Notes under the pieces: generated by a model | Seen by the model: only the letters and a program-made list of their open reading frames with translations | Database searches by the model: none | What the model was told of the DNA's origin: nothing | In this document: one piece after another, positions 1-45,147 of the stretch | Layout: every line of letters begins with the position of its first letter | How positions within the stretch are numbered: position 1 is the stretch's first letter | From: a virus | Reading direction: 5' to 3' (one strand) | Length of the DNA: 45,147 nucleotides | Virus record (IMG/VR): IMGVR_UViG_3300041935_000006 | Coordinates: 1-45,147 of that record | Made by a program: the position numbers and the translations under genes

Positions 1-127
1 TTGATGATTCAGCACGCACAACCCCCCGCGCGCGCTGTTAGTGAGAGCTCTTCACGTCTGCATCGTCGTCGTCGTCGTCACTATCGTCGTCGTCGTCACC
101 CGGGCCGACCGGGTTCGGGTCGAACAG
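1..127. repeat. Terminal direct repeat, left copy (identical to 45021..45147)
   Basis: Read directly: bases 1-127 (ttgatgattcagcacgcaca...ggttcgggtcgaacag) recur base for base at 45021-45147. The unique sequence is therefore 45020 bp and the window closes on itself. The junction lies inside coding sequence. Confidence 0.95.
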
Positions 128-460
128 CCCGGCCTGCTTTTCGCTCGGCTCCATCGGCCGCGCGGTCACGAGCTCGTTCGTGTCGCCGCGAATGGTGAGC
201 ACCCGACGCGCGGTGTAGTCGCGCTTCTCGTACACGGGCACCTCACGCAACTCGATGCCGGTGCGCACCTCCTCGGCCAGATCTCCGATCACGCGAGAGC
301 TCGCCTTGAGGTCCTTGGAGATCCGCTGCGCCGTGAGCGAGCGCTCGAGCAAGAGACGTTGATTGTTGAGCACCTCGCGCGAGAGCTCGCTCGACTTGAG
401 GGCGCGCTCGGCGTCGGAGAGCTTGCACGGCAACTTTTTCGTGACGGGTGCACCGGACAT
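38..460 (-). CDS. Hypothetical coiled-coil protein with poly-Asp C-terminal tail
   Basis: ATG at 460 follows GAAAGG. Third-position G+C is high. The tail DDDDDSDDDDDD is encoded by (GTC)n runs at 64-97. On the closed circle its stop lies 18 nt upstream of the helicase start. Confidence 0.6.
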   Translation of the reverse strand: MSGAPVTKKLPCKLSDAERALKSSELSREVLNNQRLLLERSLTAQRISKDLKASSRVIGDLAEEVRTGIELREVPVYEKRDYTARRVLTIRGDTNELVTARPMEPSEKQAGLFDPNPVGPGDDDDDSDDDDDDADVKSSH

Positions 461-518
461 GACGAATCGAACCTTTCTCGGCCGGCAGTGCGGCCAAACG
501 ACACGAGAGCGCGCCGAG

Positions 519-1232
519 CTACTCGGCGAACAGCGAAAGGGTATGAGGCCGAGCGAGTCGCGCGGCGGCGACGTCGTATTGCTCGACGAGGGCCTCGGCG
601 CCGACCGAGTTGCGCAGCTCAGAGCGCGCGGCGATCAGCGTCGTGCCACCACCCGCGCACGGGTCGACGACAAGTTGACCGGGCCGCGAGTAGTCGCGCA
701 CGAGCGCTTTCATGGCGTCGGTGCGCTTGCCACCCATGACGACGCGATCACCCTTGCCGGTGAACACGTACGCACCCGGGAGCGTGCCCCACCCCATCAA
801 CACGCGCGGTCGCGCGACGACAAGCCAGCAAGACCAGCTCGACGGCCCATCGCCGAGCAACCGCACGCGAGAGCCTATCTCAACGAGCGGGAGAGGCGCG
901 AACACATAGCGATCAGCGCTCGCGAGCTCGTCGGCCCATGCCGCGGCGAGCGTGTGATCGGTAAGGCTCACGAACCAGCCGCGGGTGCGGTCTGAAAAGA
1001 ACCGCACGCACTCGCGCACGTCGTCGGGTGTCCACGCTGCATAGTTGATCGGCCGCGTGACCTTGCGGTGCCCGTACGCCGGATCGTGGTGCCCATCGTT
1101 GCGCGTGCCGTCGTCGTGACCTGAGTGTGTGCGCGCCGAGTAAGGTGCGTCGGTGATCAGCGCGTCGGGCTCGACGTCGGCGAGCACATCCTGATAGCGG
1201 CCGAGGCGCAGCTCGCACCGTAGCTCGGTCAT
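519..1232 (-). CDS. DNA methyltransferase (N6-adenine/N4-cytosine type, beta-class motif order)
   Basis: Catalytic motif ITDAPYS (DPPY-like) lies N-terminal to the AdoMet motif VVDPCAGGGTTLIAA. Its start overlaps the upstream gene stop as ATGA. Confidence 0.85.
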   Translation of the reverse strand: MTELRCELRLGRYQDVLADVEPDALITDAPYSARTHSGHDDGTRNDGHHDPAYGHRKVTRPINYAAWTPDDVRECVRFFSDRTRGWFVSLTDHTLAAAWADELASADRYVFAPLPLVEIGSRVRLLGDGPSSWSCWLVVARPRVLMGWGTLPGAYVFTGKGDRVVMGGKRTDAMKALVRDYSRPGQLVVDPCAGGGTTLIAARSELRNSVGAEALVEQYDVAAARLARPHTLSLFAE

Positions 1233-1636
1233 GCTTGCACCTTGCCGAACGTCGCGGTGACGAGCTCGCCGACCTTACGCTCAACCTGACCGTACTTCGT
1301 CGCGAGGCGTACCCACTCGGTGCCGGCCTTGTCGGTGTGCGTCTTTTTCGGCCGCGGCTCGGTGCGCAGCTGCGCGCTTACGCCGAGGCTCGTGAGGTAC
1401 GACCGCACCCGGCCGCGGTCGCTGATCTCGTACCCGCGAAAGCCCTCGATGGGTCGCCACTGCTCGTCGGCCGCGGCGAGTGCGTTGCTAATCGCATCGT
1501 CTGTGCTCACGACACCACCAAGTGCACGGGCCGCACCCATGACGGCACGAGCGGCACGAGCCATAGGACACCGCGTTGTGTGAGCCGCACGAATGCCGAC
1601 GCGCGGTGCACGCTCACGATCTGCGCGCCGCACCAT
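1229..1636 (-). CDS. NUMOD4-motif protein (homing-endonuclease-related, catalytic HNH motif not evident)
   Basis: WRPIEGFRGYEISDRGRVRS matches the NUMOD4 pattern. The downstream segment VGELVTATFG sits where HNH_3 proteins carry VHRLVaeaF, and the His is missing. The start is uncertain: third-position G+C is low before about 1540-1564. Confidence 0.55.
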   Translation of the reverse strand: MVRRADRERAPRVGIRAAHTTRCPMARAARAVMGAARALGGVVSTDDAISNALAAADEQWRPIEGFRGYEISDRGRVRSYLTSLGVSAQLRTEPRPKKTHTDKAGTEWVRLATKYGQVERKVGELVTATFGKVQA

Positions 1637-1679
1637 CGCGACTGCACCGCGTCGAACACCGCGACGGGATCGCCGACAC

Positions 1680-1919
1680 TCATCGGCGAGCTCGCGCAGC
1701 GCGACGGGGGCGAGCCTCGAGCGCCTCGGGCACGACGTCGCGAGTCATGCTCGAGATCGCAACCTTGCGGCCGGTCGCGGTGTGCAGTCGCGTCGCCGTC
1801 GCAAGGTTCGCGTTGCCCTCACACGCACGCGCAATCGCGGGCAACGAGACCTCGGCATTGACTGACAGTCGACTGCGCGAACCCCACCCCTCGCGCTCGA
1901 GCCATTCGGTTAGCCTCAT
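1680..1919 (-). CDS. Cro-like small HTH DNA-binding protein
   Basis: 79 aa with an HTH-like segment RLSVNAEVSLPAIARACEGNANLATATRL. It is divergent from a second HTH gene. Its ATG abuts the palindromic promoter/operator at 1917-1946. Confidence 0.7.
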   Translation of the reverse strand: MRLTEWLEREGWGSRSRLSVNAEVSLPAIARACEGNANLATATRLHTATGRKVAISSMTRDVVPEALEARPRRAARARR

Positions 1920-1946
1920 AACGCCGCGTTATAACGCCGCGTGGTG
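1917..1946. promoter_or_regulatory. Palindromic promoter/operator, site 1 (divergent switch)
   Basis: cATAACGCCGCGTTATAACGCCGCGTGGTG. Positions 1926-1946 are an exact 21-mer copy of 3000-3020. The central TTATAA (1929-1934) is itself palindromic. A TTGTAG -35-like hexamer lies 16 nt away on the minus strand. Confidence 0.6.
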
Positions 1947-2618
1947 CGCACTACAAGCGAGAGCGGTGATGCACACGCTGATCGCAAACTTGGTTGCAGG
2001 TTGCAGGCCCTCTCGCGCACACTCCCGCGCATGACCGCGCGACCGCGACCCACTGCACCCCGAAAAGCCAGAAAACCCGCGCAAAACGTAGCCCGACGCG
2101 AGCCCGTATGGCTGAAAGAGGGCGCGCGCTTGAAAGCGATCCTCGCCGAGCGCGGGATCTCTCACTCGGATTTCGCGCGTGAGTGCGGCGTCGCGTACCA
2201 CAACGTGTATCGCTGGACACGCGGGCACGAGTTCACCGAGGACAATCAAGGCATCGCCTGTGCAGTGATCGGCATCAAGCCCGAGGCACTCTCGACGACG
2301 CGGCGCAGTGCATTGCCGGCGATCGAGGCGGCGAAGCGCGCATTCCTCGCTGCGCGGCGACGCGAGCTCGAGGCCGGCGCCGTGCTCGAGGCGTTCAAAG
2401 CCAAGCCTATCGCCGCGTCGCTCACCGCGGCCGATTGGAGCGTGCTCAAGTCGATCCGATTCTTTGACGAGGCGTTGCGACCCTCGGTCGCATTCTTCGA
2501 GGCGGTCGCGTTCGCCCTCAAGGGTGCAATCCGCGTTGACGAGATTGCGGCCGTCGCCGCCGAAAACGCCGAGCTCGACCGCACCCTCGCCCACAAAGGA
2601 TCACTTCCACGTCGCTAG
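1941..2618 (+). CDS. XRE-family HTH regulator (CI-like candidate repressor)
   Basis: HTH segment GISHSDFARECGVAYHNVYRWTRG. GTG 1941 lies 7 nt after the TTATAA -10, the same geometry as site 2, which suggests a leaderless start. An alternative ATG at 2031 has no obvious RBS. Confidence 0.7.
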   Translation: MVRTTSESGDAHADRKLGCRLQALSRTLPRMTARPRPTAPRKARKPAQNVARREPVWLKEGARLKAILAERGISHSDFARECGVAYHNVYRWTRGHEFTEDNQGIACAVIGIKPEALSTTRRSALPAIEAAKRAFLAARRRELEAGAVLEAFKAKPIAASLTAADWSVLKSIRFFDEALRPSVAFFEAVAFALKGAIRVDEIAAVAAENAELDRTLAHKGSLPRR

Positions 2619-2733
2619 TCTCGTCATTTCGCGCACTTTTCGCGTTGCGAGATCCGGCTCACGCTCGTTAGGTTGCGATCTCTCGCGTGCCTCGTTCGGG
2701 TGGGAACGAATTGGCGCGCGAAGTGGGGGACGC

Positions 2734-2967
2734 ATGGCCGACACGTACAGCGCACGAGAGCTCGCACGCGCAGCGGGCTACCTGATCCGCACGATGCCCG
2801 AGGGTGCCGTCACCGAGCGCGTGTATCCGTTCGGCCGCGTGCTCGAGATCGGGCCGGCCGCGACCGACCTCGAGATCGTGCGACACGCTCGCCGTTTTCT
2901 CGCGGTGCCCGTATGCACGCGATCGCCCGGTAAAACAGGCGGATCCGCGAGCGGCGTCGCCCTCTGA
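2734..2967 (+). CDS. Hypothetical protein (77 aa)
   Basis: ATG 2734 follows a G-rich RBS (aagtggggga). Third-position G+C is high. Confidence 0.5.
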   Translation: MADTYSARELARAAGYLIRTMPEGAVTERVYPFGRVLEIGPAATDLEIVRHARRFLAVPVCTRSPGKTGGSASGVAL

Positions 2968-2979
2968 TCGTTAGTTCGC

Positions 2980-3020
2980 TTGCATGGCGTCACAACGCGG
3001 CGTTATAACGCCGCGTGGTG
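2980..3020 (+). promoter_or_regulatory. Promoter/operator, site 2 (TTGCAT-N17-TTATAA, leaderless geometry)
   Basis: TTGCAT at 2980-2985 and TTATAA at 3003-3008. The 30-bp near-perfect palindrome CACAACGCGGCGTTA|TAACGCCGCGTGGTG spans 2991-3020. The ORF start GTG 3015 is 7 nt after the -10. Confidence 0.6.
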
Positions 3021-3704
3021 AGTGCAGCGGCGCATAACGACAACGGGTCGATCTCGATCGACTGCGATGAGTGGATCTCCGACGAGCACGACAACCCGTC
3101 GTGCACGTGTGAGCCATGCGTGCGCGTGCGCTCGAGCGACGAGGCCGAGCGACGTCGACGCGAGGCTCTCACGTGCGGGGGGCTGTTCCCGCTCGCGCAC
3201 GTGTTGCTCGGTGAGGGGTGGGTCGACGAGGACGGCAAGGGGGGCAACGTGGTGGCGCAACCGAGACAAGATGCAGTCGACGTAAAGAGCTTGGCGCAAC
3301 GTGCGCTCGGCGATGTGTTTGAGCAGCTCGAGCGGGTCGGGAGCGCCGGCCGGGAGAAGTGCAGGCCGAGCTCGACGTACTACTCGGCGGCGACGCCCTA
3401 CCCGGCCGAGCACCGGATCAAGCGGCACGAGGCGGTCGAGCTCTTGCGCTGCGCCGAGAACGCTCTCGACTACGCACGGGTTCACCTCGACTACCTCGAG
3501 CGCGACGAGGTGCGGGTGCGCGGGGGGCGCGCCTCGTTGCAGGTCGAGCCCGGTGCGCGTGTGCTCGTCGCCGACGACGAGAACGCGAGCACATGGGCCG
3601 GCGTGCTCGTCGACCTCGGCGAGGGCGAGTCGTGCCGCGTGCGCGACGACGCCGGGCTACTGCACACGCTCGACGTGCGCGACCTGAGAGCGTTCGCCGT
3701 ATGA
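3015..3704 (+). CDS. Hypothetical protein (229 aa)
   Basis: The ORF has no internal Met. A GTG start at 3015 or 3018 lies inside the promoter palindrome. Its stop overlaps the next start as ATGA. Confidence 0.6.
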   Translation: MVSAAAHNDNGSISIDCDEWISDEHDNPSCTCEPCVRVRSSDEAERRRREALTCGGLFPLAHVLLGEGWVDEDGKGGNVVAQPRQDAVDVKSLAQRALGDVFEQLERVGSAGREKCRPSSTYYSAATPYPAEHRIKRHEAVELLRCAENALDYARVHLDYLERDEVRVRGGRASLQVEPGARVLVADDENASTWAGVLVDLGEGESCRVRDDAGLLHTLDVRDLRAFAV

Positions 3705-4042
3705 ATGCCGGCGAAATCGTTGCCCGGCTCGAGAAGATGCGAGGGCAAGATCCGACCATGGTGCAAGGGTCGCTCGCGATCCTGATCGGCGACGTGACGC
3801 GCTCGGCCGAGCTCGCGCTGTACCGCTCGCGACTGCACGACGATCGCACCGTTACGTGCAACACGACGACGCTCTCAATCTGTGACATCCGCGCGTGGTC
3901 GGTCGCCTCGCCGCCGCACCTTGCTTATCCCGAGGTCAACGGCCCGATCACGTACGTCTGGCTGCGCGACGTGCGCGACGCCTTTGTGCTGCGCGGCGAC
4001 TTCTCCGAAAAGCTGAGTGCAGCGGTCGAGGGGCAACCATGA
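3701..4042 (+). CDS. Hypothetical protein (113 aa)
   Basis: ATG 3701 forms an ATGA overlap with the upstream stop. Codon bias looks coding. Confidence 0.6.
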   Translation: MNAGEIVARLEKMRGQDPTMVQGSLAILIGDVTRSAELALYRSRLHDDRTVTCNTTTLSICDIRAWSVASPPHLAYPEVNGPITYVWLRDVRDAFVLRGDFSEKLSAAVEGQP

Positions 4043-4245
4043 TCATCTATTTCCATCGAGACGGGAGTCAGACCATCTCGCGCGCGCTGCGCCGGCTCTC
4101 GAACGAGGACCGTCACCTTGAGTACGACGCGGTGCGAATCGTCGAGGTGCGCGACGACGGCGCGATCATCGTCAAAAAGGACCGATACGGCACGGCAAAC
4201 CGCGAGCTCTTGAGCCCGCTCCCGCTCGGGAGGGTGACGGCGTGA
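4039..4245 (+). CDS. Hypothetical protein (68 aa)
   Basis: ATG 4039 forms an ATGA overlap with the upstream stop. Confidence 0.55.
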   Translation: MIIYFHRDGSQTISRALRRLSNEDRHLEYDAVRIVEVRDDGAIIVKKDRYGTANRELLSPLPLGRVTA

Positions 4246-4598
4246 GCGACCACATCATGACCCGGCGAGTGCCGCCGCTCGTGCTCGTCGAGAGCCCGTA
4301 CAAAGGCAACATCGCACTGAACGTGCGGTACGCGCGCCTCGCCATGCGCGACTGCTTTTTGCGCGGCGAATACCCGTTCGCCTCGCATCTTCTGTACACA
4401 CAGCTCGGCATCCTCGACGACGCGATCCTCGCCGAGCGCGAGCTCGGGATCGCGGCCGGCCTCGCGTGGGGGCGGCATGCCGAGGCGTCGATCGTGTACA
4501 CCGATTGCGGGATCAGCGAGGGCATGCGCTACGGCATCGAGACGGCAAAGGAAGCGGGCCGGCCCGTCGAGCTGCGCCGATTGAAGGGGTGGCCATGA
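4242..4598 (+). CDS. Nucleoside 2-deoxyribosyltransferase-like / DUF4406-like protein (tentative)
   Basis: The pattern VESPYKGN...N..YA......G.PFASHL....L.D....ER..G......W...A....VY.D.GIS.GM..GI..A resembles that small phage family. GTGA overlap at 4242. Confidence 0.4.
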   Translation: MSDHIMTRRVPPLVLVESPYKGNIALNVRYARLAMRDCFLRGEYPFASHLLYTQLGILDDAILAERELGIAAGLAWGRHAEASIVYTDCGISEGMRYGIETAKEAGRPVELRRLKGWP

Positions 4599-5488
4599 AA
4601 CAGACAGTCGTGAAGGTGCCCGGTATCTACTCGGGTCACGAGGTCGACTACAGCGAGATCGACGCGGTGAATCAGTCGACGCTCAAGGCGATCGCGAAGA
4701 GCCCGCTGCACTACCAACACGGGTTGACCCATCCCAAGAAACAAACCAACCCGATGCGCCTCGGCCTCGTCGCGCACACGGCCGTGCTCGAGCCGCACCG
4801 CCTCGACACCGACTTTGCTCTATGGGCACCGGTCGACGAGGACACCGGCGAGATCTTGAAGGATGACTTCAAGGGCAACGTGTACAAAGCGTTTGCCGCG
4901 CGCGCCGAGCTCGAGGGCCGCACCGTGATCAAGCAACGCGACCTCGACACCGCAAAGCGGATCGGCGAGGCGGTGCGCGGCAACGCTCTTGCGATGCGGT
5001 ACCTCAAGAAGGTGCGGGCCGAGCTGATCCTCGTTTGGCGTGATGAGGAAACCGGCATCGTCTGCAAAGCGCGCCTCGATGGTGTGTCGGAGTCGGTGCC
5101 CGACGTGCTCGTCGAGCTCAAGAGCGCGGTCGACGTCGCACCGTGGGCCTTCGAGTCGGCCTTTGCAAAGCGCATGTACCATCTACAGACCGCGTTCTAC
5201 TCCGATGGGTGGAAAGCCTGCACGGGCCGCGAGCTGCACGGCGGCAAGTGCATCGCCGTCGAGAACCTCGAGCCGCACGACGTGATCGTGTACGACCTCG
5301 CCGAGGTGACAGACATCGGGCGCGAGACGAAACGCGAGCTCCTCGGCAAGGTCGCCGAGTGCCGGCGCTCGGGTCTGTGGCTCGGTCAATCGCCGCTCGA
5401 GGAACGAACACTCAGATTGCCGAAGTGGCTCGAACCCGACGACGAGAACACGCTCGACGAGCTCGGCCTCGAGTATGCAAATGGGTGA
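4595..5488 (+). CDS. PD-(D/E)XK exonuclease (RecE/DUF3799-like)
   Basis: Nuclease core ARLDGVSESVPDVLVELKS followed by YHLQTAFY, as in phage PD-(D/E)XK exonucleases. ATGA overlap at 4595. Confidence 0.7.
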   Translation: MKQTVVKVPGIYSGHEVDYSEIDAVNQSTLKAIAKSPLHYQHGLTHPKKQTNPMRLGLVAHTAVLEPHRLDTDFALWAPVDEDTGEILKDDFKGNVYKAFAARAELEGRTVIKQRDLDTAKRIGEAVRGNALAMRYLKKVRAELILVWRDEETGIVCKARLDGVSESVPDVLVELKSAVDVAPWAFESAFAKRMYHLQTAFYSDGWKACTGRELHGGKCIAVENLEPHDVIVYDLAEVTDIGRETKRELLGKVAECRRSGLWLGQSPLEERTLRLPKWLEPDDENTLDELGLEYANG

Positions 5489-6002
5489 GGCGCCGCCACT
5501 CAAGAAACCGCTCGATTGGGACGAGCTTTACCCGGGCCGCTTCCTCAAGGCCGGGCAACTCGGCGAGCGCAAACCCACCCTCACGATCAAGGCCGTCGAG
5601 GTCGACCGGTTGCTCGACGACAAGGGGCAAGAGAAGGTCAAAGGGGTGATCACCTTCAACGAGATCGCCTATCAGCTCGCGCTCAACAAAACGAACGGGT
5701 TGTGTTTGCGCGAGATGTTCGGCCGCGAGCTCGAGAAGTGGGTCGGGCACAAGGTCACGCTGTACCGCTCGGCCGTCGAGTCGGGCTCGCGCAAGGGTGA
5801 GCCCGCGGTGCGTGTGTGGGGGTCACCCGAGCTCGAGGCCGACCGCACCGTCGAGGTCAAGTTGCCGCGCAAACGGCCTATGCAAATGGTCATGCACGCG
5901 GTGAAGGGCCGAGAGGCGACACAACGCGAGGTCGACAAACACCCGACCGAGGGCAAGGCGCCGGGCAACACGAGCGGCGGCGAGCCGCCCCCGTTCGGGT
6001 GA
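5475..6002 (+). CDS. Putative ssDNA-binding-like protein (weak call)
   Basis: It sits between two exonucleases. It has the OB-like core pattern seen in phage DUF669-type proteins (TLTIKAVE...ITFNE...LALNKTN...FG.E...W.G..V.LY). The C-terminal tip GGEPPPFG is reminiscent of SSB tips. Confidence 0.35.
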   Translation: MQMGEAPPLKKPLDWDELYPGRFLKAGQLGERKPTLTIKAVEVDRLLDDKGQEKVKGVITFNEIAYQLALNKTNGLCLREMFGRELEKWVGHKVTLYRSAVESGSRKGEPAVRVWGSPELEADRTVEVKLPRKRPMQMVMHAVKGREATQREVDKHPTEGKAPGNTSGGEPPPFG

Positions 6003-6005
6003 GTC

Positions 6006-6734
6006 GTGTTGCTCGACGGCTCGCTCGCGTGGTGGTCGTACCCGCTCGTCGTGCTCGATTTCGAGACAACAGGCGTCGACCCGGTTGAGTGCATGCCCGT
6101 GAGCGTCGCGGCAATCCGGCTCGAGCACGGCGTCGAGCGCGGCGCCTTTTACTCGTTGCTCCGACCGGGCATCCCGATCCCTCCCGGAGCGACCGAGATC
6201 CACGGCATCACCGACGAGCAGTGCGCCGACGCTCCCGAGCTCGTCGACGTGATGCCGCAACTGTTCGAGCTCGCGCAAGGGGCCGCACCCGTTGCCTACA
6301 ACGGGAGCACGTACGACAAGCTGATCTTTCACCGGTTCATCGTCGGGTCTGACTGTCCGCTTTTCGAGCCGGCGCAAGAATGGATCGACCCGCTCGTCAT
6401 GGTGCGCGCGATCGATCGGTACGTGCGCGGCACGGGCCGGCACAAGCTCTCGGCGACGTGCGAACGTTGGGGGGTGCCCATGCCCGAGGGCGCGGCGCAC
6501 AATGCGCTCGAGGACGTGCGGGCCGTCGGCCGGCTCCTCGCCGAGCTCGTGCGCATTGGCAAGGTGCGCGAGCACGTCACGTTGCGGCGACTGCTCGAGT
6601 ACACCGCGATCAAGCGGGCCGAGCAAAACGTGCAGTTCGAGAAGTACCTCGCGCGCGTCGCCGCCAAAGAGGCGCAAACCGCGATCGATTTCGACAAACT
6701 TGAGGGGGTCCCCGATGGCTGTAGATCTGACTGA
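6006..6734 (+). CDS. DnaQ-like 3'-5' exonuclease (DEDDh)
   Basis: ExoI VVLDFETTG, ExoII-like VAYNGSTYD and ExoIII HNALEDV motifs. Confidence 0.85.
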   Translation: MLLDGSLAWWSYPLVVLDFETTGVDPVECMPVSVAAIRLEHGVERGAFYSLLRPGIPIPPGATEIHGITDEQCADAPELVDVMPQLFELAQGAAPVAYNGSTYDKLIFHRFIVGSDCPLFEPAQEWIDPLVMVRAIDRYVRGTGRHKLSATCERWGVPMPEGAAHNALEDVRAVGRLLAELVRIGKVREHVTLRRLLEYTAIKRAEQNVQFEKYLARVAAKEAQTAIDFDKLEGVPDGCRSD

Positions 6735-7386
6735 AAGCGACACATTCACGGCGACGGTCACCGTGCCAGAGGCCGGCGACGATCGAAAGGCGGCGAGCGT
6801 CGTGCCTGCCTTTCAAGCGCTAGCGAACCGCACCAAAAATCTGAAAGGACGGCTCGACGACTTCCTCGCCGACCCGCACACGTGGGCCGACGATCAGCGG
6901 TTCGACGGTGACATCGTCCTCGGGCCGGGCTCGGTGATCCGTCACGTCGTCGCCGCGCAGCGCAAGATCGTGTTGCCGCTCAAACCTGACTTCCCGACCG
7001 TGAATTGGCTGTTCGCGCCGACACCGACGCCGGTATGGGCATGCGGCTCGACGGCCTCGGCGCTGTTCTTTACGATCGGGCCGGGCATCTTGCCCGACGG
7101 GGGGCAACTCGTGTCCGTGAGCGCGAGCGTCAACACCTCGATCGACGTGACGCTCAAACTCGCACGCATTACGTACGACACCTCGATCGCCGGGAGCGGC
7201 ACCGAGGGCACGGTGCTCACCGACTCGTTTTCGCCGACGGGCACCGAGGAGCACATACTCAACATCGGCGCGTTGAGCGCGCTGATCAACAACGCAACGA
7301 GTCTGTTCCGCATCGCGATCGATCCCGACGCGAGCGGGCCGGGCCTCGCGTTGCAGTGGATCGAGCTCGTCGTCACCGACCCTTGA
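6715..7386 (+). CDS. Tail-fibre-like protein encoded outside the tail module
   Basis: ATG 6715 follows GAGGGGG. The N-terminus ESDTFTATVTVPEAGDDRKAASVVPAFQALANRTKNLKGRLD matches the conserved phage fibre N-terminal pattern (P.dGD..a.sv....LAnRT.yLk). Confidence 0.5.
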   Translation: MAVDLTESDTFTATVTVPEAGDDRKAASVVPAFQALANRTKNLKGRLDDFLADPHTWADDQRFDGDIVLGPGSVIRHVVAAQRKIVLPLKPDFPTVNWLFAPTPTPVWACGSTASALFFTIGPGILPDGGQLVSVSASVNTSIDVTLKLARITYDTSIAGSGTEGTVLTDSFSPTGTEEHILNIGALSALINNATSLFRIAIDPDASGPGLALQWIELVVTDP

Positions 7387-7948
7387 GCCCGGCGTGCTCG
7401 AGGAACATCGCCGCGCACTCGGGATCGGAGAGGAACGGGCCGAACACGCGGCGAAACTTCTCGCCCAGATACTTGGCTTTGAACTCGGGCACGACGGCGC
7501 ACTCGGCCTCGAAAGCGTAGTCGTACCCTTGCTCGATCACGATCTCGCACATCGAGGCGTACACGCTCACGAGCGCGGCGAACGCCTGCCACTCGCCGTG
7601 CGGCATCTTGAGGCCGACGTGATAGATCCGGGTCTGCACCGCGCGCATTTCGGCGATCTCTGAGAGCATCTCGGCGACGCGCTGCGCCGGCAACGGGGGC
7701 TCGCGAGGCGTTGCGCGGGTGCGCATGGGGCGGCCGAAGGTGCGACTCGGGTTGCGGCTGATCGCCCTACCCTCGTCGGGTGTCACCTCGCCGAGCTCGT
7801 GCAGGCGAGAGGCGAGCTCGGGCTCGGCGAATGCAGGGCACCGGCAGAAGGCGCCGGGCACGTCTCGAGCGAACACGCACGTATCAGGGAAGTGAAGGTG
7901 TCGCGTGTGCCCGCACGCGGCGCACGTGTCTTGCGGATCATGTGTCAT
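7373..7948 (-). CDS. Zinc-ribbon-motif protein (191 aa)
   Basis: ATG 7948 forms an ATGA overlap with the upstream stop. N-terminal motif CAACGHTRHLH...CRCPAF. The C-terminal domain has no recognisable motif. Confidence 0.6.
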   Translation of the reverse strand: MTHDPQDTCAACGHTRHLHFPDTCVFARDVPGAFCRCPAFAEPELASRLHELGEVTPDEGRAISRNPSRTFGRPMRTRATPREPPLPAQRVAEMLSEIAEMRAVQTRIYHVGLKMPHGEWQAFAALVSVYASMCEIVIEQGYDYAFEAECAVVPEFKAKYLGEKFRRVFGPFLSDPECAAMFLEHAGLKGR

Positions 7949-8301
7949 GGTCGAGGGCCTTTCGGTTCCGGGGGGGGCGGCACGAAACAGCCGCACATGA
8001 AACGGGGCCGGTCGTGCTTAGTGCACACTCCGCAAAAGCTGTGGCCGAAATCGCCCCCGTGCAGGCACGACGCACGGTCGAGGTCATCGAGCTCGGGCTC
8101 GACGCCGAACCGCGCGCGGTACTCGTCGGCCGTCACTTGCCGAGCTTCTGTCGGATTCTGCCGGAGCTCGTCACGGATCCCGTGCAGCTCGCTCACGACG
8201 CGATCGAGTGAGTCGGCCGCGCTCGCGTGCGGTGCGAGGGTGCCGGCGACGTACGCCGCGACGAGGGCGAGAGCGAGTGCGGTTCGCTTGAGCAAGGTCA
8301 C
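7945..8301 (-). CDS. Secreted Cys-rich protein (signal peptide)
   Basis: GTG 8301 forms a GTGA overlap. The N-terminus (M)TLLKRTALALALVAAYVAGTLAPHASA-ADS looks like a cleavable signal peptide. The C-terminus has 5 Cys (CLHGGDFGHSFCGVCTKHDRPRFMCGC). Confidence 0.55.
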   Translation of the reverse strand: MTLLKRTALALALVAAYVAGTLAPHASAADSLDRVVSELHGIRDELRQNPTEARQVTADEYRARFGVEPELDDLDRASCLHGGDFGHSFCGVCTKHDRPRFMCGCFVPPPPEPKGPRP

Positions 8302-8516
8302 TCCTCGGGATAGACGCCGCACGACTCGTCGTCGGCGTCGGTGATGTGGATCCGGTGACACGTCGGGCACCGGTGCTCGGCGTCAATGTCCTCGTCCTCG
8401 TCCTCGACACCGAGGCAACACGCGCAACCGGGATCGGTCATGCCGAGCGAGCAACCGACGAGCGGCCCGAGCTTGTGATCGCTCTCGGTGTGGGGGCACC
8501 GCGCGCAGTACCTCAT
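8298..8516 (-). CDS. Small acidic zinc-ribbon-motif protein (72 aa)
   Basis: ATG 8516 forms an ATGA overlap. Motifs CARCPHTESDH...CACC and CPTCH. Confidence 0.55.
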   Translation of the reverse strand: MRYCARCPHTESDHKLGPLVGCSLGMTDPGCACCLGVEDEDEDIDAEHRCPTCHRIHITDADDESCGVYPEE

Positions 8517-8875
8517 GGGATCGCCGTGAACTTGTGCCCGCGCACGTTTGCGAGCAACTCGTCGAGCTCGAGGCGGCGACGTTCCGACTCGGCCGAGTCG
8601 CGCTTGTGCAGGCAATCCCAACAGAGGCGCCGCACCTCGGTGTCGAGGATCGAGCCGACGACGGCACCGATCGTCCCTCGTTGCATGGCGTCGTGCTCGA
8701 GCTCGTGCCGCTCGAGCTGTTCGTACGTGCGCACCTTCGGCGGCACCGGGTGCGGCACGTAGCGACCGAGCTCGACCTCGACGCGCTCGAGCGCGGCGAG
8801 CAGATCGGCACGCGGTCGAGCCGGGCCGAGCGAGTGTTGACCGCACGAGGTGCACTTGCGAGCGGACCGCCTCAC
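8513..8875 (-). CDS. Hypothetical CxxC...CxxC protein (120 aa)
   Basis: GTG 8875 forms a GTGA overlap. Motifs CTSCGQH and CWDCLH. Confidence 0.5.
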   Translation of the reverse strand: MRRSARKCTSCGQHSLGPARPRADLLAALERVEVELGRYVPHPVPPKVRTYEQLERHELEHDAMQRGTIGAVVGSILDTEVRRLCWDCLHKRDSAESERRRLELDELLANVRGHKFTAIP

Positions 8876-9144
8876 CGGCGCACCTTGCCGTTCTCGGCGG
8901 CGATCGCGGCGGCCGTCGCGCGAACGCGGATCAGTTGCCCGAGCTCGTCTTCGTGCGCGCGCTTGTGCGCCACTTTGCACCGCTCGACGTGTGCTTTGCG
9001 TGCGTCGAAGTCGCCGGCCGCGTGCGCGGTCATCGCGTGGGCCATTTGCTCGCAAGCGATCGCGTACTGCCGGTTCGTGGTCGCGAGTGCCTCGGTGCGC
9101 AGATCGGCCGGCGTCGCTTGCTGCATCTCGGATAGCGTTTTCAT
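8872..9144 (-). CDS. Hypothetical helical protein (90 aa)
   Basis: ATG 9144 forms an ATGA overlap with the upstream stop. Confidence 0.5.
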   Translation of the reverse strand: MKTLSEMQQATPADLRTEALATTNRQYAIACEQMAHAMTAHAAGDFDARKAHVERCKVAHKRAHEDELGQLIRVRATAAAIAAENGKVRR

Positions 9145-9395
9145 GACTGCACCTCGCACTCGCACCCACTGCGCGAGTAACAGCTCAAGAGCGCGAGCAC
9201 GGCGCCGATCTCGTCGAGCGCGGTAGCGTCCTCGAGCGAGAGAGCGGCCGACCACCCGCACGCACTGACGGCCTCGAGCAGTACGCCGCGAGTGGCACCG
9301 GCCGCGAGGATCATCGGCCCGACGATCCCGAGGATGCGATCACGAGCGTCGACGAGTGCGGGGGGCGTAGTGGTATCGTTGGAACAGCTCAACAC
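9141..9395 (-). CDS. Hypothetical protein, first gene of the 9395->7373 operon
   Basis: GTG 9395 lies 5 nt after a strong GGAGGT RBS (9408..9403). There is a hydrophobic stretch ILGIVGPMILAAGATRGVLL. Confidence 0.55.
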   Translation of the reverse strand: MLSCSNDTTTPPALVDARDRILGIVGPMILAAGATRGVLLEAVSACGWSAALSLEDATALDEIGAVLALLSCYSRSGCECEVQS

Positions 9396-9417
9396 GGGTT
9401 ACCTCCGTTGCGAGTGA

Positions 9418-9467
9418 GAGAGCGGGTCGGCGATGTCAGAGGCGCCGGGCTCGCTCTCGTTTTTTTT
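9418..9467 (+). terminator. Intrinsic-terminator-like hairpin plus T8 tract, plus-strand orientation
   Basis: GAGAGCGGGTCGGCG (9418-9432) pairs with CGCCGGGCTCGCTCTC (9443-9458), giving about 14 bp with one wobble pair and one bulge. It is followed by g + TTTTTTTT (9460-9467). No plus-strand gene lies upstream. Confidence 0.5.
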
Positions 9468-9626
9468 GCGTGTTCCTATTGTACGGCGAAGTCGGGCGCG
9501 CGTGCCAAGCTGCAACGCGCACTGCACCCGGGAGGCGCGCGGCGACGGGGGGCCATCGCACGCACTCGAGCGGAGAATCGAAGCGGGATCGCGTCGACCT
9601 CCCGGGCCGCGGCGACAGTCGCATCG

Positions 9627-9675
9627 TGTGAACATGTAGTCAAGTGCACATGTTCACGTGTACACATGTCACCGC
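9627..9675. repeat. ACATGT-core repeat array A (three 16-bp units), candidate centromere/operator
   Basis: GTGAACATGTAGTCAA / GTGCACATGTTCACGT / GTACACATGTCACCGC. ACATGT cores sit at 9632, 9648 and 9664. GTGAACATGT (9628-9637) and ACATGTTCAC (9648-9657) are inverted. The array ends 20 nt before the parA ATG. Confidence 0.8.
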
Positions 9676-9694
9676 GTCGTGTAAGCCTGCGCGC

Positions 9695-10378
9695 ATGGCT
9701 GTTCGGATCTGTTTCGTCGGCGGCAAAGGGGGCCTCGGCAAGTCGACCCTCGCGATTTCGTGCGGGGTCGAGTGGCACCGTCGAGGTCGCCGCGTGCTCC
9801 TCGTCGACGTCGACGACGAGCAACTGTCGGCCGAGGAGTGGCACGACGACGCGCTCGAGCTCGAGCTCGACGCACCCCTCGTCGTGAGCATGGGTAACGA
9901 GGTGCGCACTCAGCTCGAGCCGGCCTCGGCCGCGTTCGAGATCGTGATCGTCGACACGGCCGGCCGCAACGGTCGGCGCTCGGCACACGTCATGGGACAG
10001 TGCGACCTTGCCGTGCTCCCGTGCGGGCCGAACCGGATCGAGCTGCGCCGACTCCCGAAAACGGTTGCGCAAGTGCGCGACGTGCAGGCGGTGCGGCCCA
10101 AGCTCGACGCCGCGATCCTCGTGACGCGCAAGCAACCAAACACGGTGATCGGGAGGCAGGCCCGGCGAGCGATTGAGGAATGCGACTTCCCGATCCTCGA
10201 CGTCGAGCTGTTCTATCGCATCACGTACGGCGAGGCGATCGCGGCCGGGCTCGGGCCGACCACGTACGACCCATCGAGTGACGCCGCACGCGAGGTCGGC
10301 GCACTCGTTGACGAGCTCGAGCGCCGGCTCGAGCTGCACACCACAACCAAACCAAAGAGGAAGCATGCCACCCGCTAA
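9695..10378 (+). CDS. parA: ParA-family partition ATPase (small, type Ib-like)
   Basis: Deviant Walker A CFVGGKGGLGKST, Walker A' LLVDVD and Walker B-like IVIVDTAG. 227 aa with no N-terminal HTH extension. Confidence 0.85.
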   Translation: MAVRICFVGGKGGLGKSTLAISCGVEWHRRGRRVLLVDVDDEQLSAEEWHDDALELELDAPLVVSMGNEVRTQLEPASAAFEIVIVDTAGRNGRRSAHVMGQCDLAVLPCGPNRIELRRLPKTVAQVRDVQAVRPKLDAAILVTRKQPNTVIGRQARRAIEECDFPILDVELFYRITYGEAIAAGLGPTTYDPSSDAAREVGALVDELERRLELHTTTKPKRKHATR

Positions 10379-10721
10379 ACCGACACCGACCGTGCGCTCG
10401 TCGACGCGCGCGAAAAAGCAACCGGCACCGCTCGAGGGCCGCGCGCTGCAACGCGAGCTCGACCGGATCGGCCGCAAACACGAGAGGCCGGCCGAGGGTG
10501 AGCACCCCGTCGCCGGCCGCGGGATCGTCAAGATGCCCGGCCGCGCCACCAAAGAGGGCCGCAAGGGTGAGCGCGTCACTCGTCGCGCGACGTTCTATCT
10601 CCCGCTCGAGGTGCACGACGAGCTCGAGGTCACCGCCAAGCGCCGCGGTATGTCGGTGAGCAACGCCGCGGCCGAGCTCCTCGCCGACGCGCTCGGTGTC
10701 ACGCTCGAGGCGACGGGATGA
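10365..10721 (+). CDS. Ribbon-helix-helix DNA-binding protein (ParG/omega-like candidate centromere binder)
   Basis: ATG 10365 follows AGAGGAAG and overlaps the parA end. A long basic N-terminal tail precedes the RHH pattern RATFYLPLEVHDELEVTAKRRGMSVSNAAAELLADAL. Confidence 0.65.
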   Translation: MPPAKPTPTVRSSTRAKKQPAPLEGRALQRELDRIGRKHERPAEGEHPVAGRGIVKMPGRATKEGRKGERVTRRATFYLPLEVHDELEVTAKRRGMSVSNAAAELLADALGVTLEATG

Positions 10722-11008
10722 CAGACAAAGAACAGCTCGAGCGCATTGACGCGCTCACCCGGGAGCTCGCTCGCGTCGTGCGGTGCCACGTCGACAGTCT
10801 GACTTCCGACGACGCGATGTTGATCGGCACGATGGCCACTAGCGCCGTGTTCGCGTTGAGCCTGCACACGGGTTTGAGCAAGCATCACGGCCGAGACCCG
10901 ACGAAAGAGTGTTCGCCCGAGACACTCGTCGGGAGCGCGCTTAGGGCTCCGTGGGGTCGCGCCGTCGAGGCGGCGCTCGACCTCGCCGAGGAGGGGCTCA
11001 CATGCTGA
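10718..11008 (+). CDS. Hypothetical protein (96 aa)
   Basis: ATGA overlap at 10718. Confidence 0.55.
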   Translation: MTDKEQLERIDALTRELARVVRCHVDSLTSDDAMLIGTMATSAVFALSLHTGLSKHHGRDPTKECSPETLVGSALRAPWGRAVEAALDLAEEGLTC

Positions 11009-11400
11009 AGTGCCCAGCATGCAAGCTCGTCGGCCGTGACGCCGAGGGCAACGTCGACGGCCGCAAACAGTTGCCACCCATCGGCGCGCTCGTGTTGTGC
11101 GAGTGCGGCGCCGTGAACCGGGCCGAGGCGCCGGCCGATGCGTTGCAAGCCATCCTCGGCGCGCGCACGCTGCGCACGCTCACCGCCGAGGAGTTCGACG
11201 CCCTACCGCTCGAGCACCGCCGCTCGCTCGAGCAAGGGATCGCCGCCTTCAAGCGTGCCGGTCGCTACCGTGCCGGCGCAAACGAGCTCGACCCGTGTGC
11301 GTCGTGCGGGCACGAGCGGCGACAACACCTCGACCCGCGATGGCCGTGCAACATGCTTGCGTGCGCGTGCCGCGGTTTCCAAGGGAGGGCCTTGCCGTGA
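11002..11400 (+). CDS. Zinc-ribbon-motif protein (132 aa)
   Basis: ATG 11002 follows GAGGAGGGG. N-terminal CPAC...CEC and C-terminal CASCGHERRQH...CACRGF. Confidence 0.6.
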   Translation: MLKCPACKLVGRDAEGNVDGRKQLPPIGALVLCECGAVNRAEAPADALQAILGARTLRTLTAEEFDALPLEHRRSLEQGIAAFKRAGRYRAGANELDPCASCGHERRQHLDPRWPCNMLACACRGFQGRALP

Positions 11401-11675
11401 ACCGCGCGCAGCGCCGAGCCGGCAAGATCCCGCACTCGTTCCGGGTGCGCACCGGGATCCACTACATGACCAACGGCACCTTCGTCGCGTTCGCGCGCAT
11501 CGATCGCGAGGACGGCTCGACGCAATGGTGGGAGTCGACGCCGTACACCGACGAGGCCGAGGCCGAGCGGCACCGCGACGAGCTCTCGACCGGCATCCGA
11601 GCGATCCTCGCAAAGCAGCAAACGAACCTCGCCGGACTGCGCGTGCACCCGGTGACGAAAGGCGGTGACGCGTGA
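11397..11675 (+). CDS. Hypothetical protein (92 aa)
   Basis: GTG 11397 forms a GTGA overlap and follows AAGGGAGGG. Confidence 0.5.
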   Translation: MNRAQRRAGKIPHSFRVRTGIHYMTNGTFVAFARIDREDGSTQWWESTPYTDEAEAERHRDELSTGIRAILAKQQTNLAGLRVHPVTKGGDA

Positions 11676-11719
11676 ACATGACGACAAGTGAACATGACGA
11701 CAAGTCAACACGTAACCAG
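11672..11719. repeat. ACATGT-family repeat array B (16-bp units x3)
   Basis: GTGAACATGACGACAA occurs twice exactly (11672-11687 and 11688-11703), followed by GTCAACACGTAACCAG. Cores ACATGA/ACAAGT/ACATGA/ACAAGT/ACACGT fall every 8 bp from 11676. Confidence 0.8.
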
Positions 11720-11941
11720 GCGTTGCCCGCGCAGTGCGTGCACGTCGCCGAGGGCGAGCTCGAGCACTTGCACACGCTCGAGCTCACCACCCGCACCGAG
11801 GCCGTGCAGCCCGATTACCGATACGTGATCAACGGCGATCGCATGCGTCTGTGCGCGTTCTGCACGGGCAAGGTGATCGGGATGCTATCGCGGTCGGAGT
11901 TCACCGGCGGTGCACTGCTCGCGCCCGAGGCCGAGCGGTGA
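11672..11941 (+). CDS. Hypothetical protein (89 aa)
   Basis: GTG 11672 (GTGA overlap) or ATG 11678/11694. The first 16 codons are the repeat array itself. There is a CAFC motif. Confidence 0.5.
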   Translation: MNMTTSEHDDKSTRNQALPAQCVHVAEGELEHLHTLELTTRTEAVQPDYRYVINGDRMRLCAFCTGKVIGMLSRSEFTGGALLAPEAER

Positions 11942-12513
11942 TTTTCACGTTCGGATTCGGTCACTCGTGCTCGTGCGGGCTCTCGTTGCGCGAGTGCTAC
12001 GTCGAGATCGGCGGCGATTACGACACCGCGCGCGCGGCAATGATCGATCGCTACGGTGTGAAGTGGGCCTTTGAGTACGACACGCTCGCCGACGCGACCG
12101 GCGAGCACCCGATCGAGCTGCGCCGCCTCGAGCCGAACGACGAGTGCGGGTGCGGGGGGCTCGGCCGGCAACCGTGGGATCCGGGTGAGAGCCCGGTGCC
12201 ACCCGAGGTCATGACGAGGATCCCACCCGAGCGGCTCGCCGAGATCGAGCGGCTCGCGGGTGCGTTCGTTGCCGAGCACCTCGAGACGAGCGCCGAGCGG
12301 GTCGACGCGTTCGCACACGGCGTCGACGAGTCGGCCCGGGAGGCGTTCGGCAAACCGCTCGCGATCCTCGTGCTCGGCACGGCCCGAACCGGGTTCACCG
12401 TCGCGTCACCGCTCGAGCAACCCGAGGTCGCTCGGGAGCTGCGCGCGCTCCTCGCTCGCATCGAGGCCGAGCTCGAGGGCCGGCCCCCCGTCGGCAAACC
12501 GCACACCTCGTAG
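11938..12513 (+). CDS. Conserved hypothetical phage protein (191 aa)
   Basis: GTG 11938 forms a GTGA overlap. The N-terminal pattern IFTFGFGH...YVEIGGDYDTARAAMIDRYGVKWAFEY recurs in many phage proteins of unknown function. Confidence 0.6.
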   Translation: MIFTFGFGHSCSCGLSLRECYVEIGGDYDTARAAMIDRYGVKWAFEYDTLADATGEHPIELRRLEPNDECGCGGLGRQPWDPGESPVPPEVMTRIPPERLAEIERLAGAFVAEHLETSAERVDAFAHGVDESAREAFGKPLAILVLGTARTGFTVASPLEQPEVARELRALLARIEAELEGRPPVGKPHTS

Positions 12514-12640
12514 CTCCTCGTCGAAGCGGCTCGCCTCGTCGACGAAGATCCGCACCCCGCTCTTGAGCTGCACGAACGCGTCGACGGCGAACCCGGCGAG
12601 CGCTCGAGCTCGGCGCTTGCGCTCGCGTTTGGTTATACGT

Positions 12641-12668
12641 CGGGTGCGCTGCACCCGTCTTATATGTC
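12641..12668 (+). terminator. Candidate weak intrinsic terminator of the parA-side operon
   Basis: Perfect 7-bp stem CGGGTGC-gct-GCACCCG (12641-12657) followed by TCTTATATGT. The U tract is interrupted, so support is weak. Confidence 0.3.
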
Positions 12669-12930
12669 CGGGAGGGCCGCGCACCCCACGAACAAAGGCC
12701 GTGCCAGCGTCGAATTCAGGCCGACGGATCGCCGACGATCGTCCGAAAGTGACCATACGTGCAAGCGCGCTTGTCGAAAAAGCGCGTGGTTTCGTGACGG
12801 GGGGTGTGACGAATCCTTGCGCTGCGCACGTGGGCTATCGTACGAGTCCGTCACTACCGAAAACAACTAGCGACGGAAACACAAAACCCACGGATCACAG
12901 CCTGCCAGGGCTCCCCGTGGGTCTCACTCG

Positions 12931-14007
12931 ATGCGCCAAACTACTTCGACACGTGCCCGCGTGCAACATCGTTGCGCGCGCGATGTGCAGGACTGCGCCG
13001 ACGCGCAGCTCGAGCTCGACGACGAGACCCTCGACGCGACGTTGCGCGAGCTGTACGCCGCGCACGACGAGGGCAACCCGTGTGACCTCTCGGTCGCCGA
13101 GCTCGCTGCGCGGTACTCACCCGGCCCTCACGGCGAGCGCGCGATCCGGCGAGCCCACGTGCGCATCCAGCGGACCTATCGCGGCCGGTTCGTGCAGCGC
13201 GCGCGCAGCTACCGACGGATCACCCTCTCCACTGCGCGATGGATCATCCCGTTCGATAGAGATCCAGGGGGTGGTGGTAGATCGGACGTCTCTAATTCCG
13301 AATTCGTTGATCTGCGAATTGGAGATCTTGATCTAGAGGCAAACGCAGATCGCGCACGCGCGTGTGAGCCTGCCCCTCGAGCTACTCGACCTCCCGAGAG
13401 GCGAGAGCGGCGACCGGCAACGCGCCTGCACGTACCGCGCACCCCACTGCTCGAGCACCCGATCGGCATCGAGGCGGGAGTTTTGGCCGAGGTCGACCGC
13501 GTGCACGGCGCAAAGTGGCTCTCGCGCCTCGTGCGCGAGCTGCACAAGCCCAAGTGTCACGAGCACCCGGCCGAGTGCGAGCTCGCGTTGCGCACCCTCT
13601 CACGGCGCAGCACCGACAACCCGTTGCGCATGTTCCGTTTCTTGCTCAACGAGGCGATCGACGGCGACGCGCTGATCGAAACCGCCGAGCTCGACAAGCT
13701 CGCCGACGCGGCCGAGGAGTGCGCTCGAGCGCGGTACGCGTGGGATCCCGACAACCCGTCGACGCATTGGCCTGATCTGATTCCCGAGGGTACGGCGGCA
13801 CCCCCACCCGAGGAGCTCGAGCCCGATCCCGAGGAGCTTGCGCGCATCGCTGCACGCAAACGCCTCGAGCACGAGGTCGACGAGAAACGGCGACGGCGAG
13901 AGGCCGAGCGCATCGTCGGGTTGTTGCTTCGTGCGACGGGCCGATCACCGCCGACGGCGGCCGAGCGGTTCCTCACCGTGATGCAGGGCCGCGGGCTCGC
14001 GCTCTGA
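12931..14007 (+). CDS. Hypothetical two-domain protein with an embedded low-G+C repeat island
   Basis: The frame stays open across the island with no stop. Third-position G+C is high in 12985-13255 and 13440-14007 and low in 13258-13440. The N-part has an HTH-like segment LSVAELAARYS...ERAIRRAHVRIQ. The start is uncertain: ATG 12931, GTG 12961 or GTG 12985. Confidence 0.55.
   Translation: MRQTTSTRARVQHRCARDVQDCADAQLELDDETLDATLRELYAAHDEGNPCDLSVAELAARYSPGPHGERAIRRAHVRIQRTYRGRFVQRARSYRRITLSTARWIIPFDRDPGGGGRSDVSNSEFVDLRIGDLDLEANADRARACEPAPRATRPPERRERRPATRLHVPRTPLLEHPIGIEAGVLAEVDRVHGAKWLSRLVRELHKPKCHEHPAECELALRTLSRRSTDNPLRMFRFLLNEAIDGDALIETAELDKLADAAEECARARYAWDPDNPSTHWPDLIPEGTAAPPPEELEPDPEELARIAARKRLEHEVDEKRRRREAERIVGLLLRATGRSPPTAAERFLTVMQGRGLAL
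13255..13352. repeat. Low-G+C island with clustered AGATC/GATCT and CGAATT repeats
   Basis: gatAGAGATCCa, gtAGATCgg, CGAATTCGTTGATCT / CGAATTGGAGATCT / TGATCT tandem units (13300-13335) and gcAGATCgc. This is six AGATC/GATCT copies within about 100 bp. Confidence 0.7.
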
Positions 14008-14010
14008 ATT

Positions 14011-14040
14011 CACAACGCGGCGTTACAACGCGCGCCGAGT
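14011..14040 (+). promoter_or_regulatory. Promoter/operator, site 3 (half-conserved copy)
   Basis: CACAACGCGGCGTTA (14011-14025) is identical to 2991-3005. It is followed by CAACGCGCGCC. The -10-like hexamer is TTACAA. It lies 36 nt upstream of ATG 14076. Confidence 0.5.
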
Positions 14041-14075
14041 TGTGTAGTGTCCGAACCGAACGGGAGGGGGCAACC

Positions 14076-14444
14076 ATGGGCATGTGTGAAGTGCACGAGG
14101 AACAGACCGAGCTTGCCGGCGAGATCGGCGAGCTGATCGCGCGACGTCGGGCCGAGTGGCGCAGCTCGCACGGTGCCGGCGCCGACTACATGAACATTTC
14201 GATGGGTGCGATCACCGAGGCTCTAGCAACCGAGATGATCCAGCATTGTCGAGCGTCGTTTCGTTACACCCCATCGCTCGAGCAAATGGCGCGGATCTGC
14301 GCGGAATATCCTCCCGTCCTGATCGAGGCCGTCGGCCGCGTGATCGGAGCGCCCGCGCATGAGGTCATACGCTACACACAACCGCTCGTCGCCGCGCTGA
14401 TCGAGGTGCTCGCCGAGCGGGTCGGGAAGCGGCCGTCCGCATGA
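14076..14444 (+). CDS. Hypothetical protein (122 aa)
   Basis: ATG 14076 follows GGGAGGGGG. Confidence 0.6.
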   Translation: MGMCEVHEEQTELAGEIGELIARRRAEWRSSHGAGADYMNISMGAITEALATEMIQHCRASFRYTPSLEQMARICAEYPPVLIEAVGRVIGAPAHEVIRYTQPLVAALIEVLAERVGKRPSA

Positions 14445-14707
14445 TCGGCCTGAAACTCTTGCTGCAAAATGAGGCCGTGACCGGGTACCTCGTCGCGCAC
14501 CCCCGGTTGCAGAACGGCGGCACCGTGCCCGAGGCGGTCATGCTCTTGCGCAACAACACCTCGGCCGGCCGGTGCGCGGTCGCGCTGCACGTCGTGATCG
14601 ACGGCCGCGATCACCTCGTCAAGCTCACCCTCGACATGTGGCAAACCATCGCCGAGGTCTCGCGCTCGATGGCCGTCGAGCTGTACGGCGAGGAGCGGGC
14701 ACCATGA
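14441..14707 (+). CDS. Hypothetical protein (88 aa)
   Basis: ATGA overlap at 14441. Confidence 0.6.
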   Translation: MIGLKLLLQNEAVTGYLVAHPRLQNGGTVPEAVMLLRNNTSAGRCAVALHVVIDGRDHLVKLTLDMWQTIAEVSRSMAVELYGEERAP

Positions 14708-15000
14708 TCACACTGCGCGCAGCGTACAGCGCCGAGCTCGACGTCAAGCGCTCGGTGATCATCGTGCGCGACCGTAGCAACGAGCTGAATACCATCTCGG
14801 TCACGAACGCGGCCGAGTCGGTGATCGCCGACCTCGCCGCGGGCATGGGCATCGAGGGCCGACGCGTCGTGTACCTCGACACGCTCGGCATTTGGGACGA
14901 GCTCTTGCACGACGGCTCGAGGTTCACCGGGTACGCACCGATCCGCGATGCCGAGCTGAAAGCGCACCTCGTCGAGATCGCGCTCGAGCGTGGGGGCTGA
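14704..15000 (+). CDS. Conserved hypothetical protein (98 aa)
   Basis: ATGA overlap at 14704. The pattern SVTNAAESVIADL...VVYLDTLGIWDEL is typical of a small phage/plasmid family of unknown function. Confidence 0.6.
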   Translation: MITLRAAYSAELDVKRSVIIVRDRSNELNTISVTNAAESVIADLAAGMGIEGRRVVYLDTLGIWDELLHDGSRFTGYAPIRDAELKAHLVEIALERGG

Positions 15001-15001
15001 G

Positions 15002-15328
15002 ATGCGCAAACAACACCCGTACGCCGGCCACTTCATCGCGTCGTTTGACTGCCTGTTTCGGCTGCACACCTCGGTCAACGGCCGCTTTCGGATCTCGACG
15101 GTCGGCGAGTGGCACCCGGATATCCCGCCGAACGTCGGCGAGCGCCGATACAAGCACCCCCCGCGCGAGATCGGGGTCGATCGCTTGTACGAAACGATGG
15201 TGTTCCCGCTCGGTGCCGACGGTGAGCCGGTGTCTTGGGAGGGCATCGATCATCGGTCGTACAACACGGCCGCCGAGGCCGAGGCCGGTCACGAGGAGCT
15301 CGTCAGCAAGTGGGAGGCGGCACCGTGA
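15002..15328 (+). CDS. Conserved hypothetical protein (108 aa, YETMVF motif)
   Basis: ATG 15002 lies 1 nt after the upstream stop. Confidence 0.6.
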   Translation: MRKQHPYAGHFIASFDCLFRLHTSVNGRFRISTVGEWHPDIPPNVGERRYKHPPREIGVDRLYETMVFPLGADGEPVSWEGIDHRSYNTAAEAEAGHEELVSKWEAAP

Positions 15329-15603
15329 AGCCACGCAAGAAGCACCCCAACACCGTGACGATCTACGGCCTCGCGCAGCTCGCGCTCGACACGTTCGGAG
15401 CGCTCACCGCGGCCGAGGTGCGTGCCCTGATCGCCGACGATCCCGAGGGCCTCGCGCCTCACGAGCGGTACGACCTCACCCTCTCGCGCGTCACGGCCGC
15501 GCTGCGCTCGATGGTGCTCGACCGCTCGGCCCTCTCGGTCACCGAGGACGGGATCGCGCGCTACAGGCTGCGATCGGCGTCACGTGTACATGTGAACATG
15601 TAG
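15325..15603 (+). CDS. Winged-helix-like small protein (92 aa)
   Basis: GTG 15325 forms a GTGA overlap and follows GGGAGG. Segment LTAAEVRALI...LTLSRVTAALRSMVLDRSALSVTEDGIARYRL. The last six codons (RVHVNM) are encoded by repeat array C. Confidence 0.55.
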   Translation: MKPRKKHPNTVTIYGLAQLALDTFGALTAAEVRALIADDPEGLAPHERYDLTLSRVTAALRSMVLDRSALSVTEDGIARYRLRSASRVHVNM

Positions 15604-15628
15604 ACATGTGAACATGTGAACATGTTCA
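15585..15628. repeat. ACATGT-core repeat array C (five contiguous 8-bp units)
   Basis: ACATGTGA ACATGTAG ACATGTGA ACATGTGA ACATGTTC with cores at 15588, 15596, 15604, 15612 and 15620. It ends in the perfect 12-bp palindrome TGAACATGTTCA (15617-15628). It contains the stop codons of both convergent genes. Confidence 0.85.
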
Positions 15629-16294
15629 TACGATGCCGACGGCCATGCCGTGTGCGTGGATCTTGCGCAGTAGATCGAGGCCCGGGTCGGGCTTGACCGG
15701 CGAGAAGTGCAAGTGTCCGGCCGGCCCTCGGAACGTTGCCGCGATGTGTGCCGGCAACACGGTCGGGAACACGTCGCCGTTGAGGATCGGCACGCGCATC
15801 GGGAGCGAGTAGGCCGAACAGAGCGCCGCGTTGAGCGCGATCACGCTCGCGATCTGCGCCGGGAAAAACTCGCCGTACTCGATCAGCCGACCATGGATCC
15901 GCTCGGTGCGCCGGGTACGGGTGAAACCCTTGTCGGGTGCCTTGCCGTGCCCGCGGTTGATGATCTCGATCCCGACGCCGTACGAGTTGCCGCCCCCGTC
16001 GGCGCAGTGCGCGCACCTCGCGTCGGCGTCGGCGCACTGATAGATCTCGCCGAGCTGATCGACGATGAAGTGCACCGAGAGAGCCTCGGGCTTGCCCGTG
16101 GTCGCGCTCTTGTGATCACGCATGAACTCGAACGCGCGATCGGCCGAGTTCTCGGCGGCCGTCCAATGATTGATGATCCATCGAGTCTCGTGCCGCATGC
16201 GCGTCAAGAAGTGCATGCCGGTCGACGTCCAGGGCCGCACCGGTGCGAGGCACCTGTACGACTGACCGCGCACGATGATCTCGCCGACGCTCAC
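15626..16294 (-). CDS. Endolysin, N-acetylmuramoyl-L-alanine amidase (Amidase_2/PGRP type)
   Basis: Motifs INHWTA, SVHFIVDQLGEIYQ and AHCADGGGNSYGVGIEIIN, as in T7-lysozyme-type amidases. GTGA overlap at 16294. Confidence 0.85.
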   Translation of the reverse strand: MSVGEIIVRGQSYRCLAPVRPWTSTGMHFLTRMRHETRWIINHWTAAENSADRAFEFMRDHKSATTGKPEALSVHFIVDQLGEIYQCADADARCAHCADGGGNSYGVGIEIINRGHGKAPDKGFTRTRRTERIHGRLIEYGEFFPAQIASVIALNAALCSAYSLPMRVPILNGDVFPTVLPAHIAATFRGPAGHLHFSPVKPDPGLDLLRKIHAHGMAVGIV

Positions 16295-16542
16295 TTGCCG
16301 GGTCCGCCTCTCTCGATGGCACGCTTTGCGGCGGCCGAGCGGCCCCTCGGGATGACTCCGAACCAGTAGCGCTCGAGCGTCTCGGTGCGCTCGAAGATCG
16401 GGATCCCGAAGATGCGCACCGACGCGGGCTCGAGCTTGGCGCGGATCGGCTTGCCCTCGACGGTCACCGCGAGCTGATACAGGGCCGAGCCGGTCGCCGC
16501 GGCGGCCGACGTGCGCTTGACCGCGTCGACGATCTTACCCAT
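16291..16542 (-). CDS. Hypothetical protein (83 aa)
   Basis: ATG 16542 overlaps the upstream gene end by 8 nt. Confidence 0.5.
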   Translation of the reverse strand: MGKIVDAVKRTSAAAATGSALYQLAVTVEGKPIRAKLEPASVRIFGIPIFERTETLERYWFGVIPRGRSAAAKRAIERGGPGK

Positions 16543-16918
16543 TGGACACCGGCGCCTTTGCCTCCCGACGCGCTTGCCGGATCGCCTTGAGGGCCGCGGG
16601 CAATGCGTCCTCGTCGACGAGCTCCTCGCGCGTGGGTAGCGTGATCGACTTGCCGCCGACCGTGACGGTGCGCCCGAGCCACTTCTCGAGCGCGGCCGGG
16701 ATCTCGAGCGCCGCTTGCGTGCCGGCCTCGTCGGGTGGGTCGCATGCCTGCATCGTGAAGCCAGGCGTCTCGACCGGGTTGCCGGCCTCGTCGAGCTGCA
16801 CCTCGGCCGGCAAGTGATCAGGGCCGCCGACGACGACGCCGCGCGCGGGTAGCCCCTCGAGCCGGTTGATCGCCGCGAACAGCGCGCGGATCTTTGCCTT
16901 GGTGCCGCTCGCGATCAC
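16535..16918 (-). CDS. Hypothetical protein (127 aa)
   Basis: GTG 16918 lies 6 nt after GGAGGT and forms a GTGA overlap. Confidence 0.55.
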   Translation of the reverse strand: MIASGTKAKIRALFAAINRLEGLPARGVVVGGPDHLPAEVQLDEAGNPVETPGFTMQACDPPDEAGTQAALEIPAALEKWLGRTVTVGGKSITLPTREELVDEDALPAALKAIRQARREAKAPVSNG

Positions 16919-17289
16919 GGAAGTACCTCCTCGCGTGTGCACCACTGCATCTCGAGCATATCGTCGGGGCAAGCGAGCTTCGCCCAATGCAGTCTGTAGA
17001 GATACGGTGCGTCGGCCTTTGCAACGGCGTCGGCCGTGCAGGGCGTCGACACTTGCGCATCCTGCACGGTGACCGGTTGGCACCACCACGCGTCGTACCA
17101 TGGGTCGGTGATGGGAGCGGGCAACCAACACTCGTCGTCAGTGCCAGGCACCTCCATCGCATCGCCGAGGATCGACGTCGTGCAGTATTGCCCGGTTGAA
17201 TCGCACCACGGGAGCTGCGCGTACGTGTCGAGAGCGAGCCCCCACCCGAACAGCTTCAAACACGAGCCGATGAGAACGTATGGCCACAT
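16915..17289 (-). CDS. Cys/Trp-rich putative exported or membrane-anchored protein (124 aa)
   Basis: ATG 17289 follows AAAGGGA. The N-terminus MWPYVLIGSCLKLFGWGLAL is hydrophobic with a near-lipobox LIGSC. It has 8 Cys and many Trp. Confidence 0.5.
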   Translation of the reverse strand: MWPYVLIGSCLKLFGWGLALDTYAQLPWCDSTGQYCTTSILGDAMEVPGTDDECWLPAPITDPWYDAWWCQPVTVQDAQVSTPCTADAVAKADAPYLYRLHWAKLACPDDMLEMQWCTREEVLP

Positions 17290-17302
17290 AGTCAGATCCC
17301 TT

Positions 17303-18847
17303 TCAAGGCACACCGCCGTAACGATTCATTAGGTAGTTTGCCATTCGCGCGCGCTCGTCGGTTGAGAGCACGCGCGCGAACCAGAGTGTTTCGGCCCATC
17401 GGGCTTGCAGTGGCAACGCGAGATCGCCGCGCGTGCCGAGCCGCATCGTCGCCGGCGGTGCCGACGCTGACGGCGTGCCGATCGCCGACGTCTGCTCGGT
17501 GCGGCCGTTGACCCGAAGTCGAAGTTGCGGGCTCGCCGCCGATGCCATTGCCAAGCGCGAGATCGTGCGCGCGCCCAGCACGGCCGCGCCTGAGTCGTTG
17601 ACCGAGCCGATGCCCGCGGCGGCATAGGCTGCGAACGCGACGACGTTTGCGGCGCCGCACTGCATTTGCCCGGCCGGGCCGGGATTGTACGTTCCCCAGA
17701 TCAGCGAGGTCGCCGACGGGTTCGTCGGTACGAACACGTCATACGCCTCGAACCCGGTGCCGTCGTGAATGAATTTCCAAGCGAGCGCCGGCAGGTTTGA
17801 TGCGTAGTGCTGACCGCCGAGGAAAGGTGCCGATAGCGCGTTGAGCAACGCCGCGTCGGGAGTGGGTGTTACGACTTGATTGCCGCCAGTCGCTTGCGCG
17901 AACGTGTGACCGGGCCGCGAGCGATCGAGCCATGACGTAACCTTGCCGGTGAGCAAGCTGTAATAGTCTGCACGCGGCCCGGCGAACGGCACCATCGAGA
18001 GGATGTCGCGATCGTCGCCGGTGACGAGCGGTGCCGCGATGCCGTAGCGCGCGGCGATGTACTCGCGAACGAGTTGACGATCGTACTCGGATAGGACGCG
18101 ATCAAAGATCAGCGTTTCACACCATCGAACCGCACCTGTATTGACTCCGTTGACCTGACTGCCGAGGCGCAGAGTGCCGGTTGTGGCGCCGGTGCCAGGC
18201 GTTGCAGAGAACGCGCCTGCAGCGGACGCGGTCTGTTTCGTCAGCGCGCCAAACTGGAGAGGCGAGGTCGAGCCGCAGTAGTCATCGAAATAGGTGGCGA
18301 CGCCAGCCGCAGCTTGCCCGCCGACTGCAGTCGACACGACGGTCGTCGTAGCATTGCGTACGATGTACTCGTGCGTGCCGGACGCATTGTTGCACTTCTG
18401 CACCATGCCGTACCCGGCGCCACTGTTCCCCGTCGCAAGAAAAACCCCGTTCGTGACGCTGTCAGCCGGACAGAAGACAGTAAACACCTCGCAACCCGAG
18501 CCGTCTGCCGTGAAGGCGAACGCACTTGCTGGCAAGTTGCTATCAAGGTACGGGCCGGCGAGGACAATCGACTGCGCGCCGCCGAAAATAATGTCAGACG
18601 CAGGCGCAGCAATCGTGCCTGACGTCAGAACCAGCGCGTCCGCCCCGCGTCGGTTCGGGATCGTCGCGACGTTGCCACCCGAGAGCGTGACGGTGTCCGC
18701 GCGAAACTGGTGTCGAGGCGCGAGGACGTTGAGCACACCCTCGGCAACCTGCAACCGCGTTGCGCCACCACCACCACGGCCGGCACCGCCTCGGCGCATG
18801 AGGTCGGGAATACGTCGCCGGCAAGCTCGCTCGAGGGGCCGCACCAT
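17303..18847 (-). CDS. Tail fibre / receptor-binding protein with two tandem LamG (ConA-like) type domains
   Basis: Internal duplication: SNLPASAFAFTADGSGCEVFTVFCP versus SNLPALAWKFIHDGTGFEAYDVFVP. Each half ends RW.ETL.F.RVLS..(D/E)R......Y...RYG, like LamG_3 C-termini. I trimmed the start to ATG 18847, just after the upstream stop. Confidence 0.6.
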   Translation of the reverse strand: MVRPLERACRRRIPDLMRRGGAGRGGGGATRLQVAEGVLNVLAPRHQFRADTVTLSGGNVATIPNRRGADALVLTSGTIAAPASDIIFGGAQSIVLAGPYLDSNLPASAFAFTADGSGCEVFTVFCPADSVTNGVFLATGNSGAGYGMVQKCNNASGTHEYIVRNATTTVVSTAVGGQAAAGVATYFDDYCGSTSPLQFGALTKQTASAAGAFSATPGTGATTGTLRLGSQVNGVNTGAVRWCETLIFDRVLSEYDRQLVREYIAARYGIAAPLVTGDDRDILSMVPFAGPRADYYSLLTGKVTSWLDRSRPGHTFAQATGGNQVVTPTPDAALLNALSAPFLGGQHYASNLPALAWKFIHDGTGFEAYDVFVPTNPSATSLIWGTYNPGPAGQMQCGAANVVAFAAYAAAGIGSVNDSGAAVLGARTISRLAMASAASPQLRLRVNGRTEQTSAIGTPSASAPPATMRLGTRGDLALPLQARWAETLWFARVLSTDERARMANYLMNRYGGVP

Positions 18848-18849
18848 GA

Positions 18850-19254
18850 TCAGGTCTCCGCGAGGTGTGTACGCGCGACGCACGCAACCGAGCCGATCAG
18901 CGCGAACGTCAAGGCGCCGGCCGGGAACTGCAACTCGCGGAAGGTGCCGTTGAGGATCGGGATGCAACCGGTCGCCGCGGCGGTGAGGTCGATCGGATTG
19001 TTCGCCTCGGTCGCTCGAGCGGCGAGCGCGACGGCCGCGACGTTGCTCGCGTCGGTGCTGATCTGATAGTAGAGGTCGCCGCCGTCGGCATGAAACGCGA
19101 CGATGGCCCCCTTCCATGCCGCGGGCACGTTGAAAGTCTTACTCGCGGTCGTGACGGCGATCGGGTAGATCTCGCCGCGAATCGCTGCGCGCAAGCTCAA
19201 CGCGCCGACGCGCGGTTGCTCGAATGGTGTGAATTTGTCGCGCTCTTTGGGCAT
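18850..19254 (-). CDS. Hypothetical virion-module protein (134 aa)
   Basis: The ATG 19254 codon begins 4 nt after the upstream stop. Called from position among the fibre genes. Confidence 0.5.
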   Translation of the reverse strand: MPKERDKFTPFEQPRVGALSLRAAIRGEIYPIAVTTASKTFNVPAAWKGAIVAFHADGGDLYYQISTDASNVAAVALAARATEANNPIDLTAAATGCIPILNGTFRELQFPAGALTFALIGSVACVARTHLAET

Positions 19255-19257
19255 GGC

Positions 19258-19749
19258 TCAAGGCTCCTTACGGCTCGGCCTCTCGGCCGGTGTCTCACGA
19301 TCGAACGAGGGCACGGCGCTCGGCCGCGGTAAGGGTGCGTCGCCGGTGATCGACGGGTCCGGCATCGAGGGCCGCGGTTTGGGCACACCGGCGCCGAGCT
19401 CGGGCATCACGATCGGCTCGAAGTTGCCCGACTGACTCGAGCTCGTGCCGATCAGGGGTGCGCTCGAGGGCAAGAGCGGCGTCGCGAGCGGCGACGAGGG
19501 TCGGAGCGAACCGCGGATCTCGGCAAGCTGCACGTGTGCCGACTGCGCGTCGGCCCTCGCCGCTCGAGCTCGAGCGTTCGCGTCGGCGATCCCGGCGTCG
19601 GCCTTCGCCTCGACCTTACTGATCGCCTTTCGAGCTCGCCACCACCCGAGCGCGGCGACGGCGCCAAACATGAGGATCTCGGTTGCCGTCGGCCCGAGCG
19701 TCTCTTTCACCGAGGCGCAAAACGTGGTGCATGCATCGAGTACGATCAC
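19258..19749 (-). CDS. Membrane-anchored coiled-coil, Pro-rich protein (163 aa)
   Basis: GTG 19749 follows AAAGGGGG. It has one TM segment (ILMFGAVAALGWW), an Ala/Arg-rich helix and a Pro-rich tail. The architecture is i-spanin-like, but it sits in the fibre region. Confidence 0.5.
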   Translation of the reverse strand: MIVLDACTTFCASVKETLGPTATEILMFGAVAALGWWRARKAISKVEAKADAGIADANARARAARADAQSAHVQLAEIRGSLRPSSPLATPLLPSSAPLIGTSSSQSGNFEPIVMPELGAGVPKPRPSMPDPSITGDAPLPRPSAVPSFDRETPAERPSRKEP

Positions 19750-19759
19750 GGTGCCCCCT

Positions 19760-20521
19760 TTACGGTGTCATGACGACGTTGCCGCCGTAGTACGTATCGG
19801 CACTGCTCGCCGCGCTTCCCGACGCGTACAGCGCTACGGCGTAGCTGTACCGTGTGAGATCGAGCGTCGTCGCCGGTGCGAAAGGGATCGACTGCAACGC
19901 GTCGGTGCCGTTCGAGTAGACACCGGCGAGGATCGCGCCTCCCGAGTAGTTTGTCATCACGTCGTAAGCGAGCAGTTGAGCAAGCATGCGCGCCGACCCA
20001 CCCCCGGCCGTGCCTGGCTTCACGCGCACGTTGACCTCGGCGAGCGTGCGGCCGTGCACGAGGAACGGGTCGAGCTCGATGATCAGCTTCGCCGAGTTGA
20101 CGATCGTAAAGGTCGGCCCGAGCGACGCGTCAAAGTGCCAGGTGTTGAGTGGTGGCGTGTCGTAAAAAACTCGTTGGTTGACGAAGTGGTAAGGGCCGAA
20201 CACGCGAGTGAGTGCGCCGGCCGGCGCCGCGGCCCATCCCGAGGGGTCGACGTACGTCAACACATCGCCGTCGTTTGGCGTCGGTGCGTTGAGCGGGATC
20301 CCTTGCAGCAATGCGATCGCGTTCTCGCCGGCCGGGCCGACCACGTCACCCGCGAGATCGCCGCCACCCCCCCCACCCTCGCCGCCGAGCTCGACGTGTA
20401 TCGCGTCAAGCGCCGGATCGTCGGTGACGGTGCCGCCGACGAAGTTGATCCGCTTGCGGCGAAACAGCTCGACGCCGTTGTGCAGGATGCGTTGCAGCGC
20501 GATCAGGTCGAGAAGACTCAT
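19760..20521 (-). CDS. Tail fibre protein
   Basis: ATGA overlap at 20521. The segment HVELGGEGGGGGGDLAGDVVGPAG...LQGIPLNAPTPNDGDVLTYVDPSGW is a typical fibre N-terminal pattern. Confidence 0.6.
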   Translation of the reverse strand: MSLLDLIALQRILHNGVELFRRKRINFVGGTVTDDPALDAIHVELGGEGGGGGGDLAGDVVGPAGENAIALLQGIPLNAPTPNDGDVLTYVDPSGWAAAPAGALTRVFGPYHFVNQRVFYDTPPLNTWHFDASLGPTFTIVNSAKLIIELDPFLVHGRTLAEVNVRVKPGTAGGGSARMLAQLLAYDVMTNYSGGAILAGVYSNGTDALQSIPFAPATTLDLTRYSYAVALYASGSAASSADTYYGGNVVMTP

Positions 20522-21276
20522 GTGCCCTCGGCTGAGATGTTGACGGTGTCGAGCGGTGTCTCGAGTACGATGCGACCGATCGCGTGCGCGGCATTCCACT
20601 CTCGAGGAATGAGCCGCAGATCGCGCACCTCGGCCGGGTCAAGGTTCGAGTCCCACACACCGCCGTCGTCCCACGTGCCCGGGTCGGACCAAATGCCATC
20701 GTCACCGACCGGCGTCGGCCAGTCGTAATAGAGCCACCACCGAGCCCACTGCGCCGGGTCACCGGGAGGGGTCCACACCGTGTCGCCGCGGTTGATCGTG
20801 CCGCTGATCTCCATGTTGTAGACCCGGCCCGAGGCGTATCGCAGCTCGATCGCGAAGTTGTTAGGTGCGTAGTACGCGTGCAGCTGCGCGAGGAGCGCGT
20901 ACGGGCCGCCGCGTCGACGGTGATGATCGAGCCACGGTATGAGGCGCGAGGCGTACGTCGTTTCACTCTCGAACCGGCCTCGACGGATCCGACGCTCGCG
21001 GCCGATCAGCGGGAGGGTTTCCATCGAGTAGTAACCCGGGAACCGCATCTTCACGCCGGCCCGCAACGCGTCGCCGAGCGCGTCGACCTGCACACCGATC
21101 GCGTACAGGATCGCTTGCGCGGTGCCGCGTTGCAGCCACGGCGGCGAGATGTTGCGCAGCGCATCGCGGAACGTGCGCAGCTCGGTCTGTGGCTGCGCGA
21201 GTGCCACGTCGACGGTCGGCGGCACCGGTGACGGTACAGCGGGTGCGGGTGGGTCGTAACTGAATATGGTTGCCAT
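20518..21276 (-). CDS. Baseplate/tail-fibre-attachment protein (P2 gpI / Mu gp48 position)
   Basis: The ATG 21276 codon begins 2 nt after the upstream stop. Called mainly from synteny downstream of the gpJ-like gene. Confidence 0.45.
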   Translation of the reverse strand: MATIFSYDPPAPAVPSPVPPTVDVALAQPQTELRTFRDALRNISPPWLQRGTAQAILYAIGVQVDALGDALRAGVKMRFPGYYSMETLPLIGRERRIRRGRFESETTYASRLIPWLDHHRRRGGPYALLAQLHAYYAPNNFAIELRYASGRVYNMEISGTINRGDTVWTPPGDPAQWARWWLYYDWPTPVGDDGIWSDPGTWDDGGVWDSNLDPAEVRDLRLIPREWNAAHAIGRIVLETPLDTVNISAEGT

Positions 21277-21277
21277 G

Positions 21278-22327
21278 TCAGAACGCCAGATCCGCAAGGG
21301 TGAGCACGCTAAACCCGCTCGGCGCAGTCACGCGCACGAGCGGCGGCACCGGTGTCGTTTCGATGTTCGAGCGCGCCGAGAAGGTGCGCTTGTTTGCCGT
21401 GGGGGTCTCCCAGCCGATCACCGCGGTCGTGTCGGCGAGGTCGGGCAACGCGAACGATCCGACGTCCTTGATCCGCTGTATCCAAGCTTGGATCTCGACG
21501 AGCGACATGACTCGGTTGACGACGAAGGCGCCGGCACACCCGATGTTCGGGAACGACGCCTGAGAGGTCGGTGTCTCGCCGTACCCGATGCGTATTTCAC
21601 CGGTGCTCGAGAGCCCGCTTTGCAACGTCGCCGTGCCGATGAGTGCGCCGTTTGCGTAAAACTTGAGGTCGGCACCGGCGAGAGGCCCGCTCACCGTGTA
21701 CGCGAGAGCGTGGATCTTGCCGATGTCACCGGCGCCGGGTGTCCACCGAGGCGCGCATGCATCCTCGGCACCCGAGCGCGTGCAAGCTCCCGTGAACCCT
21801 CCCGCACCGTCAACAGTCAGGTACGAACCGATGTAGCTCGACGAGCGCGAGCCGTAAAAGTCGCCGTTCGCGACGCCGCCGAGGCCCGCACCGACGGCGT
21901 ACGGCACGAGCAGAAACCCGAACGTGCTCGGCCCTTGCGTGATCGCCGTGTTGATCGGCGATGGCCATCCCGAGCCCGTCTTGTACTTGCCGCCGCGCTC
22001 GACGGGGAAGTGCCCGGCGACGCCGCCGACGGGTGGCACCTCGTCGACGATCACGTCGAACATGTGCGGCCAAACGAGGTCGAACGGCGGCCGGATCGTC
22101 CACACGTTGCCGACCCTCGAGCTCGAGCTGTACGCCGAGGCGAAACGGCCGTTCTCGTTGTTGTCATCGGTCTGACCGTAAACAACATCCCATTGCCGGC
22201 CCGGGAGCGGGATCCCGTCGTCGTCGCACCATTGAATGCTGAGGTTCGAGAGCTCGCGATCGGAGGTGAACACGAGCGCATCGGCCGTGCCCACTGCGCC
22301 GGGTGACGTCGTCGCAATGACTGTCAC
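21278..22327 (-). CDS. Baseplate-associated protein with C-terminal LamG-like domain
   Basis: GTG 22327 forms a GTGA overlap. C-terminal segment DLKFYANGALIGTATLQSG...GEIRIGYGE...VVNRVMSLVEIQAWI. Confidence 0.5.
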   Translation of the reverse strand: MTVIATTSPGAVGTADALVFTSDRELSNLSIQWCDDDGIPLPGRQWDVVYGQTDDNNENGRFASAYSSSSRVGNVWTIRPPFDLVWPHMFDVIVDEVPPVGGVAGHFPVERGGKYKTGSGWPSPINTAITQGPSTFGFLLVPYAVGAGLGGVANGDFYGSRSSSYIGSYLTVDGAGGFTGACTRSGAEDACAPRWTPGAGDIGKIHALAYTVSGPLAGADLKFYANGALIGTATLQSGLSSTGEIRIGYGETPTSQASFPNIGCAGAFVVNRVMSLVEIQAWIQRIKDVGSFALPDLADTTAVIGWETPTANKRTFSARSNIETTPVPPLVRVTAPSGFSVLTLADLAF

Positions 22328-23511
22328 GTGAGCACACCTTCCGGGGGCGGTACCTGAGTGATCGCGAGCGGCGTCACGGTGCCGAGCGTCGGCACCTGAG
22401 ACACGGTGAGCACCACGTCGGCCGCGGGCAATGTGACCTCGACGTGGAAGATCTGCGGCAAGGTCGCACCGATCGCCGTTGCGATGGCATCGCGAAACAC
22501 CTTGCCGGGGTCGACGCCGACGACGTTGCCGCCGATGGGTTGCGCCGACATGAACGCGACGAGGCGCGCAGCGATCAGCGCGATGATCTCGGCCTGCGTG
22601 AGGCCCGACGTGTTGTACATCGAGACGCGGTACGACACGGCGATCACGAGCGGCGTCGCGCTCTCGACCCACGCGGTGACGGCGAGCGGTGCGCTGTACT
22701 GTTGGATCGCCTCGTCGACGGCGCCGAGGTCGGTGTCGAGGTCGCCGACCGTGCCGGTGACGCCTCCCGAGCTCGTCGCGACGTACGTCGTCACGTTGCC
22801 GTAACCGTCCTTTTTCGTGCGCACCCTCGTCACGCCGACGCGCGTGCCGTCGGGCCGACGAGCGTTGCGAGCGGCGAACGAGTACGCGTCCCACGGGCCG
22901 AACGGCGAGAGCGCGCCGAGCTTTTCAGAGCACCGCACGCGCAGCGCCGGATCCTCCTCCTCGTCGAGGCCGACAACGGGGCCGGCATTCGTGCAGGACA
23001 CTCCGATCAGCGTCGTCACGAGCTCGGTGATCGTGCCGGGTGACGAGGTGCTCGCGGCGCCGGCCTCGACGGCTCGAACGGGCACGGTTACCGTCGCGAG
23101 CGCACCGAGCGAGACCGAGCCGGTGTTGCGGTACTGTTTGCCAGTCGTCGGGTTACTGACTGTCAGATCGTCGGGGTCGAGTGCATAGATACCGCCTCCC
23201 GCATTGACGAGCGTGACCTCGCCCTCGGCAAAGCTCGCGTACTCCTTTTTGACGCCGTACACGTACCAGGCGACGAGCGCGAGCCATGCCTTCTCGGCGA
23301 GCTCGAGGAAACCTGACTTTGCGATGAGTGCGGTGAGCTCGCTGAAAGCGGCGAGGATGATCGACACCGCGGCGATCATGGTGCGCGTCGGCGCTCCCGG
23401 TTTCCACGTCGTCGTGTTCGTGCCGACGAGGGCGAGGACGTCGTAAATCTTTTCCTTCACCTGATCGCGGGTGAGCGGGGTAGTCAGGTCGGCGAGTGTG
23501 AAGAGTGCCAT
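22324..23511 (-). CDS. Baseplate J-like protein (P2 gpJ / Mu gp47 family)
   Basis: 395 aa. Called from length, position and family-typical sequence throughout. Confidence 0.8.
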   Translation of the reverse strand: MALFTLADLTTPLTRDQVKEKIYDVLALVGTNTTTWKPGAPTRTMIAAVSIILAAFSELTALIAKSGFLELAEKAWLALVAWYVYGVKKEYASFAEGEVTLVNAGGGIYALDPDDLTVSNPTTGKQYRNTGSVSLGALATVTVPVRAVEAGAASTSSPGTITELVTTLIGVSCTNAGPVVGLDEEEDPALRVRCSEKLGALSPFGPWDAYSFAARNARRPDGTRVGVTRVRTKKDGYGNVTTYVATSSGGVTGTVGDLDTDLGAVDEAIQQYSAPLAVTAWVESATPLVIAVSYRVSMYNTSGLTQAEIIALIAARLVAFMSAQPIGGNVVGVDPGKVFRDAIATAIGATLPQIFHVEVTLPAADVVLTVSQVPTLGTVTPLAITQVPPPEGVLT

Positions 23512-23987
23512 TAGCCGATCGCCTCCAACATCGCGGCACCGCTCGCCGGGATCGTGAACGTGAACGAGAACAGCTCGAGGCTCGGGTCGGCCGGTGTGAT
23601 GCGTGCCGAGACGTTGAGCTCGCTGCGCGTCGGGGTCGTGATCGTGAAGAGCGCTTCCTCGATCCGATCATCCTTGGTCACCTCCGACCGGCATTGACCG
23701 GCGAGGTCGCGCAGCTCGTCGAGCGTCGTGCCGCGGTTGCAGTACCCGCGCAGATCGAGCCCGTAGTCGGGATCGTCGACAAGACCGCCGCGGGGTGTCG
23801 TGAGGCGACGGATCACCGCCTCGGCGATGCCGACCGGCGAGAACGGGTCGACCTCGGCGAGCTCGGGCGTCACGTCGCTCACGCACGAGAGGTCGAGGCC
23901 GTACCCGAGCGGGCCGGTCGGTGTCTCGACCTCGCGTTTGAGCAAGGCGAGCTCGCGTGCGATGGCATCGAGTACGACGGCGCTCAT
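23511..23987 (-). CDS. Baseplate wedge protein (gpW/gp25-like)
   Basis: ATGA overlap at 23987. The GYGLDLS and DDPDYGLDLRGY patterns sit directly upstream of gpJ. Confidence 0.55.
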   Translation of the reverse strand: MSAVVLDAIARELALLKREVETPTGPLGYGLDLSCVSDVTPELAEVDPFSPVGIAEAVIRRLTTPRGGLVDDPDYGLDLRGYCNRGTTLDELRDLAGQCRSEVTKDDRIEEALFTITTPTRSELNVSARITPADPSLELFSFTFTIPASGAAMLEAIG

Positions 23988-24511
23988 GGTGCCACCTTGA
24001 AGAGCTGCGCCATGGCCGCCCACGTCGCCGGCACCGTCGTCACGAGCACGACCGCGTGCGCGGTGTCGATCGGCGAGATGGGCACGGCCGCGAGTACACT
24101 GCCGACGTCGCCGGCAAGCGCACCGACGACGCCCTCGAACGCGACCGCGTGCACACCCGCTGCGCCTAGTGCCGACTGAAAGTCGGTGACGATCTCGAGC
24201 TGCAACTGTATCGACGAGATCTGAGCTTGCAGCGCCGCGAGCATGGCGGCGAGCTCGGCGAGTTGCAGGTCGACCGAAGGCGGCACGAGCCCGGCCGTGA
24301 TCGACAGTTGCAGGCCGGTGATCATCGCGTTCAGGCCGGCGATCTGCGCCGAGAATGACACCGGCGTCGGCGCGAACGCGGTGAGCGCGGTGAGCTGATC
24401 GAGGAGCGTCGGCAGTGCGCCGTTGATGCCGGCGACGCCGGCCGCACCGACGAGCACACCACCCGGGAGGGCACCGCCGAGCGTGAGTGAGCCGAGGTAC
24501 GTCGCGGTCAT
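23984..24511 (-). CDS. Hypothetical Ala/Leu/Gly-rich baseplate-module protein (175 aa)
   Basis: ATGA overlap at 24511. Confidence 0.5.
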   Translation of the reverse strand: MTATYLGSLTLGGALPGGVLVGAAGVAGINGALPTLLDQLTALTAFAPTPVSFSAQIAGLNAMITGLQLSITAGLVPPSVDLQLAELAAMLAALQAQISSIQLQLEIVTDFQSALGAAGVHAVAFEGVVGALAGDVGSVLAAVPISPIDTAHAVVLVTTVPATWAAMAQLFKVAP

Positions 24512-25689
24512 GTTGCGACCCTCACCTTCGTCGAGCCCCCGGTGATGACACCGAGCGCTTTCGGCGCCGAGAACGTGATCACACCGGTCGCCGGTGCGCC
24601 GCTCACGGTGCCCACGAACGCGGCCGGGGGTAGCGTCACCTCGACCATATCGCCCTGCCTCGCGGCCGGTGAGCCCGCTGCACCGCCGAGGGTGAGCCGC
24701 ACGGGCACGAACCCGGGAGCATCCTTGCCGGCGAATGCGAGCACCACGGGTTGCGCGCGATCGCCCTCGATGAACGCGACGAGCACCTCGGCGCCGGGTG
24801 CGAGCTCGGGATACGCACCGGGCACACCCGGCATGAACGAGAGCGGCAAGAGATCCGGCAGGCCGACGATCTTGCGCACCGCTTGCAGCTCGACGCGCTC
24901 GCCGGCCATGCGCACCACCCGATAGCGATAGTGACCGTGCAACACGTTGTCGGTGACGCGCTGCACGATGGAGCGCATGACGGCGGTGATCGGCCCGTGC
25001 CCGAGCTCGGTGCCGCCGACCCACGCGAGCACGCGCAACTCGTTCGCCGTGACGCGCAGCTCGAACGAGCGCACGACGCGCGGCCCCTCGAGCCCCTCGG
25101 TGAGCACCGAGCCGACCTTGACGGCGCTCGGGTCGGGCACGTCGAGCGTGATGATCTGGTCTCGAGGGTCATACGCGAGCACGCGGTACGCCTTCGCGCC
25201 GAGCGGCGTCGACGGCCGCGGGCCGACGTTCGTTTTGCCGGCGTAGTCGACCCACCACGGCGCCGAGCCGATCACACCCTCGAGCGCGCGCGACGCCGGG
25301 CCGGTCTGTCGCACGTAGTCGCGGCCGACGCGCTCGGCCGTGGGCACGAACGTGCCGAGCTCCTCGCCGACGGCTCGAGCGGCATCCTCGGCGACGAGGC
25401 GAGCCTTCACACCGGCATCGTTGTGATACTGCCGGGCCGCGACGGGCTCGGACCACCCCCCGGCGCCGGCAAGGATGCGCGCGCGACGTTGCAACCCGTG
25501 CGTGCCTGACTGAGTGGCGACGATGGTGCCGGCGAGCTCGAGCGCGCCGACCTTGAGCGTGACGCGGCCCGAGAGCGACGGCGCACCCTCGAAATCGACG
25601 TCGGCGATCCATGGGCCGAAGTTGCCGACCGTGAGTCGAACGACGGTGAGTCGCTCGCCGTTGACACTCGCGAAGGTCTCTTCGGTCAT
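24508..25689 (-). CDS. Baseplate hub / central spike protein (gpV/VgrG-like OB fold in C-terminal half)
   Basis: YRYRVVRMAGERVELQAV...GLPDLLPLSFMPGVPGAYPELAPGAEVLVAFIEGDRAQPVVLAF matches the gpV/gp5 OB-fold pattern. Confidence 0.65.
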   Translation of the reverse strand: MTEETFASVNGERLTVVRLTVGNFGPWIADVDFEGAPSLSGRVTLKVGALELAGTIVATQSGTHGLQRRARILAGAGGWSEPVAARQYHNDAGVKARLVAEDAARAVGEELGTFVPTAERVGRDYVRQTGPASRALEGVIGSAPWWVDYAGKTNVGPRPSTPLGAKAYRVLAYDPRDQIITLDVPDPSAVKVGSVLTEGLEGPRVVRSFELRVTANELRVLAWVGGTELGHGPITAVMRSIVQRVTDNVLHGHYRYRVVRMAGERVELQAVRKIVGLPDLLPLSFMPGVPGAYPELAPGAEVLVAFIEGDRAQPVVLAFAGKDAPGFVPVRLTLGGAAGSPAARQGDMVEVTLPPAAFVGTVSGAPATGVITFSAPKALGVITGGSTKVRVAT

Positions 25690-26219
25690 GGCTCACTCGC
25701 GAGGCGTTGCACTTGCTGCATGAGGGGCTTGATCCATTCCTCCTCAACCGGGTCGACCGTCGTCGCCGCCGCACCCTCGGGCTTGGCGAGCGCAAACTTC
25801 GGCATCCGAAACTCGATGAAGAGGATCTCGATTGACCACTCTCCGTCGCCGGTCTGCTCGGGTTGCTTCACATCCTCGACGCCGGCCGCCTTGATTCCGC
25901 ACTCCCAAAGGAGCGGGTGCGAGATGTCGAGCTTGCCCGAGTCCTTACCCTCGCCGCCGCGGCGCTTTGGCACCTTGTCGACGAGCGGTTTCCACACGTG
26001 CCAGTCGGCCCAATCCTCGACGGTGTACAGACGCAACGTGACGGTGAACTTCGCGAGTGAGAGGCCGGTGAAAACCGACGCCGCACCCGAGAGGCCGTAC
26101 CCCTTGCGGATGTCCCACTCGCGCGGCGAGCCCGCACCCTTGACCTCGGCGAGGCCCGGCGAGCGCTTGCCGGCGAGAAGGATGTAGTCGACCGGATCGG
26201 TGATCGGATCCCACGTCAC
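25686..26219 (-). CDS. Tail/baseplate protein downstream of tape measure (177 aa)
   Basis: GTG 26219 forms a GTGA overlap with the tape-measure stop. Confidence 0.5.
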   Translation of the reverse strand: MTWDPITDPVDYILLAGKRSPGLAEVKGAGSPREWDIRKGYGLSGAASVFTGLSLAKFTVTLRLYTVEDWADWHVWKPLVDKVPKRRGGEGKDSGKLDISHPLLWECGIKAAGVEDVKQPEQTGDGEWSIEILFIEFRMPKFALAKPEGAAATTVDPVEEEWIKPLMQQVQRLASEP

Positions 26220-28138
26220 GAGGCACCCCGCGGCACAAACGCGCCGAGCTGCGCGGCAACGTTCTCGAGCACACGCGTAAGCTCCCGCTCGAGGCCGTCG
26301 GCGAGCTCGCTAGCACTCGTTGCAGCACTCGTGATCGTGATGCCGCCGAGGTTGAGCGTGATCGAGCTCGGTTTCGCACCCGCGGGAGCTCGAGCGTCGC
26401 CGCCTCGCGCGTCGGGAGCGGCCGGGATGCGCGGCACGTCGACCATGCGGCCGACTGCGCCTTTCGCGGCCGGTGTGCCGGCCTCGACACCGCTCTCGAG
26501 GCCCTCGGGGATGGCCAAACCGAGGCGCGCAAACGCTTTCGATGGCGATGCGATGCCGAGTTTCTCTTTCAGAGCAGTCATCGCGTTCGCACCGAGATCC
26601 GAAACCGCGTCGATCACCCATTTCGCCCCCGATTTCACCCCTCCGACGATGCCGTCGACGATCGCCGACCCCAATTCAGTCCAATCGACCTCTTTCCAAA
26701 GGTCATAGAGAGCGAGACCGGCCGCAACGAGGGCACCGATCGCGATCGCGCCGAGGATGAACGGTGCAGCGAGCACCAAACCGCTCACCGCGAGCGCACC
26801 GACGGCCGTCACCGCGGCCCAAATGAACGGCATCGCCGCGGCGAGTGCTCCGACGACGAGTGCACCCATTGCCACGAACGCGACACCGAACAGGCCGACG
26901 GCGGTGATCCCGGCGTACAGCGCGGCCTTCTGCAGATCCATGCCCTTGAGCACCTCACTGTCGCCGAAGGTCTGCCGAAACCATTTGCGGACCTGCAACA
27001 CCGCGATCGTGACGAGGAGCGCGCCGATCACGAGCCCTTGGAAAAACCGCTTCATCACCGGCGCCGCGGCCGTCGTCGCGTCGATCAGCGGTTGCAGCAT
27101 GAGCGACACGATGTTGCGCAGCGCGCGACCGGTCATGGTCGACTGCGAAAAGAGCGCGGTGATCGAGGCGAGCCCCTTGAGTAGCTCCTCGATGTGCAGG
27201 TTTGAAAACAGCTGACCGAAGTTTTCGCGCAGCTTCTCTGTCTGCACGTTTAGGTCGAGCAACTGTGCCGCGGCGACACCGCCGAATCGTGCCTTCACGT
27301 CGTCGGTGAGTCGCTTGACCGATTGGCCTGCCATGTTGGCACCCGCGGCCCAATGCATGAAGGACTTTGCCCCCTCGTCGCCGAGGACGGCCCCCTTGAT
27401 CGCTGCGCCCTCGAGGGCGAGCTCGAGATTTTTGCCGCGCAGTCCCATTTTGTAGAGTTCGCCGGTGTAGCCCGCGAGCTTTTCGCGGCCGAGCGCCGTC
27501 GACCCGCTCACCGCGTCGATCGCCGACTGCATCTCTCCCGCGTTGCCCGCGGCGAGCCCGTACCAATTCCGCATTTTGGTAAGGCCCTCGAGCTGCAAGA
27601 GCTCGCCGCGACGCGCGTTCGCTTGCGCGACCCCATACTTGAGGAGCGCACCCATCGCGAGCACGGCCGCGGCGGCGAGCGCGACGAGAGCGGCCGAGAG
27701 CGCGACGACGCCGAGCGCGAGCGCGCCACCACCGAGGAGACCTTTCAAGCTCTCGAGCGACCCCACCATGCCGCCGAGCGGGCCGGGCATGCCTTTCGCC
27801 GTGACGCCGAGCGCGGCGAGCCGTTCCGAGAACGACTGTGCACCTTGCTTGCCTTTCGCGAAGTTGCCGCCGAGGTTGATGTACGCCGACTGCGCTTGCG
27901 CGATGGCCGACTTCTTGGCGTCGATCTGGTCTCTGAGCTTCTTGAATTGCTCGATGTTGACCGAGGTGCCGCCTTGAAGATTCTTCATCGCGCGTTGCAT
28001 GTTCGCGAGCTCGGCGGTGTCGCCTTTGATCTGCTTTTGCAGCGTCGCGAGAGCGTTCGCCGCCGACTCGGCCGCACCCGAGGTGTTGTCTTCGAGGTCG
28101 ATCGAGTATGTCGCTTGTGCGTCTGCTTCCTCGGCCAT
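26216..28138 (-). CDS. Tail tape measure protein
   Basis: 640 aa, helical, with Gly/Ala-rich hydrophobic blocks and the LGIASPSKAF motif common in tape measure proteins. It sits directly after the frameshifted chaperone pair. Confidence 0.9.
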   Translation of the reverse strand: MAEEADAQATYSIDLEDNTSGAAESAANALATLQKQIKGDTAELANMQRAMKNLQGGTSVNIEQFKKLRDQIDAKKSAIAQAQSAYINLGGNFAKGKQGAQSFSERLAALGVTAKGMPGPLGGMVGSLESLKGLLGGGALALGVVALSAALVALAAAAVLAMGALLKYGVAQANARRGELLQLEGLTKMRNWYGLAAGNAGEMQSAIDAVSGSTALGREKLAGYTGELYKMGLRGKNLELALEGAAIKGAVLGDEGAKSFMHWAAGANMAGQSVKRLTDDVKARFGGVAAAQLLDLNVQTEKLRENFGQLFSNLHIEELLKGLASITALFSQSTMTGRALRNIVSLMLQPLIDATTAAAPVMKRFFQGLVIGALLVTIAVLQVRKWFRQTFGDSEVLKGMDLQKAALYAGITAVGLFGVAFVAMGALVVGALAAAMPFIWAAVTAVGALAVSGLVLAAPFILGAIAIGALVAAGLALYDLWKEVDWTELGSAIVDGIVGGVKSGAKWVIDAVSDLGANAMTALKEKLGIASPSKAFARLGLAIPEGLESGVEAGTPAAKGAVGRMVDVPRIPAAPDARGGDARAPAGAKPSSITLNLGGITITSAATSASELADGLERELTRVLENVAAQLGAFVPRGAS

Positions 28139-28142
28139 GACG

Positions 28143-28783
28143 TCAACCCCACGATGAAAGAGCTTTGCGGATCTGAGTGAGCTCGCGGATCCCGTCGAGG
28201 ATCAGCAAGGCGCCGACGTACGCGCGTACCTCGTCCTCGTCGGTGCTGGTCTCGGTGTCGGGTCTGAAAGCTGCGAGCAGACACGCGGCGGCGATCCCGG
28301 CGTCGTGCACCGCCTCGGCGCGCAGCTCTCTTATTTTCCCGCTGCCTCCTCCGTTTTCACTCCCGCGAGTGCGGCGACGTTGTTGCCGACGCGCAGCAAG
28401 AGCGCCGGTTCCTCCTCGCAATACCGCTCGAACGTCGCGAGGTCGGGGTGCACGAGCGACGGCGTCACGAGCTTGAAGAGCTCGACCGTGTTGACCTTGC
28501 CGGCATCCTGAAAGCGCCGATACGTGACGTGGTGCGGTCGCTTGACGATCACGACGCCGAGCTCGCTTTTGACTGCGCGGATCTTCTGCCCGAGCGGGCC
28601 GTGCTCGCACTCGGCCTTTTCGATCGCCTGATCATCCTTGAGCCCGCGCTCTTCGGCGGCGAGCTGTTCGGACACCGACCGCGCTTTTTCGCGCTCGAGG
28701 CGAGCCGCGGCGATGCGCGACCGCTCGGCCTTTGCCGCGGCGAGACGCTCGAGATCCTCGGGGCTGTCAGAGGTGTCAGACAT
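28143..28783 (-). CDS. Tail assembly chaperone, -1 frameshift product (gpGT analogue)
   Basis: A -1 slip at G GGA AAA (28340..28334) continues as GGG AAA ATA AGA GAG CTG (GKIREL...). That frame stays open to the stop at 28143. Confidence 0.6.
28331..28783 (-). CDS. Tail assembly chaperone (lambda gpG analogue)
   Basis: 150 aa ORF between the tube and tape-measure genes. It ends ...GCG GGA AAA TAA with a slippery heptamer. Confidence 0.75.
   Translation of the reverse strand: MSDTSDSPEDLERLAAAKAERSRIAAARLEREKARSVSEQLAAEERGLKDDQAIEKAECEHGPLGQKIRAVKSELGVVIVKRPHHVTYRRFQDAGKVNTVELFKLVTPSLVHPDLATFERYCEEEPALLLRVGNNVAALAGVKTEEAAGK
28334..28340 (-). other. Programmed -1 ribosomal frameshift slippery site GGGAAAA
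   Basis: X_XXY_YYZ heptamer immediately before the zero-frame TAA. The plus strand reads TTTTCCC. Confidence 0.65.
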
Positions 28784-28786
28784 GAC

Positions 28787-29263
28787 TTAGGGCCTCCCGT
28801 CGAACAGCGAGAGGCCGTTGCGCAGAACGAGCATGGTCGAGAGCTCAACCTCCTCTTTCAAGGGGTCGGGGCTTTCCTCGTGCGACGCCGAGGTGCCGAC
28901 GTACACGCACCGTTGCAGCTCGTCGCAGATCGGGAGCTCGCTCGAGCCGGGCTCGACGAACTGCACGACGATCTCGCACTCGGTGTTGCCATACGACTTC
29001 TTGTCGCTCGACTGATCGGCGAGCTCCTTTCGGAGTGCGGCCATCGTCGTTTTCGGGCCGCGCAGCTTGACCGGCTCGGGAGTGTACTTGCCCGCGCTGC
29101 GCCCTCGCGGTGCGTGGTGGCGACCTTGCCCGTACGAGTACGCGCGCTCTCGCTTGTCGCCGTACGACACGAGGTCGAACCCGTAAAAGCGAGCACCGCC
29201 GACCTTGACGGTGATCGATCCCCACGACATTAGGTTGCCGTTGACTCTGATCTGATCGGCCAT
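28787..29263 (-). CDS. Tail tube protein
   Basis: 158 aa ORF immediately downstream of the sheath gene. Confidence 0.65.
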   Translation of the reverse strand: MADQIRVNGNLMSWGSITVKVGGARFYGFDLVSYGDKRERAYSYGQGRHHAPRGRSAGKYTPEPVKLRGPKTTMAALRKELADQSSDKKSYGNTECEIVVQFVEPGSSELPICDELQRCVYVGTSASHEESPDPLKEEVELSTMLVLRNGLSLFDGRP

Positions 29264-29265
29264 GA

Positions 29266-30711
29266 TTACACCGCCTGCACTTGCAAGGCCGGGTTGTAAA
29301 ACCCGACGGTTAGAGTGATGAACTCGGGGTACGCGAGCGGGATGATTCGCGCGTCGCCGGTCATGGTCTTCGTCGACAACAGGTTGTCGGTGCGCGAGAG
29401 CGCGAACATCACACCCGACGCCTTGGGTTTGGCGGTGAGAGTGGCGCGCATGACGGCGAGTGCGCCTGCCTCGATCTCGAGCGCTTCCTCTTCGAGGAGG
29501 TACCCGGTGAGCGCGTCGACGAGCACGGGCTTATTGAGCCGACGCATGAAGTACGTACGCAGTGCAGCGTGACCGAGGTTCATCACGCGGCGGTGCGGCA
29601 AGAGCTGAAAGTCAGACCCGGCCGGCGAGAACAGTCGAGGCCGGTTGACGTACACCCCTTGCAGGCCGTCGATCGTGCGCAGCGTCGTAAAGCGCGAGTC
29701 GTCGAGGCCGGGGTTTACAGACTCGTCGTGCTCGTCGGGGTTGCCGTTCGCATCGCGGATCGTGACGCCGAGCGGCCCGAGGTTCGGGTCGGCGTTGTTG
29801 ACCTCCTCGCTCGATGCCGCCTCGCGAGCGCCGACGATGAACGAGATCGGCCGGCGATACTTGCGACCGGTGACCGAGCTCGTGATCTTGCACGCTCCCG
29901 CGCACAGCATGCCGTACACGGTTGCTTTCGAGCCGAAGATGCCGTCGAGCGCCGTTTTGTACTGCGCCTCGGTCTCGCCGACGTTCGGCATGCGCGCGTC
30001 GGCGATCCATGCGCGGTATTTGCCCTGTGCAGCGAGGGCCGCGAGTTTGAGCTCGAGCGTGTCGAACGCGGTGCCGTCGATCGTGCCGGCCGGCGTGACG
30101 ATCTCCCAATTCGTCGCCGAGGCGGCGAGCGCGTCGAGCCCGGCGCCGAGCTCGGCCGCCGAGGGTGCCGGTGTGGTGGTGCGCGTCGAGACGTTGTCAC
30201 CGGCGACGAGCGTGCCGGCCGCGAACGCGAGCCCGAGCCCACCCGCTCCCGGGAAGGCAAACGTGTTCGCGGTGCCGAGCGCCGTCGCCGCCGACCAGTT
30301 GCGACCGCCGTCGAGCGACCATTGATAGAGGATGCCGGCGACGCCGATCGTGCCGCCGTTGAGCACCTTGAAAAGCGCTTCGTAGTCGTCGTTTGGTACG
30401 CCGGTCACGGTCACGACGCTCGTGCCGGTGACACCGGTGATCACGAGCGTGCCCGGCGTGCCGGCCGTCGAGCTGCCGGTGCGGATGATCACGACGGGCT
30501 TGCCGAAGCGCTCGATGTACGCGCAAGCCTTCTCGACGAGCGGGCCGGCGCCGTACGTCGCGATCACGTCCTTTGTGCGCGCAAACGAGGCCGGCATGTT
30601 GAGAGGGCCGCTCGTCGAGTAGCCGGCGATCGCGTACAGCTTGCCGGCGCTCGGCGGCAACACGGCGAGTGCGCCGTCGAGCTCGGTGATCGAAACGTTG
30701 GGCTGAGTCAT
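29266..30711 (-). CDS. Contractile tail sheath protein
   Basis: 481 aa. Its position upstream of tube/chaperone/tape measure and its sequence resemble Mu gpL/DUF2586-type sheaths. Confidence 0.8.
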   Translation of the reverse strand: MTQPNVSITELDGALAVLPPSAGKLYAIAGYSTSGPLNMPASFARTKDVIATYGAGPLVEKACAYIERFGKPVVIIRTGSSTAGTPGTLVITGVTGTSVVTVTGVPNDDYEALFKVLNGGTIGVAGILYQWSLDGGRNWSAATALGTANTFAFPGAGGLGLAFAAGTLVAGDNVSTRTTTPAPSAAELGAGLDALAASATNWEIVTPAGTIDGTAFDTLELKLAALAAQGKYRAWIADARMPNVGETEAQYKTALDGIFGSKATVYGMLCAGACKITSSVTGRKYRRPISFIVGAREAASSEEVNNADPNLGPLGVTIRDANGNPDEHDESVNPGLDDSRFTTLRTIDGLQGVYVNRPRLFSPAGSDFQLLPHRRVMNLGHAALRTYFMRRLNKPVLVDALTGYLLEEEALEIEAGALAVMRATLTAKPKASGVMFALSRTDNLLSTKTMTGDARIIPLAYPEFITLTVGFYNPALQVQAV

Positions 30712-30724
30712 GGGTCGCTAGCTC

Positions 30725-31285
30725 CTATGGCGAGGGAACGGGAGGCGGAACATCGATCGGCTCGGTGACGTCGAGCTCGTGCAGGTCGATCGCGGCGCCG
30801 GTGTCCGCGGGTGCGATGGCGATCGCGAGGTCGAGCACCGGGGCTTGCACGGCGATCACGATGCGGATCGTTGCGCCACTGCGCCGGCCGCGATCACCGC
30901 CGACCCACGCGCTCGAGACGATCTGATAGGTGCCGACGGCCGCGAGGTGAATCGCGCGCAGCTCGGCGTCGAGCACCTCGCGCACCGCCTGATACTGCGC
31001 TCGTTCGTTGCTCGAACTCGCCGGGTCGAACGCGGTGATCTCGATGGTGCACAGCTCGCCGAGGGTGGCGAGTTGCCGTTGCGGGGTCTGCCCGGTGTAC
31101 TTGGGCGCGGTGAGCGCACCGAGCGAGCCACCCGGATCGCCGGGTGTCCACGTGACGCGCGTGAGGCCCTGCATTTGCTCCGACGTCGCGAGCCACCCGA
31201 AGGTGTGCGGCACGTCGGCACCGTCGAGCGCAAAGCGCGCGACGACGGCGTCAAACAGTCGCGTGAGCGCGAACACGATCGCCAC
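30725..31285 (-). CDS. Hypothetical neck/tail-completion protein (186 aa)
   Basis: GTG 31285 overlaps the upstream TAG by 1 nt. Called from position. Confidence 0.45.
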   Translation of the reverse strand: MAIVFALTRLFDAVVARFALDGADVPHTFGWLATSEQMQGLTRVTWTPGDPGGSLGALTAPKYTGQTPQRQLATLGELCTIEITAFDPASSSNERAQYQAVREVLDAELRAIHLAAVGTYQIVSSAWVGGDRGRRSGATIRIVIAVQAPVLDLAIAIAPADTGAAIDLHELDVTEPIDVPPPVPSP

Positions 31286-31689
31286 TACTGCCCCCCTTGC
31301 ATGTGGGCGATGAAGTGGGCCGCGAGCTCGCGCTTGATCGCTCGAGCGATTGCAGGCGGTACACCCTTGAGCGGGAGCACGCGCCGAACGATGCCGCCTC
31401 GAGCGCGGCCGAGCGTGTGACGCGCGATGTGACCGCGCACGTGACACACCACGCGGTTGCCGACGGCCGCGACGAAGAGAGCCTTGCCGGCGCCGGTGAG
31501 CGGCCGGCCGCCCCCGTACTTGAGCGCCTGCCATGGCTTGCCGTCGGGAGCGGTGCCCGCGGTGATCGTCTTCTCGAGCTCGGCTTTGACCGCCTCGGCG
31601 ACGTCGGGAGCGGCACGACGCGCGAGACCCGGGATAGCCCGGATCTTACGGATCATCGCCTCGAGCTCGGCGTCACCGTTGCGCTTCAC
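31285..31689 (-). CDS. Virion morphogenesis / head-tail joining protein (134 aa)
   Basis: Called from position between the connector and tail genes. The pattern DGKPW..LKYGGGRPL.G.GKAL is seen in such proteins. Confidence 0.45.
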   Translation of the reverse strand: MKRNGDAELEAMIRKIRAIPGLARRAAPDVAEAVKAELEKTITAGTAPDGKPWQALKYGGGRPLTGAGKALFVAAVGNRVVCHVRGHIARHTLGRARGGIVRRVLPLKGVPPAIARAIKRELAAHFIAHMQGGQ

Positions 31690-32177
31690 CGCGAACCCCC
31701 ACGGTTGCGATCCTCGTTGCGACCGCGTGCGAGCTGCACGTCGTAACCGACGTATGGCGATGCTTCGGAGTAGCTGCGCGTGCCGCCGTACAGCACCGCG
31801 CTCGATGACTGATCGCTCGGCGCGAGGTCGATCAGACTGAGTTGACCGTCGGCCGCCTCTTTGACCTCGCCCTCGGCCTTTTCAGCGTCGGCGGTGACGA
31901 GCGCGATCTGTGCGTCGCTCGCCGGGATGCCGTGTTGCAGGTACGCGCGCAGCGTAACCATACGCGCGACCCACCCCTTGACGACGTCGGACACCGGCTC
32001 ACTAAGCGGCACCTTGATCCGCTTGGCGAGTCGCATGTCGATCCAACCCGACGACGACGCGAATTGCGAGTCGAGCCACCCGGGGGCGAGCTGCGCCTCG
32101 ATGCGATCGATCTGTGCCCAAGGCATGATCGTGCGCATCTTGAATTCGGCGATCGTCAGATATTTCGACACGTGCAC
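31686..32177 (-). CDS. Head-tail connector protein (Mu gp36/DUF1320-like)
   Basis: The N-terminus YLTIAEFK...I...QIDRIE resembles DUF1320 starts. It lies directly after the major capsid gene. Confidence 0.5.
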   Translation of the reverse strand: MHVSKYLTIAEFKMRTIMPWAQIDRIEAQLAPGWLDSQFASSSGWIDMRLAKRIKVPLSEPVSDVVKGWVARMVTLRAYLQHGIPASDAQIALVTADAEKAEGEVKEAADGQLSLIDLAPSDQSSSAVLYGGTRSYSEASPYVGYDVQLARGRNEDRNRGGSR

Positions 32178-32208
32178 CCTTAGTCGTGTGAGTGAGCCGC
32201 GCGCGCGA

Positions 32209-33264
32209 TCAGGAGCCCTTGATCTTGAAGAGCAAGAAGGGGTGACCGGCGCCGATCCCGTTGCGGCCCTTGACGTGCCACTCGTACTCGTCGCGACGGT
32301 CGAGCTCGGCCTCGGTCTGACTGCCGTAGTACAGGATCTTGTACGGCTCTCTCTCGAGGAAGGTGATCGCGCCGAGTTGCGAGCTCGTGAGCTGCTCGCA
32401 CGCGACGTAGTACGTGGTCTCGTTCTCGAACCCGGCGAGCTCGTCGGCCTGCACGGGAGCGGCGTACCCGAGGGCTTGGATCAGCGCCTCGACGTCGGCC
32501 GACGCTGCGCCACCACCCGACGCGAGTTGCGCGATGAACTTCGCTTGCGTGAGCTGCACCGCGCGGAACGTGAGCGACGGCGGTGTCAGGATGAATCGAG
32601 GGCGCAACCGGCGAGGTTGCTTGCCGTTCGGCATCTTGATCGAGGCGATGTACGAAAACAGCTTTTGCAGGTTGAGCAAGGCCGTGTCGACGGGCACCGA
32701 CGCGTCGATCGGGAGTGCACCCGGCGAGGTCGTGCCCGAGTTGCCGCCGACGCCGGCCGTGCCCTGCAACAGGTTCGCGTACGTGACGCCGGTGCGGTAC
32801 GGGTTGACCGGGTGATCGACTGCGAAGAATGGCTTGCCGTCGTACCCGGTGAAGGTGCCCGCGTTGTGCGCCGTCATGAGGAAGTCAGCGACTTGCTCTT
32901 GCGGCCAGTACGCGATCTGCGCGCCGATCTGACTCGACCATTCGGCGGCGAGGTTGACGCCTTGACCGTCGGTGTCCTCGAACTGTGCTTTGTTGAGCTT
33001 GAGCCCAGCACCCGAGAACTTCGGTTCCATCGTGGTGTACGTCGACACGAGGTCGTCAAAGCGGATGTTGCCGCCCTTGCCTTCGGGGTAGATCTTCGCC
33101 GTGCTCAAGAGCCACGCGATGATCTCTTTGCTCGCCGTGGTGGTCTTCGTCTTAGCGAGGTTCTGCCACCATAGGCCCTGTACGAGTCGGCTGTACTCGT
33201 TCTCGGTGACGAACTGCATCCGAGTTTCGAGATCCATCATGAACTGTGGAGTGAGCGCGGGCAT
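32209..33264 (-). CDS. Major capsid protein (Mu gpT-like)
   Basis: 351 aa. ATG 33264 follows AAGGA. The sequence resembles the Mu-like major head subunit family throughout. Confidence 0.85.
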   Translation of the reverse strand: MPALTPQFMMDLETRMQFVTENEYSRLVQGLWWQNLAKTKTTTASKEIIAWLLSTAKIYPEGKGGNIRFDDLVSTYTTMEPKFSGAGLKLNKAQFEDTDGQGVNLAAEWSSQIGAQIAYWPQEQVADFLMTAHNAGTFTGYDGKPFFAVDHPVNPYRTGVTYANLLQGTAGVGGNSGTTSPGALPIDASVPVDTALLNLQKLFSYIASIKMPNGKQPRRLRPRFILTPPSLTFRAVQLTQAKFIAQLASGGGAASADVEALIQALGYAAPVQADELAGFENETTYYVACEQLTSSQLGAITFLEREPYKILYYGSQTEAELDRRDEYEWHVKGRNGIGAGHPFLLFKIKGS

Positions 33265-33297
33265 GTCTGACTGTCCTTTCTTTCAGAGCTCGCCCGG

Positions 33298-34041
33298 TTA
33301 CGGGCTCACGTAAGCGTTTGCGCGCCACTTCCCATCGAGGAAGATGGCGGCGACGAGGTGTCGCTTCGATGCGGTGAGCGCGGTCGTGAGCGCGGCGTTT
33401 GCGTTCGCGGCGTCGCGGTACTGCACCGTGTGACCGTTTTTGGTGCCGTCGGCCGAGAGCCAAATGCGCATCCCGCTCGTGCCGGCCGGCAGATCGATCG
33501 TCGAGTTTGCGGCGGTCACCGGCACGTCGTACGTCGCGCGGTCGGTGATCTCTGCGGGTGCCGAGGCGCCGGCCGCGAACGCGGGCAACGCGATGACACC
33601 CGCGCCACTGCTCGAGAGCGCGGTGTCGACGAGCGACTCGAGCTTTTGCACGAGCACACCGTCGACCGAGTCAACTTGCCAGATGCGACCCGAGATCGAG
33701 CCACCCGCGGCGTTGAGCGTGACGGTTTGATCGTCGAGCGCGAAGCACAGCTTGCCGACGTCGGCCGCGGTGATGGATGCGTCTTGCGCCCACCACCGAG
33801 CCTCGATCTCCATGCCCATGTTGACGTTGACGTTCGCTTGTGCGAGCGACGCGTCGATCGCCTCGTCGAACACTCCGATCTCGAGGAGGTTCGGATCGTT
33901 GGCCATGGGCACGACCTTGCCCTCGCCGATGATCAGGCCGACTTTCGCATTCTTGAAAGCCTTGAAACCTGACTTCAGCGGGAACAGATGGTGCGTCCAT
34001 CGCTCCATGGAGTTAGCGCGGTCGCGAACTAGTGCGGTCAT
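33298..34041 (-). CDS. Head decoration / accessory capsid protein (tentative)
   Basis: 247 aa ORF between the protease-scaffold and capsid genes. ATG 34041 follows AAGGA. Confidence 0.45.
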   Translation of the reverse strand: MTALVRDRANSMERWTHHLFPLKSGFKAFKNAKVGLIIGEGKVVPMANDPNLLEIGVFDEAIDASLAQANVNVNMGMEIEARWWAQDASITAADVGKLCFALDDQTVTLNAAGGSISGRIWQVDSVDGVLVQKLESLVDTALSSSGAGVIALPAFAAGASAPAEITDRATYDVPVTAANSTIDLPAGTSGMRIWLSADGTKNGHTVQYRDAANANAALTTALTASKRHLVAAIFLDGKWRANAYVSP

Positions 34042-34047
34042 GGCTCG

Positions 34048-35529
34048 TTATCCTTTCGCGGCGCCGGGAGCGACCGAGGTTGCAGGCGTTGACGGTTTGG
34101 CGGCCGGCGACTTGAGCTCGCGGCGAGCGGGTGCGCTGAACAAGAGCGAGTTGCCCTCGCGACGCACACCGGACTGCGGACCCGTGATGCCGAAGGCTTT
34201 GTCGAGCGCCTCGGTCGCCGCGCTCGCGACGACGCCGCTCGAGCCGCCCTCGCCCTCGGTTGCACCGCGCACGGTCGGCGCGACGACGGCGGTTGACGTC
34301 GCCTTTTTCTTCGGCGGTGCGTCGGGCTTGGGCATGCGATCGACGATCGCCTTCGCATCCTTGTACGGCATGGTTGCGAGGTGCGCGGCGAGCTCGGTGC
34401 CGAGGTCGGGCCGGCTCGCGAGCATGGCCGAGCGCTCGGCGGCATCCTTCTCGCCCTTGAGCTGCGCGACGTCGCGCGAGAGCGCCGAGACGGTGCGCGC
34501 GAGGCCCGCGGCCGAGTCGGCCGAGACGCGCGGCGCAGCGTTGCGCGCAGCGGGAGCGCGACGGGCCGAGCTCGCGCTCGAGCGGGCCTCCTCGTCACCC
34601 TCGCCCTCACCCTCGCCACCCTCGTCACCGTTGAGGACGTCGAGCGCGCGTTGCGCTCGCTCGTCACCGTCGGCCGCTGCGCGCTCGAGCGCGGTGCGTG
34701 CCTCGTCGACGTCGGCGGCCGACGCCTCGGGCTTGTCGTCTTCTTTCTTGTCGTCGGGCTTGTCGTCTTCGGGTGGCATCGTGTCTCCTTTTGCGAGCTG
34801 CGCGAGCATCTCGTCGAAGCTCGCAACCTGATCCGCGAGGCCGTGTTCGACGGCCGCCGCACCATGGAAAACGCTCGCCTCGAGCGAGCGGATCGCGTCG
34901 GCATTGACGCCGCGCAGACTTGCGACGAGCTCGAAAAACAGCTCGGCGAGCGAGTCGCACTGACTCTGCATCGCCGTCATTTCGGCTTCTGTGATCGATG
35001 TGTGCGGGTTGCCGTCGAGCTTGCGCTTACCGCTCGCCACCATCGCGAACTGGACACCCATCGCGGTGTCTCGAGTCGTGAGGTCGGCCCGCGTGATCAT
35101 GATTCCGATCGAGCCGGTGAATGCGGTTGAGCTCGTGTAGATCCGCTCGGCCGCACACGCGAGTGCGTAGCCCGCGCTGCACGCGCACCCGTCGACGTAT
35201 GTGACGAGCTTTTTGCCGGCCGCTTTGACGCGGTTGCGGATCGTGCGCGCAGCGTCGAAGCACCCGAACAGCTCACCCCCGGGTGAGTCGATCTTGAGCA
35301 CGATGGTGCTCGAGGTGCTCTCGCAAGCGGCGGTGACGCGGTCGAGAATCGCCTCGTACGAGTCGCACCACCAATCGTCATGGTGCTCGAGCGGGCCTCG
35401 GATCGCGACCACTTCGCAGTCGCCGATCGTCTCGTTCGACGGCTCATCGGGCTCGATGAACAGGTCGAAAAACGCCTCGGGCCGTAGCGCGAGGATGCCT
35501 TGCTTGTCGTACCGTCGACGCATCGTCAT
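34048..35529 (-). CDS. Prohead protease (S49/SppA-ClpP type) fused to scaffold-like C-terminal region
   Basis: IDSPGGELFG and VDGCACSAGYALACAAERIY...GSIG motifs. The C-terminal 250 aa are acidic, Ala-rich and helical. Confidence 0.85.
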   Translation of the reverse strand: MTMRRRYDKQGILALRPEAFFDLFIEPDEPSNETIGDCEVVAIRGPLEHHDDWWCDSYEAILDRVTAACESTSSTIVLKIDSPGGELFGCFDAARTIRNRVKAAGKKLVTYVDGCACSAGYALACAAERIYTSSTAFTGSIGIMITRADLTTRDTAMGVQFAMVASGKRKLDGNPHTSITEAEMTAMQSQCDSLAELFFELVASLRGVNADAIRSLEASVFHGAAAVEHGLADQVASFDEMLAQLAKGDTMPPEDDKPDDKKEDDKPEASAADVDEARTALERAAADGDERAQRALDVLNGDEGGEGEGEGDEEARSSASSARRAPAARNAAPRVSADSAAGLARTVSALSRDVAQLKGEKDAAERSAMLASRPDLGTELAAHLATMPYKDAKAIVDRMPKPDAPPKKKATSTAVVAPTVRGATEGEGGSSGVVASAATEALDKAFGITGPQSGVRREGNSLLFSAPARRELKSPAAKPSTPATSVAPGAAKG

Positions 35530-36926
35530 GCCGCCTCGCGCACGAGCGACACCGCCGCGCGTTGCTCGGGTTGATCGCCCTCGTCGGGCTTGTCGGCGTC
35601 GAGGTCGGGTCGACCGTCGCCGTTGATGTCACCGCGCACCGGGATGCCAAACTTGAGGCACATGGCATCGATATCGAGCTCGCGGCCCTGTGCACGAAGC
35701 GCCTCGGTGAGCGCGACGATTGCTTGTGCGCCGATGTTGAGCGCGGTCGCCTCGGCGGTGCGATCCTTGGGAGGTGTGACGTCCCACTCGACGACGGGGC
35801 AATGATCGAGTGCATCCTCGCCGTACTCACCGGCGACCCACGCGGGCAACACCTGAGTGTTGACGGTGTACGCGAGTGAGTCGGCCGTCGCCTTGATCAG
35901 GTCGGCACGGATCGCGCGATGGATGTCTGAATTCTGAAAGCCCGCGCCACCATCGGTCGTAACGGTTTGACCCGCGATGCAGATCTGAATCTCTTCATTC
36001 TGCGCGGCGATCGTCTTGACGAATGAGTCGTAACCGCGGCCGTTGCTCTCGAGTAGCTTGATCTCGTATCCCGGCGAGAGGCCGAACACGGTATTGAGCC
36101 CCCATGCCATGACCTGTTTGAAAAACGTGTCCTTCTGCGCCTCGACGGATCCGTTCGGTGCGTACGCAACACGTGCAGGGTGTGCGAGTTTCGCTTCCCA
36201 ACTGTCTTTGTACGTCGCGGCGTATTCCTTGCGGATGTACGCGCGGCCGACTGCGCGCCAAAGGCCGTGCATCCATGGCGAGAGCCGACCACCCGGCGTG
36301 TGCAACACCCATCGGCCATCGCCGGGTGTGATCGGGATTGGGCCAGCGTTGCTCTGAAAGTACCAGCGCGACTCGTTCCATCGGTACCGCAGAAACTGCG
36401 GATCGAGGCGCACGAACACGGGATACGTGCGGCCCTGCACGGGCACGAGCTCGCCGACGCCGACGCCGAGCAACTCGCCGTCGGCCGCGAGCACCGCGAG
36501 ATCTTGCGGCGGCAACATCTCGTCGAACACCGAGCGCACTTGCCCGTGACCGAGCTCGAGCTGCGCCACCATCGAGGCCGGCCCGCGAAAGCGCTTCGGC
36601 AAACGAACGAGGCCCGAGGTGCGCGTCGAGAGCACGCCGGAGATCACCCCATCTTTGCGCGCGGCACTCATCAACATCGCGGCCGTGCTCAAGTCGCCTT
36701 GATTGGCCTGATACTCGGCCGCCTCGAGCTCGGACATGTACCAGCGCGTGCGCGTCGCCGGGATACTCGAGAGCCCACCACCCATCATGCGACGCGCAGC
36801 TTCGATCGCCGCCTCGCTCGGGCCGACTACATCACCGAGCGGCGGCTCATAGGTACTGATACCCATGAGAGCCGCGGCCGAGGCGAGGAGTCTTGTGCGT
36901 GCACCCATCGACGGCATGATTCGCAT
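35526..36926 (-). CDS. Portal protein (Mu gp29/DUF935-like)
   Basis: 466 aa, between the terminase and protease genes. ATGA overlap with the protease start. Confidence 0.85.
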   Translation of the reverse strand: MRIMPSMGARTRLLASAAALMGISTYEPPLGDVVGPSEAAIEAARRMMGGGLSSIPATRTRWYMSELEAAEYQANQGDLSTAAMLMSAARKDGVISGVLSTRTSGLVRLPKRFRGPASMVAQLELGHGQVRSVFDEMLPPQDLAVLAADGELLGVGVGELVPVQGRTYPVFVRLDPQFLRYRWNESRWYFQSNAGPIPITPGDGRWVLHTPGGRLSPWMHGLWRAVGRAYIRKEYAATYKDSWEAKLAHPARVAYAPNGSVEAQKDTFFKQVMAWGLNTVFGLSPGYEIKLLESNGRGYDSFVKTIAAQNEEIQICIAGQTVTTDGGAGFQNSDIHRAIRADLIKATADSLAYTVNTQVLPAWVAGEYGEDALDHCPVVEWDVTPPKDRTAEATALNIGAQAIVALTEALRAQGRELDIDAMCLKFGIPVRGDINGDGRPDLDADKPDEGDQPEQRAAVSLVREAA

Positions 36927-36949
36927 GCGCTGCGAACGTGCGTCCTAAA

Positions 36950-37177
36950 CTAGCGAGTGCGTGCAGACTCTTGACGTTTGACGTTTGCAGACTGATCCCA
37001 CGTCGCCGCCGCGATCCCGACGTGCCTCTCGAGCATTGCGCGCGCTCTTTTGCTCGGTTTCCACGTGCCCGAGCTCCAATGCGACACGGCCCCTTGCGAT
37101 ACGTGCGCGCGCAACGCGACCTCGCGCGCGCGGATACGTTGCAACACGCACAGTAAGAGTCGGCGGCCCTCGGTCAC
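36950..37177 (-). CDS. Small XRE-type HTH protein wedged between terminase and portal
   Basis: GTG 37177 forms a GTGA overlap with the terminase stop. HTH segment VALRAHVSQGAVSHWSSGTWKPS. Confidence 0.6.
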   Translation of the reverse strand: MTEGRRLLLCVLQRIRAREVALRAHVSQGAVSHWSSGTWKPSKRARAMLERHVGIAAATWDQSANVKRQESARTR

Positions 37178-38853
37178 CGCTTTTCCCAGATCGCCGCACC
37201 GGCGTACGGGTCGAACGGATCGCGCGCGTTGCGGGTCTGATAGTCAGACTGCACGACGCTATCGGTTGAGGTGCTCTCGCGTAGTGAGAGCGGCTCCCAT
37301 GCTGACAGTGCGAGCGCGTCGAGCCGATCGGGTGAGCGGCCGAGGATCTTGCGCAGCGTCTCTTTCGCCGTGACCTTGAGTTTGCCGTCGGCGCGTTGAT
37401 GCCACTCGGGCGCGTGCAGCTCTTTCGCAAGTTTGGTGTCCTCGGGAATCGCACCCCCGGCGTCGAACCAGGCCGAGAGCGAGGCGGCGAGAGCGTCGCG
37501 CATCAAGTGGTAGATCTCGGGTTGCCGCAAGCTCTTGTCGCTCGAGCTGATCCCGACGACCTCGAACGAGCCCTCGTTGTCGTCGGCGTAGTTGCGCAGT
37601 GCGGTGTACACCTTCGAGCCGATCGAGCCGCCGCGGTCGACGACGACGACGGGTGTCTCGCGCGGTGTCTTGAGGCGCGCGATCAGCTGCACCACTTCGA
37701 GCAAGTGCCCGGCCGCGTCGAGCCCGCGACGCACGACGAGCTCGAGCAACTTGAGCCCGCGGCGAGGCGCAAACACGATGTCATCGCCCGAGCCCTTCTC
37801 ACCCGCGGGATCCACGCCGATGTACAAGCGGCCCGACGCCGGTGCCTCGCTCCATCGCTCCTCGGCTTGCGCGATGGTGTGCAGCGAGAAGATCTTGCCG
37901 GCCTCGTGCTCGGCAAACTCGCCGAGGACACGCACCTTGTACAGGGCCGACTTGACCCCCCACTCCTCGGCCTTTTCCTCGACCCACTCGCGCGTCGCGA
38001 GGCCCGGGATCAAGCGCTTGCCGCTCACTACGTTCGGCGTCGACGCGCTCGAGACCGTCAGGCAGAAGTAGAAGCGGGCCTTGCTATTGAACGCGTCGTA
38101 AAACTCGCCGTCGTTCTTTGTGGGGTTGCCGAACAGCGCGACGCGCGCCGAGCCAGCACGGTTGCCCTCGATCGCCTCGTAGATCTCGCGCGCGACGCCG
38201 CTCGCCTCGTCGACGATGTACAGAACGTTTTCGCCGCTGATACCCGCGACCGCCTCGGCCTGTTTCGCGGTGAACCCGACGATCTCGCGAAACGACTGAT
38301 CGTCTGACTTGAGGCCGGTGCGTGCGAGCTCGCCGAGGTCGCCGTCGATTAGCGACGAGTGAGGGCACGGCCGCGTGATGCGCGCGTTCGGGTTGCGGAT
38401 CAGCTCGGCCTTGCACTCGATGCACCGACCAGAGCGCGCGTGCATCATGCGCAGCTCGCGCCACAAGATCTCGTCGACCTGCCTCGACGTCGTGCTCGTC
38501 ATGACGACGCGGGCCGCGTCGAAGCTGCAATAAAACCAGAGAGCGAGGAGCGCGGCCGAGGCCGACTTGCCGATCTTGTGCCCGGATTTCACGGCGACGC
38601 GCATGTGGTCGCGTACACCCTCGAGAATCGCGATCTGTGCCGACCACGGGTCGACGCCTGCGATCTCGCGAGCGAACCGCACCGGCTCCTCGCGGTACAT
38701 CGGGCTCGGGAACGTGACGCCGAACGACGCGTGCAGCGCGGGAAAGAACGACGCCGCGAAGTCGCCGGCATACGTGAGCGGCCCCCCGACAAACTTGAGG
38801 GGCCGGCCGGGCCTACGCTTCGCTATCTCGCTCGAGGCGGTGCTCGTCGCCAT
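37174..38853 (-). CDS. terL: Terminase large subunit
   Basis: Walker A VKSGHKIGKSA and Walker B VLYIVDEAS, with a C-terminal RNase-H-like nuclease region (IGVDPAG...). 559 aa. Confidence 0.9.
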   Translation of the reverse strand: MATSTASSEIAKRRPGRPLKFVGGPLTYAGDFAASFFPALHASFGVTFPSPMYREEPVRFAREIAGVDPWSAQIAILEGVRDHMRVAVKSGHKIGKSASAALLALWFYCSFDAARVVMTSTTSRQVDEILWRELRMMHARSGRCIECKAELIRNPNARITRPCPHSSLIDGDLGELARTGLKSDDQSFREIVGFTAKQAEAVAGISGENVLYIVDEASGVAREIYEAIEGNRAGSARVALFGNPTKNDGEFYDAFNSKARFYFCLTVSSASTPNVVSGKRLIPGLATREWVEEKAEEWGVKSALYKVRVLGEFAEHEAGKIFSLHTIAQAEERWSEAPASGRLYIGVDPAGEKGSGDDIVFAPRRGLKLLELVVRRGLDAAGHLLEVVQLIARLKTPRETPVVVVDRGGSIGSKVYTALRNYADDNEGSFEVVGISSSDKSLRQPEIYHLMRDALAASLSAWFDAGGAIPEDTKLAKELHAPEWHQRADGKLKVTAKETLRKILGRSPDRLDALALSAWEPLSLRESTSTDSVVQSDYQTRNARDPFDPYAGAAIWEKR

Positions 38854-38868
38854 TCACCCGGGACACTC

Positions 38869-39234
38869 CTAACGCGCGCGTGCGCCGGACAGTACCTGAG
38901 GGATCAGCTCGCTCGCCGCGTCGACGTGGTGTCGGAGCGAGCGGTATGCCGCGACGAGGCGCCGCACTTGATCGGGTGTCCATCCTCGCGAGAACGCGTC
39001 GAGGGCCTCGTCGGTGAGGCACTCGAGCTCGAGGCCGTACAAGATCGAGCCGACGAGCTCGGTGTTACGCGCGCGGTGTGTGGCGAACGCGGCGGCGAGC
39101 GTCGCCGCGAGGTCGGGGTGCTCGTCCTCGGGCTTGGCGCCGTCGAGGATCGCGAGCATGGCGAGCTTTGCGTACTGTCGGCCGAGCTCGACCTCGACCT
39201 CGTTCGGGGTGCCAACCGTCACGAGATACCCCAC
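38869..39234 (-). CDS. Hypothetical protein (117-121 aa)
   Basis: GTG 39234, or GTG 39222 as a GTGA overlap with the upstream stop. Confidence 0.5.
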   Translation of the reverse strand: MGYLVTVGTPNEVEVELGRQYAKLAMLAILDGAKPEDEHPDLAATLAAAFATHRARNTELVGSILYGLELECLTDEALDAFSRGWTPDQVRRLVAAYRSLRHHVDAASELIPQVLSGARAR

Positions 39235-39479
39235 CCGCGCATCGAGCTCTTGATCGTGCGGATCTGCCTCCCGGCCTCGGCGACTTGAGCGCGCGCGTTG
39301 CCGAGCTTGCGCGACTCGGCCGGCGAGCGGATCCGTACGTTGAGCTCGCGCAGCGCCGTCAGTATGGGGGCCGTCGAGACTTTGAACGCCTCGGCGAGCT
39401 CGACGATCGTCTCGCCCTTGCGGTAGCGACTTGCCACCTGATCGCGCTGATCCTCGGTCAAAACACGCTTACCACTCAT
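39219..39479 (-). CDS. HTH DNA-binding protein, first gene after repeat array D (small-terminase-like or regulator)
   Basis: ATG 39479 follows AAAGGAA. HTH segment GETIVELAEAFKVSTAPILTALRE. Confidence 0.6.
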   Translation of the reverse strand: MSGKRVLTEDQRDQVASRYRKGETIVELAEAFKVSTAPILTALRELNVRIRSPAESRKLGNARAQVAEAGRQIRTIKSSMRGWGIS

Positions 39480-39500
39480 GGGGGCCGGTTCCTTTCACGG

Positions 39501-39540
39501 TGACATGTTCACATGTGTACACGTGCACATGTACACGTTA
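39501..39540. repeat. ACATGT-core repeat array D (8-bp units)
   Basis: ACATGTTC ACATGTGT ACACGTGC ACATGTAC with cores at 39503, 39511, 39519 (ACACGT) and 39527. It lies between the stop of 39538..40260 and the start of 39219..39479. Confidence 0.8.
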
Positions 39541-40260
39541 CTCGGCGTCGCCGTCCTCGCCGAGGATTCGTTGCACCGCTGCCTCGACGTCGCGCGCGGC
39601 GGCCGGGTGCGGCAAGAGGGCCTCGATAATCGCTTTCTTGAGGCGTTGCCACTTCGGGTGATCGCGGATCGTGCGGTCCTCGAGCATCTCGCGGTCGCGC
39701 TCGAGCCTCGTTTTTTGCGTGAGGGCTCGCGAAAAGGCGTCGGTGAGCTGCGCGCGCTCGCGGGGGGTGAGCTTGCCGTTTTTCAGCTGCGTTCGCAGGA
39801 GCTTGATCAGGCGTTCGTAGTCGCGCAGCGCCGAGGCCGTGCCCTCGAGCTCCTCGTCGTCGGTGTCGTCGTCGAGCTCGAGCTCGGGCTCGGGTTCCTC
39901 GGCCGCACCCCATGCCGAGAACGGGATGCCAAAGTGGCTCGCGAGCGCGCGGCGGTACCGATCGTCGGGCACATACAGGCCGTCTCGCCACTGCGCGATC
40001 GATTGCTTGCTCGCGCCGACCGCCTTGCCGATCTGAGAGAGCGAGCCGGGCACGTCGAGCAACATGCGTTGCCCCTCGGAACGGATCGGTTTCGCCGGTG
40101 CGCGCAGCGGTTCGGGTGCCGGCGCCGGCTCGTCGTCGAGCTCCTCGTCGTCGAGCTCGTCGGCCTCGAGGTCGGGCTCGGCGCTTGACGCTCTTGACGT
40201 CGACGCGCGCGCGCTTGACACACGCGCTTTCGGGCTCGATTTCGTTGCGGTTTTACTCAT
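39538..40260 (-). CDS. HTH-domain protein with acidic flanks and coiled-coil C-terminus (regulator or small terminase candidate)
   Basis: HTH segment LSQIGKAVGASKQSIAQWRDG. An AT-rich promoter-like stretch lies upstream (40275-40300). Confidence 0.6.
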   Translation of the reverse strand: MSKTATKSSPKARVSSARASTSRASSAEPDLEADELDDEELDDEPAPAPEPLRAPAKPIRSEGQRMLLDVPGSLSQIGKAVGASKQSIAQWRDGLYVPDDRYRRALASHFGIPFSAWGAAEEPEPELELDDDTDDEELEGTASALRDYERLIKLLRTQLKNGKLTPRERAQLTDAFSRALTQKTRLERDREMLEDRTIRDHPKWQRLKKAIIEALLPHPAAARDVEAAVQRILGEDGDAE

Positions 40261-40353
40261 GGTTGACGGTCAAGGTGCATTTTACAGATATTTACTCCCG
40301 CACCACGCACACGAGGCCCCCCGGCCTTGGCCCCCCAATAGACTGTCATGCCC

Positions 40354-40974
40354 CTACCTCAATGATTGCGCATGCTTGGCCCAACATTCGGGGTGGTAGT
40401 TGGCACCCTCGCCGAGGCCGGGCTCGTCACACACGCGGCACCGCTTCCGACGTTTCGCACGCGCAGCCATGATCGATGCCTGGTACTCCTCGGAGGCCCA
40501 TGCCTTTCGCATCGCACACGATCGACACAGAACTGTCGCCTCGCACGGTGAGCGCTTCGGACTGAGCACGGCAGCGCACTCCGCGCACGACCGCGCTTTG
40601 TGCGCCTGCACGAGCGACTCGCTTGCGATTGGCTCGCGCGGTTTCACCGCAACGCTATTGAGGTTCGCTGCAACGTATCCGTGCAGTGCGGCGAGCTCGG
40701 CGAGAGACGCATTGCTCTTGAGCGTGTTTGCTCGACTCGAGATCACGGCGACGTTCCCGCGCACATACCCGAGCTCGGGAACGATGCGATCGAGCGTCGC
40801 CGAGTTGTCAGAGAACGGCCCGGCCTCGAGTTTGAGTGCAACGCCGAGGACCGGGCAACGCTCGGGCACTACCACGTCGGTTGATTGTAGGTCGAATGGC
40901 ACCCCCCGTGCGCGCGCACGCTTACGCGCTAGCGACACGAGACGTTGAGCGATCAACTCGCGATAACGGTTCAT
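40354..40974 (-). CDS. HNH / endonuclease VII-type nuclease with C-terminal zinc ribbons
   Basis: CPVLGVAL......SATLDRIVPELGYVRGNVAVISSRANTLKSN matches the endonuclease-VII-like HNH pattern. The C-terminus carries CAEC...CRSC and CRVC...HPEC. Confidence 0.75.
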   Translation of the reverse strand: MNRYRELIAQRLVSLARKRARARGVPFDLQSTDVVVPERCPVLGVALKLEAGPFSDNSATLDRIVPELGYVRGNVAVISSRANTLKSNASLAELAALHGYVAANLNSVAVKPREPIASESLVQAHKARSCAECAAVLSPKRSPCEATVLCRSCAMRKAWASEEYQASIMAARAKRRKRCRVCDEPGLGEGANYHPECWAKHAQSLR

Positions 40975-41002
40975 GTAGGGGGTGGCCGTCACGACACGCG
41001 GG

Positions 41003-41521
41003 CTACTCCTTTCTCTCGTCGGCGGTCGAGCTCTCGAAGTGGTCGCCGCCTCCCGTCGACGGGTGCTCGCTCGTGCCGGTGCCACCGATCACCCGGGCAT
41101 GATCGTCACCGAGCTCGTTCTCGGCCTCGGGTACGGCATCCGGCTCGGCGAGCGTCGTGCCCTCGGCATCGGTCTGCCCCTCGGTGAGCGTGCCGGGCAC
41201 GGCCTCACCGGGCTTGACCTCGTTCTCGGGTGCGGGCTCGGGCCGATACGCACGTGCCGCCGCTTCCTCTTGTGCACGCTCGGCCTTGAGCGTTGCGGTC
41301 GTGCGCGCGACGAGCTCTTGCCACACGGCCTCGACTTGCTCTTTCTCGGCGTCGCGCGCGAATGACGTCTTGAACTCGCGTTGCGGCGCCTCGCGCAAGC
41401 GAATGATCCCGGCGACGCCGTTCGGGCCGTCGTGATAGGCGATCGAGTACGTGCCCTCTCCCAAGGCTTCGTTGAGCGCGTCGAGGATCGCTTGCGACGG
41501 CTCGTGAGCGATGCCGATCAC
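41003..41521 (-). CDS. Hypothetical acidic protein (172 aa)
   Basis: The start overlaps the upstream stop. The C-terminal half is acidic and low in complexity. Confidence 0.5.
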   Translation of the reverse strand: MIGIAHEPSQAILDALNEALGEGTYSIAYHDGPNGVAGIIRLREAPQREFKTSFARDAEKEQVEAVWQELVARTTATLKAERAQEEAAARAYRPEPAPENEVKPGEAVPGTLTEGQTDAEGTTLAEPDAVPEAENELGDDHARVIGGTGTSEHPSTGGGDHFESSTADERKE

Positions 41522-41946
41522 TGGTTCACCGTCGCTTCCGGTGCGGCGGTGATTTCGGGCGCGGCCGTGATGTTGTCGTTCTCGGGTGAGGGCTCGATGC
41601 CCGGGAGCGCGGGCCGCGCAGCGAGAATCGCCTCGACGTCGCGCAACGGCGCCTCGGCCGCCTCACGTTGAGCGCGCACCGTTGCGAGCTTGCGATCGAT
41701 CTTCTCGGTCGCGGTGATGCGCTGCGCCTCGAGCTTTTCCTCGAGCGCGACGAGCGTGCCGAGCTTGCTGCGATGCGAGCTCGCGAGTGCGCGCAGCTGC
41801 GCGTTGAAATCCTTACTCGCGCGAGGCGTACCCTCACCGCGAGGCTTGCGCGCCTTTTTCTCGGCCGGCGCTGCGCCACCATTGCCACCACCGACGCTCG
41901 TGAGCGGCCCGCGTGCCTTCTTTTCGGTTGCCGATTGCTTGCTCAT
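41518..41946 (-). CDS. Hypothetical basic/coiled-coil protein (142 aa)
   Basis: ATG 41946 (MSKQSATEKK...). The frame looks coding. Confidence 0.5.
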   Translation of the reverse strand: MSKQSATEKKARGPLTSVGGGNGGAAPAEKKARKPRGEGTPRASKDFNAQLRALASSHRSKLGTLVALEEKLEAQRITATEKIDRKLATVRAQREAAEAPLRDVEAILAARPALPGIEPSPENDNITAAPEITAAPEATVNQ

Positions 41947-42235
41947 GATGATCCGTCTCCGATTGCGCCGAGCGCGACGTGCGCTCGGGAACATTGCCTC
42001 GCACCGAGTCGATCGCCGCGCGCAGATCGAGCGCGTACAGGATCGAGGTGCGCCGTATCCCAAACTCGCGATCGAGGTGCGCGTCGTCGAGGCGCCACCG
42101 ACGCTCGAGATCCTCGAACACCTGCAAGAGCTCCTCGCGGTAGTCGACGATGTACTCGACGCGGCCCGCGAACGTGCGCACGCGGCAAAGCTGCTCGCCG
42201 AACACGTACTCGCGATGCGTTGCGCGTCGTTTCAT
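41834..42235 (-). CDS. Hypothetical protein (133 aa), 3' end overlaps next gene
   Basis: ATG 42235 forms an ATGA overlap with the upstream stop, which supports translation. The last 113 nt overlap 41518..41946 in another frame. Confidence 0.4.
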   Translation of the reverse strand: MKRRATHREYVFGEQLCRVRTFAGRVEYIVDYREELLQVFEDLERRWRLDDAHLDREFGIRRTSILYALDLRAAIDSVRGNVPERTSRSAQSETDHHEQAIGNRKEGTRAAHERRWWQWWRSAGREKGAQASR

Positions 42236-42435
42236 TCGCGCACCGGGGGCGGTGTCAACGCGTCGTGCGCGTATTGGATGCGAGCCTTGAGCGTCGCGGC
42301 TCGCTCGTCGACGGCGGCGAGGCCGATCGGGAGCTCGAGCGCATCGAGCAGGATGCGCAGCTCCTCGCGCGTGAAGGTGAGCATCGCCTTATGCGTGTGC
42401 ATCGTCTGCACTGACTTGCCGATCTTGTCGCTCAC
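42232..42435 (-). CDS. Hypothetical protein (67 aa)
   Basis: GTG 42435 forms a GTGA overlap with the RuvC-like stop. Confidence 0.5.
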   Translation of the reverse strand: MSDKIGKSVQTMHTHKAMLTFTREELRILLDALELPIGLAAVDERAATLKARIQYAHDALTPPPVRE

Positions 42436-43058
42436 TTGCCGCCCCCGAACAGATCGCCCTGTTTGACCGCTGCGCGTTTGGCGCGGCCCTCGATGCGAGT
42501 CTTCATGCGCTCGGCGTCGTACCGTGCGAGCCCGTCGATCGACGCGAACACGGTGAGCGCAACGCCCTCGGCATGGTTGTCGTCGATCGGCTCCTCGCCG
42601 AGGTAAGCGCGAGCCCAGTCGACGGCCGCCTTCTTGACGTCGCCTCGAGTCGTGCCGTGCACGCGTGATCGCCATGTCGAGGGCTGCACCTCGAGCGCGT
42701 GCGAGGGATGCAGGCCGGCGACGTAAAGCATCCCGAGCCAGATGCCGTAATTCTTACCCATGCCGATCAGCGATGCGTTCGAGCGCTCGGGTGCAGCTTG
42801 CCGCGGGCCTTTGCGTTGCGTGGTGTGGTCCGCGTTCGTGAGACGCGTCGCCGGCATGTGGTCATGCTGCTCGAACATCACGAACAGCGCCGAGGCATCG
42901 CCGCACACGTACTCGAGCGCGAGCTGCACGACGGCAACGCGGTCGGCGACGTTCTTTGCGAGGCCGTGCCGAACCACCCGGCCGCGCTCGGGAGCGATGC
43001 CCCACCCGGTTTTGTTGCCCTGATCGAGGCCGAGCACGACGCGTCGGAGCTCGGTCAC
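42432..43058 (-). CDS. RuvC-like Holliday junction resolvase (RNase H fold)
   Basis: VLGLDQGNKTGWG (first catalytic Asp), FEQHD and PIDDNHAEGVAL (C-terminal acidic pair). Confidence 0.75.
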   Translation of the reverse strand: MTELRRVVLGLDQGNKTGWGIAPERGRVVRHGLAKNVADRVAVVQLALEYVCGDASALFVMFEQHDHMPATRLTNADHTTQRKGPRQAAPERSNASLIGMGKNYGIWLGMLYVAGLHPSHALEVQPSTWRSRVHGTTRGDVKKAAVDWARAYLGEEPIDDNHAEGVALTVFASIDGLARYDAERMKTRIEGRAKRAAVKQGDLFGGGK

Positions 43059-43073
43059 GACCGCACCCCCCCT

Positions 43074-43087
43074 GCAACGCGCGTTGC
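43074..43087. promoter_or_regulatory. 14-bp perfect palindrome GCAACGCGCGTTGC upstream of the resolvase gene
   Basis: Read directly. It lies 16 nt upstream of ATG 43058. Its core AACGCGCGTT is one base shorter than the AACGC(G/C)GCGTT core of the three promoter/operator sites. Confidence 0.3.
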
Positions 43088-43306
43088 GGCGGGTGGTGGT
43101 TCCCGTTGCACCCGCTCGAGCCCCTCGCGGACCCCCCCAAAAACGCCGATCGAGGTCCCTCGCGCTCCCGGCCCGCGGCGGCCCCTAGACGGCGCTCGAG
43201 CTGCGTGCGGCCGATCGCTCCCGAACCAGGCCCGACCGCCGCTCTCTACCCCCCGCCTCGTGCGCTGGGCATTTGTTCGACTCTGCTTTCGGCACGGTAG
43301 CCCCTC

Positions 43307-43429
43307 GGTCCCTACCCTACGCAGCACAGGTCCAGAGGTCCCTCTCCCTAAAGGAGAGAGGGACCTCAGGGACCTCTGTGCGGGTCCAGGTCCGGGACCT
43401 CGATGGACCTCGATGGACCTCGCGGACCT
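43307..43429. repeat. GGACCT/AGGTCC iteron array with long inverted repeat (candidate replication origin)
   Basis: AGGTCC at 43328, 43336 and 43388. GGACCT at 43361, 43370, 43395, 43405, 43415 and 43424. Variants at 43307 and 43382. The last four are spaced 10, 10 and 9 bp apart. The hairpin 43335-43346/43356-43367 has 12 contiguous bp. Confidence 0.8.
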
Positions 43430-43470
43430 CGGCGAATCGCTTGCACCGGGTGACAAACAGCCATGCATCC

Positions 43471-45039
43471 TCATGACGGCACTCCCGGTTGAGCAACCCG
43501 ATAGACCCCGTCGACGCGCACGAGCACCCCCTCTTCGACGAGCTCGCGGGTGATCGAGTTGCCGTCGCGCTTGCGCATGCCGGCGCCGCGAATGATGGCG
43601 GCGAGCGTGCGGCACTCCTCACGCGCGCACGCGGCGAGGGCTCGCTCGCGCAGCTGCGTTGACTTGGCTCGCTCGCGGTCGACGTCGTCATGCTCGGGCT
43701 TCTCGATCTCGCGCCAAGAGAGCGACGAGAAGTCGAGCCGCGTGCGGATCTCGGGTTTGGCACTGCCGAGGCGGTTTTTCGCGACCTCGAGATCGACGAC
43801 GCCGACCTCGCCGGTGACCGAGCGCAACCCGATCAGCAAGTGCGCGGCGTACTCGATAGCCCGCGACTCGGCGCCGGCACCGAGCGCGCTGATATCCTGA
43901 TCGCGCTTGCCCGTGCGATACCCCGCGCGGCTCATCTCCGAAATCGCGACGACGAGCGTGCCGCGGCGGCAAATGCGCTTGATCACCCGCACCGTCGCTT
44001 CGATCTGCTCGCGGGTGGTCTCGTACTGCAACGCCTCGCGACACGGCACGGTTTGGATCGAGTCCACGAACATCACGCGCGGCCGGTCGCCTGCGCCCTC
44101 GAGCAAGAGCCGCTCGGCATCCTCGAGAAACAGCTCGTCGTCGTACGGGTCGATCACGACGATCGCGCGAGCTCGGGAGCTGCGCGCGAAGGTCTCACGT
44201 CGACCGGGGTCGACACCCTCGAGCGCCTCGCGGTCGTGCCCGTCGAGCTGACCGAGCCGCGTGACAATCGCCTCGCGCGACTCGTCGGCCGCGAGGAATG
44301 CAACCGCGCACCCGGCCCGCTCCCATCCATCGGCGAGCCATGCGCACAGATTCGTCTTACTCGCACCCGGCGCACCGAGCAGTGCGACAAAGCGGCCGAG
44401 AGGCAGACCCCCACGCGTCGCCGCGTCGAGCGCCGGCAACCCGGTCGGCAAACGCGTGCCGACGGCGCCGAGTGCGAGTGCGAGCTCAGAGAGCGTCGGG
44501 ATGCGCGCGACAGACTCGTCACGGTCGACGGCCTCAAGGGCTGCGCGCGCACCATCGAGCGCGGCGAGGTACCGCGGGAGCTCGTCACTCCCGGCCTTGC
44601 CGGCGACGAGCGCGGCGGCATCGTGCACCGCGCGTCGACGAGCGAGCCGGCGCAATCGACGCGTGTCGGTCTGATCGCTCGGCATGGTCTCGGTGACCGC
44701 GAGCAAATACTCATCGCCGCCGACGGCACCGAGCCGACCCGCGTCGTGCAGCGCGTCGTGCAACGCGGCCGTGTCGTGAGGTTTGCCCTCCGACGCGAGC
44801 TTGCACAGAACCGCGAAGATCTGGCCGTTCGAGTGCGAGTAAAAGTCGTCGGGCACGACCTTTGACGCGAGCGCGAACCCGGGCAAGAGCATCGCCGCGC
44901 ACAACACCGCGCGCTCGAGCACGAGGTCGTGCAGCTCGAGCCGATCCTCGTGCCGCAAGCTCGCCGCTCGGCCGTTGCTTGGCGTCGGTTTCACGGCCCG
45001 CACCGGCCCCCCACTCGTGTTTGATGATTCAGCACGCAC
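43471..45039 (-). CDS. DnaB-family replicative helicase with winged-helix-like C-terminal extension
   Basis: DnaB N-domain pattern ERAVLCAAMLLP...DFYSHSNGQIFAVL. Walker A LLGAPGASKT and Walker B VMFVDS. The C-terminal 70 aa (RTLAAIIRGAGMRKRDGNSITRELVEEGVLVRVDGVYRV) look like a wHTH. The GTG start at 45039 is uncertain. Confidence 0.8.
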   Translation of the reverse strand: MRAESSNTSGGPVRAVKPTPSNGRAASLRHEDRLELHDLVLERAVLCAAMLLPGFALASKVVPDDFYSHSNGQIFAVLCKLASEGKPHDTAALHDALHDAGRLGAVGGDEYLLAVTETMPSDQTDTRRLRRLARRRAVHDAAALVAGKAGSDELPRYLAALDGARAALEAVDRDESVARIPTLSELALALGAVGTRLPTGLPALDAATRGGLPLGRFVALLGAPGASKTNLCAWLADGWERAGCAVAFLAADESREAIVTRLGQLDGHDREALEGVDPGRRETFARSSRARAIVVIDPYDDELFLEDAERLLLEGAGDRPRVMFVDSIQTVPCREALQYETTREQIEATVRVIKRICRRGTLVVAISEMSRAGYRTGKRDQDISALGAGAESRAIEYAAHLLIGLRSVTGEVGVVDLEVAKNRLGSAKPEIRTRLDFSSLSWREIEKPEHDDVDRERAKSTQLRERALAACAREECRTLAAIIRGAGMRKRDGNSITRELVEEGVLVRVDGVYRVAQPGVPS

Positions 45040-45147
45040 AACCCCCCGCGCGCGCTGTTAGTGAGAGCTCTTCACGTCTGCATCGTCGTCGTCGTCGTCA
45101 CTATCGTCGTCGTCGTCACCCGGGCCGACCGGGTTCGGGTCGAACAG
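45021..45147. repeat. Terminal direct repeat, right copy (identical to 1..127)
   Basis: See the left copy. Exact 127-bp identity. Confidence 0.95.

Follow-up and report, generated by a model that had tools for sequence, protein, structure and literature searches.

The repeat element directly downstream of the replicative helicase gene in this tailed phage is probably its replication origin, of a type in which the helicase itself acts as the initiator. We place the probability of this reading at roughly two in three (~65%). The C-terminal tail of the helicase would bind the iterons, the helicase would load itself at the element and replication would start there, as we infer from the arrangement of the locus and its recurrence in related genomes. 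The same comparison points to a binder that is encoded by the phage, is linked to the helicase gene and evolves together with its sites.

The window, i.e., the whole stretch of DNA analyzed (45,147 nt), begins and ends with the same 127 nt and is therefore a closed or terminally redundant unit, comprising 45,020 bp with a GC content of 66%. Profile scans of the ORFs revealed that it encodes a tailed phage. Besides the products listed in Table 1, the scans identified a Baseplate_J protein, an endolysin, HNH endonucleases, RecE-like and DnaQ-like exonucleases, an N6/N4 DNA methyltransferase and a Cro/CI-type HTH protein. No integrase was detected among the scanned ORFs, which makes a phage-plasmid lifestyle plausible, although unproven. 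Near and distant DNA searches with the region gave no match among the INPHARED phages, and the helicase produced only partial matches below 34% identity to phage and plasmid proteins, leaving no cultured relative or annotated origin for comparison. A pattern-based scan of IMG/VR and of the GTDB genome collection likewise returned no relative of the helicase. Homologues of the helicase were found on many metagenomic contigs of 43–46 kb, and one of them (P0026) is labelled as originating from a Myxococcaceae MAG.

Table 1. Coordinates of the helicase gene, the repeat element and other relevant features of the window.
Feature	Position	Strand	Basis or remark
DnaB-family (SF4, RecA-fold) replicative helicase, 522 aa	43471..45039	-	Pfam, phrog_19, profile alignment
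Coding region of the helicase C-terminal extension	43474..43689	-	Residues ~451-522; predicted winged helix, proposed iteron binder
Non-coding gap, helicase to next gene	43059..43470		412 bp; the iteron element is the helicase-proximal 165 bp
GGACCT plus-strand matches in the array	43361, 43370, 43395, 43405, 43415, 43424	+	Exact search
GGACCT minus-strand matches in the array	43328, 43336, 43388	-	Exact search
Four head-to-tail iterons	43395..43431	-	GAGGTCC x4 in helicase sense, spaced 9, 10, 10 bp
Two inverted copies facing the direct block	43383..43393	-	GGTCC 43383-43387, AGGTCC 43388-43393
Imperfect palindrome/hairpin, ~60 nt	43320..43382	-	26 predicted pairs; folded in silico
Extra inverted variant copy	43307..43311	-	GGGACC in helicase sense, ~22 bp past the palindrome
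Distal single iteron	43152..43161	-	GAGGTCCCTC on the + strand; ~95 bp upstream of the next gene
Large terminase	37174-38853		phrog_2 2.3e-31
ParA-like ATPase	9644-10378		phrog_164 4e-31; NCBIfam ParA_partition 2.9e-40
Small ribbon-helix-helix protein	Gene next after parA		RHH_5 match

An exact search of both strands located GGACCT/AGGTCC 13 times in the window, with ~16 copies expected. The genome total is ordinary, but the clustering is not: nine of the 13 copies fall within 43328–43429 (another lies at 43153), whereas the maximum per 102-bp window across 300 first-order Markov simulations was three. AGGTCC/GGACCT was also the most locally concentrated hexamer of the genome. With the two GGTCC variants at 43307 and 43383, the element comprises 11 copies in 165 bp, beginning 42 bp past the helicase stop codon (43471–43473). 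The preliminary description of this DNA had counted nine perfect hexamers and two variants, with an array starting 42 bp downstream of a DnaB-like helicase gene, and our searches and simulations bear out both statements; the assignment to DnaB is backed by Pfam and phrog_19. Its non-coding gap of 410 bp measures 412 bp and is indeed devoid of a codon-position GC signal.

The direct repeats, GGACCTCGAT GGACCTCGAT GGACCTCGC GGACCTCGG, are spaced 10, 10 and 9 bp apart, exactly as had been described, and TRF assigned this block a period of 10 with 3.8 copies. The repeat unit spans 9–10 bp with a conserved core of 7–8 bp. Read in the helicase sense, the iteron orientations follow the pattern ++++--++---, with a 2+2 arrangement around the center of a hairpin. 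In the same sense, a conserved TCTAGGGGCC box comes before the distal iteron and GTTTTTGGGGGGG comes after it. The motif was absent from the other intergenic regions of the window, including the divergent HTH/early promoter region at 1636–1941.

The central hairpin proved larger than initially reported. The perfect 12-bp stem (43335–43346 pairing with 43356–43367) was correctly identified, but the palindrome extends over ~43320–43382 with 26 predicted pairs. Each of its arms carries two iterons, at 43361 and 43370 on one side and at 43328 and 43336 on the other, and the inner stem CTCTCTC/GGGAGAG encloses a loop of ~5 nt. Folding predicted a hairpin of 21–28 bp at each of the 17 loci folded. 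Between and outside the iterons, the stem segments vary in sequence from genome to genome while complementarity is kept, with compensatory changes at 10 of the 15 consensus pairs. Hairpin stability was marginally higher on the mRNA-sense strand at 15 of the 17 loci (p = 0.016, uncorrected for relatedness), and this strand carried 30 G-U pairs versus 18 on the other. Such a bias agrees with that strand being used in single-stranded form, whether RNA or DNA.

We did not detect an intrinsic terminator at the palindrome, the sole match of the scan being a weak 6-bp stem that overlaps the helicase stop codon. The hairpin of the window is not followed by a T-run, nor was a T-run seen in the sequences of the relatives as read. 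A promoter scan found no sigma-70-like promoter in the gap. A TGTCAC-N-TGCAAGC box past the helicase stop was inspected by eye as a possible sigma-54-like promoter and dismissed, its GG-to-GC spacing being wrong and the GG missing. A search of Rfam 15 gave only two chance-level matches to miRNA precursors (E = 0.21 and 0.58), far below the gathering scores. Two further candidates were set aside: a protelomerase target site, as the dyad has a center that is not itself a palindrome and the genome either closes into a circle or carries a direct repeat at its ends, and a rolling-circle (HUH-type) origin, as no HUH Rep was found and the hairpin loop is devoid of a conserved nick motif.

The layout of the element recurred after the helicase stop codon in all 19 of the other loci for which post-stop sequence was available. 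These comprised 15 relatives (from L014–L023 and L025–L030) with a helicase identity of 36–87%, two members with a different N-terminal architecture (L031 and L032) and two loci with unrelated helicases (L006 and L007). The shared layout consists of two to four direct repeats at 8–11 bp, usually one or two inverted copies and a short spacer, followed by two direct copies, a GC-rich stem with a 3–6-nt loop and two inverted copies. In the relatives, the element starts 2–45 nt past the helicase stop, and the commonest orientation pattern is ++++--++--. A further inverted copy often lies ~20–22 bp beyond the palindrome (L014, L017, L019 and L023), and most relatives carry a distal copy of their own motif at the equivalent place. 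The gap measures 313–412 bp in the close relatives (L014–L023); in L028, L030 and L031 it is shorter and nearly filled by the element.

While the layout is retained, the repeat word itself changes. The window, L014 and L026 use GGTCC(C) and ten genomes use GGTTCC(C), with AGGTACC in L021, GTTTCG in L027, GGTTCG in L028 and TCGTGCC in L030. At each locus, the genome's own word clusters in this gap alone. Such a switch of the word between genomes fits a binder, encoded by the phage as opposed to the host, that co-evolves with its sites. Helicases with near-identical winged-helix tails share the same word, as observed for the window, L014 and L026 and for L019 and L025.

Of the proteins encoded within ~3 kb on each side in L028 and L030, only the helicase is shared with the window, and the element is nevertheless present; the helicase gene is thus the only one with which the element always travels. 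The element of L028 precedes a small ORF, an SSB gene and a RuvC-like gene, in this order; there it lies inside a replication/recombination module and not at an early/late boundary. As a test of the prediction, L031 and L032, both with the long N-terminal architecture, were chosen before anything was known of their flanking sequences. Immediately past the stop codon, L031 carries GGTTCG 12 times in 150 bp together with a GC hairpin, and L032 carries an ACTTCCC/GGGAAGT iteron cluster, also with a GC hairpin. In both cases, the iteron hexamer was the most locally concentrated one of its locus. Overall, the element was present at 17 of the 17 helicase family members examined past the stop codon.

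A pattern search of IMG/VR with GGACCT-N4-GGACCT-N4-GGACCT returned matches on unrelated contigs. In L006, GAGGTCCAC arrays lie directly 3' of a primase-helicase gene, with two opposed sets flanking an AT-rich stretch. In L007, GAGGTCCAC arrays lie directly 3' of a helicase gene in an L006-like layout with a G/C hairpin. The winged-helix tails of these two helicases showed no similarity to the tail of the window's helicase family, suggesting that the shared repeat word reflects coincidence or convergence.

The helicase matched the DnaB N-terminal domain (4.9e-13) and the KaiC-type ATPase (1.5e-10) in Pfam and phrog_19 in PHROGs (2.8e-37). The family profile aligned nearly full length to the DnaB structures 2r6a, 2q6t and 6bbm and to SPP1 G40P (3bgw). 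The bacterial DnaB structures stop at profile position ~440, and the phage protein runs ~70 residues further. AlphaFold2 modeling of the last 82 residues from an 18-sequence alignment (pLDDT 86.5) produced a helix-helix-helix-beta-hairpin arrangement, and the tail is accordingly described here as a predicted winged-helix fold. The C-terminal domain had already been named in the preliminary description, alongside the phage HTH proteins, as a candidate for binding the repeats, a choice that this model favors. Among the top Foldseek matches of the model were MarR, IclR, CAP and Sso10a winged-helix proteins, with weak E-values (0.004–0.05) of the kind expected for so small a domain. Many other top matches were O-methyltransferases, in which the aligned region is presumably the N-terminal winged-helix-like domain.

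Searching 1.84 billion representative proteins with the family profile recovered 867 clusters (50% identity) at E <= 1e-30. About 136 of the best 150 matched through the tail to their own C-terminus, so the motor-plus-tail architecture of the protein appears to be widespread. Three N-terminal architectures occur in the family: a DnaB N-domain, no N-domain and a long N-terminal region. One homologue of the long architecture, P0038, contains a primase zinc-finger domain (PF01807).

As a point against the origin reading, the sequence of the recognition helix does not simply track the repeat word. The window and L022 have nearly the same helix (RKRDGNS and RKRDGNM) and use GGTCC and GGTTCC, respectively, while the tail of L029 is very different, yet its word is also GGTTCC. 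A candidate recognition code, relating Gly-Asn in helix 3 to an A positioned just 5' of the GG core (window, L014 and L022), was abandoned, having few independent cases and exceptions in L021 and L029. A conserved 140-aa protein encoded upstream of the helicase, weighed as another potential binder of the iterons, gave no fold match and no recognizable DNA-binding motif. Its model (pLDDT 80) combines a long helix with a small sheet and ends in an acidic tail, and the protein could conceivably act as a partner.

For this probable origin we propose the following mechanism. The winged helix of the helicase would recognize the GAGGTCC iterons directly 3' of its own gene, landing with high affinity on the four helically phased direct repeats. 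In the palindrome arms, the 2+2 opposed iterons would set two helicase assemblies in opposite directions, giving bidirectional replication. The GC-rich palindrome, standing in for the AT-rich center of SaPI origins, could be extruded in the form of a hairpin or cruciform; it may, in addition, be used on the single strand of helicase mRNA polarity. Host primase would be recruited via the DnaB N-terminal domain. In its most far-reaching version, which we rate at a little under even odds, the SF4 DnaB-family helicase would serve as its own origin-recognition protein and loader through the C-terminal winged helix acting on the 3' iterons, and a GC-rich, cruciform-forming 2+2 palindrome would replace the AT-rich unwinding element.

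Several observations weigh on this proposal. A helicase of the DnaB type normally depends on a loader and on an origin that is already melted, which counts against reading the element as an origin. The gap contains no AT-rich unwinding element: its minimum GC over 40 bp is 0.575, the 13th percentile of the genome, and the AT-richer stretch that had been pointed out beside the array is thus unremarkable. No DnaA box was found in the gap, allowing up to two mismatches, and no dedicated initiator (Rep_3, RepA or lambda O-like) was found among ~40 window ORFs with Pfam, PHROGs and NCBIfam, several ORFs being without any match. The cumulative GC skew of the closed 45,020-bp circle, earlier suggested as a check, has no inflection at 43.3 kb, with its minimum at ~2.7 kb and its maximum at ~34.6 kb; this skew is weak, and gene strand confounds it. 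The iteron-type origin first proposed is supported, in a refined form. Comparative evidence favors an origin beside the helicase gene, but not one of the classical Rep/lambda-O type, given units of 8–10 bp and no separate initiator, DnaA box or AT-rich element found. The RuvC-like label previously given to the next gene (42432–43058) could not be confirmed with Pfam, PHROGs, NCBIfam or a family profile against PDB sequences.

The same element could instead control transcription at the end of the early (replication) operon, an explanation that we consider unlikely, albeit worth weighing. The GC hairpin would then be a terminator, attenuator, processing site or 3' stabilizer of the mRNA, and the repeats would be operators of a phage regulator acting on read-through or on a downstream promoter for the RuvC-like, HNH, terminase and structural genes. 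The location of the element, which separates the last replication gene from a long block on the same strand leading into the packaging and structural genes, agrees with such a role, as do the preference of the hairpin and its G-U pairs for the mRNA-sense strand and the proximity of the distal iteron, beside its conserved boxes, to the next gene. The missing T-run and sigma-70-like promoter speak against it, and so does the restriction of the motif to this one intergenic region. The element also stays with the helicase though the downstream genes differ, and in L028 these genes still belong to a replication module. Moreover, a hairpin alone needs neither 9–12 oriented copies of a word nor four phased direct copies.

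Sites of the ParR, ParG or omega type typically have phased repeats with short units, and the phage encodes both a ParA ATPase and a small ribbon-helix-helix protein, which raises the question of a plasmid-type partition centromere. Centromeres of type Ib consist of short direct and inverted repeats arrayed in helical phase. We consider this very improbable: the array lies ~11 kb from parA and, in the relatives, is tied to the helicase stop even where no other gene is shared within ~3 kb on each side. A second repeat family, GTGAACATG, with 23 copies versus 6.5 expected, occurs directly upstream of parA (9628–9657) and at three other places and is the more natural target for the ribbon-helix-helix protein. 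A packaging site (pac or cos) bound by the small terminase merits even less credence. Packaging genes, including the large terminase, do lie downstream on the same strand, the oligomeric rings of small terminases often bind phased short repeats, and in L030 the gene just past the array encodes an HTH-like protein. However, packaging sites usually lie within or beside the small-terminase gene, and the array is ~3 kb and six genes away from the putative one; it is the adjacency to the helicase that is conserved, not the distance to the terminase. The GC minimum of the genome, at ~40,200 beside an HNH endonuclease and the small-terminase candidate, is a better candidate for cos.

If the self-loading version of this reading is true, the loading of DnaB-type helicases at an origin could do without DnaA, DnaC, DciA or lambda-P-like partners. 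The DnaB-type helicase is the textbook case of a motor needing a separate initiator and loader, and the self-loading initiator-helicases with 3' origins described so far belong to satellites, SCC elements, P4 and archaeal plasmids and have AAA+ (SF3/SF6) motors. Our full-text literature search, of incomplete coverage, found no DnaB-family helicase with a C-terminal winged helix and downstream iterons. The locus would provide a compact replicon of only two parts (a single gene and ~170 bp) that comes from uncultured, high-GC phages or phage-plasmids, and a test case for how an SF4 ring gets onto a GC-rich origin without an unwinding element. It would also provide natural specificity variants (GGTCC, GGTTCC, GGTACC, GGTTCG, GTTTCG, TCGTGCC and ACTTCCC) as material for studying initiator-origin co-evolution and incompatibility.

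Classical iteron origins resemble the element in that their initiator words are helically phased and, as in pSC101 or F, combine direct with inverted repeats. However, origins of the Rep_3/RepA and lambda O type use iterons of 17–22 bp and a dedicated initiator, as opposed to units of 9–10 bp here, as well as an AT-rich unwinding element and often DnaA boxes, neither of which was found in our locus. The lambda origin lies inside the O gene, whereas the present element is 3' of the helicase gene.

The SV40 core origin contains four GAGGC pentamers in a 2+2 palindrome, which directs two opposed hexamers, and an adjacent auxiliary site with direct repeats. Our element is similar in its 2+2 palindromic words with adjoining direct repeats; it differs from that of a eukaryotic virus whose SF3 helicase has an N-terminal origin-binding domain of another fold and whose origin includes an AT tract and an early palindrome. 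SV40 large T antigen has been named as an analogue in the work on SCCmec Cch2 (PMC7581432). The alpha protein of phage P4 uses a C-terminal winged helix to bind its origin, and origin-binding domains are present in about two-thirds of SF3 replicative helicases (PMC4889955). Likewise, a single polypeptide would combine helicase and origin binder in our phage, and the P4 origin, like the present element, is built of short repeated words in direct and inverted orientation. According to accounts ascribed to Ziegelin & Lanka and to Yeo et al. 2002, P4 alpha is said to join a DnaG-type primase to an SF3 helicase and to need both of two separate elements, ori and crr.

Plasmid pRN1 has as its origin a stem-loop 3' of the gene for its primase-helicase-winged-helix protein ORF904, and its structure is conserved while its sequence is variable (PMC4234260), just as the inner stem studied here keeps its structure but not its sequence across relatives. 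In contrast to our element, pRN1 has no iterons and a stem-loop of ~100 nt, and its AEP primase is fused to an SF3 helicase. SCCmec Cch2 specifically binds direct repeats beside potentially hairpin-forming inverted repeats in a putative origin downstream of its own gene (PMC7581432), which parallels the direct-repeat iterons just past the helicase gene and the potential hairpin alongside them in the window. Cch2 is, however, an MCM/D5-like 3'-5' helicase with only three 5-nt iterons, and the inverted repeats are dispensable for its binding (PMC7581432).

The Rep-ori module of SaPIs/PICIs (Staphylococcus aureus pathogenicity islands) offers an extensive parallel. According to PMC9371898, which cites Ubeda et al. 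2007 and 2012, a C-terminal winged helix binds 6–12 penta- or hexanucleotide iterons immediately downstream of rep, at least two iterons lie on each side in opposite orientation, and the Rep helicases self-load. Our locus shares with this system a helicase with a C-terminal winged helix (predicted here), 6–12 short iterons directly past the helicase ORF (11 in the window), at least two opposed iterons per side, no evident separate initiator and a specificity word that varies between related elements. The differences concern the motor, the origin center and the host element. SaPI Rep is an AAA+ SF3 or SF6 (MCM-like) 3'-5' helicase of a 15-kb satellite with an AT-rich origin center, whereas the present candidate pairs an SF4 DnaB/RecA-fold helicase, complete with a DnaB N-terminal domain, with a GC-rich hairpin-forming palindrome, in a gap with nothing AT-rich, in a ~45-kb tailed phage that encodes ParA.

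The non-coding gap that separates the DnaB-family helicase gene from the next gene carries further conserved sequence beside the iterons, the short GGACCT/AGGTCC repeats of the candidate replication origin. A TGCAAG(C/G) box, matching neither sigma-70 nor sigma-54 promoters, was found at each of the two ends of the gap in many relatives with a homologous helicase. At 43098-43104, the window contains the GGAACC word of these relatives rather than its own GGACC. A distal iteron flanked by TCTAGGGGCC and GTTTTTGGGGGGG is common to the window and five relatives (L014, L018, L020, L022 and L023). This stretch may govern the downstream operon, as a promoter or control region, or else act as an auxiliary origin element. 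In one of these relatives, L023, the gap has at its far end a second GGTTCC set (7908-7957), five copies spaced about 12 bp apart, which overlaps the next called ORF at its start.

Features of the window and of two unrelated contigs, with their coordinates
Feature	Coordinates	Strand	Position or match
Window			
Conserved 140-aa protein	38-460	-	In most relatives, immediately 5' of the helicase gene
GTGAACATG-family cluster	9628-9657		Immediately 5' of the ParA gene
ParA partition ATPase	9644-10378	+	NCBIfam ParA_partition, 2.9e-40
118-aa protein	10365-10721	+	Next after ParA; RHH_5 match
Further GTGAACATG-family clusters	11672-11710; 15584-15629; 39503-39536		Three intergenic spots
Putative small-terminase gene	39538-40260		
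Endonuclease-VII/HNH-like gene	40354-41085		
TGCAAC/TGCAAG, then iteron-like GGGAACC (43098-43104)	about 43085-43115		Close to the next gene's start
TCTAGGGGCC + distal iteron + GTTTTTGGGGGGG	43140-43200		~95 bp 5' of the next gene
TTGTCAC-N5-TGCAAGC	43432-43470	helicase sense	Immediately after the helicase stop
L006			
Two opposed GGTGGACCTC sets around an AT-rich stretch	11180-11450		Directly 3' of the primase-helicase gene
L007			
Direct block and G/C hairpin	360-800		3' of the gene for a 433-aa helicase

The first 127 nt of the window are identical to the last (1-127 = 45021-45147), so the 45,020-bp unit is a closed circle or terminally redundant, and the gene ending at 45060 is one and the same as the minus-strand gene at 38-460. 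The product of the latter, for which no family or fold match was found, combines a three-stranded sheet and a long helix with a disordered poly-Asp/Glu tail bearing a terminal His; its possible roles are helicase partner or SSB-like accessory factor. On the other side of the gap, the preliminary description had called the minus-strand ORF 42432-43058 RuvC-like; this ORF found no match in Pfam, PHROG, NCBIfam or PDB sequences, even with a 10-member family profile. Within this family D12, E63, E164 and D175 are invariant and D159 is nearly so, a set of acidic residues compatible with an RNase-H-like nuclease, although not proof of one.

The ParA gene and the adjacent RHH_5-match gene look like a type Ib partition cassette. 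No integrase was detected among the window ORFs scanned, which hints at a phage-plasmid lifestyle. A second repeat family, GTGAACATG / ACATGTKCAC, has a period of ~8 bp, is unrelated to the GGACCT iterons and occurs in 23 copies in the window against 6.5 expected (≤1 mismatch). These repeats are likely dispersed sites of the ParA/ribbon-helix-helix partition system or of a repressor. One intergenic cluster coincides with a low-GC site at 15.5 kb. A candidate cos or packaging region lies at about 40180-40300, between the endonuclease-VII/HNH-like and putative small-terminase genes, and is one of the genome's three lowest-GC spots.

GGACCT arrays with a 10-bp period were also found on unrelated IMG/VR contigs (L003, L004, L005, L006, L007, L010, L011 and L013). 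The array of L007 shares the direct-block and G/C-hairpin layout of the window, and that of L006 has a textbook SaPI-like layout.
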